Assembly: GCA_965603825.1 (NCBI GenBank)
Contig: CBFDEM010000020.1
Coordinates: 877,960-941,959, forward strand
DNA: 64,000 nt
Direction of reading: 5' to 3'
DNA from: Blepharisma stoltei ATCC 30299
Taxonomy: Eukaryota; Protista; Ciliophora
Positions 1 through 64,000 of the stretch are shown in pieces (the first letter of the stretch is position 1; each line of letters begins with the position of its first letter). A program made the translations under genes and the position numbers. Below the pieces are notes generated by a model. That model was given only the letters and a program-made list of their open reading frames with translations, searched no databases and had not been told where the DNA came from.

Positions 1-677
1 GCTGTGCTTCAGAATTTGACTGTGTGCCTAACGCAAACTGTAATTTTACTATGAATAATTTCCCAGGGACCTGTGTCGCTTATTTTTCAGCACCTAATGG
101 TACTCCAGTCCCATGTGCAGTCTCAGGATATTCAAGTTTCTGTCAGAGTGGAGCTTGCTATAATGCTGGGTTCAGCGATTTAGGAGTTTGTGCCCCAGCC
201 CCAGTTTCTCAGCAATTGCCTAACTCTTGTGTTACAAGTAACAGCTGCATGGCCATGAATTCTTTGGGTCAAACGTTCCAGGGAACCTGTACATGTGGAT
301 ATAACCCAACTGGGACCAGCTACTGTTCAGCTCACATTGGAGACGCCCCAGGAAAAGCTTATTTGACTGTTGCAAAGGTACTTTACTCTTCACCAGGTAT
401 GACAAACTGCCAGACAAGCCGAAGGCATTATTCCGACTGTTTAGACAGAGTCGCTGCCACTTTGGGACAGAATACCAATGTGTATTATTCAGCAATTTTG
501 AATTTCACTAATTACCCATTATATATCAACAACGACAACTGTGTGAAATCCATAATTACCTATGACTTCTGGACTCATCTCCCACCTACACCAACCCCTC
601 CTACTCCTCCTCACAACGACACGTCATCATCTGGAATTTTAATCTTGGGACTTGGCTTATTCTTCGCATTCCAATAA
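1..677 (+). CDS. Cys-rich surface protein, 5'-partial, probable GPI anchor
   Basis: Frame is open from the window start (CASEFDCVPN...). Many Cys, including CTCGYNPTGTSYC; Pro/Thr linker (PPTPTPPTPP); hydrophobic C-terminal tail SSSGILILGLGLFFAFQ; TAA at 675-677. Confidence 0.75.
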   Translation, partial: CASEFDCVPNANCNFTMNNFPGTCVAYFSAPNGTPVPCAVSGYSSFCQSGACYNAGFSDLGVCAPAPVSQQLPNSCVTSNSCMAMNSLGQTFQGTCTCGYNPTGTSYCSAHIGDAPGKAYLTVAKVLYSSPGMTNCQTSRRHYSDCLDRVAATLGQNTNVYYSAILNFTNYPLYINNDNCVKSIITYDFWTHLPPTPTPPTPPHNDTSSSGILILGLGLFFAFQ

Positions 678-700
678 GACTAATAGATCTTTTAGAATAA

Positions 701-2788
701 ATGTTTAAAGTAATAGCATATGGTCTTTTACTGGTCTGTTTACTTGTCTATTGTGCTTATCAAGCTATCATAAACCGTAGCAAGATCTCGGGATTCATTG
801 AATATGTCACTCCTCCTAAGTACTCTCCAAATAACCCAAAAGTAAGCACTGTATCGAAAAAGTATATTACCCCGAGAATTAATAATGCAACAGAAATAAT
901 TGATTTTAATAGAGATTTTCCTGTCCCATCTTTGCCTTTTCGGTTAGATGATACAGATTTGCTGAAGGCTGAAGAACTGACATGTGAGCCGGAGTCTTTT
1001 GGGTATTCTAGAGAAAAAGGGGAGCTAGTTTTTCCAGAGTATATTTACCCAAAATGTTCTCAAGTAAACAACCAAAACGACACACGCTTAAAAATCAATG
1101 ACGGATTTCTTTATATGGACTGTCCTGGAAAATTTAAAGGGAGATATGTGACTGGACCAGTCAATAGTCAGAAATTGGCAACCCAAGATGAGCTTTATGA
1201 CCTTTGAGAAGTCCACGACTACAAAAAGCCTGCAAAGCTCTCTGAAAACACAGAATTTGCTATTGGTTCATGTGAAGAAAACCCTACAAAAACTTACAAA
1301 GAAGCTTACATGACCCCGAATTTCAATGAGCCAGCCTATAAAGAAGCAAAACAAAAAGTCACAGGTAAGCCAAAGATCATATTTTTGCTGACCTTGGACT
1401 CAGTATCTAGACGGCACTTTTTCAGAAAGCTTCCAAAGACAATAGAATATTTAAACGGACTTAATAGAAAAGACGAGTATTTTGTATTTGATTTTAAGCT
1501 GCACAATATTTTAGGGGCCACGTCAGTAGGCAACCAGGTGCCGATTTTTGGTGAAAAAGAAAAATACAATGAAGATTATGGCGGAAGTAAAAATATTGAT
1601 TATATAGGAGAAACTGCTTTATGAAATATATTGAGGGAGCATGGATATATTAGCTTAATTGGCTTAGAAAATTGTGATAATTATTTTCCTAAGTCGTTAG
1701 GAAGAATTCCACATGCGGATTATGTGATAAATCCGTTTTATTGTGCTGTTTATAAATATACAGATTATAAACTTGATATAGAATTTGCATTGAAGCAAAG
1801 ATGTTTAGGAGCTTATATGACTCATTATTATGCTTTAAATTATACTTATAACTTGGCAGGGATGAATCAAGGGGTAAATCAGTTTCTTTATCTGCATTTA
1901 AATGCTGCCCACGAAGCTACAGGGCTGCATGCAGCTACACTTGATGAGGATTTGCCTGATTATATAGAAAAATTTTTAACTTCTTATGGCAAAACTCACG
2001 ATATTTCAATATTTTTAGGTGCTGACCATGGCATGCGCTATGGAGACTGGTTTAAAGAGCTTTCCGCCTATCAAGAGCATAAGCTTCCAAGCTTATTTTT
2101 AATCACAAATAGAGAATTTTTATCAAAATTCCCAAATGCTTATGAAGCTTTATCAATGAACACCTTAAGATTGACATCAAAGCGTGATATCAGAAAAACC
2201 CTGCTGTACATGGCAGGAATTGATGAAAACACTGAATTTGGGGTCAATTTAATGAAAGAAATCTCTCCTAAAGCCAGAACCTGCAAAGACGCAGGTATCA
2301 AACCATTAGAATGCTCCTGCTCTCAAATGCTACCAGTTGAAAACCCTGACCCTGAATTTAAGCATTTTCTAACCAGACTGCAAAACCTTGTAGAAGTAAC
2401 CATAAATGCTCAGTCCTATGCAAGTCCTATACACAGTAAAGGCTCTATCTGCCAAAAAGTCTATATAAATCAAATAGAAAAAGCTTATTCTCTACAAACT
2501 TCTAATGTCGAAGAATTTATCCGCATTGAAATGTCTGTGATTGGACACCCAAAAGTAAGGTTCCAGGCAACTATCTTTGTGAGTTCTTATTATTCTGATT
2601 TATTGACGTATTCTTCTATGAGATATAACTCAAATGCTGAGGTGTTTAGGTCTTCAAGAGTAAGAAGCAAAATTATTAATATTTCGAGGCTTGATAAATA
2701 TGCAGGAAAATGCGAACTTATTGCAATTAATGCGGGGCTTAGAGCGGATACTTGTTTATGTACTGATGAAGTATTAGAAAATAGTTAA
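701..2788 (+). CDS. DUF229-family (alkaline-phosphatase/sulfatase-like) type II membrane protein, 695 aa
   Basis: Three ORF-track pieces share one frame, joined by TGA=W at 1205 and 1622. N-terminal TM; motifs LTLDSVSRRHFFRKLPKT, GADHGMRYG and HKLPSLF are typical of DUF229. Confidence 0.8.
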
Positions 2789-4016
2789 TTAATATCGATA
2801 TCTATAATTATACTGTGTTGAATAATCCCAAGTGGGAGATGATAATTCTGACCTGGAATTATAAGTAAATTCATCCTCATATCGCTGCGAACTTGTAGGA
2901 GATGTCTGTGGAGAGCTAAATAATTTTTTAGCTGTAATCAGCCGATGAGCTTGGCCATGGTCTCCATAAATTGCTTTGAATTTGTCAGTGGTTGAGTAGT
3001 CGAAGTCAAAGGTGAATTTTCTTTTGTAATCTTCATGATTTTTGTTGATTCTTAAATCATAATCAACTAAAAATTGCTGCTGAGGTCCTAATACACTTCC
3101 AGGTCTGCAAATTCTGCACCATCCTATGAAATCTTCAGCAGGGAAACTATAATTTTTTATAGCATAGCAGCCTATCAATGTCCCAGTTCTTCCTAAGCCT
3201 GCTTTGCAATGCACAGCAACTGCGCCAACTTCATAGTCCACAATTTGGTTAAAATTCTCCACAATTTCATCTATGGGACAGCTTCCATCTAAAAAAAATA
3301 ATTCATAATGGTTAATCCCATACCTAATAAACCTCCCTTCGTCATATGTCTTCTCATTAAGCCTTATTACAGCTGAAATTCCTATTCTCTTAAATAAGTT
3401 CACATAATCCTCTGGCGACCAATTTCCTGTCTCATAATTATTCGAAGGGCAACTAAATGCCAATAATTTCCCTGGAATAATTCAGTTTAGGTCTCCGTTT
3501 TCTATTTTTTCATGATATTCCACAAACTCTCTGTCAAAATTGTAATAATCAAACCAATTTAATTGAATTGCTTTTTCAAGACCCCGCAAGCAGTGCAAAA
3601 TTGTGCAATCATAATAGCAGGGTCCGAACAAAGCGTCACGAAATGGGACAAAAGGAGATTGTAAAGCAAAGCGACGCCAAGCTTCATTCGCAGATTTTTT
3701 TAAAACGATTACTTGGAATGCAGAGATTAAAAACGCTGCATTTGCTCTTTTCGCTTGATTTGTGGAACAGTAGTGAAAAATTTGAAGATTTTGATAGCGA
3801 GAGTCACAGAGAAGTTTCTCCAAGTTTGAGCAGTACCGATGAATCATAGAGAGATTTAATGGGCCAAAATCTTGGCAAAATGCGATATATTGAAGTTCCT
3901 GAGTTGTAAATTACATCGTCAATGCTGAAACAACAGGTATAATCGTCAGAAGGCGGAGGTGCGTAATCACAAATTCAAAAAAGACGGTTTGGGATTATCT
4001 CCACTATAGAGCTCAT
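2789..4016 (-). CDS. CDC14: CDC14 dual-specificity phosphatase (2 exons, ~403 aa)
   Basis: MSSIVEIIPNRLFW..., DFGPLNLSMIHRY, PFRDA, NGDLN-W(TGA 3482-3484)-IIPGKLLAF, catalytic HCKAGLGRTG, RPGSVLGPQQ. 16-nt intron at 3899-3914. Confidence 0.95.
3899..3914 (-). other. 16-nt spliceosomal intron (GTAATTTACAACTCAG)
   Basis: Removal joins FSIDD to ELQYIAFCQDFGP, restoring the CDC14 frame. Confidence 0.9.
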
Positions 4017-6033
4017 AGGAATTAAATTATATTCAATAAATTTTAAATATGATAAGACATTTAAACGCTATTTGATAGCTTTATAGCCCTAGCAGCATAT
4101 TTGAGAGACTCTAGTAATTTTAAGCCTTGAATATATTAAAATAAATTGCTAACTTCTTCCTCTGTGTGTAAGGAAAAAAGCTTTGCTGATAAATTTTTTT
4201 CTGGAGTTTGATGCTGGAGTAAAAGCAGAAGATGTCATTGCCAAAATATAAAACATGTCTAACTCAAAATTTTGATATAGTTTTAGTTGAGAAAATCCTA
4301 TATTTGATAGAGATATGGCAATTAGTTCCAAAAAATAGCCTTATTGATTCTTTGCCATATAGCCTACATCATTCTGAACTAAAAGATGACTCAAATAGCA
4401 TAGATTAATTGATAAACTCTTATCGAAATCAAAAATAAAAATAATAAAACTAAATGAAAGAATTTTTAGCTGTTTTATAACAAATAGAAAGCTTTCCATA
4501 TGTAAGATATTTTTTTGCACATGTCAAACTTGCTAATTGGCTTGCTTTTAAATTTTAAAAAGTTTTGAGCAGGTGGAGTAGAATTCCACACGCGTAAGGC
4601 AGCAAGAAATTACAGCAATGCATTATCAGTTTTATGCAAGAAATTGAATAAAGAAAAGCATATTCTTTCAATTAGATTATTTAGCTTACATAAGCAAAAG
4701 CTTAATTTATTAATTATAATTTTATTAAACACTCTTAATTATTTATTAAATAGATCAATAGATAATCTTTTATTAAATTTATATATATTGTTGGGACTTC
4801 AAAGGATTAGATAATTCTTCATTTTAAGATATTATTTGAAATTTCCTTATTCAAAATGGTTTTTATTATATACAATTGCCTTAAGCGAAATAGCTATCTA
4901 AAGAAAATATATTTTCAACCTATATGATAATGATGATTTTTCAGCATTCGCTTTTTTCCTTTAAAAATCGCGAAAACAAGTTTTACAGCAATAATTCCCT
5001 ATAAATCTTATTTACCAAATCAATATTGAATTCCAAAATAGTGCTCTTATGTGTAAGAGCTTAATAATCATATATTCTCAATAAACAAATTTTTATTAAA
5101 ATTCTGTCAAGTTTATCATTCTTATTTTATGCCATTTATTATCTCACTAAAATATTAATCGAATAGATTTATTAATATTTATTTAAGAAATTTAGTTTAA
5201 AACAATTGCGAAATTCTATTAGATTGTTCTCAAAAATATTACTTCCAGATGTGATAGTTGAAAAATTTTATCTAGCAAAATTAATGATATTGAATGCCAC
5301 ACTGTAAGATGCTAGAATTATATTGGCTAGAAATTTTTCCTTAATAGAATTAATTAAATTATTTCCTTTTAGAAGTAAAAATTATAAATTTTTTGGTTAA
5401 TTATTAAAAGCTGTTTCGGCCTGAGGCTTTTAAGAATATTGCTTAATCAACTACTTAATTCGATTTAAAATTGATTAATTATAAGTCCCTGTAAAAATTT
5501 CTGATTTTCTGACAGAAATTAGTTGCAAGTTAACTGAAAAATTTTTCTAACCATCTTAATTAAATATCATCTATTACAAAATTCCTTAAGCAATAAGATT
5601 AATCCTTTAGCTCTATAAGAAATTCGATTTTTCTTTTTAATAATTATTAAAGTATGCGGTTTTTTTTAAGAGTTCAAACACAATGAACTTAAATATTTTT
5701 AAAATCTTGCAGTTAAAATTAAATATAAGACTCTAATCACCAAACTGAAATATTATTTATTTTTAAGAATTGGCGATGAAAATCTTTCAGTTTGCCTATT
5801 TTCAAAAACTCTAAGCCAACTTCTTATCTTCTATTCAATTTTTTTCTACATCTCGACCTCAATAAAAATAACTTCCTCCTAAGAATTGTTTATTAAACTC
5901 TCAATAGCTTTTGAATTTCTTCATCTTTAGTCAAATTCTTATTTCTTCTTCTTAATCCATATTTAACTTCTTTAGCTAATCCAAACGTAAATGTGTGATC
6001 ATCGATCAATAATTCGAATTTATTATAAAAATA

Positions 6034-8597
6034 ATGTTTGGTTTGCTTTGTTTAACATTGCTCTCAACCGTATTAGGCCACCAATGTGGTGTAGGCGAGG
6101 ATTGGCAGCCTACAATTCATAAATATCCTCATTCAGGCCGCCAGCTGGAAACAGGCCTAGACCGTGGTGCAGACCTAAAGCCACTTCGTCTCCACTTTGA
6201 GTATTTGGACCTTAACATGGACTCATCACAAGAAACTATCCTCAAGGATCAAGTAATGCCAGCAGTTATGCACTGGTTTAACACTACCCTTAAGGTTTAT
6301 CCTTTAACAGCAAACTTAGTAGTCTCAATCTCAGAATGTAATGGCGCATCTGTACCTGCTGATCACCAATCGACAGGAATTCCCGACACTGATTTCGTTG
6401 TCTATATTACTGGATCAGCTCAAGGATCTGCAGCTGAAGTAGCTGTTGGTGGAACTTGTTTGCAAGACTCTGCAGGCAGAAAAAACCCACTCGCAGGGTC
6501 TTTTGCAATCAATACAGACGCCTTCTTTTCTAGTGATACAACTTTGGCACAACAAATTATCATTTCTATGCATGAGCTTACCCACGCTTTGGTCTTTTCC
6601 TCTGACCTTTTTAGCGATTTTACAGACTCAAATGGAGACGCTTATGCAAGTGATGGAGTTGTAAAGACCGTTACCCTATCAGATAGGTCAAAAACTGCGA
6701 CCATAGTAACTCTGCCTAATGTTTTATCAGAAGCTGCGGCATTCTTTTCATGTAACGAACTTGAAGGACTAGAGCTAGAAGACTACGGCGGGACTGGGGT
6801 TGCAGGAAACCATTGGGAAGCTAAAATTGTCAGAGAAGATTACATGACAGCAGAAATCCCTGAGCATCCAGCTTTATCTGCTTTAACTTTAGCTCTATTT
6901 GGAGACTCAGGCTGGTATTCTGTTGATACCAGCAGAGCTCAGCCTATGATTTGGGGTAAAGACGAAGGCTGTGACTGGGTCAATAAGAAATGTATTGTTG
7001 ATGGCACTCCCTCAGACGGCTTCTGTATAGACGATACTAATGATGATTGCGATTTCTATTCTCTAGGTAAAGGTAAATGCAATCTTAAAGAATATGACGC
7101 TGATCTTGATACACCTTATCAGTACTTTTCGGATCTGAAGAAAGGAGGAAGTGACGCATACTCAGACTACTGTCCAACAGTGAAGGCTGACAAGACTAAA
7201 ATTTGCACTGACCCAAACACTAGTGTTGATAGTAACTATGGAGAAGTTGCAGGATCTAGCAGCAGATGCATGAAGTCAAGCATTGTTAGTAGCAGTCTTG
7301 GTGAAAGCCCTACAGATGCTCCAAGATGCTATGAGGTAAAATGTGAGTCTGACAAACTATATGTAATTATTGATGGCACTAGTTATGAATGCGCATATGG
7401 CAATACTTTAACGGTTTCTAATTATGATGGCTCCATAACCTGCCCACAAGTAGAGACTGTGTGTGGAAGAACTCCTTGTCCTGATTTCTGCTTTGGCCAA
7501 GGTACCTGCTCAAAAGGTGTTTGTACTTGCGATGATGGGTTCGCAGGCACAAGCTGTAGTGTCAAATGCGATTCCAAGTGCAAAACTTGTGATGAGTCTG
7601 CAACTAGCACTTGTCTTTCCTGTTATGATACAGCTGAGGTGCAAGATGGCACATGCGTCTGTCCAAGTGGGTATGAATTCGACGCAGTAAATAAAGTGTG
7701 CAAAGAAGAATCAACCCCTATAACTGGATGTGCAGATAGTTGCAATGGATGCGCCACCGAAACGACTTGCGAAGCTTGCTATGAGGGCGCTTCATTAGAC
7801 ACAGAAGGCAATTGCAAATGTGATAATAGTGACAAGACCTTTAACCCTGACACCAAGAAGTGTGAGTTTACTTGTGATGCAATGTGCAATGGCTGTGTCT
7901 CAAATACAGAGTGTGATAGTTGTTATGATACAGCAACTAAAAATACTGAAGGATTGTGCGAGTGTCCTTCTAAAACTGTTTGGAACTCAGGGGAAATGAA
8001 ATGTGATTCATGCGCTGCTAACTGCACTGACTGCTCTGCAGCTAATGTCTGCACCACATGTTCTGATGCTAACGCTGGACCTGTCGAAGGAATATGCAGA
8101 TGCAATTCAAGGTTCTATTTAAAGGATACCACCTGTGAAGGTAATTTTTTACATAGCTTGTGGAGATAATGCAAAAGAATGTGACGCTAATGGAGCAATT
8201 TCATGTGACGACAACTATTTCTTATATAATGATGGAACTACCAAAACTTGTAAATGTAAGAGTTAATTTAGCTTGCTCTGCATCTTGCAATAGCTGCACT
8301 TCAGATCCTGAGTGCTATCAATGTGGAGCTCAAGGAACCACAAGTGGGTCGACTTGTGCAGATGTCTCAGTTGGGTATAAATCAAAATTCAGCAATGGAA
8401 TTTTGACGATTACTTTTGCAGAAGACTTGTCAAAGACTTTAACGAAGAAAAATTTCCAGATCTCTACTAGTGGTTCGACAATTGATACATCGTCATGGAC
8501 TTTGACAAAGGTGTCAGATAAGGAATATACCATAGAGACAAATTTGAAGAAGAGTGACTTGCCGATTTCAGTCGTGCTTGATTTCAATCAAGAATAA
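6034..8597 (+). CDS. Leishmanolysin/GP63-like M8 metalloprotease 1 (3 exons, ~843 aa), Cys-rich EGF/furin-like repeats, C-terminal beta-rich domain
   Basis: Signal peptide, HQCG propeptide, HELTH zinc motif, LELEDYGG..NHWE, DYM Met-turn, LALFGDSGWY. Introns at 8141-8156 and 8256-8271. Confidence 0.92.
8141..8156 (+). other. 16-nt intron (GTAATTTTTTACATAG)
   Basis: Removal continues the Cys-rich frame (TCE-ACGDNAKEC). Confidence 0.85.
8256..8271 (+). other. 16-nt intron (GTAAGAGTTAATTTAG)
   Basis: Removal joins TCK to SCSASCNSC in the frame ending at 8597. Confidence 0.85.
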
Positions 8598-9577
8598 GTT
8601 ATAAGTAACCAGATTAGAAAAATAGTTTTAATTATGAAAAATGGAATTTGGACGGTAAATAATTCATTTATTGCTGCAAGAGGAAGATAAAAATTTTAGT
8701 AAGATTTTATTTATTTTATTTGGAGTTTAATTTATGGTATAAAGTGATTGCACTTATGAGTGGTATAAATTTATTTTTAATTTCTTGGCAATTTTAATAA
8801 AGGAATTCATTGCTTTTAACTAATTAATATCGATTTTTAGATCATTGTAGTTTTCAACTTTGCATTAATAATTTTCACTAATTAATCAACATTTTTGTAT
8901 AAAGAAAATCTAATCATATTTAATTTTTGTGTGGAATATTTCATCAAATATTTTCTTAAATGATAAAAATTAAAATAATTAGTTGAATTAAGTTAAATTA
9001 TATATAATAAAAGCTCATTTTGATGCTTATTCACTATGAAATTGATATTAATTCTAAAAGAAGAATAGTAAAATAAAGTAGTAAATAACCTAAAACACTT
9101 AAAATTATTCAAGGATAAAACGATTGTTCCGTTATAAAAATAAATAAAACTGAGCAAACTTGAAAATCATCAAGCTATTTAAATCCAAAATACTTAAACG
9201 CATTTTCAGCAATTTTATCCTTAAATTATTATAATTTTTAGTGTCCTGAGTCTAAATTCCTAAATGACTTTTATCTTCAGTGTTTTCCAATGAAATTGTA
9301 TCTTATACATTTTATAAGAATTTATAGAATTATTATCCATATTACAAAATTTCAATATGGAGGCATAAAATATACGATGGCATTAATGATAGATATTTAA
9401 GACTCTTTTTACTATGCCCATACACAGTGGCGTGTTTAGGAATGCATCTGAGTCATAATACTCCGAAAGGCCTGCACAGGAAAAATAAGACACCTGCGCA
9501 AATAGTCTCCAGGCATTTTTTTAATCGCTAAATAAGAGATAATTTTTCAATAATTTTCATTGAGCTATAATATAAAA

Positions 9578-12515
9578 ATGTTTCTCGTGCTGCTTTTGAG
9601 CTTCATTTCTTACTCATTTCAGCATGAATGTGGTGTAGGCCCAGACTGGCAGCCAGACCTTAAGCAATATCCTCATGAAGGCCGCAGCTTAGAATCGGGC
9701 TTAAACCGTGACACGCACTTTAAACCTCTCCGCATCCATTTTGAGTACTCTGCCCTTACCTTGACTGAAGACCAACTATCAATTCTCCAAAATGAAATTA
9801 TTCCTCCAGTGCAACATTGGTTTCAATCTGTCCTCAGCGTCAACCCTCTTATAAATAATCTAATTAATCCTTTTGACACCTGCAATGGCCTCCCAGTTCC
9901 CTCTCTTCACAAAACTAAAGGAATTTCAGATACAGATTTTATTATTTATTTAAACAATGAAGACAGCCCTTTTAGCAATTTTATTGCATATGCAGCACCG
10001 TGCCTAATAGAATCAAGGGGTAGATTTAACGTATTAGCTGGATCATTTACAATAAATGTCTACTATTTTTACAACATGCCAAGATACCAACAAATTGGTG
10101 TAGCTATCCATGAACTAACCCATGATTTGGCCTTTTCACCTTCGCTTTATAATTGGTTTGTAAAACCAGATGGCAGCCGTTATAAACAAGAAGAAATTTT
10201 TAAAACGGTTTATTACCCGCACAGAGGCAAGTCCTCAACATTATTAATTTTGCCGACTGTGGCAGAAAAGGCTAGAGAAATATATGGCTGTGAAACTGTC
10301 GAAGGGTTAGAGCTTGAAGATTACGGAAGTAGCTCTGCAGGTGCACATTGGGAAATGAAGATTGTAATAGAAGACTACATGGTTTCTGTTTTCCCTGATT
10401 TCCCTTCTTATTCCAACTTAACTTTAGCTCTATTCCAAGACTCTGGCTGGTATAAAGTAGATTTCAGCTATGCACAACCTATTACTATAGGAAAAAATGA
10501 AGGCTGCGAAAGATTTGAAGAAAAATGCATTACTGGTAGCATAGTCCAGGCTGGGTTTTGCACTAAAACTAATACTTGTGACTATACCAGGACTACCCCA
10601 ACTAGGTGTGATCTATATAATTATTATGAAGGCATCCCTTCAAATTATCAATATTTTCAAGACCCAATATATGGAGGAGGAAGGTATTCTGACTATTGCC
10701 CATTAATGTATTCTAATCAGAAGAGATGTAGAGATAACAATGAAAATTATGATACATCTTATGGGTGGAAATATGGGTATTCTAGCAGATGTTTTGAGTC
10801 TTCTCTAGTGCTAGAATCAGCTGGGCAATCACCTGTTTTTGCGCCTTCGTGCTATGAGGTAATACGCTGCGAAGAAGATAAAGTTGTGGTTGGGATTGGA
10901 GATCAAAATATAGATTGTCCGTTTAGTGGAGGAGCGGTGACAGTCCCTGGGTACGATGGATATCTTCATTGCCCAGATTCAAGTATTTGTGACGAAATAG
11001 TCCCTTGCTTGAATAGTTGTTATGGGCAAGGAAAATGTGACAATGGGGTTTGTAGATGCGATGAAGGGTTTGGAGGAAAGGACTGCAGTATTGTTTGTGT
11101 GGGAAATTGCAAATCTTGTAATGATTTGTCTTCATGCACGTCTTGCTATTCTATTGCTACACTAGAAAATGGAGTGTGTTATTGTCCTGATGGGGCAACT
11201 TGGGATGATACTCAAAAAGTATGCATGCCAGGGACAATAATTGGTTGTCCTAAAGAATGCAATGGCTGTGCTGATGAAACTACATGTGCGGCCTGCTATG
11301 GGTCTATGACTTTAAACGATAAAAACCTTTGTGAATGTCCAAGTGGGACATCTTTTAACGTGAATTCTAATACTTGTGAAACTATTATAGGGTGCTCTGA
11401 CTCCTGCAATGGATGTGACACTCCTCAAGCTTGCTTATCTTGCTATGATACAGCTACCTTACAAAATGGTGACTGTATTTGCCCAGATGGCCATTACTTT
11501 AACCCAGAAACCAAAACTTGTGACATTTATATAACTGATGGCTGCAGCTTAGGCTGCCAAGCCTGCCAATATTCAGGTGAATGCGCCAAATGTACTGACG
11601 AAAATGCTATAATTCTCTATAATAAATGCTTCTGCAAAAAAGGATATTATGAAGATGAGTCATTAGGGTCAGCTAATTGCCACAGTAATTTCTATATAGA
11701 ATGCAACGATGACTGTACATCATGCACTTCCTTAGAATCCTGCACCAGTTGTGATGATCCTCTAATGACGCCTAAAGCTGATGGCTCCTGTATATGCCCA
11801 GACGGCTATTATGGCTTAACCTTATATGGCTTTACAAGTTGCTATAGTAATTTTTACATAGAATGTGTCAGCGGCTGTAAAATTTGTGACAGTGAATATA
11901 ACTGTTTAGAATGCACCGACCCTAATGGGGAAAATTATGACAGCTATTGTGGCTGCAAAATTGGATATTTTAATGGATGGGATCAAGACGGAGATAGAAT
12001 TTGTTTACGTAAAGGATTATTTAGCTTGCGCTGATAGATGTGAAAGCTGCTATAGTCTGTATTATTGCGAAATGTGCAAGGCAGGATATATAATGGACGC
12101 GATGGGCTATTGTCGCTGTGAGACAGGGTTTTATGATTTTTTTGATGGAGAAAATACAGTTTGCAAAGGTAAAAAATATTTAGCTTGTGATAATAATTGT
12201 GATAGTTCTTGTGGGGGCAGTGAAGATTGCTATAAATGTGCGGATACCGCTATTAATTACAGCCAGCAGTGCAAAGAAATTAATTTTGGTTATAAGACAG
12301 CCTTTAAGGAAGGAATAATTACAATCTTTTTTGCTTCTGATATTAGCTATTATTTGACTAAGAAGAATTTCAAGGTAAATTCTAATGACGGAAGAACTTT
12401 TGATACAGAAAGTTGGTGGGTAGAGCGTTATAACTTGAAAACTTATAAAATCCATACAGACTTGGCAAGAAGTGATTTGCCAGTAAGCGTTGTTCTTGAT
12501 TTTAATCGTGGATAA
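9578..12515 (+). CDS. Leishmanolysin-like M8 metalloprotease 2 (5 exons, ~958 aa)
   Basis: ATG at 9578, signal peptide, HECG, HELTH, AHWEMK, DSGWY; long furin-like Cys repeats. Four introns (61 nt in total) give an intact frame. Confidence 0.92.
11685..11699 (+). other. 15-nt intron (GTAATTTCTATATAG), in-frame, stop-less
   Basis: Same position as the stop-containing intron 15601-15615 of paralogue 3. Confidence 0.8.
11847..11861 (+). other. 15-nt intron (GTAATTTTTACATAG), in-frame, stop-less
   Basis: Matches the intron consensus; position shared with 15763-15777. Confidence 0.75.
12009..12024 (+). other. 16-nt intron (GTAAAGGATTATTTAG)
   Basis: Required to join ORF 9560-12034 to the frame of ORF 11925-12515. 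Confidence 0.88.
12169..12183 (+). other. 15-nt intron (GTAAAAAATATTTAG), in-frame, stop-less
   Basis: Identical in sequence to 16082-16096, at the homologous position. Confidence 0.75.
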
Positions 12516-13490
12516 ATTAGTTTATTTATAAATTCTTTTTAAAGTCATTAAAAAATAAAATTATGGGTCATTGACTCTTTAAATCTAATTTATGGAGAAG
12601 TTAAATGAAAACCATATCAATGCAAATTTTTAAAAACTTATATTAAAATTTTGCATTCAAATATATATTACTTTTAAAGATTTTGGCTCTATTGCTCTAT
12701 ATAAAGTTCTTATTAAGATTAAATTTAGGGTGAGGGGTAGCGGCCATTATTTCAGGGTACCTCCACCGAAGGCCAGCTTTAAATTTGTGAGCCTTAACAC
12801 TAACTCCACCTAACATCATTTTTCAATTAGTTGGCTGATTTATATTGTGAGACTAAATATTGTTTTAATTTGAAGAGTAATGCTAGATAGCACAAACCTT
12901 CCGACTTCAGGGGCAGTGGATAACCTCTCATGGAGGTCCAACAAAGTGTAAGACCCTATGGAGACTAGTAAGCAAAGCATATCAAAGGGAATAAGGCCCT
13001 TCAGGTATCTATTCTGGACTATTCAATAATCATAAATAGAGATGACTAAAATTTTTCGTAAATTAAATCTACAAGCTACAAATGAAAATAATTTTATTAT
13101 TTCGCAAGAGCCGAACTTATAATAACTAAAATGAAACTTCCTTTAATATTTATAAAAACAACTACAAAGAAATCATGAGACATTGAAATATTAGCATCAA
13201 GCTTTATTTTATCTTAAAAATTTGTTCAGATTTATTGTAAAGATTTTGCCATTTGTCTCGATAAGAAATCCAGTAAATAAGGTCATCTCCATAATTAAAA
13301 GTTATATACTTAAACTTATCAGTTGGTATAGCATCTCACCTCATGATTTTTCAAAATTTTCAATAATTTTCGATATAGATAATTTTTTGTATAATTTTTA
13401 AAAAATCATAGAACAATTGAAAGTCTATCACTATCAAAATGGATATTGAATCGATATTTATTCAAAAAAATTTATTGGATTATAATAAAT

Positions 13491-16425
13491 ATGCTTATTT
13501 GGCTGCTTTTAAGCTTTATTCCCTTATCCTTCCAATTTGAGTGTGGTGTCGGCCCAGATTGGAAACCAGACATAAAACAGTATCCACACCAAGGCCGCCG
13601 TTTAGAAACTGGCTTAGACCGTGGCACCACATTTGAGCCTATTCGCATTCATTTTGACTACAGCAACCTCACCTTAACTTCTACAGAATTAGATACTCTT
13701 AGAGACGAAATAATTCCATCAATCCAGCACTGGTTCCAAACCGTTTTAAAAGTAAACCCACTTCTTGGCAGTTTACAAGTCCCTCAAGAGGATTGCAATG
13801 AAATACCGATTCCGGAATCCCACAAAACTGAAGGAATTGCCAATACAGATTTTGCAGTTTATTTATCCAATATAAATGAAACTGAAAGCAGTATAATTGC
13901 TTATGCTGGGCCATGCTTGCAAGACTCAGGAGGAAGATATAATGTTTTGGCGGGGTCTTTTACTATAAATACAGCAATATTCAACACCTTGCCAAAACAC
14001 CAAGCAATTGCAGTTGCAATTCATGAATTGACCCATGCCTTAGTATTTTCTCCTGATCTTTATACCAAATTTGTGAAGGCAGACGGAAGCCATTATGAAG
14101 AAAATGAACTTTATCAAGAAGTTTTCTATGAAAATCGAGGAAAATCTGCTATTTTAATAACTCTGCCAACTGTAGCTGAAAAGGCTAAAGAAATTTATGG
14201 TTGCAGTAGTATCCCAGGGCTGGAGCTTGAAGACTATGGAAGTGGTTCTGCAGGCGCGCACTGGGAAATGAAAATTGTTGCCGAAGACTATATGGTTTCT
14301 GTGCTGCCTGATTTCCCTGCTTACTCAAACTTGACTTTAGCTCTATTCCAAGACTCTGGCTGGTATAAGGTCGATTTCAGCTATGCCCAGTCTATTATTA
14401 TAGGAAATAACGAAGGCTGTGAAAGATTTGAAGACAAATGCATAGCTAATGGCAAAGCCCAGCCTGGGTTTTGCACTGAGTCTAAAGAGATGTGTGACTA
14501 TACTAGAACTAATATAGGAATTTGCGGAATATACAATTATAGTAGCGAATTACCGACACAATACCAATATTTTGATGACCCTTATAAGGCTGGAATGCCA
14601 TATCCTGATGGTTGTCCTATAATTATTTCAGATGTTAAAAATTGTAGAGATCCAGATGCTAGCGCCGATAGTTCTTTTGGGGAAATTGTTGGGGAACAAA
14701 GTAGGTGCTTTGAAGCGTCTTTAGTTTTGGACACTCTAAATAAAGAATCTGAGATTTGGCCAACGTGCTATAAAGTAGTCAGCTGTGAGGAAGATAAAGT
14801 TGTGGTGGGCGTTGGGGATCAAACTGTAGATTGTCCATTTAGTGGAGGGGATGTGACAGTCCCTGGGTATGATGGAGTTCTCACATGCCCGGATTCGAGT
14901 ATTTGTAAAGGTATTGTTCCTTGTATAAATAGCTGTTATGGACAAGGAAAATGCCCTAAAGGAACTTGTATATGTGATCCTGGATTCGGAGGAAAAGACT
15001 GTAGCATAATTTGTGGATCAACATGCAAATCATGTGATGATAAATCTTCATGCGCTTCTTGCTACTCTACTGCTACACTTGCAGATGGAATTTGTTCATG
15101 TCCTGATGGTTCAACTTGGGATGATATTCAAAAAGTTTGTATGCCAGGCTCGATAACTGGATGCCCTAAAGAATGCAATGGTTGTGCTGATGATTTAAAT
15201 TGTGCAGCCTGCTATGATTCCATGACTTTAAATGATAAAAATTTATGTGAATGCCCAAGTGGGAAAGCATTTAGCACAGACTCCAACAGTTGCAAAACAA
15301 TCGAAGGATGTCCAGACTCCTGCAATGGATGTGACACACCTCAAACCTGCTTATCTTGCTATGATACAGCCACTTTACAAAATGGTGAGTGCTTCTGTCC
15401 AGAAGGGCATTACTTTATCTCAGACACCAATGTTTGCCAAGCTTATTTAACTGAAGGCTGCAGCGCAGGTTGCGAGTACTGCAAATCTTCCAGTGAGTGT
15501 GTAAGATGCAGTGATGAAAATGCTGTACTTTATAACGGAGAATGCAAATGCAAAATTGGGTATTTTCCTGATGAAGCATTAGGGTCAGCTCAATGTAACA
15601 GTAATTTCTAAATAGAATGCAATGATGGCTGCTATAGCTGTGAGTCATTGACTACTTGCAAATATTGTGATGATGTTCTTGGAGTTATCCAGGATGATGG
15701 CACATGCATATGCAAAGATGGCTATTGAAATGATAGCGATAACACGACTTTAAGCTGTTATGGTAACATCTATTTAGAATGCAGGACTGGCTGCAAAATT
15801 TGTGATGGCTATTTTGAATGTAATGAATGTATGGATTCAATGATGACTCTAAATGATGGCGTCTGCGAATGCCCTAATGGAATGTTTATAAATGACACAG
15901 ATAGTACCAATATTAAATGTTCACGTAATATATAATTTAGCTTGCAATGAAAGATGCGAAAGTTGCTATGATGAGTATTATTGCAAAGATTGTAAAGAAG
16001 GCTACGTTTTGCAAAACGGCCAATGTATTTGCGGAGTTGGATATTATGATTATTATGACGGAAATACAGCAATTTGCAAATGTAAAAAATATTTAGCTTG
16101 TACTGATCCTTGCGATGAAACCTGTGGGGCAAATGCACCATGTACTAAATGTGCAAGTACATCAGTTATTACTGATGATAAGTGTGAAGATATAAGCATT
16201 GGGTTCAAGTCAAGCTTCAAGAATGGGGTTATCACTCTTTTGTTCTCAAATCTTAACTATTATTTGACTAAGCAGAACTTCATCGTGAAATCCAACAATG
16301 GCACTTTATATGACACTGAATACTGGTGGGTTGAGCGTTATAGCGATAATATTTACAAAATTCATACAGATTTAACAAGCAGTGATTTACCATTAACAGT
16401 GACCCTTGATTTTAACAGGTATTAA
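13491..16425 (+). CDS. Leishmanolysin-like M8 metalloprotease 3 (5 exons, ~957 aa), close paralogue of no. 2
   Basis: ATG at 13491, HELTH, AHWEMK, DSGWY; one TGA=W near 15726; four introns. Confidence 0.92.
15601..15615 (+). other. 15-nt intron (GTAATTTCTAAATAG) containing an in-frame TAA
   Basis: Must be spliced for the Cys-rich reading frame to continue. Confidence 0.9.
15763..15777 (+). other. 15-nt intron (GTAACATCTATTTAG)
   Basis: Matches the consensus; position conserved with paralogue 2. Confidence 0.75.
15925..15940 (+). other. 16-nt intron (GTAATATATAATTTAG)
   Basis: Required frame shift into ORF 15892-16425. Confidence 0.88.
16082..16096 (+). other. 15-nt intron (GTAAAAAATATTTAG)
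   Basis: Matches the consensus; identical to 12169-12183. Confidence 0.75.
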
Positions 16426-17077
16426 CCTTATTCTTAAGATTTTAGTTAAAACATTATAAATTGAAATTTAATTAAATATAAGTATATGCAATATATGAAT
16501 GATCATTTTTATTGCATTTTATGATAAATAAAAGCTAATAACCAATATTTTAGATTTAATTTTTCTAAAATATTCGAAATGGATTCTGTTATAATATATA
16601 CTTATAGAATATGACCAATTTGCTGCTGGTTTATTTATTGTCTTTGAGTAATCAACTCTCTATTATTATTTATATTAGACTATAGTTGCATAAATATAAA
16701 GTAAACATAGAAAAAGATTTAAATAGCAAGCATTTATTTAGATAGCAAATTATCTTGAAGATTTGATAGTAATAAGAAATAAAAATAATATGCTTTACAG
16801 CAATTTTCTATTATTTAGATGCATAAAGCATTAAAAAAATTATTATAAATTATAATTACTTTAAATTTCTAAATAGTTAAAATACTGCATAAATATATAT
16901 ATTAAAATTTAAAATTTTTATCTAAAATCCCGGAATAGTCTGTCTACTTTTTATTAAAAATGAAATATGATTAAAATACTTTATTAATCTATTTCCACTT
17001 TTATATAGTGTTAATATAACTACCCTATATATTCTATATTTTCTTTTAATTTAAATATCCATAAACAGTTGCTAAAC

Positions 17078-20000
17078 ATGCTTATTTGACTGATCAGTTT
17101 TATTGGGATTTCTAGTTCTTTTCTATGTGGGGTGAATCAAAGCTGAAAACCAAATATTCAGGGAAACACTTACCCTGGTCGGAGCCTTGCATCATCTATT
17201 ACCCGAGGTTCTTCTCTCAGCCCGATTCGTATTTATTACGAGTATTTGGATTTAGGGATGAACTCTACTCAAGAAGACCAGTTTAAAAACGAGGTAATGT
17301 CAGCTGCTGACAATTTCTTTACAAATGCTTTATCTGTTTACCCTGTTTCAGAAACACTACTTATCACAATTTCAGATTGCAATGGAGCTCAGGTTCCGTC
17401 AGACCATAAGAAAATTGGGGTCGATGCTGATTATGTTCTTTATATATATGGAAATAGAAGCTCTGAAAGTTTTATAGCAAGAGCTGGGGCATGCGCGCGA
17501 GAGACGGGAGGGAAAAATAACCCTGTTGCAGGATCTTTTGAAATAAATTTAGATCTTTTTTGGAATTACGAAGTGTATGATCAAATTATATTAGCAATCC
17601 ATGAAATGACTCACGCATTAGTTTTTAGTGACAGCTTATATACACATTATGTAAAATCAGATGGAACTCAATATGCTTCTGATGAAGTCACAACAAGCAT
17701 TAAGTATGAAAACCGAGGAAAGAATGTTACAGCAATTGTCTTACCCACTGTTTTAGCTAAAGCAAAATCAATATTTAACTGTGACAGCTTAAAAGGAGTA
17801 GAACTTGAGGATTATGGAGACTCTGGGTCAGCTGGGTCTCATTGAGATATGAGAATTTTGCCCGGAGATTACATGTCTCCGACACTTTCATTTGAATCAG
17901 TCCTCAGCGATATCACATTAGCTCTTTTCCAAGATTCAGGATGGTATACAGTTAATTTTGACTATGCCCAGAAAACTATCTGGGGAAATGGCGAAGGCTG
18001 TGACTGATTTGAAGAAAAATGTATAGAAGACGGCTCAGCCAAATTCCCTGGGTTCTGCACAGTAAATGATCAAAAAGGCTGTGATGTTTTTCATCTCTCC
18101 TCAGCACTATGTGCGCAGAGTGATAAATATCCAGATATTCATAAATATGAGCAATATTTCAGTGACCCTAAAATAGGCGGAATAAACCCATTTGCTGACT
18201 ATTGTCCTTATATGTATGCATACTCAAATAAACATTGTAGAGAAACTACAGCAATGTCCCAGCCTCTTTATTATGGAGAAAAAGTAGGATTTAGCAGTAG
18301 GTGTATAGAATCAACATTATTAAATAAAACCAATGTCTATCATGGAGCAATGCAAGGCATTTGCTATGAAGTGTTAAGCTGTACGTCTACATATGCTGTT
18401 ATTCAGGTAGGCAGCGAGACTACAAAATGTCCTTTTTCTGGTGGAAATGTAACTGTAGATGGATATAATGGAGTTTTAATTTGCCCAGACTCGAACATTT
18501 TGTGTAGAGAAGCACCATGTTTGCATGCATGCAGAGGGCAAGGGAAATGTGTAGATGGCGTTTGTAATTGTAATAGTGGGTTTGGAGGAGATGATTGTGA
18601 GGTAATCTGCAATGCTAGGTGCTTGACATGCACTTCTGATGGAGCAAGCTGTGCTTCGTGCTATTCGAATGCGACTTTAAGCAAAGGGGATTGCGTATGT
18701 GATGATGGATATGTTTTGGATACTAGCTCAAAATCTTGTGTAAAAGGAGCCATCTGTTTAAGTGGATGCAAAACTTGTTTCACTTCAAGCGACTATAATT
18801 GTGAAACTTGCAAATCTGGAACTTATCTACTTTATAATTACTGTTCTGAAAAATGTCCTTATGGTTTTAAAGCAAGTAAAAATTCTTGTGTCCCAGAAAG
18901 CTCAGAAGTTTTTGATGCTATTTTTGATCTTTGGAAAAATTCTTACCCAAGTGATAATTCTGATTTAACTTTATATTTTGGGTCATCTTCTGCATTCATG
19001 CCAAATCCTGATGCAAATGATCCAATTTTAATGTATAACCAAGGATTATTTTACACAGGAAAATCTTACGCACTGTTTTCACCAAATCCTGATAGCTCAA
19101 AACATATTATTTTATCTCCATCACATTCAGCTTCATTTTGGATACGGCCAAATAATTTATCTGACCAAACAATCCTTCATAAATTCTCTGGAAATTCTAC
19201 TATAGAACTAAAAATTGTAAATAAAATATTGACACTAGATATTTTATTAACAAATATTGAAGACTCTTCTTCTAATTCCAAAACAGAAACTTACACAGTT
19301 ACCAATGGAAATGTTACATCAGAAGCATGGCAAATGATAGCATATTTTATTAAGTATGACACCACGACCTTTTCAACAGCAGTCTCTTTGCAAGTAAATT
19401 CTGATATACAAACAAATACAATTGCAAATGCAATATTTTTGGATTCAGGATCTGAAACTGATGACAAGTTTGTACTTGGAGCAAAATATTCAGCCAAAAA
19501 TTATCAAAATTATTATGCAGGCTTTATAGCATCAGCAAAAATCTATAACACAGAAAAAGCTCCCAGCTATTCATCAAGCTTATCTTTATCATCAAGTGTT
19601 ACTTTGACAAACTGCAATTGAAATCAATGCTATGAAAATGATACCTGCCATGATTGTTTATCCACATGCACTTATGGATGCTTAAGAACCACTGACTGTG
19701 TCTTAAGTCTTGATGCAAATTGTGCAGATCCTACTGGATTTGACACATGCGATGAAGGAAGCTCTTGTGATATGGGCTCATACCCAATTATCACTATGTG
19801 CATTATTGTATTTTTGTGGACTATTATGTGCTTTATTTTCCTATTACTTGATCGAAAAGCCCCAGATGATCCTGACGAGTTATTCAAATCAAACTGCGTA
19901 AGATTCTTCAGATACCATTTATTTATAAGCCAATTTCTAAGGCAGCCTTCTGTAAAGCGGTCACAGATGACTTTAGAGCTAATGACTGTTTTATTAGTAG

Positions 20001-20464
20001 AATTAGCCGTTATTGGAGCAATGCATTACCAATTTGATAACGCGACTTCTTCAGGCAAAGATGGAAATTTTGAAGAATTAGCCAAAAGTTATGATGGAGA
20101 AGACATATTAAAAGCTGTTATTGGAATAATTTGTGGAGAAGTAGTAGCTTTTCTTCTTGGAATTTTAAATACTTTTCCTATATGTATTTCGATTCCAAGG
20201 ATAGTGTCGACTATCATAAGCATAGGGCTAAGCATACTTTCTGTCGTTGTGGTTATTTATTTAGATGTTGATTTTTGTGCAGAGTATTCTGCTAAATGGA
20301 TAGTTAATTTTGTTATTGTGGCATTTTTTGAACTATTTGTGTGTGAATTGCTAATTGCTATACTATTTTTCACGTGTTTTAAGATTAAAACTGCAAGCGA
20401 GGCCCCACCCTCGGCAAGAGAGTCGAATATGAAGGGGTATGGAGAGCCTTCCAAACAGGTTTAG
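17078..20464 (+). CDS. Leishmanolysin-like M8 protease 4 fused to Cys-rich repeats, a LamG/ConA-like domain and a ~5-TM polycystin-1-like C-terminus (1128 aa)
   Basis: Single frame with 5 TGA=W (MLI-W, QS-W-KP, GSH-W-DM, CD-W-FE, CN-W-NQ); HEMTH motif; SASFWIRP...WQMIAY...FVLG...YAGFIASAKIYN (LamG-like); five hydrophobic helices in 19772-20390. Confidence 0.88.
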
Positions 20465-20527
20465 ATTTATTAATTTATTATTTTACATTTAATTGGACTT
20501 ATTATGTAAATAATTTATAAAATAGAA

Positions 20528-22015
20528 TTATATGTCTCCCAAAGACAAATAAATGATAATGAGCACCAAAATTGCAGATACAGCAGCAACACTAAATACC
20601 AACGTTCCCCAAGCAGTTTTTACATCATTAAATTTCGTATCATAGCCTCCTTGATTTGGTACCAATTTTCTCGTTGCAATCGCTGAAAGCGGGATAAAAA
20701 TTCCAGACACCAAAATCGATATAATCCCTTTGAATGCTGAAATATAGCTTAAATCATAAAAAATCCCTGCAATTACAACAGGTGGAAGGGAACAAATTAG
20801 CCTATAAAATGTCAATTGTCGACATGTAAGCTCTCTTTCCCCAAAGTGGCTGTGAAAAACGCTTGTAAGATTATCACACAAATTTATTGCGCAAATTGGA
20901 AAAATTGACATAGCATCAATAGCTGGGCATATAACGATAAATCCAGCTATAATATAAGCCCACGTAGGCCTTTCTGATGGGTTATCTCCAGCGGAATAGT
21001 CATACCAATTTAGGTTGATCATTTTCTCTACATTTTCAACAGCAAAAGGTACAATTAATCCAATACACAAAAATAATAATGACACTATAGACAGCGACAA
21101 AAAGCATATCTTAGGAGCTGTTTCTCGTTTATCCTTAACATACTGTATACACGTCGGAATAGCGCTATGAAAATACGTCGACATAAGAACTATCGGAAAG
21201 CAAAGCCCAATATAATAAAAGTCCATAGTATCAGGATCAGCTTCATTGGCGCCTGTGTCATCTAATTTTGTGTCAGAAAAAATTGCATACCATGACGTTA
21301 CTAATATAGTAATATAAGCTATTAATCTTATAGAACACATGGCGATCTGTAGCACTGCTTGCTTAACTAGACCTAAAACTGTCAAAGATGTAGTCACCGC
21401 AGCAAAAAATGCTAAAAAAATCCAATACTTTGCCCTGCAGTCGCCATCGAAATCTGAGTCATCATAAATATTGCAGGTATCATGATAAATCGGCAAATAT
21501 TTTATTGCGGAAGAGGCAAATACTGTGGCGAGGCCGATAAGTGTCCCATAAAAGCCGAGAAATATGATAACTGTAAAAAGGACGCCAATTCTGTATCCAA
21601 ATAAAGTTATTACGATTTCACAAAAATCATAGCGTTTATTGTCTATATAAGGTAATAGGTCTTCAGGCTCTATAAGATATTGCTCTTCTGCATTTTCTTG
21701 AGGAGGAATTAAAAAGTCTTTAGGGTTTACTTTTTTAGTTAATTGGTTTGGCTTTAATGGTTTAATTATATATCCACGGTCTTTTAGCTCATAGAGAACA
21801 CTCATGCGACTTAATGTTTGTAATACTTGAAAAACGAGTAAAGAGGAATAAATATAAACGATAAAAGCTGATAAAATACCTATTGATCAGCCTGCTTTTG
21901 AATAGGCTCATGGGAGACTTAAGACCCCTATTCCTACTTGGGTATTTAAGATATAGAAAAAGCCTACAATTCATTTTTGATCACATTCACCTTCAAGATC
22001 GTGTCCTTTACCCAT
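20528..22015 (-). CDS. Amino-acid transporter, SLC38/TMEM104-like (495 aa)
   Basis: Extended upstream through 3 TGA=W to ATG at 22015: ILNTQVGIGVLSLP-W-AYSKAG-W; about 11 TM helices; FHSAIP motif. Confidence 0.88.
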
Positions 22016-22318
22016 TTATAAGCAATTTCATTATTGGAAAACGGATTTTTTCAAAAATATGTAACACGCTTATATTAATTTTTAACAAAAAGCATATCAT
22101 TACATTATAATAATATCTAATAAGCATCATGAACAGTTTATTTTTAATACATCAGAAAATGAATTCGAAAAATAGCAAAAAATCTGGTCTAACAGAAAGT
22201 TTTGAAGAGATTGCGCGATTTGCTTATTTATTCTGAAATTTCTGATAAAAATAGACTCAATATTCACTGAAAATAGTGTTTGTTGGCTTAATGATAATGG
22301 GGAGAACTTAATAAAATT

Positions 22319-22966
22319 ATGAACTTGGGCTTGCCCAAACTAAGCTTCGGCTTATGTTTATTACTTGTTTGTGTGTTGTCGAAAGAAGAACCAGAACCTA
22401 TCAATGAATCAGAATTTCACGATGAAATTGCAATGTCTCAGACTCGGACAAAATGAACCGCATGCATGTCACTGGCTGCAGCCAAACTCGATCAGGATGC
22501 CCGTGAGATAGACACTATCGCTTCAGACAATAAAGTGAATAGAACTCTTTTGGAAAAAAAGATTGTGGCTGATATCATTGGGAAATGCTATGACGTATTA
22601 ACTTGAAAGCAAGCAGAAAATATTTTGTTCTTAGAAGAAATTGATTTAAACAGAAATGACATTAAGGCTTTGGTTACATTGGAGAAAAACTCGTATAAAG
22701 GTGATTTATCACTTTCAATGTCTCAAAAAGAGCTCATTGGCATGATCGCAAAAGTAATTTTTATTTAGGATATGCACACCACTGATGACGGATTTGATTT
22801 TGAACCCACTTATGTGCCTGGGTATGAAGAAACGGCTAAATCCAGTAAGTCATTATCAACATATGGTGGAATCATCTTTTCTTTCGTAATAATTTGGGTG
22901 GCGGTTCAAGCCATCAGTTTCTTTACGAGCAAAAAGGCTGACTCCGATAAGCCAAAGACGACTTAA
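22319..22966 (+). CDS. Type I membrane protein of unknown function (2 exons, 210 aa)
   Basis: Signal peptide MNLGLPKLSFGLCLLLVCVLS; 2 TGA=W; 15-nt intron at 22754-22768; C-terminal TM (GGIIFSFVIIWVAVQAISFF). Confidence 0.8.
22754..22768 (+). other. 15-nt intron (GTAATTTTTATTTAG)
   Basis: Its terminal TAG is an in-frame stop if unspliced. Confidence 0.85.
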
Positions 22967-22978
22967 CTTAAACGTCAT

Positions 22979-24727
22979 TTAGAAAAATAAATATAACAGA
23001 GTTATAACAATTAATTTCTCGGAATTTACAGAAAATGATACCTTTGGAGACTCTACACAGATTTTTTTATAGTAGCTAAACTCAGTCCCAGGTCTGCACG
23101 AGCAAGCGCCATCAATTAAGTCAGCACCTTCTCAGCAAGAACTGCAATTAAATTTTCCAGGCCCTTTACATGATTTACAAGTTAATTCGCAACCAGGGGT
23201 GCAATCATCTCCTTCAAATCCTTGATTACAATGGCATTTCCCATTTATGCATTTACCTTGGCCACTACAAGCATGAAAGCAAGGCTTTTCACTACAGAGA
23301 ACGTCACTATTAGGACAGATTAAGACCCCATTATAGCCTTTTATCGTAATATTACCCCCATCAAATGGGCAATTAACTTCTTGATCCCCTACTCTGAGCG
23401 TAGCATACGTATAAGTACAATTAATGACTTCATAGCAGTTTCCTTTAATTTCAGGGCTGAACTTGTATTTTTTATTCAGCAGGGTCGACTCAACACATCT
23501 GCTATTTACCCCTACACTTTCCCCATAATATTTTGGATACGAAAGTGACGATAATTCTCTGCATTTTCGATTGCTAAAAGGGTACATGTAAGGACAAAAA
23601 TCTGCATAAGAAACTGAGCCACCTAAATCAGGGTCATTAAAATACTGTTCATTTGTAGGAATATTATTAACAAGTTTTGAAGCGCAAAAAGATTCTGAAA
23701 GATGATAAACGTCACAGCCAGTCCTGTTACTTGGCTTGCAAAACCCTGAAAATTTAGGATTTTCATCACGAAAGCATTTATCTTCAAGCCATTCACATCC
23801 TGCTTTGTGTCCTCATAAGATCTGCTGGGAATAGTCAAAATTGACATCATATCAGCCAGAGTCTTGAAATAGGGCTAAAGTTATAGCAGAAAAGACTGAT
23901 TCAAAGGAAAGCTGAGGAGACATGTAATCTCCAGGCAAAATTCTCATATCTCAATGAGAGCCAGCTGACCCTGAACCTCCATAGTCTTCTAGCTCAATCC
24001 CTTCAAGGTTTTCACAGCCAAAAATTTCTCTAGCTTTGGAAACGACTGTAGGTAAAGTCAATACTGTCACTCATTTTTCTCTATTGGGAAAATAAATTTC
24101 TTTAGTTATTTCGTCATCAGAATAAGGCAACCCATTTGGCTTTTTAAAAAGGTCAAATAATTCTGGGGCGAAAGCAAGAGCATGAGTGATTTCATGGATA
24201 GAAACCATAATTTGGTCTTGCAGAGGAAGCTTTAAAAATGAATTTAAATTTACTTCAAAAGATCCTGCTAATACATTATTTGGACTATTTGCTTGATGTG
24301 CACAAGCGCCACCTCTAGCTATATACTCAGTTCCAGAATTATTTGTTGCATGAATATAGAGTATAAAATCTACTGGTAAGCCTTCATTTTTATGGTCCTG
24401 AGGAATCTGAATGCCATTGCATTTATTTATTTTTAATGATAAATTGTCAATAAGTGGATATACTGATAAAAGGTTGGAAAATCAATTGAAGCAAGCTGTC
24501 ATTACTTGGTATTTAAAAATATTTTCTTCAGTTTGGTTCATATATAATTCTGAATATTCAAAATGCAAGCGAATAGAAGAAAGTGTTGTGCCCCGAAGCG
24601 ATTTATCTTGAAGTTCTCGGCCTATATGAACATTTGGCTCAAGGGTAGGAGATCAGTCAGAACCAACACCACATTTTACCGTGTATGCTAAAGTTAATAG
24701 CAAATTATAGGCCAGAAATTTGACCAT
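22979..24727 (-). CDS. Leishmanolysin-like M8 protease 5, short form with probable GPI signal (582 aa)
   Basis: Mostly invisible in the ORF track because of 7 TGA=[43 protein letters not shown]; hydrophobic tail [15 protein letters not shown]. Confidence 0.9.
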
Positions 24728-24983
24728 TTTTATCAAATATATTTAGTACAGATATAAAATAATGGCTTGAGTTTGAAGCTGCTAAATTTTCAAAAAATAT
24801 TAATTTTGCCTTAAATTTGTAGGCATTTTGTATTTTTCATTATTACAGTATTATTGCAAATGAGACGTGCATGTGTTATTGAACTCATCTAAAAATAATA
24901 GCTTGTGCTGTCAATTATAAAAGTAAACATAAAAATTTTGGTCAAATCTAATTTGACTATATATAAATTCTAGTAATTAAAAT

Positions 24984-26495
24984 ATGAAAAGACCATCATC
25001 TTTATCACTAGACCCAGGCGTCTCTTCAAAGCCAAAATTTGAAAGCCTTGAGTTTATTGACGGAGATGATCCTTTTCAGACACATTATTCTCACCGCTCT
25101 TCTACTTCATCAAAATCTACCTGCCTTCTATCTTCCCGAGAGCTAGCTTTATCAAATGTTAGCACCCCCCTTATCAAGCCACAAATTCACAAAAAATTAT
25201 TACACACAGACTCCTCGTCCTCATATCTCGACCTTTTAGGCAATTATCTTGATGTCTTCTTTACCCTTTCTTCCTCTTACTTTGAAGAATATCAAAATGC
25301 TTATATCCTTCACATATTGAATCACTTATACAAAACAAAAACACAAATCACCAAAAATGATCAGCTCCCTGATCCAGTTAAAGACCAAGGATTTTCTCCC
25401 ACAAAAATATTAGTGTTGTTTCCTTATAAAAAAAATGCAAAAGTTTTTATTGAAAAATTGGTGGAAATTCATTGCAAAGGCAAGAAGAAAAAAATGACAA
25501 AATCATCAAGAAGGAAATTTACTGAGGTTTTTGAAGAAGCTGAAGACGCAGAGGTTTCTGATGCGTTTAAGTTAGGGGTGGTGCTAGGAGATAAAAGAGA
25601 ATTGCAGCTATTTACACCTTTTAAGGCTTCTGATATGATTATTGCTAGTCCTATGTCGCTTAGGCAAGCAATATTAAACGAAAGTGAAGACGAAAACGCA
25701 AAAGAAAACTTAGGAATTTTATGCTCAATTGAAATGGTAGTCATGGAAAATTCTGAAGTATTCCTAATGCAAAATTGGGACCACATAGAAACTATTTTTA
25801 AAGCCATGAATCGAATCCCTGACAGAGATTCTATGACAGCTGACATAAACCGCATAAGGGATCCTTTTATTGAAGAAAAAAGCAAAGAATACCGCCAATT
25901 GATAATTTTCTCAGAATTTATATCCCCTTTGCTTTTATCTCTATTTAACAGGAATGAAAATTATAAAGGAAAGGCAAAAACAATTGACCATTATCCAGGA
26001 GTAAACCAATATGACGTCGTCCAAAAATACAGAAAATTCAGGGCAAGCTCACAGCTTTCAGCAGCCGACGAAAGATTCGAATATTTCACACAAAATTTGT
26101 GGCCGAACATAAAAGAAGATCTATACCCAAAATCAATTTTATTTGTAGCAAGCTATTTTGAGTATATAAGGGTTAAAGCTTATCTTGAAGAAAATGACCC
26201 AGGAGTGCTGTGCATAAGTGAATACACACAAAAATCAGACAAACAAAGGTCAATTGCAAACTGAAAAAATGGGAAAAATAAAGCCATTTGTGTGACTGAA
26301 AGATTTTTATATTTCAGACCACAGAAATTTGATGATATAGGTCATTTGGTGTTTTATTCATTACCAGAGTTTAATAATTTTTATGAAGAATTTGCAAGGG
26401 AAAGCAAAGAAGTGATATCAGTTTATTGCAAATTTGATGGGTACTCGCTACAGAGAATCGTTGGAGACAAAAAGGCAGGGCAACTATTAAAATAA
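24984..26495 (+). CDS. UTP25: U3 snoRNA-associated protein 25 (UTP25/DIEXF), ~503 aa
   Basis: KDQGFSPTKILVLFP, SDMIIASPMSLR, FLMQNWDHI, SYFEYIRVK, CISEY, TERFLYFR, FYSLP, LQRIVG; TGA=W at 26262. Confidence 0.92.
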
Positions 26496-26533
26496 TGCAG
26501 ATTTTTCAATTTTAAATGATTTTTAAATAGATT

Positions 26534-27295
26534 TTAACGTGCAGGTTTTCCTTCATTTTTTGGGTTAAAATTGCCTTGGTTTCTGTTTTCACTTACCCTA
26601 GGGTATGAGGTCTGAGTTGTGTCTTGATTATTTTGGCTTTGGACTGGTCTCCTATATCATGGCTCCTCCACAGGCATTTTATCATATGATAGCTCTCCAT
26701 AAGGTGCCTGAGGGTTATAAGTATCAAAAGGGACTTCTGGATGTGTATTTGGTGATGCAAATTGTGATGGAAAATTCGGATTTTTATTATTTGGGAAAAA
26801 GTTTTTGTTGTAATTATAATCCACATTATAAGTTCTCTCTTTTATCTCATTAAATACCTCTGGTTTAGTATTTTGTTGATAGTAAATCTGTGGTTTATTC
26901 TTTTGCTCATGATAAATCTGAAGCTCTTTATGCATAGAAATCAGCTGTTTTTCATATTTTTCAGCCATTTTGGCACGCAGATCCATCTTCGATTTTCCTC
27001 CTCATATTCATAATTCCACCCAATACGTCAGTATAGACGATACTGCATATAGAGCATATTTTCCTTTATTAAATTTTCGCTCATTGGGAAACTTGAAATA
27101 ATATTTATCAGCATAAACAGTGCCGACCATAGCAAAAGCACACACTCCTAATTGCTTTCAGAAGGTTTTTCTTTCCATTTTTTCAAAGGCTTGATCGAGC
27201 TCTTCTTCTTTAATTTTTAATTTTCCGGATCTTTCGTCATCAACAAAAAAGTCAAGGAGCTTTTTTTTGTACACAGGGTTATTGTGAGGATCCAT
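26534..27295 (-). CDS. Two-TM hairpin protein with low-complexity N/Q/P tail (253 aa), unknown function
   Basis: ATG at 27295, 4 TGA=W, TAA at 26534; two hydrophobic segments followed by MAEKYEKQL. Confidence 0.75.
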
Positions 27296-27448
27296 TTATA
27301 CTGCAGGATATTTATAAGAAAATCATAGGATTAAATGCATTGATTTAAATAATTTATTAAATTCTTAGAACTATGATAGGAAAAAAGTTAATTCTAATGA
27401 ATAAAATTTAATTTTTTTATCATTTAGAAGAACCGATTATTAAGTTAA

Positions 27449-27985
27449 TTAAGATGTTTCATCAGTTTTTGTAGCGATTTCGATTGAGTCTTCTTTGGTT
27501 TGCTGGTTTCCTTTGGCTTCTTTTATGAAAGCATTATGCTCTTCTTTGATATTTTGAAAGGCTAATTCTAGATTAGGGTTATTCTCTCTCAGCTGTTTTT
27601 CATATATTTTACCCATTTCTAATTCATAGGCATATCTTTTTCAAGGTTTTTGCAGTCTATTATTAGCAATAATCGTTGCGCAAATTCCAATCAAAGCACA
27701 TCGAAATCGTGTTCTAGAATCTAAATTTCGAGGTACGCATACAAAAAAATCAAAACAAACTGTTCCTACCACTCCTACAGCGAAAATCAATTTCTGATTC
27801 TTAGCATAGTTTTTTAGATAATTATCATATTTCACATCTTCTTGGTTATTGAATTTTTCAAGCTTATTTTGATATCAGCTTTTTCGAAAAGCTTCTGTAA
27901 GTAATCTTTCATAATAATATTTTGTAATTTTCTGGGGTTTTGCTGCAATGCTCTCAGTATTACTCTCATTGGATTTTTGATCCAT
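27449..27985 (-). CDS. Two-TM hairpin protein (178 aa), unknown function
   Basis: ATG at 27985, 2 TGA=W, TAA at 27449; two hydrophobic segments followed by MGKIYEKQL. Confidence 0.75.
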
Positions 27986-28011
27986 ATTATTTATTTAGCG
28001 AAAGTATATTT

Positions 28012-29805
28012 ATGAAACAATTTTTAGATCTAAACCCAAAATTTCAAGATTTTTTGAATGAAGATTCCTCTGAAGGAAATCACCGTGAAAAAGAAATCTT
28101 CCGTGAAACAGAAATTGAACAAGTGACATCTTGGTCTTATGAAGAAGCCTTCCCTCAATTCGAAGCCATCCCCATCTCAGAAGCTGCAATGCAGACTCAC
28201 ATGTCCAATGAAAAAATTGGGCTTGTCAGAGAATTTCCTTTTGAAGCTTACTGTGAGCTGAATTTTCGAGGAAAAACTTCTTGAGGAGTCAAAGTCCCAC
28301 TGACCGACATTTTAAGTTTCAGCTCCAACGTAATTAAAAAGCCCTTGCTTAAAATGAACTCAAAATACCACAAGTCAGCACGTCAGACCTTTAAAAGTAA
28401 AAAATAATTAGACATCCTTTCATACATGAAGGAAAGAAGCTCTTCAAGACCTTCAATACATCATGCTAATAAACTGCTGAAAATAGGCATGGAGTCGCCG
28501 CCTGAAATTTGTGACGAAATTTATTGCCAATTGGTAAAGCAGACTAATAATAACCCTAAAATAAAGAGCACGCTAAGAGCTTGGACTTTGTTTGGGATAT
28601 GCTCAGGAGTTTTTGCGCCATCACCGAATTTAAGGCTGCCTTTGCTTAACCATTTAGTAAAAATAGTAGAAAATGAAAGTCAGGAAATTTCGAGCAAAAC
28701 TTGCTATTGTATTACGAGACTAGAAAAAATATACCAAAATGGCTCAAGATTGGTGCATCCAACTGAAATGGAGCTAAAATGCATGAAAGCTATGAGGCCG
28801 ATCCCTATAAAAGTTTATTTAATGAGTGGCTCATATATTTGTATGCTTATAGAGTCTTATGATAATTCAAATGATTTAAAATGTGCAGTACTAAGAAGAC
28901 TCGATATTTCAGTCTCAAAATTTTCTTATTTCGGATTTTACGAGTACTGTGAAGCCTCCGAACTAGAAGAAAGATACATAGAAGACTGTGAGCTGATTCT
29001 TGATATAATTTCTAAATGGAATGAAAATGAAAACCCAGAAGCTTTTAAATTGGTTTTAAAAATCAGAGTTTGGTATACACCAGGGCCAAAAGATATAGGA
29101 TCTCTATGTTTATTACATATTCAAAGCGTATTTGATGTAATTTCTTGTAAAATTCCTGTTTCTTTAAAAATTGCATTACTGCTAGGGGCATTAAAGCTGC
29201 ATATTGATATGGGGAATTCTAAGCAGTTAGATGCATTTTTGTATCAAAGATTATTTAATTATATTCCAGAAAGACTTATTCATTTACTAGCAAAAGAAGA
29301 CTGAATAGCGAAATTACTTCAAAAAAGGATGAGTTTTGATAAGTACTCGAAAATCGAAGCGCAAAGGAAATATCTTGAAGTTTTGAGCTCTGAGCCGCTA
29401 TATGGGTCAAATATGTTTTATTTGATTTCATATGACCTAAATGAAGAAATAACAATGCTTCCGTATGATGTATTATTGGTAATAAATTCAAATGGAGCGA
29501 TGATTTATACGCGCGACCATAGAGAAGAATTATTAAAATTTAAATACTCAGAAATAAGCAGCTGGGGGGTGAGTAAAGATATGTTCGCGCTAATAGTAGC
29601 TAAAGGTGGAGCACAAACACAATATATGTTTAAAACAGTATTAGCAAGAGTTATTAGCTCCCTTATGGAAGCATATGTAAACAAATCACTAGGAAGACCA
29701 ATAGGCCAGCTGCCTACACAAAACACAAATTTAAGAAAAATTGGGCTACAACGAGAACTTATTACAAAATTCCCAAGACTACAAGCAGAATTATTTAAAA
29801 TGTAA
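28012..29805 (+). CDS. MyTH4-FERM domain protein without a motor domain (2 exons, ~592 aa)
   Basis: FKNILSYMKER after the intron; ICDEIYCQLVKQTNNNP..RAWTL (MyTH4); FERM lobes ending in YGSNMF..VINSNG..ISSWG; TGA=W at 28282 and 29302. Confidence 0.88.
28397..28411 (+). other. 15-nt intron (GTAAAAAATAATTAG) with an in-frame TAA
   Basis: Removal restores the MyTH4 start motif. Confidence 0.9.
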
Positions 29806-29808
29806 AAA

Positions 29809-32253
29809 TTATATAATAAGCGAAGAAGTGTTTACTGTATATGCTGTTGTTGATAAAGAATTTAGTGGCGAACTGTGTGCAGACTTAAATCGCGTTTTCT
29901 TTAATTTTCGGTCTTTAGAACTTTGAGCGGTCTGTGGGCTTTGCGGGATATTATTTTTTATTCTTGTTGATAATCTTGAAATTTTTTTCATAAAAGGCTG
30001 GGGACTTGTGACAGCTGAAGCTGATTTTTCTAATTTTTGTGATGCTCGCTTATGGTAGATTTTTAAGTCTTTTAGCCTTTTATCTAGATTTCTAGCTTCT
30101 TGGAAAATCCCTTGGTAACGCATTGTAGGAGAAAGCTGGGGAAGCCCATTAGACAGGCTTCGCTTTAGTATTTTTTGTGATTTTCCTGGGCTTTTTTTAA
30201 GATCTTCTGTTTTTTCTTGATCTGGAGGGGCTTCATAAACTTTTTCTATCACTCTGTATCTAGAAATAGGCTCAGTGTCTTCAGTGATAAAGATTCTTTG
30301 CTTCATTTGATCTTGTGTTTGCTTTTTAAATCTTGGCTCTTTATAAACTCCTCCTGGCATATTAATTTTTAGATTTTCATAGAATGCATTAATTTTCTTC
30401 GGATAGCGCTGTTTATATAAAATCACTATGTCTTTAAATAAAGTATTTGTGGATGTTTCAGTTGCTGTAAAAAATCTAAGAAAAATAGTAAAAAGTGTCA
30501 AAACTTGATTTTTGAAATTTCTATGGATTTCTTCTAACAAAATAATGATATTTTTTTCAATATTTTCCCAATAATTTTCAAGATTTTCTTTATTTTTTTC
30601 ATTTTTCAGATAATTTATTAAATTTTCTTCAGTCAATAATTGCCTTATAATAGGTATAGAATTCAACAATTCAATGAATTTTTTTGAGTTTTCTTTTTCA
30701 CTAGGAAATATCCTTAAATAGACCTCATCAATTTCTGCGTTAGACAAAGGTAAATAAGGTAGCATTTCTTCTTCAAATGTGCTTTCACCATTCTCTTCTT
30801 CATGCTTTGAGGTAGCAGTCGATTTCATACTTTCACGAGATCGCGCTGCTTCTACACGAGATAGTGGTTTTTGAATAGGCTTTTGTGGCTTAAGCTGCTC
30901 AACTATTATTCGCTTTATTGAGCCTTTTCTTAAATTTGGGAGCTCTATTGACGTATATTCATAAACTTCATTTACATTAGTGCCTAAATCGTTACTGTAT
31001 TTTTTAATTAGCCCCAAAACTTTGAATGACTGGCTTATATCGCCAAGTGCTTGATAATAAATTTTCATAATTAAATTATCAATTCCATGGGCTTCTTGAA
31101 CTGAAAAATTTACTGTAACATCATTAAGACTTGACCTAATATCATTATAAGTCATAGGATTTTTAGGTATTTCATTTAAGTCTGTGTCCATTTTTAGCAG
31201 TTCTAATTCATTTTTTAATTCCTCACACAAGTTTTCGTCAAGAATATGCTGGCTTGTAAGCTCAGTAAACATAGTGGATAATGAAATTTCATGAGATTTT
31301 AATTCTTTAAAACCTTCGATTATTTTTAATGTATCTTCATCAGCAATTCCATTCATAAAATTTATATGGTAGCCTTGAGTTTTTAAAATTTCTTCAATTA
31401 TTTTGAATTTTTCGTGATACGTTTTTAAATTCTGGGCATTCATCTTTGATAATTCTTTAATATTAATTTTTTCTTTTACTCCATTTTCTAGCTCATTTAT
31501 TAAATTGATTTTGGCTTCTTTTTTTGCTTTGTTTTTCATTCTCGCATAGGTGATTCTTTCTATTAAAGATTGATATTGATTTTCAACTTTTTCTTTTTTT
31601 CTCAGCATTAAATCATAAGCTCTTCTATAAGATTCTTTCATATTTTCTCCATCATTTTTGCATTGGATCACTTGCCCTTGTGCTGATGTGAGCTCATTTA
31701 AAGCTAAAAACTGAGCATTTTTTATTTCTGTATAATTCGTTGTAAGTCTTTTGAAAGCATCAGCAGTTTCAACTGACAATTTTTTGCTTTCCCCCATCTC
31801 TTTTCTTTTAATTTCTAATTTTGTTTTAAGTCTTTCAGTTTCAAACAATTCTTCTTCGATTTTTTCATTCATTTCATTAATATCTCCTTTGATTTTTTCA
31901 ATTTTTTCCAAATAAGCAGAAAAATCAGAATCTCCTCATTGCGCTTGTTTTAATTCAGATACGAGTGTTGATAAGCAATTTAATTGGATTTCTTTTTGTG
32001 TATTTCGTGCTGTGGCTTCATTAAGGGCTTTGAAAAGAGTTTTTGTTTCTAAATATTGTGAGGTTTTTTGTCTTTGAGAGACAATATGGCTTCCATATTC
32101 TTTATTTATAAGGCATTCAGTTGCACTGTATTCGTCTCTTAGCATTTCACTTAAATTCCCTTTCTCTTCTTGATTCGTCGCGATTTCTGAAACGCTGAAA
32201 ACTGATTCATTATTTAAATTTATTTCTTCATCTGGTGCTGGAGGTTTAAGCAT
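29809..32253 (-). CDS. Coiled-coil protein (814 aa), unknown function
   Basis: Two ORFs joined by TGA=W at 31936; heptad-rich E/K N-terminal half; basic, Ser-rich tail. Confidence 0.8.
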
Positions 32254-32730
32254 TTTTCTTAATTATTAATATATTTTAAAAGAAATTTTAAAGATGTTTA
32301 CTAGTTTTCTCAGTAATTATAAATTATTTGCAATCTTTTTTGCATTAATTATGAAATTCGTAAATAAAAATAAACTTATACTCCGAAAAATATAATGAAA
32401 GATTTAATAAAATATATCCGTGGAAAGATGATAACTTTTATGATCCGAAACCAATTCTTGTCTCATTAGATTTAAATGGATAAGCTATTGGTAAATCCAG
32501 ATCCAATGGCTCATTTTCGCCAAATTTGCAATTTTGATCTTTTTAGAGCTAACAAGCAGGATCAATTTCTCGAAAATAATGTTCCAGAAAGGATATATTT
32601 CCTGAGGTTAACTTTAAGTATCAACCGAAAAAATAACGAAGCTTAAATATTTTATTTCAATTAAACCAAAAAGAACTATTTAATAAATTCCTGATTTCAT
32701 TTATTCTAAACTTAAAGCCATAGTAAAATA

Positions 32731-33483
32731 ATGGTAGACTACAGTTCAATTCCAGATTGGCTGATCGCTATTGTTGCTCAGAAGCCTAAGTTTAACATGC
32801 AGTTCACTGAGTACGAAGAAAAGCTCGTCGCGAGTCGCCCAGATCCCAAGCTTCCAGAGGATCTTCAAAAATTATTTGACAATAACCCTGAAGAGTTCAA
32901 AAAAAAGTGCTTGCTGACTTCTTATTCAGGTGTCGACAATTATAGAGAAAACTTCGTCATTCGCAAACTCCTTTTACTAGCTTATAAAAAGAATATTTTG
33001 CCTGAATTTGGAGCCACCAGTGATGAAAAAGATTTTATCTCTGCAAGAAGGTGGTACAATTTCTATCATTTCATCTATAATTCTATATTTATAGGTGCAT
33101 TTGGCTTGCTAAATTTTGCTTATGTCCTTCCCAGATTCTCTGCAATCGGTCTTCCACTCGCAATTGGCAGCAATGCTTCATTGTATTTGTCTTTAATGTT
33201 TCTAAAAGATCCTTTCCTGCACAACTCAAAGATAAAAGCAAGAATAGCCCAATATAGAGTTGCGGATAAATACAAAGAAATTCTATTGAAATATCACCAA
33301 GAAAATCGTCTCTTATATAGATTCCACCCTCGCGCTGTTTTCCCACCAAACCCTCTAAATAAGGAAGAAAAGCTTTATGACCGAGTCAACTTATTTTGGA
33401 AAGCTTTGAATACTGACCCGAGTGATTTGGAGAATCAGCAGAAGACCTCATTACTTAGATATAAGTCAGAAAAGAATTTATAG
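32731..33483 (+). CDS. Two-TM membrane protein (250 aa), unknown function
   Basis: Intact ORF; two hydrophobic segments followed by YRVADKYKEIL. Confidence 0.8.
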   Translation: MVDYSSIPDWLIAIVAQKPKFNMQFTEYEEKLVASRPDPKLPEDLQKLFDNNPEEFKKKCLLTSYSGVDNYRENFVIRKLLLLAYKKNILPEFGATSDEKDFISARRWYNFYHFIYNSIFIGAFGLLNFAYVLPRFSAIGLPLAIGSNASLYLSLMFLKDPFLHNSKIKARIAQYRVADKYKEILLKYHQENRLLYRFHPRAVFPPNPLNKEEKLYDRVNLFWKALNTDPSDLENQQKTSLLRYKSEKNL

Positions 33484-33529
33484 CTTAATATATAAGCTTC
33501 TTTAATTATTGTACGCTTAAAATATGAAT

Positions 33530-33645
33530 TAGGTGCATTTGGCTGGCTCATATCCTTCCCAGATTTTCTGCAATCGGTCTCCTCGTAATTAGCAGCAATA
33601 TTTCATTGCTTTTGTACAAATCAAAAATAAAATCAAGAATTGCTC
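33530..33645 (+). repeat. Decayed partial duplicate of the TM-coding part of the upstream gene
   Basis: taggtgcatttggct...ccttcccagattttctgcaatcggtct...gcagcaat...tcattg matches 33092-33183 with deletions; aaatcaaaaataaaatcaagaat resembles 33223-33245. Confidence 0.8.
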
Positions 33646-34183
33646 TAAATGCTCTATTTATTAACCAAAATTTAAGTAAGCATTATGAGGAGGGTAATTT
33701 CTCTAATTGATAAAATTTCAGAATGGCCTAATAATTTAGTAAAATTAGAGAAATAATTACTGTGAAACTGATTAATTGCATCTGAATTGAATTTGAAGAA
33801 AAAGCTCTAGATATCTATAAGCCATAGCTTATAATTACATCTTTAGTAGTAGCGAATCTGAAGTTAAATATAAATTCTATTAAACGAAGTGATACATGAA
33901 GAAAATAGTTAGATTATATTTGAGAGAGAGCAATGTATTTGTAAGATAGTTATCTCAGCCATGGAGAAATCACCTAGGATTTATTTTCCCCAATTTTGTA
34001 GCACCTTTTTTGTTGAGATAGTCATAATTAAGGAGCATCAAAACCTTCAAAAATAAACACAAAATATTTTAAATATTAGCGAGAAAGGATGGATTGATAA
34101 TTTAAAGGCAAAATGAGGATATTTGAAGGCTGTAAATTTTAGGTATTATTATTGCTGTTTTGTTTATATCTAAAATAACACTA

Positions 34184-34234
34184 ATAATGGCTTAAATATC
34201 TATTTTTATTCGACACCATTTTGGGGAAATAATG
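34184..34234 (+). promoter_or_regulatory. Conserved 5' element of the cathepsin Z-like paralogues (ACCATTTTGGGGAAATAATG)
   Basis: Near-identical motif immediately before the ATG of copies 1, 2 and 3. Confidence 0.6.
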
Positions 34235-35911
34235 ATTAGCAATAAGATAATCTTTATAAATCTTGCTGTTCTGGTCATTTTTACAAATGGAAGCTACCCT
34301 GATATCAATTCTTCTTTAGATCTGCCTTCAAATTTGTTCTGGGGTAAAGAAAAGGGAATTAGCTATCTTACGGTATCAAGAAACATAAAAAATCTTGAGT
34401 ATTGTTCAGGTTCTTGGGCCTTAGCTGCCACTACCGTCCTTTCTGATCGCTTTAAGGTCCTAAGGAATGCTTCATGGCCTGACTATAGCATTTCTCCACA
34501 AGTCGCGCTTAGTTGCATATCAAGTGTCCAAGGCTGCTCTGAAGAAGGAGACCCAACACTAGTCTACGATTATATTTTAAATAATGGAATTACTGATGAA
34601 ACTTGCGCAATTTACCAAGCTCGCGATTTTTCAAACGGAGCCCCTTGTGATAGATTAGCCATATGCAAAACTTGTTTCCCTAATGGAAAATGTGACATTC
34701 CTAGTAAATATTATCTTTATAATATCACAGGATATACTGTAGCTAAAGGTGAAACTCAAATGCTAACTGCTTTACAAAGTGGGCCAATTGCATGTAGACT
34801 CAATAGCACAAATGAGTTTGTAGAATACAACTCTATGGATGATATACTTGTCCCTACAAAATCTCCAAGTAATGGTACAATTTATGTTTCAATTGTTGGA
34901 TATGGAATTGATTCTTTTGGCACAAAATACTGGATGGGCAGAAACTCTTGGGGAACAAGCTGGGGAGATATAGGATTCTTTAATCTAATAAGAGGAACAG
35001 ACGCTTTAGGGATTGAGGAATATTGTGTTTACCCTACTCCTAACTTAACAGTTACTGTTGTCACTACTAACAGTCAAGGAATAGAAGAAAGAACATTTAT
35101 CAATAATTTTGAGCTCCCTAAGTATCTAGAAGAACCAGCTAATTCTTTTAGAGCCAAGCAAGCTGAAGATAAAGCTTTAGCTGCTGTTCCTTCAGCATGG
35201 GATTGGAGAAATGCAAAAGGTAAAAATTATTTATCATGGGTCAGAAACCAAAATATTCCTCAATATTGTGAAGCTTCTTGGGCCTTTGCTCCTGCATCTT
35301 CTGTCACTGACCGCTTAAATATTTTGCATTTTAATGACACTTTTCCTCAATTCATTATATCGCCACAAGATATAATTAATAACGGTGTAGGAAATTGCAG
35401 CTCTGGAGACGTGTCAGCACTCTATAGAGATTTCTTACAGAATGGGTATTCAGACGACACATGCTTGCAGTATGTAGCGGACAATTCAAGCACATTTGAC
35501 TGTTATAATTGTGTACCGCCAGCACCTCAGGAAGGTAAAAACTCATACTGCAGCCCTATTGCGCCTCCTTTCTTATTTAAAGTCAGCAGGTATAAAAACC
35601 TTGCTGGGGCGACCAAAATGATGCAAGAAATTTATACGAATGGACCAATCACATGTGGAATCTACGCAAGCAAAGGATTTGCTAACTACACTGGAGGAAT
35701 TTATAGTGAAATTTCAAAAATTTCCACAATAAGCCAATATATCTCTCTTGTAGGATGGGGAGTAGACCCTTCAACGAAAATTCAATACTGGATTGGAAGA
35801 AATTCTTGGGGAACAGGCTGGGGTGAGTATGGATTTTTCAGAATGCAAATGTTTAGAGATAACCTTGGGATTGAGACTGATTGCGTGGCTGCAGTTCCGA
35901 TTTTTGGATAA
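34232..35911 (+). CDS. Double-domain cathepsin Z-like C1A protein 1 (559 aa), predicted pseudoprotease
   Basis: Two papain domains (YLTVSRN..YCSGSW; RNQNIPQYCEASW; RNSWG twice). Catalytic Cys is Ser in both domains; His is Ile or Gln. Confidence 0.9.
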   Translation: MISNKIIFINLAVLVIFTNGSYPDINSSLDLPSNLFWGKEKGISYLTVSRNIKNLEYCSGSWALAATTVLSDRFKVLRNASWPDYSISPQVALSCISSVQGCSEEGDPTLVYDYILNNGITDETCAIYQARDFSNGAPCDRLAICKTCFPNGKCDIPSKYYLYNITGYTVAKGETQMLTALQSGPIACRLNSTNEFVEYNSMDDILVPTKSPSNGTIYVSIVGYGIDSFGTKYWMGRNSWGTSWGDIGFFNLIRGTDALGIEEYCVYPTPNLTVTVVTTNSQGIEERTFINNFELPKYLEEPANSFRAKQAEDKALAAVPSAWDWRNAKGKNYLSWVRNQNIPQYCEASWAFAPASSVTDRLNILHFNDTFPQFIISPQDIINNGVGNCSSGDVSALYRDFLQNGYSDDTCLQYVADNSSTFDCYNCVPPAPQEGKNSYCSPIAPPFLFKVSRYKNLAGATKMMQEIYTNGPITCGIYASKGFANYTGGIYSEISKISTISQYISLVGWGVDPSTKIQYWIGRNSWGTGWGEYGFFRMQMFRDNLGIETDCVAAVPIFG

Positions 35912-36540
35912 ATTAATTAATTTATTCAGTTATATGAAAGTTTAATTAGCTTGTATTTTTTCATATAGCTCTGTCAAAGTTAATATGCTTAGCCTAAAAT
36001 TGGTTAAATAAATTAAAAAGAGAAAAAATTAAATAACTGTTAGAATAAATATTTCAAGCATTCTAATTAGCTATTTAGATATGTAATTTCAAGAAATGGA
36101 AATAATTGACTAATATTAGCAAAAAAGAGAAATAATGTCACCAAATATGTTAGTCGACACTAAATTGTATTCAAAGAGAATAATTAAAATATCTAGAAGC
36201 CGAAATTTTATAATTGAATTCTGAAAATCACTAATGCATAAAATAATACAATATTTCAAAAGTACAGCTGAAAAAGAAAATATAAATTTATATGCTATTT
36301 TCAAGAGTTAAAAATCCTTCAAAGAAGCCAATTAAGCAAGGAAGCGCTAATTAGCACCTATATTGAAAAAGAAAATTATATTTTAAAAACCCAATGCTCT
36401 GGACTCGACTTTAATTGGGTTATTCCTAAGAAAATTCAATTTAAAAGGTTTAAGCTTGCTTTAAAATAAAAAAAATATTCAAACGTTTGTTTCTTTAAAA
36501 CCTTTATATTTTCTTGTGTATTTCATAAAGAAAGCTTTTA

Positions 36541-36593
36541 TAATAGCCTAAACTCTTATTTTTTAACTGGTGACCATTTTTGGGGAAATAATG
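36541..36593 (+). promoter_or_regulatory. Conserved 5' element, copy 2 (ACCATTTTTGGGGAAATAATG)
   Basis: Same motif as at 34215 and 39803. Confidence 0.6.
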
Positions 36594-38270
36594 TTTAAAG
36601 CTCAGCTAGCCATTTTAACACTTGCTACTTTCTTGACTTTTGCAAATCAAGGAAATTCTGATTTTACTTCTCAGTCCTTAAGCTTGCCTACAAATTTGTT
36701 TTGGGGTAAAGTAAATGGTACCAGCTACCTTACGGTAACAAGAAACATAAAAAATCTTGAATATTGCTCATCCTCTTGGGCCATGGCCGCCACAACTGTC
36801 CTTTCAGACCGCTTCAAGGTCCTTAGGAATGCTTCATGGCCTGACTTTAACATATCTCCACAAGTAGCACTTAGTTGTATATCAAGTGTCCAAGGCTGCT
36901 CTGAAGAAGGAGACCCAGCGCAAGTCTACGATTATATTTTAAATAATGGAATTACTGAAGAAACTTGCGCAGTTTACCAAGCTCGCGATTTTTCAAATGG
37001 AGCCCCTTGTGATAGATTAGCCAGATGCAAGACTTGTTTCCCTAATGGAAAATGTGACATTCCTAGCAAATATTATGTATACAATATCACTGGATATGCT
37101 GTAGCCAAAGGCCAAACACAAATGCTAAACGCTTTACAAAGTGGGCCTATTGTATGCAGACTGAATAGCACAGATCAGTTTGTGCAGTACAGCTCTAACG
37201 ATGATATACTTATCCCTACACAATCAGCAAGCAATGGCACCATTTATGTATCAATTGTTGGATATGGAGTCGATTCTAAAGGCAATAATTATTGGATCGG
37301 CAGAAACTCTTGGGGAATTGGCTGGGGAGATGCAGGATTCTTTAATATTATAAGAGGAACTGACGCTTTAGGGGTTGAAGAATATTGTGTTTACCCTACT
37401 CCTTCTCTAATAGTTACTGTTGTGAACACTAACCAAGGGATAGAAGAAAAAACTTTAATCAGTAGTTTCGATCTCCCCAGAATTCAAGAGCCAGCCAAAT
37501 CTTTCAGAGTAAAACCAGTAGCTGATGAAACTCTAGCTGCCGTTCCTTCATCCTGGGATTGGAGAAATGTAAAAGGTAAAAATTATTTATCATGGGCTAG
37601 AAACCAAAATATCCCACAATACTTGGATGCTTCTTGGGCCTTTGCAACTGCTTCTTCTGTTACTGACCGTTTAAATATTCTATTTTTTAACGACACTTTT
37701 CCACAGTTCATTATATCCCCACAAGACATGATCAATAATGTTGTAGGAGCATTCGGTTCTGGAGATCTATCCTCACTTTATAAATATTTCCAACAATTTG
37801 GGTTTTCAGATGACACATGCCTGCAGTATGTAGCAGAAAACCGAAATTCGTTTGACTGCAGCATTTGTGTACCTCCAGCACCCGCTGATGTAAGCGATAA
37901 TTCATACTGCAGTTCTGCTCCGATCCCTATAACATTTAAAATCAGCAGCTACAAAAACCTTGCCGGGGCGACAAAAATGATGCAAGAGATTTATACAAAT
38001 GGACCAATCACATGTGGAATTTATGCAAGCGCAAAGTTCGCTAATTACACATCAGGAATTTATAGCGAAATTTCAAAAATTTCCACAATCAGTCAATATG
38101 TATCAGTTGTAGGCTGGGGAGTAGATCCATCAACAAACAATAAATATTGAATTGGGAGGAATTCTTGGGGCACAGGCTGGGGTGATTATGGATTCTTTTT
38201 TATGCAAATGCTTAGAGATAACCTTGGCATTGAAACTGACTGTACGGCTGCAATCCCAACTTTTAAATAA
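36591..38270 (+). CDS. Double-domain cathepsin Z-like protein 2 (559 aa), predicted pseudoprotease
   Basis: ATG at 36591; TGA=W at 38148 (KY-W-IGRNSWG) extends the ORF to TAA at 38268. Motifs YCSSSW and YLDASW. Confidence 0.9.
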
Positions 38271-39119
38271 ATTAGTTTATTCACATTAAATAATAGGAGT
38301 TTATCTGATTTGAATCATAGCAAAATCGCTAGTATTGAAAAACCCATTTAATAAAAAGTAAATATCTATAGACTGGTACCTGGATAGATAAATTACTCTT
38401 GCTATTTAAATATATACTCTTCTTTACATTTCTATCCCAAAAGCTCTTTTATACATATTAGATCAGCATTTAATTGGTTAATACTCATTATAACCCTATT
38501 TAAAGGCTTATAGTAGCTCAGAAAATGATAGATTAATATTAAGTCATAATTTTTTGATAGAATTAAAAGTTTGTAAGTAGGCTCGACTTGCTCAGTAACC
38601 CTATATTAAGCAAATATGCAAAAATGATTGGCATAGTAATTTATTCTAATGGCTATCTGAAACAAATAACTTTACAATTATAGCATTTAAAATGAAAGGT
38701 AGCTCAATGATTCTTTAGAATTATGCTCTTATTGCTTTAATATATGAAAATCAAGGCCTAATTATATTTCCATCTTTATAAACTATAAAATATGAGTATA
38801 TTGCATGCATATATATAATTAAAAATATTCGCGAACCACTCTGGAAGAATTTAGCGAAATTGCAAGGATCTCTAGACTTAATTTGTATATTTTTGTTGTA
38901 AATGCGTTTCAGAATCTTAAATATTGATCAGGAAGTAATTATTTAGGAATAGGCTGTATGGATATGAATTTTTTAAGATGCAAATGTTTAGAGATAATTA
39001 TGGAATTCCTGCTGATTGAGCAGCCTAAGCTTTTAAATAAATTAGCTATATTATCTAATTTATGAAAGGGCACTTTTACTCGATTTAGTATGTCTATACA
39101 AGATTTGGTGATCAAACTG

Positions 39120-39612
39120 ATGGGGATCAGGCAGAATTTACTTTTCCTTGCAGATATAGTCATTCAGATAATGCATGTCACCAGTATATTGGAGCCCAAT
39201 ATGTTGAATATACTTGATTTTTCTATCGCCAACACCTAAAAAGATTTGAATTCAAATTACATAAGTATTAAGCCTCTTTTCTTATTTAAAATCAGCTTAC
39301 AAATACCTTGTTGGGGCGACAAAAATGATGCAAATAATTATGCAAATATATCTATTATGTGTGAATCTGCGAAAGCACAAAGTTTGCTAACTACACTGGA
39401 GGAGTTTATATCGAAATTACAGGAGATTCTAGAGCTAGTCAATTGTGTCAGTTGTAGGCTGTGGAATAGACACGCCCACGAAAACTCAATACTGGATAGG
39501 AAGAAATTCTTGGGACATATTTTGGGGCGAGTATGGATTTTTCAGGATGCAAATGTTGAGAGATAACCTTGGTATTGATACTTATAGTGTCTGTATTCCT
39601 ATTTTTTATAAA
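39120..39612 (+). pseudogene. Decayed cathepsin Z-like copy (second domain)
   Basis: Frameshifted homology to copy 1 (ttcttatttaaaatcagc..ccttgttggggcgacaaaaatgatgcaa; QYWIGRNSWDIFWGEYGFFRMQMLRDNLGID). Confidence 0.85.
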
Positions 39613-39770
39613 TTAATTGAATTATTCAATTAATTAAAAAGGGTTTATTATATGGCTCTATCAGAAGTTAAATCTAAAACTTCATTTATAGAATAATGAT
39701 TAAGGCAAATAATGTAATAAATAAAACACTTGGCAAAAAGAGTATGAGCTTGTGCAAATCATAAGAAATT

Positions 39771-39823
39771 AATAAGGCCAAATATCCATTTTTTAATTCA
39801 ACACCATTTATGGGGAAATAATG
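39771..39823 (+). promoter_or_regulatory. Conserved 5' element, copy 3 (ACCATTTATGGGGAAATAATG)
   Basis: Same motif as before copies 1 and 2. Confidence 0.6.
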
Positions 39824-41524
39824 TTTAGCTCGAAGCTAACCTTTGCAACTCTTGCTATCCTTATCGTTTTTACGGCTTCCAGATATGCTGGTCCCAGCAA
39901 CCATGCTTCTCAGGAACTAAGTGCTCCTACAAGCCTATTTTGGGGTAAAAATAATGGCATCAGCTATCTTACAGTAACAAGAAACCACAACATTCCTCAA
40001 TTCTGCACAAGCTCTTGGGCTGTCGCTTCAACCACAGTCCTTTCTGACCGCTTCAAGGTCCTCAGGAATTCTTCATGGCCTGACTATAACATTTCTCCTC
40101 AAGTGGCCCTAAGTTGCATTTCAGGAGTTCAAGGATGCACTACAGAAGGTGACCCAGTTTCAGTCTACCAGTACATTTACCAAAATGGAATAACTGACGA
40201 AACCTGTGCAAGCTACCAAGCCCGCGATTTTTCTAATGGAATTGCATGTGACAGATTAGCTGTATGCAAGAATTGTTTACCTAATGGAAAATGTGACATT
40301 CCTAACAGATACTTCATTTACAATATCACTGGGTTCGCAGTCGCCAAAGGAGTAACTCAGATGGTAAACGCTTTACAAAGCGGCCCTATTGTCTGTAGGA
40401 TTGGTGTAACATCCCAATTCCAAAACTATCAGAATGGAATTCTTACACCGACTGCTGGCGCTCAAGTTCTTTTTACCTCTTACGTTTCAATTGTAGGATA
40501 TGGAGCCAGTGCTACTGGGACTAATTACTGGATTGGCAGGAATTCTTGGGGAACTGTATGGGGAGATGCAGGTTTCTTTAACTTGGTCAGTGGAAATGAC
40601 GCTTTGGGAGTCGAGGATTATTGTGTTTATCCAACTCCTAATAAAACAATTACTGTAGTTACTACTAACAATCAAGGAGAAGAAAAAAGATCTTATGTAG
40701 ATATTGCTGATCTCCATAAGCTTGAAGAAGAGCCAATTCAAGGCTATCTTAGAGCCAAGCCAGTAACTGAGGAAACTCTTAGCGCTGTTCCTGCAAGCTG
40801 GGTCTGGAGCGACGTCAAAGGTAAAAACTACCTATCCTGGGTCAGAAACCAAAACATCCCACAATACTGTGAAGCTTCCTGGGCCTTTGCTGCCACATCT
40901 TCCCTTACCGACCGCTTCAACATTTTGATTTTCAACGACACTTTTCCTCAATTCACCATTTCACCACAAGTCCTCCTAAACTGTGGAGTCGGAAACTGCA
41001 CTGGTGGAGATCCAACAGCAGTTTACAATTATGCTCGCATGAATGGAATCCCAGACGACACCTGCCAACAATATGTAGGCGACTTTTCTGAAACCTGCAA
41101 TAGTGCACAAGTATGCCAAGCTTGCGTATCTCCAGCACCAGCTAATGACACTGAAAATTCAGTCTGCAATCCAACTACTCCTGCACACTTATTTAAAGTC
41201 GGGAATTATGGCAATCTTGCAGGAGTCACCAAGATGAAGCAAGAAATTTACAATAATGGGCCAATCACATGCGGAATCTATGCAAGCAAAGCTTTTGCAG
41301 CCTACACTGGAGGGATTTTTAAGGAAATTTCTAGAAGCACCACAATCAGCAACTTTGTGTCTGTTGTGGGTTGGGGAATTGAAAAATCCACGAACACTGA
41401 GTACTGGGTTGGAAGGAATTCTTGGGGAACCAGCTGGGGTGAGTATGGGTACTTCAAGATGCAGATGTATAGAGATAACCTTGGGATTGAAACTGACTGC
41501 ACTTGGGCAATTCCAAGCTTTTAA
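39821..41524 (+). CDS. Double-domain cathepsin Z-like protein 3 (567 aa), predicted pseudoprotease
   Basis: RNHNIPQFCTSSW and RNQNIPQYCEASW; His positions are Ser and Asn. Confidence 0.9.
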   Translation: MFSSKLTFATLAILIVFTASRYAGPSNHASQELSAPTSLFWGKNNGISYLTVTRNHNIPQFCTSSWAVASTTVLSDRFKVLRNSSWPDYNISPQVALSCISGVQGCTTEGDPVSVYQYIYQNGITDETCASYQARDFSNGIACDRLAVCKNCLPNGKCDIPNRYFIYNITGFAVAKGVTQMVNALQSGPIVCRIGVTSQFQNYQNGILTPTAGAQVLFTSYVSIVGYGASATGTNYWIGRNSWGTVWGDAGFFNLVSGNDALGVEDYCVYPTPNKTITVVTTNNQGEEKRSYVDIADLHKLEEEPIQGYLRAKPVTEETLSAVPASWVWSDVKGKNYLSWVRNQNIPQYCEASWAFAATSSLTDRFNILIFNDTFPQFTISPQVLLNCGVGNCTGGDPTAVYNYARMNGIPDDTCQQYVGDFSETCNSAQVCQACVSPAPANDTENSVCNPTTPAHLFKVGNYGNLAGVTKMKQEIYNNGPITCGIYASKAFAAYTGGIFKEISRSTTISNFVSVVGWGIEKSTNTEYWVGRNSWGTSWGEYGYFKMQMYRDNLGIETDCTWAIPSF

Positions 41525-41689
41525 GCAATAAGTTAATTCATTAAACATCGCCACAATTTTTAAGTTTCAAATAAAACCGTTTTTATATATTGCAAGAAAA
41601 AATATAGCGAATCTTTGCTTCATTATATTTCCTATCGTAATAAGCACATTTCTCTGTTATTTACTCACATTTTATACGTGGAGAATAAT

Positions 41690-43453
41690 ATGTCGAGGTT
41701 TTTGCTTCAACATTTACTGATAGTTCTTTTTATTTCTTCTGCTTCTGGCTGCTTTATTAAGAACAATGACATCGTCCCTCCGCATTCGGCCCCAGAAACC
41801 CTTGTTGAGCCTTCAAGTCTTCCTTCTTATTTATTTTGGGGAAATTACAGTGGCATCAACTACCTCACAGTTTCAAGAAACCAGCACATCCCTCAATACT
41901 GCGGTGGCTGCTGGTCCTTTGCCTCCACTTCTGCCCTTGCTGACCGCTTTAAGATTCTCCGTAATGCGACATGGCCTGATTACAATATTGCCCCACAAGT
42001 TCCAATCTCTTGTGATTATCTGAGTTTTGGCTGCAATGGGGGAGATCCTATGACTGTTTATAAGTACATATATGACCGTGGGATCACTGATGAAACCTGT
42101 GCCACTTACCAAGCCAAAGATAGAGACAATGGGCTTGAATGCACAAGGCTATCAAGATGTAAAACTTGCTACAGTAACGGAAAATGCGACATTCCTGACA
42201 CCCATCTTGTTTACAACGTAACTACTTATGGCTCAGCCATTGGCGAAACCCAAATGCTAAACGCTTTACAAAATGGTCCAATTGCCTGTGCAATGGATGC
42301 TACAAATGAATTCGAAAACTACACAGGAGGGATTTTCATTCCTACAGACCACGAGGTTGTCACCAATCATGTCGTAGAGCTTGTAGGCTATGGGGTAGAA
42401 AATAATACCAAATATTGGATTGGGAGAAATTCCTGGGGCACTTATTGGGGAGAAAAAGGACTCTTTAGGATCATTAGAGGAAAAGATGCCCTAGCTATTG
42501 AAGAATACTGCGCTTGGGCAACCCCAGATCCAGTTGTAAAACAGGTAAATAAGACCTTGGTAGAGGAAAAGACAGTAGCGGAGCTCAAGATATTAGAAGC
42601 TTTTGAGAGACCTGAAAAAGCAGGCTGTAGAGTAGAAAAATCAGAACTAAAACTGCAGGCAGAAGCAAATGGGTATGTGATAGAAGAAAACGCTGCTCCA
42701 GCACTCCCAGCAGCTTGGGACTGGAGAAACATGTCTGGGCTGAACTACATGTCCTGGACAAGGAACATGAATAACCCACAGTTCTGTGGGGCCTGCTGGG
42801 CACACGCAGCTACGTCTTGTATTGCAGACAGAATCAATATTCTAAGAAATGACACTGTTGCCCAGATTTCTATATCTCCACAGGTAATTCTCAATTGTAA
42901 TGCAGGCGGCAACTGCACAAGTGGAGACCCAATTGGGGTTTATAAATTCGCCCAGCAATATGGTCTTCCGGATGATACTTGCCAACAATATCTTGCAGAG
43001 CCAGTAGAAAATGCGACTTGCACAGCACGACAAGTCTGTGAAACCTGCATCCCGCCTCCTCCTAAAGAGGGACAAACTTCTAATTGTTCAGCTATAACAA
43101 ATCCTCCTCTCTGGTATGTTGGGTCTTATGGGTTTTTAGCTGGAGTTACGAAAATGAAGCAAGAAATTTATACAAACGGGCCAATCAGCTGCGGAATTTA
43201 CTACTCAAAATCTTTTGAAAACTACAAAGGTGGCATTTTCAGCGAGCTAACAATGACTACAAAGGTCAATTATGAAGTCGCCTTAGTAGGTTGGGGAGTC
43301 AATAAAGCAGGCACTGAATATTGGATTGGTAGAAACTCACAAGGCACAATGTGGGGCGAAAGTGGATTCTTCAGAATCCAAATGTACAGAGACAATCTCG
43401 GTATTGAAACAGACTGCAGTTGGGCAATCCCTAATATAACCAGAACTAACTAA
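41690..43453 (+). CDS. Double-domain cathepsin Z-like protease 4 (587 aa); domain 1 intact, domain 2 probably inactive
   Basis: Domain 1: RNQHIPQYCGGCW, NHVVELVGYG, RNSWG (complete Q/C/H/N set with the cathepsin X HIP mini-loop). Domain 2: RNMNNPQFCGACW, NYEVALVGWG (H->Y), RNSQG. Confidence 0.92.
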   Translation: MSRFLLQHLLIVLFISSASGCFIKNNDIVPPHSAPETLVEPSSLPSYLFWGNYSGINYLTVSRNQHIPQYCGGCWSFASTSALADRFKILRNATWPDYNIAPQVPISCDYLSFGCNGGDPMTVYKYIYDRGITDETCATYQAKDRDNGLECTRLSRCKTCYSNGKCDIPDTHLVYNVTTYGSAIGETQMLNALQNGPIACAMDATNEFENYTGGIFIPTDHEVVTNHVVELVGYGVENNTKYWIGRNSWGTYWGEKGLFRIIRGKDALAIEEYCAWATPDPVVKQVNKTLVEEKTVAELKILEAFERPEKAGCRVEKSELKLQAEANGYVIEENAAPALPAAWDWRNMSGLNYMSWTRNMNNPQFCGACWAHAATSCIADRINILRNDTVAQISISPQVILNCNAGGNCTSGDPIGVYKFAQQYGLPDDTCQQYLAEPVENATCTARQVCETCIPPPPKEGQTSNCSAITNPPLWYVGSYGFLAGVTKMKQEIYTNGPISCGIYYSKSFENYKGGIFSELTMTTKVNYEVALVGWGVNKAGTEYWIGRNSQGTMWGESGFFRIQMYRDNLGIETDCSWAIPNITRTN

Positions 43454-43468
43454 TTTAGATTAATAAAT

Positions 43469-44116
43469 ATGCATAATGTCAAAGCTATACAAAAATTAAA
43501 CGAAGAAGAGCTGAAGCTAAATATTTCAGGCGATGCCTCTTGGCATGCGAAATATAAAGATAGCGCTTATGTGTTTGTAGGAGGACTGAATTATGACATG
43601 AATGAAGGGGATATTATACAAGTTATGAGCCAATGTGGAGAAATAGTGGACTGCAATTTAATAAGAGATAAAGATACAGGAAAGAGTAAAGGATTTGCAT
43701 TTATTGCGTATGAGGATCAGAGGAGCACAATCTTGGCTGTTGATAATTTTAATGGAATTACTCTGTGTGGAAGAATGATCAAGGTAGATCATGTAAATGA
43801 TTATAGGGTAGGAAAAGAATATTTGCAAGTAGATGAAGAAACTGAGATCAAAAATCTATATACGCCATCTGGACCTGAAGGGAAAGGCTGAGGCAAATTT
43901 AGGAGGCTAAATGAAGAAGAACTAAAAAAGCATGAAGAAAGAACAGAGAAATTAGTGTACGACGAGGACGAAAAATGAGAAAAAGAATTTATGAAAAATA
44001 ATGAGAAAAAGCATAAAAAACATAGAGAAAAAGAGCACAAAAAGAAGCATCATAAGCATAGAGAAAAGGAGCACATAAGAAATGAAAAAAGTAAAAAGAA
44101 GCATTCAGAAGATTAA
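43469..44116 (+). CDS. RBMX2: RBMX2/IST3/Snu17 RRM splicing factor (RES complex), 215 aa
   Basis: [57 protein letters not shown]; 2 TGA=W; K/H/E-rich tail. Confidence 0.95.
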
Positions 44117-44199
44117 ATTAATTTATTTGTATACAAAAAAGGATATTATAAGTTTGCGCTGAACTGGTAAAATTTGTTATATTAACTGAACAACTGTTT

Positions 44200-44860
44200 T
44201 CTCAGTTTTTTAGCATTTAAAATTGCTCACATCTTTCTTTTAGACCGTATCCTAATGGGTTGCAATTTATTTAAGCAGACGGGGTATAAAATTCCAGTCC
44301 TTCTTCCAGACTCATCCAAGCTGTTGGACTCATTCATCAAGCATTTATAAATGCACAATGATAGACCCCAAACATATGAAAAAATCTCATAGGTCATGGT
44401 TTTGCTTGCCCTCAGCAATATTTTCTCCTTTGCTTCATCTTACGTAAATTATTATCTAAAAAGCTTGCAAATGCGAACCCCTTTATTCCCTCCAGCGGGA
44501 TCAAAAACAAAATTCCATAACTCTTGGTGATATAAATCAAAATTTTTTATCCCAATCAAGCAATGGCAATTATTAGGGATTTTCATTCTTTTCATATTAT
44601 CGCTGGCATTATATTGAATAAATCCAAGCCTATGTCTTGAAACAGCAATCATTTCCGATAAAAGTTTCATAGAGAGAATTGCTATTTTTCCCTATAAAAG
44701 AAAGCTTTGCAAAAAATTTGATAAAAATTGACGGTATCTTCAGAGTTTAGTCGATGACTTGAATATAAATTTTATTTTAAGAGCCAGGAATTCTTGCTAT
44801 ATCTTGAAATTGGCCAAAGACTTGGCTTTCTTCTTATTAGAGCCCAATAATTTGCTTGGA
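44200..44860 (-). pseudogene. Archaemetzincin (peptidase M54/AMZ-like) pseudogene
   Basis: CLIG..DLY..LWNFVF; LLRASKTMT(Y)EIF-HMFGVYHC-..CLMN.SNSLDES.RR...L.PVCLNKLQ recoverable across frameshifts; internal TAA/TAG stops. Confidence 0.8.
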
Positions 44861-45095
44861 TTAAGAGGAGGCTGAAATAATTTTGCAGAAAAATATTTTT
44901 TAGACCTGGGGCAGCATTTCCAATAGCAGTTCTTCTTCGATTTAAATTTTTATTATAAAAATAATAAATTTAGCAATAAAATTACATTAAAATACAAAAT
45001 AATTCGATTATGCATAGAATATAATCAGAAAAGTTCATATTTAAATTTTCTTTTTCGTGATTTATTTCCTATTATTTTCATTTTTATATACAAAT

Positions 45096-46301
45096 ATGGG
45101 AAACTGTGCTTGCCTCAAAGATCAATCCTCGACCGAAAAGCAGCTTCGAATTAACAAAGATGGGACTGTAGAGATGGAAAAATCCGATCCTCAAAGCCGC
45201 TTAGCATCCCAAGAAACAGTCGCTTTAAAAGAGCTAAAAATCTCCTTATGAGACATAGTAAAGCTGCAAAGTGTCCTTAGAGGCTATATAGATCGCAAAA
45301 AGATCCAAAGTATTAACCTAACAAAATCAGTTGAAGTGAAATTCACCCAAGCTGCTCCTAGTAGCTATCAAGCCTACTCTGCCCCTTCAGATTCAAATAT
45401 TCAGTATAAAGTTAAAACTAACTTTTTTCCTGCAAGTGAAAATATCGTAAGATCTAGCATAAAAGAAATTCCTGAAAGCCAGATCCCTGACTACTCAACT
45501 GCGGCTACAAGACTTGCGTTTTCAAGGCTAGGGCCATTTGCAGCAAAAGAGCTTTTTAAAGATAGTGAGCCTAGAACCAAGCATGGGCCTGTTGAAATGG
45601 AAAACGGAGCTATATATATTGGAGAATGAAACAATAATTATCAAAGACATGGCTTCGGCGTCCAGCTTTGAAATGATGGATCTCGATATGATGGATTTTG
45701 ACTAAACGACAAAGCAAATTTAAAAGGAAGACTGATCCATGGAGATGGAGACGTCTATGAAGGAGAATGAAAAGATGATAAAGCCCACGGCTTTGGAGTC
45801 TATGTCTATATGGACGGAGCCAGATATGAAGGGTATTGGAAAGATGATAAACAGCATGGAGAAGGCACTGAAACTTGGCCCGACGGAGCACGATACCAAG
45901 GAGAATATGCAGGCGGGCAGAAGCAAGGAAGAGGCAGATTTGAATGGGCTGATGGGAGCATTTATGAAGGTGAGTTTAAAGATAATGACATTCATGGGGT
46001 GGGGATTTATATGTGGAGTGACGGCAGAAAATATGTAGGAGAGTGGATACATAACAAAATGGAAGGGACTGGAACTTTTACGTGGAGTGACGGAAGGTCA
46101 TATAAAGGAGGATATGTTGATGATAAAAAACAAGGATATGGAGTGTTTGAGTGGCCTGATGGAAGAAAATATGAAGGTGGCTGATATAATGGAAAACAAC
46201 ATGGGAGTGGATTTTATTATACTTCAAATGGAAGTAAAAGAGAAGGAGAATGGAAAGACGGCAAAAGAGTGAAATGGATGACTAACGATCTAGATAAGTA
46301 A
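45096..46301 (+). CDS. MORN-repeat protein with N-terminal acylation motif and IQ motif (401 aa)
   Basis: MGNCAC; [13 protein letters not shown]; repeated YEGEWKDDK.HG.G units; 6 TGA=W, most at conserved MORN Trp sites. Confidence 0.92.
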
Positions 46302-46475
46302 TATTTTAATATATGATAATAAATTTGAAATTTTAGGAAAATGATTTTTAATGTATTTGAGAAATCTTATCCAAGCTAAATTTCACTGATTTTATTAAGA
46401 AATAGACTACAAAATCTTATTTTCTATAGAATAAACTGTCAAAAAGCATACCATTATTATACTATTTTAAAAATT

Positions 46476-47645
46476 ATGGGAAATTGCTCTTGCCTCAAAT
46501 GTCCTGGCGAAAACGAAAAATCTACTATGGAAAATTTCCACGAAATGCAAAAACCCAGTCTCAAACAAAAACTCCTATGTGGTGACAAAAAGCCTCAAAC
46601 TGAAATTCAAATCAGCATGTGGGAAATCGTCCGCCTCCAAAGTGTCCTTCGTGGCTATTTAGAGCGTAAAAAAACTCATATCATTAACAGAACAAAATCA
46701 ATAAAAGCACAATTTAGCTCAGCCATACCAGACCCCTTAACTGAAAGCTCTCCCCAAATTAAGCCAAAAAAACAATTTCTACCTTCTTCTCTGTCCACAA
46801 TTACCAGATCATTTTTAAAAGAAATCCCAGAAGAAGATATTCCTGACTACTCCACAGCAGCAAGTAGAGCTACCTTAGCCAAGCTTGGGCCTTATAAAAT
46901 AGATGAACCATTTCCTGAAAATGAGCCTAGAATGAAGCACAACCCAGTCGAGCTGGAAAATGGAGCTATTTATATAGGAGAATGGAATAAAAATAATCAA
47001 AGGCACGGGTTTGGGCTGCAACTCTTTACTGACGGGTCTCAATATGAAGGGTATTGGATAAAAGATAAAGCAAACATAAAAGGAAGATTAGTCCACGACG
47101 ATGGCGATGTCTATGATGGCGAGTGAAAGGACGATAAGGCTTGTGGATATGGAATTTATGTATATATTGATGGGGCAAGATATGAAGGAGACTGAAAAAA
47201 TGATAAACAAAATGGCATAGGGACTGAGTATTGGCCTGATGGAGCGAAATATCAAGGAGAGTATTTAGCTGGCCTAAAACATGGAAAAGGAAAATTCGAA
47301 TGGGCAGATGGAAGTACCTATGAAGGGGACTTTAAAGACAATGATATTCATGGGCTTGGGGTTTATACATGATGTGATGGGAGAAAATATATAGGAGAAT
47401 GGGCAAAGAATAAAATGCATGGGAGAGGGACTTTTACTTGGAGTGATGGGAGATCGTATAAAGGGGAGTATGCTGAGGATAAAAAGCAAGGATTTGGAGT
47501 TTTTGAGTGGCCTGATGGAAGAAAGTTTGAAGGAAACTGATATAATGGCAATCAGAATGGGGTCGGCTGGTATTCAACTACAAATGGGTTGAAAAAGAAA
47601 GGTGAGTGGAAAGATGGGAAAAGAATAGCATGGATTACTGAATAA
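46476..47645 (+). CDS. MORN-repeat protein, tandem paralogue (389 aa)
   Basis: MGNCSC; [13 protein letters not shown]; MORN repeats; 4 TGA=W; TAA at 47643. Confidence 0.92.
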
Positions 47646-47931
47646 TTATATAATTTTGTTTATGCCTGCTTTTTGAAATATTTTTAAAATCATATTGGAG
47701 TAAACAGAAATATAATAGACTAAGGCATGCCAGAAAACTATGAATAATAATATTAATCGATAGAATTATATATAAATAGAGATTATTTATTCAGGAGTTT
47801 TCATATTAAGAGCCAAGCTATATGGATATAGCATAAATTTGAACTTATCTAATTTACGAGTGCTATCACAATTAAACGAAATATATAAGATTTCTATTAT
47901 TCCAAACAATAAAGATCAAAATATAATAAAA

Positions 47932-48981
47932 ATGAACATAAGGCAACTCCTAAATGAGCAACACGAAATTGCTAGTTTTCTCGGCCCCAACGATTTTTCT
48001 GACTTTGACTTTATACGAAAATCGAGTTTAAGAGATTTAATTCCTACACTTCTATTTACTTATTTGGAATTTTCAGTAAGCTATTTCAATGATCAAAATC
48101 TTATCCTTAAATTTCGAGCTTTTCTTTTGAGTAAAGCAATCTGAAATAGAACTGTTCAAGAGCTTGACTATATCATTGGAAATACGGTGGCCAATAAAAT
48201 AAACTTTTTAAATGAAATATATGCCGATTTTTTTGAAGATTTAAAGAAGGTGGCTGATAAATTGAGCATATCAAAAGATTTCTCTGAAAAAAATGTTTTA
48301 TTTCACATAATGAAGATTATTACTGTAGATCTAGAGTTTAATATAGTTATTTTTAACAAAAATAGAAGAAAACTATTCCATAAAAGTGCTGACAGCTATT
48401 TTTGTATTCCTATTTTTAGAAGAAAAGGGAACTTTTATGTTTTGTATCCTTCTAATCCGCAGTATCTCCAAAATCTTTATGCAAATACAATTGAAAAGAA
48501 GGATAAATTGTTTATGCACTGTGGACATCATTTTGAGCCAAATAGGGTTTCAAGTACAAATATTAGCTGCAAAAAATGTAATGAAAGGCTATATTCAGCT
48601 GAAATAAAAATTAGTTATCCCGAGCAAAATAAAAAAGATATTGATAATAGCCATTCTTATGAAGAAAAAAAGGTATATAGAAAAGTGGAGCCTCATAAAA
48701 ATCAAAACCAAGGATTGGATGGATTTAATAAAGCTTATAAATGCTCAGATTGCCATAAACCCGTTTGCTTGTACTGCAGCGTAAGTAATAAAAACTACAA
48801 TGAAGTTCATAAAAAATCCACAAGGCCAAGCGGAAACAAATGCAGATATTGCAAAAAAGGTTTCAATAAAGAAATGAGAGGATATATAAAAAAATTAGCA
48901 GACCATGCCAGAAATATTGGCATGCAAGATGAATTCCATCTAGATAATTATTGCATAGAAAACTTTATCTCAAAGCAATAG
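47932..48981 (+). CDS. Hypothetical protein with C-terminal Cys/His clusters (~349 aa; start uncertain)
   Basis: Two ORFs joined by TGA at 48142; CGHHF..CKKC, CSDC..CLYC, CRYC..H..C. The frame is open upstream to ~47776 without an ATG. Confidence 0.6.
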
Positions 48982-49057
48982 CTTTCCATAAATGCAATTA
49001 AGCAGCACACTAACTGCATCCATTTGAATATTAAATAAGAAATCATTTAGTCATAAT

Positions 49058-52000
49058 TTAAGGTGTAAACTTTGGTTCTTCATCTTCAGACTTCTCTTCC
49101 GCCACCTCACTTCCAGAAATCAAATATTTTGACTCATCTACTTGGCAAGCTTCCTGAGTTTCTTCTCTTGCCTCTCTTGGCAGCTCAGCAGTCAGCCATC
49201 TTCTTATCTTAATCCCACTATTTTTCACCTTAAACTTAAATTTAATTTTTTTCGTTGTCTCCGCCTTCGGAAATGACTGCGATTTTTCATCAAAATTCCC
49301 CTTCATAATTTCAGTCATCTGCGTCATTCTTGCAAAAGAAACGCCTAAATTAGTTTCATATAATTTAAGTATCATTTTTGTTTTTTTACCTTCTCTGATA
49401 TCTTTAGGTGTATAAATAGAAAGCTCTGCTTGCTTAGAGTTTGCGATTGGGATAATAGAGCTATTTATATTCATTTCTGCTTTCGCGTCAAAAATGCTGA
49501 TGCCGAATAAGCTGCTGAGAAGAGTGGCTTGGGGTTTTTTGTGCTTTGGGTTAGAAGCAATTGAGGATTTATCAGTAAGTTTCATTGACTGTCGTGCAGG
49601 ACGAAAAGCGATGATGTCTTCTTCTGTATGCTTATTGCTATCAATTGGGGTGCCTGAGCCTGACCTTAAATTATTGAATTTTTCTTCACTGTCGATGCTG
49701 CTCTCTTTAATCGGCGGATTTTTATTTATTTTGTTTTTTGAAATCAAATAGCAAGATTCTTCTTCAATTTTTCTCAGAATGGCTTTAGTCACTTTAATAG
49801 CCACATTATCATCACTATTTGAATGCTTTGGGAAAATTATTTCACAGTTTTCAAATTCAAAGCCCATGCTAAAATTACTTGGCTCTTCAGAAACATTGAT
49901 TTCATTCGAAAATTTGAGTTGATAGGTAATTTCGTCGACAAAGCCTATTATTTCGTCAATAAAAGAGCTTAAAAAGTAAATTTTTGCGTCACTTATAAAC
50001 AGAGAAAGCTTATCTTGGGTAGGGTCTAGCTTGAATAAAAGACTGGTGCCTTGCTTATTTTCGCATTTTTCTATTAATTTGCTATATATTGAATTTTCAG
50101 GCGAAATTTGTAAATTTTCGATATTTCCTTCCAATAAATATTCTGAGTTATTATTTATTGTATTAATGGATGCTTTAATAGTCCCTTTATCGAAATATAG
50201 CTGTGATATTGGCTTATTATAGTGTTTCATGTTAATAAAAATTTTCGATAAGTTTATCCTTCATGAATTGTGGCTATAATCTTCTATGGGAGGATCAAGA
50301 AAAATATATTGAGAAGGTATTGCTAAATACTCATTGATTTTTTCTGTGTCCAAAATATCAAAAAAGTGCACAATATCATTTTTCACCTCGAAAATTTCTT
50401 CTGTAGAAATGAGTATTCCTATCGGATTTATATTAAAATCACTCTCACCTTGGGCTTTTTTCCTAACCAGCCCTTCTACACTATTTTCCACTTGGTTTAT
50501 TTTTAACGCTCACCTTGCTGAAGACACCTCAAACCTGTCTTTATCAATAACATTGCAAGGCGCCATCATAATTTTCGTTCCTTCTTGCCCTTTAGATACA
50601 CTTATTTCTGTAATTTTTATAGCATTTTCTTTATCTATATGAATATCTGAGGAAATTTCATAAAGCATACCATTGCAATACACCATAACCTGCTCATATT
50701 TCTATATATAAATTACTGTTTTTGTAAAGAAATTGCACCCAGCAATAAAGCCGTATAAGCTATTACCAAACTCTATATTAAGCCGCTTTAGCGAAATATT
50801 GCTCCTTTCCTCAATGATTTCTTTCCTTTCTTCCTTTATTTCTATGGTTTTCCCTTTGTCATCTTTTACTGCATCTTTTGACAAATTTTCCTGGCTTTCT
50901 ATTCCAGAAAATTTTTGCATTATAAATCCTTCAGAAATAATAGACAAAATCTTGCCCTCATAAGCACAAATGAACTCCACTTTGTCAATTTTGAAATTTA
51001 TATACAGCTTGCTTGCCTGAGCCACTTTTACGTTAAGATTTGTAGGTTTTACGTGTTTTCCATATAAATCATACAAGTCAAGGATATTTTTTATAATAAA
51101 AAATGCTTCAAAAACAGGGGAACGGTTAAATTGTTCAGTTAAAAGGATATTTATTGAAGAAATATGCAGGATTACCTTGTCATATTCGTTTAAAGGGACA
51201 ATATCTTTGGCTATGCAGTCTATAGGCGCTGAAGACTGCCTTATTCATGTTGATTTTTTGGTTTCAATAGCCCGTATTCTGTGCTTTACTAGTTGAGTTT
51301 CCCTTTCTTTCCATTTATTTTCGTCAAAAGTCTCTATATTGATTCTCTGGTCAAGCTTTAAAATTTCGTAAAAATGAGGCAAAATTTCAGGTCTTTGGTT
51401 ATTTAAAGCAGAATCATAAATTCCTGAAGCTTTTGCTACAAGAGAGGTAGATCTGAATTCGCTAGGGTCAAATAGTGGGGTAATATCTTGACAATCGAGG
51501 TCTTCAGTTCTGGAGAAACTTTCATGAATTTGTGATGTAACCCCTGGGTAAACGGTTATTTTATAAGTCTCCCCCATATTGCTCCTCAAGGTTGTAGCAA
51601 ACAAGCTAAACGTCTGCTTGAAGGGCCTTTTCTTATACATTCCAATTATAGAGGCACAAGCTAAGTTCAAAATTTCTTTTTTCTGGTGCATCCCAATGAC
51701 TTTAAAATCCACAAAATTCGAGTCCTCATCGCTCGGCATATCTTTTTGGATTCTTCTTCCTAAAGCAAAATTAAAAACTGTCATGACTTTTTTAGTGTTT
51801 AATAAGCAATGTAAACAGGTTTTTAAATTTGGGGCAGCATAATGTTTATTTTGGAAGCTCAGCAATAATCTTTCTAGTTGCCGTCTATCATATTCCATTA
51901 TTGATTTTTCCAGCTTATTTCTCTCATATTTTTCCTCACTCATCTGTGAATTATTTCTCGAAAAATTCATAGTCGACAACAGGCATAAAATTGTGATCAT

Positions 52001-55000
52001 TTCTTTTTTAATAAAAACTTTAAAATGGTCCAAATAGCAATCAATGATAGTTTCTGGAAGATTTGGGTGGTATTTCATAATGCATTGTTTTATCTTTAAA
52101 TTCAGCTTGGTCTGTAACAGGAGATGGATGCTATCATTTCCTAAATCTTTGGTCTCAAATTTTATATTTTCTATCGTAATTTTTTGGTTTGAGTAGAATT
52201 TTTTGTCCCTTATAAAATCATTCCGAAAGCGACTTGATGAGCTTTTTTCAATTTTCATGAAATCTGGCTGCTTTATTTCGTATTTAATTACTTCTAGCAA
52301 GACTTTTACGAAGGTCGGGCGAGAATTTTCGTTTTTAAAATTTGATTCGATAATTCCAAGCGTAAAAGACATCAATTTTAGCTCGAATTTAAACCGTCTC
52401 GACTTAAGAAAAACGTCTCTAAGGATACTATAAAGCTGGCTAGGAGTTTTTTTGGCGTATTTTATTATGTCATATATATTAGATAATGGCTGAGATGGAG
52501 ACGTCAAAGTTGTCAAAAAATTGGCCTTAAACTGCATATTTGTAAAAATTCCTATAGGTGGACTGCTAATGAGCCAGTCTGCAAGAGAGCCAAGTGTCTG
52601 TGTTGTCAAAGCCATATCAAGGGTATGAGCCTCTATTCTAATAAAATCTCTCCCCACGTCTTCCTTATCAGTAATTTCTTCTTCTTTTCTTTTTCTATTT
52701 TTATCTATAAATTGTACTTGCAGAGGACTAGTTTGGCCTTTTAGTGTTAAGGTTATATTTATTGCGCCGCCTGATGCAGGCTTTCTTCTTCCCGATGAGT
52801 TTGTATTTGGAATTTCTTTATATTGCTGTGTAATTCATCTCATGCAACATTTAACGAAATTTACCATTACTTTTTCGTTAAAAAAACTCATTATTTCGTC
52901 ATATAAAATCCCTGCAGCTTCTTTTTTGTTAGAATATTTTACTAATTCATTTCTTTTTTCTAACGGCATATGCAAAAACAGCTCGTTTTGTGGGTTTAAA
53001 AATGCATCAAATAATTTTTCATAAGTCTCAAATCCTTTTCCACAAATGCAAAGGTTTGTAGACGTAGTAGACTGGTCTTTTGGGTCTTTATGATCCTTTG
53101 GAAATCTTGCTCTGACCTCTTCGTAGTGATATAAATATTCAAGCTCTGACAATAGCCCAATTTCCGTCATATAAGATTTTAAGGCGTTTGCAGCAATAAT
53201 ATCATTGACTCCATTCCAAATAAATATTTGGGTTAAATTTTTCCCTGAGCTGTAGTTATAAGTCTTTTTAAATTCGTTTAAATATTCAGTAAACCTTAAA
53301 GAAAGTGGGTCAAAAACATAAAAATTGGAAATTGTTATGTTTTCTGATATCAGCTGCAAGTCTCGCTGCAGGCAAAGTTTTCCTTCACATTTTCCAAACT
53401 CTACTAAACATACTGTTTGCTCAGAAACTAGCTTAGAATCAATGCATTTTCCGTCCCCTTTTCGCATAGTTACATCCCAGGGCTCTCTTGGCTCATAAGA
53501 ATTTCTTTCTTCATATCCGCATTCTTCATAATTAGACAGCCGTGGCCTTACAAATTTTCTTGGGGCATCGTCAAATACCCTAGGCGCGCGTATGCATTTT
53601 TCACAGAAACATTGATCTTGGTACATCGAAATTTTTTCTAAATCGGGAACACGAGTGGCGACTAAATAAAATGATAAATGGGCAATACTGAATTTTACGT
53701 CAAAAAGCTTGTCTTTTCTAGAACTGCTCTTGCCATTTAAATAAGTATTGACAATATCAAGCTTGTCCATATTTAGTAAACAAGTAAGCTCGTCTTTTTC
53801 TTTTTCAGTTAGCTCAATTTCGCGCTCTTCAGCTATTTTTTTATAAGGATCACCAAGTAAGCTTTCGAAATCATTAAGATAGTAATCTCATAAGTCGCCG
53901 AGATGGGTTTTTCCACGGACATTCCCGCGTGCTTTTACATAAGACATAGCTTCAATGCGCAGCTGATAAAGAGCTAAAGTTCGGAACCAGGTTAGTTCTT
54001 CTAAGCTGAAGAAATCTTCGATTTCTTCCATTTGCTTGATGCCGGCTTTGTCAATTATTTCAAGCCATGGAGCGTGGATAATATTTTGGTATCTTTTATA
54101 TAAATTTACATATCTTTCTCGTTTAATTTTCGCACCTATTAATCCTTGTAAGCTTGCCCTCAAATCTTGTATGCCAGATTTTATTATATATTGCCACCAA
54201 TCTCTAGGACTATCACTAATAATGCTGACAGGTCGAAAAACTTCATATTGTTTATATGCTTTTTTGTGGGTAATTAAATTTAACACACCATCTAGAAAAT
54301 GTTTTTGGAGCTCATTTAGAGAAATAGAAATGTTATCTGAGGTCACTTCTAGCTTATGAATAGGCTCATCAATAAACTCTTTATGGTTCACTTTATATAA
54401 AATTGTAATGTTGCAAGGCCTCAACAAATAATGTCGCTCGCTGAACTGAATATTCTCAAAAATTTCTTCAACGTCTAATGCTGGGTTATTTGGCATTTCA
54501 CACATCATTGCGATAGAAAAATTTTTTATTTCAATTTTTCTATAAGTGACGTCTTTTTGATTCGAATAACTTTTTTCCCAATTTTCATTAGTGGTATATA
54601 TACTAACTTCTTGCAGGAATAATCTCACGGCGCAAGGGTATCCAAGTGCTTCTACATCTTGGTAATATAAAGTCATATTTTCAATAGAAATGCTCATGTT
54701 CTTTATTAGCATATGCATTTTTCGTTTAAGAAAGCTGTTTGAATTTAGTTCTTTGAAATTTCGCTTCTGGGCTTGTTCCCATTCGCGGAGCTTATTTATT
54801 TTATAGTTTTTTCACTGCTCAAAAGTCCAATCGGTTGAGTTTGGGCGCGCTATAATGCGAATTCCTTTCAGAATTATGTTAACTTGGGACGTTGAATAGG
54901 CGATGTGAATTTGACAAATAATTTCTCTGACTACTGAAGAAGGCAGAACGTTCACAGGAAGTCTTAGCTCATCTAATGCATCTTTGCGGAGCTTAATCTC

Positions 55001-55204
55001 ATATATTGTTATTTCAGGGGATTTTCCTAATGTTGCTTTAAGGTTTTTTTGTTTTATGTCTTTTAAGTACTTTCCTAAGTATTGCTCAATTTTCTTGATA
55101 ATAAATGTTCGAGCTAAATTGTTTAAATTTCATTTGCGCTCTTCATTTTTCTTTTCTTTGTCTCTTCTTTCTTTATCCTTTCTTTCTTTATCGCTCCTAT
55201 CCAT
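49058..55204 (-). CDS. VPS13-family (chorein-N) bridge-like lipid-transfer protein, ~2043 aa, 2 exons
   Basis: N-terminal YLGKYLKDIKQKNLK...IKLRKDALDELRLPVNV, IKNMSISIENMTLYYQD, PRDWWQY. Six ORF pieces form one frame via 7 TGA=W and an intron at 50702-50716. Confidence 0.85.
50702..50716 (-). other. 15-nt intron (GTAATTTATATATAG)
   Basis: Its terminal TAG is an in-frame stop if unspliced; the frame continues after removal. Confidence 0.88.
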
Positions 55205-55593
55205 TTAATATTTTATAAAAAATGAAATATATTGAATAAAGAAAGGATTTGGGAGTTTTATATTATAATTTCAGCACTAATAAAAAGTAAGAAATTAACA
55301 TTTTTAGTGGCACTGACTATAATAAAAAAGGAATAAATAATATTTTTATGTTCATAATACAGATTGGATGATAGATTATGATAATTAGAAATAATTACTA
55401 TGAATTTTAAAATTTAAACTTAAAGATTTTTGTTCTTATTTATAGCATTTGAAATTAATTCTTCTTGAAAAAGATAAATTCAAAAATTTGGATAACAAAT
55501 AAAATATTATTAATATGTGGTTAAATATAAAAGTGCTTTATGAATTAATCAGCAGAGATCTTTAAAATAGACTATGAAGTAATTAAATAACTA

Positions 55594-55980
55594 TTATTGT
55601 TTTCCAGATCAATATTCAATATCAGCTGAAAACGGCAATCATCCAGGCCCACCAGTATTTGCTGCAACAACCTTGAACTTATTTGCACCAGTGACAATAT
55701 AAGATGTGACATCATATTCCATTCTGTCATTCCATGTGTTACTTGCAATAAAAATATCATTAACATATAAATCATAAAAATCATCGACAATTGCTGTAAA
55801 TTTGCATAATGAAGGTGTTCCTTGAACATTAAATGCTCTTATAAAGGTAACCACACTATGAGTTGAATAATAATTCGATCTCATATAAAAAAGGATCCTG
55901 GAATATAATCATAAATTTCCATACCTGGAACAAGTCCTGCATTGTGAGTTGAGCCATTGCTAACTCCCAATCCTTGATTA
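55594..55980 (-). pseudogene. Fragment of a galactose-binding-like/lectin-type beta-sandwich gene, frameshifted and 5'-truncated
   Basis: YIPGSFFIWD, then a frameshift, then VVTFIRAFNVQG..FTAIVDDFYDLYVN..YDVTSYIVTGANKFKVVAANTGGPGW; no recognisable N-terminus. Confidence 0.55.
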
Positions 55981-56498
55981 AACGATTTCTACTTTTTCAA
56001 TGGAAGATTTTACAAAGGATAAATACTCACGAAGACGGTTAGATTTAGATTGGAGATTCAGCAGTGGTGCGGAAAAGCCTATTGGAATATCTGACGTAAA
56101 CAAATTTTATTTTGATTCTGACTGATGAAGACTATTCAGTGGACCATGATGAGATGGAAAAATTAGATATGAACATTGAAATTTTGGAGGAACTAGGTTA
56201 TAGCGAAGAAGACAAAAAGAGAAGAGTTGAGAGTGTGTGAAGGCAACGGCGAGATGCCCTTGAGTTTTTGCTAGCAGAATGTCTTCTGAAGAGAGAATAT
56301 CTGAGGCAAGAAGAAATTGGGGAAATCGAAGAAGAGGGAGGATAAGAAAGAGGAAGAGGAAGAGAGACTAAAAGAAGCAGTGCTGAGATGGGGAGCTAGA
56401 TTAGAAGAAATGGTGATAGATTCAGGAGATTTTGTGCAGGCGATGAATAAATATAGAGGGCTATCTAAGTCACTCTTATATGTCTTATAAAAAAAAAA
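55981..56498 (+). other. Purine-rich decayed coding-like insert ending in A10; possible retroelement or gene remnant
   Basis: Higher GC than the flanks; broken ORF (..ILEELGYSEEDKKRRVESVWRQRRDALEFLL..); abuts the truncated lectin-like fragment. Confidence 0.3.
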
Positions 56499-57557
56499 TC
56501 AATATAAAAATTTTAGGCTATTAACCTCATCCTTCCAAAATGATAGATTAGAATTGGTTAAGCACTAAAGTGTTGATATCACTTATAATGTGAAATGATT
56601 TTAGAGTTCTGGGAGCAATAAATCTTGAAGACACTCTAGAGTTAACGCTAAAAGGTAGCGTAGATAGCACCAATAAAGCTAAAGCGTTCATCATAATATA
56701 TATTCTAGAAATTAAATATTAGCTTTAATTTATAATACTTGTATAATTGAACTTTATTATTTGAAGTTCTCCTTTTTTAATTTATATTAGTCATGTCAAG
56801 TGCATAAAGAAAATGGCAAAATCTGCTAAATTTAATATTTAGATTAAAAAATCAAGAAATTTTGTTTATAAAAGATATTATAATATCAATTTATTAGCAA
56901 TATCGCGAGCATACTTTAGTGTACCCTTATGCTTGCATCTCCTCGTAGCTGGAGGTTTGGCTCCTCACCTTCAATTAGTTATTATCGCCATTTTTCCCTC
57001 CAAGTTTTCCTCTAAAGAAAATTTTCACGGGTAAATAGTCACTTACTTCCTGCTTTCCATTTGTATTTGCATAGCTCGTTAATTCCTTCAGATATATCTC
57101 AAGTATCATGATATTTGTCTTCGCCACTCTTTCAGTCTTCACCTTAATTTCATCCCTATTTTATTTTATTTTACTTTTATTTCATTTTCACTTTGATCTC
57201 CTTCTTGATCAATAACTTTACTTGAAGTAGCACAGCCAGCTTTCACGACTCTTAAAAATGCTTTTTTATAATACTCATTTTTACGTTTAAATTCATCTCC
57301 AAATCTTCATAATTCGCATAAATTCACATTCATCTTTCTCCAATTGTCTGTCGAAAGCGCAATTCTTGGTTTTGTTGTTGTCCTCTAATTGTAAATGGAT
57401 TATAGTTTTAAGTCTTTCCTTTAATAAATCAATTGTAGAATTTGAGCTTACCATTAATTTTTAAGAGGTGGAGGAAGCAACAAAATAATTAAATATGGTA
57501 AATATATATAATGACTGATAAAAATACTTTAAAGAATCTTTTAATAAAAATGGTATT

Positions 57558-59588
57558 TTAAAGTATTCTGATTAATTTTCCATTCAAATCGAACTTGTAA
57601 TAATCAGATGCGGCACCAATGAATATAAATCCTTTATTATATGAACAATACACTTGACAAGGATTATAATCGATTATCGAGTTTCCTATTCTTTTCCAAT
57701 TCGTGTAACTTGCAATTTCGCTTTCATAAATTGATCCATTTTCGCATTCAATCAAATAGAGTCTCCCTGCATTTATAAGGATCTTTACTTTATTATCTGC
57801 ATATTCATAAGGAATTATCGAGAAAGAGTTAATATCAATTGAGTATAGCAAAAGATTTTTATTAATCAATCCAGAAATCAAAATATTTCCATTAAATGCT
57901 ATACTACTGCAAGCATAATCAGCTCTTGGCATTGGAGTTAATTGAATTCACCGTTTTTGATGCAAGTCAAATCTACTTGATAAAGTTAAATTTTTTCCAT
58001 TATATCCTCCAAAGCAATAGACGCTATTGTTAAAATAGAGACATGATGAGTGAAAGCAAGGAGTTCCAGATGGTAGCTCTTCGACTCCACCATTCACATC
58101 AATTAGCAGTGTGATTCCAGAAACTGAAACAGCTCTACCAAAACAGAATAGCTTACCATTTGGAAGTTGAGTTATGCAAGTGTTTCAGTTTAGTAGTTCT
58201 GGAGTCTGCAAGATTCTGACTTCTTCTTGGACTTCAGTTTCAGTGTTGTAAATAACTAAATTAGTTCTGTTGTTTTCAGCATCTTCTGTAACATTATAAA
58301 GAGATGTCTTTTGCTGATAAGCATTAAGATAATCTTGATAAGCTTGCATTAGTGGTGGATCATACAGATTAGAATTGCTCTGATATGCTGAGCAAGTTGC
58401 TCTAAAATCCATCTCTAATTCTGGATTGTTTGGCATACTCAAAATCTCAGCTTTTTTATTTCTTAAGGTGTCTATAGCGTTTAAAGCACTCTCTGCTTCA
58501 TTTAGCTTACCGCTGAGATCATTAGTAATGGTAATTATTTGGGAATTAAGCAAGTTTTCCTCGTTTTCTGTATCTTTTACGTTTTCAGACCCTTTTAAAA
58601 TCTTGCTGCTCTCATTTATTATGCTGTCTAGGCGAGCTATTTCTTCTTTAAGCCACTCGATTTCCGTTTTTTGGACCATGCTCTCTTTTCTATATTTAGA
58701 TAGCTCATTTTCAAGCTGCTCATTTCTTTCCCTTTCTTTATTAAGTTGAATTTGGCAAATAGCTGCATTAATAGCAGATGTTTGTGGGATTGTAATGCCT
58801 AAACTTAGAGTTTTGTTGATTATAAACTCATGAGTTAAGATATCGAGTATTTTTGGTCTCTCTGTTTGCTGCTTTTTTAAGCACCAATCAACAAAATACC
58901 TCAATTCATTGGAATATTCACTTCTTATTGGCTTATGAGGCTCATATCCTATTTTATTTACATTAAGGTCAAAAGGCTCCTCAAGGTTGCAGAGATGATA
59001 TAAAATGCAGCCAACTGCCCAAACATCACTTTCTTCAGCTTGGATGTCTCCACAATGAGTCTCAGGAGACTGGTAATTGATAACTCCCTGAACTGTTTTT
59101 ATCGGTAAAGAGCAAGAAATGCCAAAATCTGCTATTTTAATATCCTTATTTTCGTCTAAAAGGATATTTTGTGGATGAAGATCTTGATGAATAAATCCGT
59201 TGTAGCGCAAAGACTCGAGCCCAAAGCAGATCTGGATAAAATATTTTCAGATTTCGTCTTCTTTAAACAGCTCATGATCTTCAATCTTGTCAGCGATGGC
59301 TTTAAGAAGGTTGCCATTTCGACAATAGTCTATGACCATGAAGAAAGTATTGCCGCTCACGAAAAAGGAGTCTAGGTGAAGCTTATATGGATTGACCCAT
59401 GAGAGTACTTGCATCTCAGTTTCAATATCCTTCCAGCTTGACCCTGTGTCAGCTCTGACTACAGCCTTCATTGCGTACATTTTTCGATTGCTTCTCTTTA
59501 TAGCTCTATAGATAGCTCCATAAGTTCCAAAATTTTGATGATCCTTAACTTCAAAAGTGCTTGTTAACTCTTCAGGAAAAAGCGACAT
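57558..59588 (-). CDS. NEK-like protein kinase - coiled coil - Kelch-like repeat fusion (676 aa)
   Basis: FGTYG, YAMK, EIW(TGA)KYFIQI, HQDLHPQN, DFG, YQSPE, DVWAVGC; then QLPNGKLFCFG, SVYCFGGY, W(TGA)IQLTPMP. Three ORF-track pieces lie in one frame. Confidence 0.88.
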
Positions 59589-60318
59589 CCTTATTATAAA
59601 ACTTAAAGCATTAATTGCATATCGCTTTCGATTAGAAAGGCTGCTTATCTTCACATCTCACAACAATTTTCTTGGTGAAAGCATCCTTCTCTGGCTCGAT
59701 TATGCCCAATAACCTGCAGTTTTTAGTTCGAGATCGATAAGCTGCTACTTGCCTTGGAAGTTAACCTTCTTTTTGATTTATCTTTCAGATAATTTGAGAG
59801 TTTTATTCCACAGTCATCAGCCCTACCACCTTGACTGACTTTCATTTCTACTGTCCTTTTCAGTTGTCTAATATCCATATGCCCTGCATGCTAGGTCTGC
59901 ATGAGAGAAAAACATCGCCGCTTTCTTTTCATACCCAACTAGAGAAAGTACCCACTTTATATCTCAGAAGTGAAATGCTGTGTTTAAAGCTTTCATATCA
60001 AAAAGGTCTGGATCACAATATAATAGGTGAGAGAATAATTAGGACAAATATAAGTCTAAAAATAATTTCAGCATTGAGAAGAATAATGATGGAGAATTTT
60101 TGTGTTCATAATATTTAAAGTTTCAAATGCTTTACTGCTATTCATCAGAAAATTTTACAAAATCAATAGAAAATCATTTCGAGCTACCTGCCAAGTTCAC
60201 AAATTATGTTGAGAATCGTATTAAATTTTTGCTAAGTGTCATGTGAAGTTGCATCGAAAAAATTAGCATTATTAGTTCATCTTAGTTATAATTAATTTTA
60301 AATAAAGCATCTTAAGTT

Positions 60319-63015
60319 ATGGAATGAAATCATAATGAATGTCTCCAAGAGCGTGGGCTTTCTGATCAGGCCAGCCCAAAAGATCTAAGAATTGCTAATG
60401 GAAATTTAATGGAATACCTCCAAGAGCTATGTGATAAATCAGAGCAATCTGAATTATGAGAATGAGCTGTTTCTAATCTAAATGAGAAGAAAACTCTTGA
60501 AAGAGTAGCTAATGAATTGCAAACTTTGTCAAAAATAATCCTAATCAGTTCTTCTCCTAAACGAGGAAATCACTCCGATACTTATAAAATTGAATCAAAA
60601 TTATTTTCAAGCCACAATCTTAATGCTCATTGTTGTTACAAAAGAAAAGCAAAAGAATTAATTGAGCCTCTCTCAAGTATCGATTATAAGATAGCTCAAA
60701 TCATCGTCCGAGATTTATCAGATTGAACAAGCATTGAAACAACAAAAAATACTTATTTCAATAAAATCAACATTAATTCTTTATCAAATGTTTTAGCATC
60801 CTTTAAAGGTCTGCTCTCTTCAAAATCTCAAGGACTCTTATTTAATCTAATCCTATTATCCAGGGAATCCGACGAAATAACTGCTGCATCCAGCAATGCA
60901 GCAACTATTTTAGCAAGAATAAACTACTCATTTGTAAATCAAAATTTAAGCAGGATTAAAATTCCCAATGCAAACTTATCAGGTAGCCTTTTTATCAATA
61001 CTAACCTAGAAAATAGCGATTTAACAAATACAGTTCTTTCTCAATCACACTTTTATTTTACGAATTTTGAAAGTTGTAAAATGGATAACTGCAAGTTTGG
61101 CCAGTTGCCAGAATTTTTGCCTAAAGAAACATGCAAAACTAAAGAATGCCAAGCTTGCTTTTCTCCGTGTGGAAAATATTTAGCAATTTCAACGAGCAAA
61201 AGCTTAAAAATAAGGGATATGGAAACATGTAAAAATTTCCGGAAAATGAAGCATGAAGGATCTTCAAAAATTTTTTGGTCTCCCTGCGGAAATTTTATTT
61301 GTTCTGTTAGCGAAAATAATGTGAAAATGATTGATACGAAAAATAGCTATCAGGAAGTAAAGCATAAAGTTGACGTTAACCCAAAATCTTTTTGCTTTTC
61401 TAAGAATTGGAAATATTGAGGCTCTTGCAAGCAAACCTGAGGAATCCAATGCTATAGTGTAAATCCCTGGAAAAAACTTTATGGGATGTCAAATGGTAAA
61501 GAGTTTTACAAATATTACTATGGAGGTAAGTTTTTATTTTCTAATTGTGAAAATTATATGATAATTGGAAATTCTTCAGCTATCTATATTTTTAAAATAA
61601 ACCCTTGAAGCCCAATAAAGCAGATCAAATGCAATTGATATTCATATTTTTCTTTATCATTTACACCATCCTCAGATTATATTTTTTTAACATTCTTAAA
61701 CTGTGTCCAATTGATGAACATATGATCAGAAGAATCAATAGAAATATTAAAAGAACCTTCCTCAATTGAGATTTCTCTATATGAAAAAGAGCCATTAATA
61801 TATGAGCCAGATGGCTATACCATTAAAACGATTGATTTAGGAAATCAAAAAATCGCTAAAACTTTCTTTGGAAACTCTAAAAATTCCATAACTTCAATTG
61901 CTTGCTCTCCTTGTGGTAAATATATTGCTCCGGTTGTGTCTTCGCTAAAAATTGAAACTTATGAATCCCCAGATATTTGCTCTAACATTGAAATTAATGG
62001 GCACTTAGGGATTATAAAATCTGTTGAAATTTCTGAAAGTGGCAACTATATGATTACATCTAGCACAGATCTATCAATTTTATGAGATATTCAAAATAAA
62101 TCTCAAATCAAAAAGCTTCTATCCATAAATCATTATGGCAATTATCATCGCTCAGCCATATCCAGTACGGATAGCTATTTTTTGGTATTCAACGATAATT
62201 GGATGTTTATCGGCAATATTAAAGAAAGAAAAGTAATAAAAAAGACATTTAAAGACTGCTTCTCTTATGCATCATTTTCTTATTGGAGCAGTGGCTATAT
62301 TCCAGATAAATTCTTAACTGTGTATTCAAGCAAATTTAGATGCTTAAAAGTGCTTGACATTGAAAATGGCACTACAAAAAGAGCATCCTCATTGATGAAG
62401 TCTACATCTAAGCCACTTGGTTTTAGCCCTTGCGGGACATATTTTTTCTCAAAATACTCTTTAAACTCGAAATTTTGGAGAATTAGCATTTGGAATACGA
62501 AAATTATGAAAAAGTTGGCACCTTTTGATACAAATATGAAAAGTATTACAGACTTTGCAGCTTCATACCCTGCTCAGCAATTTATTTTTGCTTTAATTGA
62601 GGAGAAGAGAACTGTCAAAATATTCAATATTGTAAATTATGCGAACAATGAATTGTCCAGCATAGGCTGCGCTTTTTGAAAAAATTTTGATTCAATTGAA
62701 GAAATTGGTCAAGTTGCATTTTCTTATTGTCAAAGATATCTCATAGCATGCCAAGAGGATAAATTAATTACTATATGACATTTAGAAACTGAAAATGTTG
62801 TATTGAGGATTAGCTCTTTGCATAAAGCTACAACTATCATGAAATTTGCAGTTACTTCATGCAGTGGGTATATAGTAATCACAGAAAATAATTTCTTTTG
62901 AGTTTTAAATTTGAAGTACGCTATGGATATTTTTGAGAGAAATGATAAAACATATATAAATTGCGAAATTTATAAATTATGTTTAGTGTGGCATTCTAGG
63001 GTGTTAGGGTGTTAG
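60319..63015 (+). CDS. Pentapeptide-repeat + WD40 protein (~898 aa), C-terminus truncated by the telomere
   Basis: One frame with ~13 TGA=W; SSNAATIL..FVNQNLSRIKIPNANLSGS..FGQLP; FSPCG WD-like repeats; first stop is TAG at 63013-63015, inside the telomere repeat. Confidence 0.85.
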
Positions 63016-64000
63016 GGTGTTAGGGTGTTAGGGTGTTAGGGTGTTAGGGTGTTAGGGTGTTAGGGTGTTAGGGTGTTAGGGTGTTAGGGGTTGGTGTTAG
63101 GGTGTTAGGGAGGTGTTAGGGTGTTAGGGTGTTAGGGTGTTAGGGTGTTAGGGTGTTAGGGTGTTAGGGTGTTAGGGTGTTAGGGTGTTAGGGTGTTAGG
63201 GTGTTAGGGTGTTAGGGTGTTAGGGTGTTAGGGTGTTAGGGTGGGTGTTAGGGTGTTAGGGTGTTAGGGTGTTAGGGTGTTAGGGTGTTAGGGTGTTAGG
63301 GTGTTAGGGTGTGGGTTAGGGTGTTAGGGTGTTAGGGTGTTAGGGTGTTAGGGTGTTAGGGTGTTAGGGTGTTAGGGTGTTAGGGTGTTAGGGTGTTAGG
63401 GTTGGTTAGGGTGTTAGGTGTTAGGGTGTTAGGGTGTTAGGGTGTTAGGGTGTTAGGGTGTTAGGGTGTTAGGGTGTTAGGGTGTTAGGGTGTTAGGGTG
63501 TTAGGGTGTTAGGGTGTTAGGGTGTTAGGGTGTTAGGGTGTTAGGGTGTTAGGGTGTTAGGGTGTTAGGGTGTTAGGGTGTTAGGGTGTTAGGGTGTTAG
63601 GGTGTTAGGGTGTTAGGGGTTAGGGTGTTAGGGTGTTAGGGTGTTAGGGTGTTAGGGTGTTAGGGTGTTAGGGTGTAGGGTGTTAGGGTGTTAGGGTGTT
63701 AGGGTGTTAGGGTGTTAGGGTGTTAGGGTGGGTGTAGGGTGTTAGGGTGTAGGTGTTAGGGTGTTAGGGTGTTAGGGTGTTAGGGTGAGGGTGTAGGGTG
63801 TTAGGTGTTGGGTGGTGTTAGGGTGTAGGGTGTTAGGGGGGTAGGGTGGTAGGGGGTGTTTGGGTGTAGGGTGTAGGGTGGGGGTTAGGGTGTAGGGGGT
63901 TAGGGTGTTAGGGTGGTAGGGTGTTAGGGGGTTAGGGTGTTGGGGGGTTTGGTAGGTGTGGGTGAGGGTTTAATGGGTTTATGTTATTGTTGGGTGTTAT
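62997..64000 (+). repeat. Telomere, (TGTTAGGG)n / (CCCTAACA)n
   Basis: About 1 kb of an 8-nt G-rich tandem repeat running to the window end; this is the heterotrich (Blepharisma/Stentor) telomere unit; degenerate distally. Confidence 0.97.

What the first reader, a model, noticed from the sequence alone, without database searches (positions are those of the whole stretch)
34232..43453. Tandem array of double-domain cathepsin Z-like genes in which 7 of 8 papain domains lack catalytic residues
Seen: four intact, signal-peptide-bearing genes, each with two C1A domains. In copies 1-3 all six domains have Ser (TCT/TCC, e.g. 34412-34414) where the catalytic Cys sits (CGSCW becomes CSGSW, CEASW, CSSSW, LDASW, CTSSW). 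The catalytic His is replaced by I/Q, I/Q and S/N respectively. Copy 4 keeps a complete triad and the cathepsin X HIP mini-loop in domain 1 only; its domain 2 has Q->M, H->Y and W->Q. The ORFs stay full length, keep most disulfide Cys and use almost no TGA, which argues for retained function rather than decay. Known: Cys->Ser papain-fold proteins exist (Plasmodium SERA serine-type, sponge silicatein, scabies SMIPP-Cs). Silicatein keeps its His, so this case differs. Inference: one active enzyme plus three secreted or lysosomal pseudoproteases acting as decoys, substrate binders, or structural/extrusome proteins. This is the best candidate here for an undescribed system.
Basis: partly seen in the sequence, partly recalled or inferred. 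Interest (0 to 1): 0.85.

Follow-up and report, generated by a model that had tools for sequence, protein, structure and literature searches.

The report
Expressed dead double-cathepsin X gene cluster
A ciliate (Blepharisma stoltei) carries a tandem cluster of four two-domain cathepsin X genes, three of which have lost the catalytic residues in both domains yet are transcribed and kept by selection, so they are working non-cutting "pseudoproteases", one case of a habit that turns out to be very common in this genome.

Summary
Window 34232-43453 holds four intact, secretory-type genes, each with two Peptidase_C1 domains of cathepsin X type. Copies 1-3 have Ser for Cys25 and no His159 in both domains. 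Copy 4 is complete only in domain 1. One correction: copy 2 runs to 38270 through an in-frame TGA, which codes Trp in this organism.

Copies 1-3 are not decaying. All four copies are present in poly(A) RNA contigs. dN/dS is 0.18-0.25 in each domain, the same as for an active paralogue pair. A second Blepharisma has a 90%-identical, equally dead orthologue of copy 3. Truly decayed fragments lie between copies 2 and 3.

Context lowers the uniqueness. The two-domain architecture is widespread in ciliates. The genome has three further, fully active two-domain genes. About half of its 84 tabulated C1 domains lack the nucleophile.

Inactivation looks stepwise: domain 2 first, in the ancestor shared with copy 4, then domain 1 on a long stem branch, with shortening of both pro-like segments.

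Function is inferred only: non-catalytic binding glycoproteins. In passing, the Blepharisma mating pheromone gamone 1 is predicted to have a papain fold. That gives an in-species precedent for a dead papain-fold protein used as a secreted ligand.

The parts
34232..35911 (+). Copy 1: two-domain cathepsin X-like pseudoprotease, 559 aa. Signature (Q19 C25 H159 N175 W177) is ISINW in domain 1 and QSQNW in domain 2.
   Evidence: ORF and translation. Two PF00112 domains, E 2.8e-66. Key codons. A 133-nt RNA contig identical to 34567-34699 is present in all four runs.
36591..38270 (+). Copy 2: two-domain pseudoprotease, 559 aa, ISINW | QSQNW. In-frame TGA=Trp at 38148-38150. Domain 2 has lost both Cys22 (now L) and the Cys of the G-N-C motif (now F), taken here as its disulfide partner by papain numbering.
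   Evidence: Sequence, translation with TGA=W, alignment. RNA contigs 36480-38290 show 0 differences, including the TGA.
38963..39016 (+). Decayed remnant of the last ~18 codons of a copy-1-like gene.
   Evidence: tblastn, 72% identity to copy 1 residues 533-550.
39265..39606 (+). Decayed remnant of the last ~116 codons of domain 2, with stops and a frameshift. 78% nucleotide identity to copy 1. Transcribed at low depth.
   Evidence: tblastn and blastn. PF00112 match with 2 TAG and 1 TAA. RNA contigs 38946/39033-39599.
39821..41524 (+). Copy 3: two-domain pseudoprotease, 567 aa, HSSNW | QSNNW. mRNA 3' end near 41556.
   Evidence: ORF. PF00112 x2, E 7.9e-71. RNA contigs 39815-41556 with a run of A after 41556. 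AlphaFold pLDDT 91.2, pTM 0.90. Foldseek best match 1ef7, TM 0.91. 90%-identical orthologue P0175.
41690..43453 (+). Copy 4: half-active gene, 587 aa. Domain 1 is QCHNW with the His-Ile-Pro loop. Domain 2 is MCYNQ. It keeps a Cys in both pro-like segments.
   Evidence: Translation. PF00112 x2, E 6e-83. Alignment to procathepsin X 1deu. RNA contigs from 41637/41687 onward. Orthologue in a related genome, L031.

Best explanation
Copies 1-3 are functional but non-catalytic members (pseudoproteases) of the ciliate two-domain cathepsin X family. They are made as secretory-pathway, N-glycosylated, disulfide-stabilised proteins.

They keep the papain fold of both domains and a fixed inter-domain arrangement. 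They cannot cut peptides by the papain mechanism, for these reasons:
- Both domains lack the Cys25 nucleophile (now Ser) and the His159 base.
- Domain 1 also lacks the oxyanion Gln19.
- All six domains lack the His23 that anchors the substrate C-terminus in cathepsin X.
- The Gly-Gly substrate-binding strand of domain 1 carries an insertion.

Inferred history:
1. A both-active two-domain ancestor lost activity in domain 2. This state is shared by copy 4, its orthologue in a related species, and copies 1-3.
2. A duplicate then lost domain 1 as well, during a burst of change. The two pro-like segments that keep the zymogen latent were shortened and lost their Cys.
3. The dead gene was amplified in tandem, with some copies decaying. 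It has since been held under purifying selection.

Inferred mode of action: the proteins bind rather than cleave. They would act as soluble lumenal or secreted binding or ligand proteins that use the remodelled clefts or surfaces. The precise partner is unknown.

What is shown: loss of the catalytic residues, an intact fold, transcription, selection, and an orthologue in a second species. What is inferred: secretion, glycosylation, the order of events, and the binding role.
For: - Catalytic columns.
- The fold is retained. There are two PF00112 domains per gene. The AlphaFold model has pLDDT 91.2 and pTM 0.90. Its best PDB match is cathepsin X 1ef7, TM 0.91. Copies 1 and 3 keep 113 and 116 of the 139 columns that are at least 90% conserved in the family, and the deviations cluster at cleft motifs. 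All 10 structural Cys of domain 1 are kept.
- Transcription. Contigs of four runs end at gene borders, none lies in 38450-38849, and there is a run of A after 41556. They show 0 differences over copies 2-4, plus a contig specific to copy 1.
- Selection. NG86 dN/dS is 0.24 for c1-c2 (bootstrap 0.18-0.31), 0.25 for c1-c3 and 0.245 for c2-c3. Each domain gives 0.18-0.22. The active pair gives 0.21.
- Contrast with real decay at 38963-39016 and 39265-39606.
- Orthologue. P0175 is 90% identical, full length, and has the same dead signature.
- History. The tree is ((c4, relative's c4), (c3, (c1, c2))), and the stem to the trio is 0.69-0.79 substitutions per site. Domain-2 features H23N, GIDAT->GIYAS and loss of His159 are shared by copies 1-4 and the relative.
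- Pro-like segments. The N-terminus is 36-40 aa against a family median of 51. The linker is 59-60 aa against a median of 78. Neither holds a Cys, whereas copy 4 keeps a Cys in both.
- Signal-peptide-like N-termini and 7-11 N-glycosylation sequons.
Against: - There is no protein-level, localisation or binding evidence.
- The RNA evidence comes from assembled contigs whose library type is only guessed by the tool. I infer RNA from contig borders and the run of A. Expression levels cannot be ranked.
- Copy 3 differs by 10% from its orthologue. The active paralogue's orthologue is about 99% identical outside a chimeric stretch. Constraint on copy 3 is therefore weaker than on the enzymes, or it is evolving adaptively.
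- Copy 3 and its orthologue carry His at the Gln19 position next to Ser25, so residual or novel chemistry in that one domain is not excluded.
- The branching order that puts the trio's origin before the species split could be a long-branch effect (AU p = 0.034 only).
Confidence: 0.75

Rival explanations
1. Signalling or recognition ligands. Copies 1-3 would be secreted glycoprotein ligands (pheromone-like, adhesion or self/non-self recognition), in the way gamone 1 is. They would act through receptors rather than on substrates.
For: - Gamone 1 of this species was located with the published primers.
- It is predicted to have a C1A papain fold without Cys25: pLDDT 83; Foldseek top 50 hits all C1A; VIA Z 15.3 to cathepsin B over 215 residues.
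- Copy 3 diverges between species about as fast as gamone 1: 90% identity against 87-96%.
- The holder runs date from 2022 and come from one study, as does the species' published conjugation RNA-seq time course. I infer they are that series; this was not shown.
Against: - There is no detectable sequence relationship between gamone 1 and copies 1-3.
- There is no evidence that they leave the cell.
- The parent family is typically lysosomal or digestive.
- No stage-specific expression could be measured.
Confidence: 0.12
2. Regulators of active cathepsins. The dead proteins would soak up endogenous or prey-derived cystatin-type inhibitors, or pair with active two-domain paralogues such as copy 4 and modulate them.
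For: - A highly expressed inactive cathepsin B paralogue of Trichobilharzia regenti binds cystatin (PMC7054455).
- Human cathepsin X forms a homodimer (cited in PMC8836896 and PMC10380794).
- Copy 3 and copy 4 are adjacent, and both are present in all four runs.
Against: - The cleft that inhibitors recognise is heavily remodelled: an insertion in the Gly-Gly strand, and loss of Gln19, His23 and His159.
- No cystatin or partner was examined.
- Co-presence in contigs is not co-regulation.
Confidence: 0.1
3. Still enzymes. Ser25 would act as a nucleophile with a relocated base, for example His56 at the Gln19 position in copy 3 domain 1. That would give a serine-type hydrolase on a papain scaffold.
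For: All six nucleophile codons are Ser (TCT or TCC), one step from TGY, not random residues. His56 of copy 3 is conserved in its orthologue.
Against: - Copies 1 and 2 have Ile at both the Gln19 and the His159 positions of domain 1.
- No domain keeps His159.
- In the orthologue, the His159 position of domain 1 changes from Ser to Ala.
- In my own knowledge of the field, Cys-to-Ser papain-fold proteins that have been tested, such as SERA5, behave as pseudoproteases (title of PMC5500368).
Confidence: 0.04
4. Decaying pseudogenes or assembly errors: the Ser codons would be consensus errors, or the genes would be on the way to loss.
For: Decayed fragments exist in the same array. The trio's Pfam scores are the lowest among full-length C1 matches in the genome.
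Against: - The ORFs are full length.
- dN/dS is about 0.2 in both domains.
- RNA contigs show 0 differences.
- There are six independent Ser codons.
- The same residues appear in an independent transcriptome of another species.
Confidence: 0.02

Closest known systems
Human cathepsin X/Z (PDB 1EF7, 1DEU; MEROPS family C1A)
   Same: Same fold. 40-42% identity to each domain and TM 0.91. Copy 4 domain 1 keeps Gln19, the His-Ile-Pro mini-loop, Cys25, His159 and Asn175, and has a Cys in its short pro-segment.
   Different: The window genes fuse two such domains in one chain. Seven of the eight domains lack catalytic residues. The pro-like segments of copies 1-3 are shortened and have no Cys.
Ciliate two-domain cathepsin X family (for example the Tetrahymena thermophila 'papain family cysteine protease' P0052, and B. 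stoltei CAG9310019.1)
   Same: Same architecture: signal peptide, C1 domain, linker of about 60-80 aa, C1 domain. Copies 1-4 nest inside this family in the tree.
   Different: 106 of 127 aligned members are canonical in both domains. Some have one dead domain. Only copies 1-3 and the copy 3 orthologue lack Cys25 and His159 in both.
Plasmodium SERA5 and the serine-type SERAs
   Same: Papain-fold proteins with Ser in place of the catalytic Cys. They are expressed, and SERA5 acts as a pseudoprotease (PMC5500368, PMC2878606).
   Different: By my own knowledge, the serine-type SERAs keep the catalytic His and have a single papain domain with large flanking regions. Here His is lost and there are two dead domains.
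Trichobilharzia regenti cathepsin B1 inactive paralogue
   Same: A highly expressed, catalytically inactive paralogue that sits in a family of active digestive cathepsins (PMC7054455).
   Different: It is a single-domain cathepsin B type. It is reported to bind cystatin, which suggests a largely native cleft. Here the cleft is remodelled.
Blepharisma gamone 1 (blepharmone)
   Same: Same organism. A secreted N-glycosylated protein predicted here to have a C1A papain fold without the nucleophile.
   Different: Single domain, 305 aa. No detectable sequence similarity to copies 1-3 and no Pfam match. Its role as a mating pheromone is established (PMC10892320). The role of copies 1-3 is not.

Membership tests
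Peptidase C1A, papain fold | Sequence and fold match to Peptidase_C1 | tested here: met
   PF00112 occurs twice in each of the four genes, E 2e-53 to 6e-83. The AlphaFold model of copy 3 matches 1ef7 with TM 0.91.
Active C1A cysteine peptidase | Cys25/His159 dyad with Gln19 and Asn175 | tested here: not met
   Met only by copy 4 domain 1. Copies 1-3 have Ser25 and I/Q, I/Q, S/N at position 159. Copy 4 domain 2 has M19 and Y159.
Cathepsin X (carboxypeptidase type) | His23-Ile-Pro mini-loop between Gln19 and Cys22 | tested here: not met
   The loop length is kept, but His23 is K, K, N in domain 1 of copies 1-3 and N in every domain 2. It is present only in copy 4 domain 1. The role of His23 is as in the title cited in PMC10380794.
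Cathepsin X (zymogen) | Short proregion with a Cys that bonds the active-site Cys | tested here: not met
   Copies 1-3 have no Cys in the N-terminal pro-like segment or in the linker. Copy 4 has a Cys in both, and 82 of 109 relatives have a Cys in the linker. The covalent link is stated in the title of PDB 1DEU.
Ciliate two-domain cathepsin X family | Signal peptide plus two tandem cathepsin X-type domains, and placement inside the family tree | tested here: met
   Architecture. More than 100 relatives of the same length and domain pattern. The copy 1-4 clade sits inside the family with 99-100% support.
Functional pseudoenzyme (pseudoprotease) | Catalytic residues lost, yet purifying selection and expression | tested here: met
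   dN/dS 0.18-0.25 with upper bootstrap bounds of 0.35 or less. Poly(A) RNA contigs. Conserved dead orthologue.
Functional pseudoenzyme (pseudoprotease) | A demonstrated non-catalytic activity of the protein | not testable with these tools
   Needs biochemistry, localisation or knock-down.
Serine-type papain-fold proteins (SERA5-like, silicatein-like) | Ser at position 25 with His159 retained | tested here: not met
   Ser25 is present in all six domains, but His159 is absent in all six.

The most novel reading that the evidence does not exclude
Blepharisma has turned the papain fold into a general scaffold for secreted, non-catalytic ligands. On this reading, copies 1-3 are extracellular signalling or recognition glycoproteins of the same functional kind as the mating pheromone gamone 1, which is predicted here to be a papain-fold relic. 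The many nucleophile-less C1 genes of the genome would then form a ligand repertoire rather than a set of spoiled enzymes.
Probability: 0.12. Interest if true: 0.85.

Novelty: new variant of a known kind. Interest (0 to 1): 0.55.

Why it matters
Pseudoproteases are a known category. This case is a clean natural series of one fold in one genome. The states are:
- both domains active (three genes elsewhere in the genome);
- one domain dead (copy 4, conserved in two species);
- both domains dead but expressed and selected (copies 1-3);
- truly decayed (the fragments).

The series allows direct tests of what a papain fold does once it stops cutting, and of whether a fused dead domain serves its active neighbour.

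The wider context found here raises the stakes:
- About half of the 84 tabulated C1 domains in B. stoltei lack the nucleophile.
- The species' mating pheromone is predicted to be a papain-fold protein, a link not mentioned in any paper I could find.

If that prediction holds, it gives gamone 1 a structural family and suggests where to look for the function of the dead cathepsins.

Tried and rejected
- **Orthologues of copies 1-3 outside Blepharisma.** A full-length search, domain 1 and domain 2 fragment searches and JGI metagenome contigs gave nothing above 55% identity. The exceptions were the genome's own paralogues, the copy 4 orthologue (P0133/L031) and the MMETSP copy 3 orthologue.
- **DNA for P0175, for an orthologue dN/dS.** It is not on record.
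- **Synteny with the related genome (L031).** Only the upstream gene at 31615-32229 is shared. The gene between it and the copy 4 orthologue (ZZ/NBR1-like) has no counterpart in the window. The absence of copies 1-3 there is therefore only weak evidence.
- **Is the C43 single-domain pseudoprotease (L016) gamone 1?** No. It has 300 aa and no primer sites. Gamone 1 lies on contig 28.
- **Sequence-level link between gamone 1 and C1 peptidases.** None of 16 family members has a Pfam hit. PDB phmmer gave nothing. hhalign gave E 0.09 and 0.043, not significant although collinear. Only the fold comparison is clear.
- **Literature on two-domain cathepsin X or on dead cathepsins in ciliates.** Nothing found.
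- **Ranking expression by contig depth.** Not done, because the tool warns against it.


Full report
**Identity of the DNA.**
The window is contig 20, 877960-941959, of a 41.46-Mb assembly in 64 contigs. A paralogue of the window genes is filed as Blepharisma stoltei. The published B. stoltei ATCC 30299 macronuclear genome is 41 Mbp, uses UGA for Trp and has tiny introns (PMC9942806; PMC10892320). Genes were therefore read with TGA=Trp.

**The observation.**
- With TGA=Trp there are four complete ORFs on the + strand: 34232-35911, 36591-38270, 39821-41524 and 41690-43453.
- The bacterial-code ORF of copy 2 ends at 38150. That TGA lies exactly at the conserved Trp of Y-W-IGRNSWG, and the frame runs on to a TAA.
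- Each protein has a hydrophobic, signal-peptide-like N-terminus, 7-12 N-glycosylation sequons and two PF00112 domains.
- The closest solved structure is human (pro)cathepsin X.
- Additional losses: Gln19 in domain 1 of copies 1-3, His23 of the cathepsin X mini-loop in seven of the eight domains, and a one-residue insertion in the Gly-Gly strand of domain 1.
- Among 127 aligned two-domain family members, 106 are canonical in both domains. Only the window's copies 1-3 lack both Cys25 and His159 in both domains.

**Are copies 1-3 alive?**
Four lines of evidence say yes.
1. Transcription.
   - Four runs of one 2022 study hold 77-78% of the region's words.
   - Their contigs start and stop at gene borders. 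They leave 38450-38849 empty, and one ends in a run of A right after 41556, 32 nt past the copy 3 stop. I therefore take them as poly(A) RNA.
   - Copies 2, 3 and 4 are covered with no differences, including the Ser codons and the TGA. No joints were seen, so there are no introns.
   - A 133-nt alternative contig in all four runs is identical to copy 1 at 34567-34699.
2. Selection.
   - Nei-Gojobori dN/dS is 0.24 for copies 1-2 (bootstrap 0.18-0.31), 0.25 for copies 1-3 and 0.245 for copies 2-3.
   - Each domain separately gives 0.18-0.22.
   - The fully active paralogue pair on contig 1 gives 0.21.
3. A second species. An MMETSP transcript (P0175, 570 aa, complete ORF) is 90% identical to copy 3. 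It has the same dead positions, except that the His159 position of domain 1 is Ala instead of Ser.
4. An internal control. Two fragments between copies 2 and 3 show what decay looks like in this genome: stops, a frameshift and truncation.

**Fold.**
AlphaFold on a 112-sequence alignment gives pLDDT 91.2 and pTM 0.90 for copy 3. Confidence is low only in the signal peptide and in part of the linker. The high pTM suggests a defined inter-domain arrangement. Foldseek puts cathepsin X first, with TM 0.91 and 42% identity. Copies 1 and 3 keep 113 and 116 of the 139 columns that are at least 90% conserved in the family (median 137, minimum 120). Their deviations are concentrated in the cleft motifs. 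All ten structural Cys of domain 1 are kept. Copy 2 domain 2 has lost both Cys22 and the Cys of the G-N-C motif, which I take to be its disulfide partner by papain numbering.

**Family context.**
- The two-domain architecture is common in ciliates, including Tetrahymena, Euplotes, Protocruzia and many environmental sequences.
- B. stoltei has three more such genes with both domains canonical: two in tandem on contig 1 and one on contig 38.
- Other lineages have lost one domain, for example a clade with Thr/Ser at Gln19 and Val/Ala at Cys25 in domain 1.

**History.**
- Copies 1-4 form a clade, with a stem of 0.69-0.79 substitutions per site leading to copies 1-3.
- A related genome (Logan assembly of SRR24908292, also TGA=Trp) has an orthologue of copy 4 next to the same upstream gene. 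Its domain 1 is canonical. Its domain 2 is dead in a different way: Q/S/F/N/L against M/C/Y/N/Q.
- Features of domain 2 are shared by copies 1-4 and this orthologue: His23->Asn, GIDAT->GIYAS and loss of His159. This indicates that domain 2 died once, before the copy 4/trio duplication. Domain 1 died later, on the trio stem.
- The careful tree pairs copy 4 with the relative's gene (95/92). The AU test gives p = 0.034 against a window-only clade, so the trio lineage probably predates that species split. Long-branch attraction could mimic this.
- No trio orthologue was found in that relative or anywhere else except the MMETSP Blepharisma.
- The trio's N-terminal and linker segments, which are the counterparts of the cathepsin X proregion, are among the shortest in the family and lack the Cys that copy 4 and most relatives have. 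This fits a protein that no longer needs zymogen latency.

**Mechanism.**
What is shown is that the papain catalytic machinery is absent from all six domains, while the fold, expression and constraint remain. I infer that the proteins act by binding. Three roles are compatible: lumenal or secreted binder, regulator of active cathepsins, or extracellular ligand. I cannot discriminate among them.

Two cautions apply.
- Copy 3 diverges faster between species (10%) than the active paralogue, which differs by about 1% outside a chimeric stretch of the transcript.
- Copy 3 has a His at the Gln19 position beside Ser25, and that His is conserved in the orthologue. Unusual chemistry in that one domain is therefore not excluded.

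**Wider findings.**
- The genome has about 100 PF00112 matches.
- Of 84 full-length domains that I tabulated, only 38 have all five canonical residues and 44 lack Cys25. Many of those 44 keep His159. An array on contig 11 lacks both Cys25 and His159. The window cluster is thus one instance of a genome-wide pattern.
- Its suggestion of a signalling glycoprotein led me to test gamone 1.
  - The published primers place the gene on contig 28. The ORF has 305 aa and six sequons, as published for this strain.
  - It has no Pfam or PDB sequence match, and only a non-significant though collinear hhalign match.
  - Its AlphaFold model (pLDDT 83, pTM 0.84) matches only C1A peptidases. The Foldseek top 50 are all C1A, with E about 1e-5. 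VIA-align gives Z 15.3 to cathepsin B over 215 residues at rmsd 3.4, and its top 19 hits are all C1A.
  - No paper in the library links gamone 1 with papain or cathepsin.

**Verdict.**
The pseudoprotease reading is supported. The claim of an undescribed system is not: this is a new, doubly dead variant within a known family and a known category. It is made more interesting by the genome-wide abundance of such proteins and by the gamone 1 precedent.

The scan had noted this same stretch once more from an overlapping window (s1-673558). I found no report of it on other DNA.

Noticed in passing
G000 contig 28, about 483986-484903 (- strand); L041:1734-2651 (-): The gene for the mating pheromone gamone 1 was located with the published primers. 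It has 305 aa and six sequons. It is predicted to have a C1A papain fold without the nucleophile: AlphaFold pLDDT 83; Foldseek top 50 hits all cathepsins; VIA Z 15.3 to cathepsin B. No Pfam or sequence-level match exists, and no paper found mentions the link.
   Followed up: yes
Whole genome G000; loci L047-L116: Of 84 full-length Peptidase_C1 domains tabulated, only 38 have Gln19/Cys25/His159/Asn175/Trp177 all canonical, and 44 lack Cys25 (replaced by G, S, D, A or P). Most of those 44 keep His159. An array on contig 11 (about 710-737 kb) lacks both Cys25 and His159.
   Followed up: partly
G000:C43:4716-5348; L016:1186-2088: A single-domain, 300-aa, signal-peptide-bearing C1 pseudoprotease (Cys25->Ser, His159->Ala) lies about 4.7 kb from one end of contig 43. 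It is not gamone 1.
   Followed up: partly
L031:1769-3511 (Logan assembly of SRR24908292): A related TGA=Trp ciliate has an orthologue of copy 4. Its domain 1 is canonical. Its domain 2 is dead with different residues (Q/S/F/N/L). So a half-dead two-domain enzyme is conserved across species, while its dead catalytic positions drift.
   Followed up: yes
window 38946-39599: The decayed gene fragment between copies 2 and 3 is still covered by RNA contigs at low depth in all four runs. It looks like a transcribed pseudogene remnant that has kept its 3' end signals.
   Followed up: partly
G000:C1:413222-416866 (L005, L006): The tandem pair of fully active two-domain paralogues shows dS 0.74 in domain 1 but only 0.20 in domain 2. 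This suggests gene conversion confined to domain 2. The MMETSP transcript P0177 looks like a chimera of the two.
   Followed up: no
Proteins P0018-P0020, P0025-P0027, P0037, P0063 (other organisms): A separate clade of two-domain cathepsin X proteins has domain 1 with Thr/Ser at Gln19 and Val/Ala at Cys25, but keeps His159. P0037 lacks the nucleophile in both domains and keeps both His. Loss of the nucleophile has therefore recurred in this family.
   Followed up: partly
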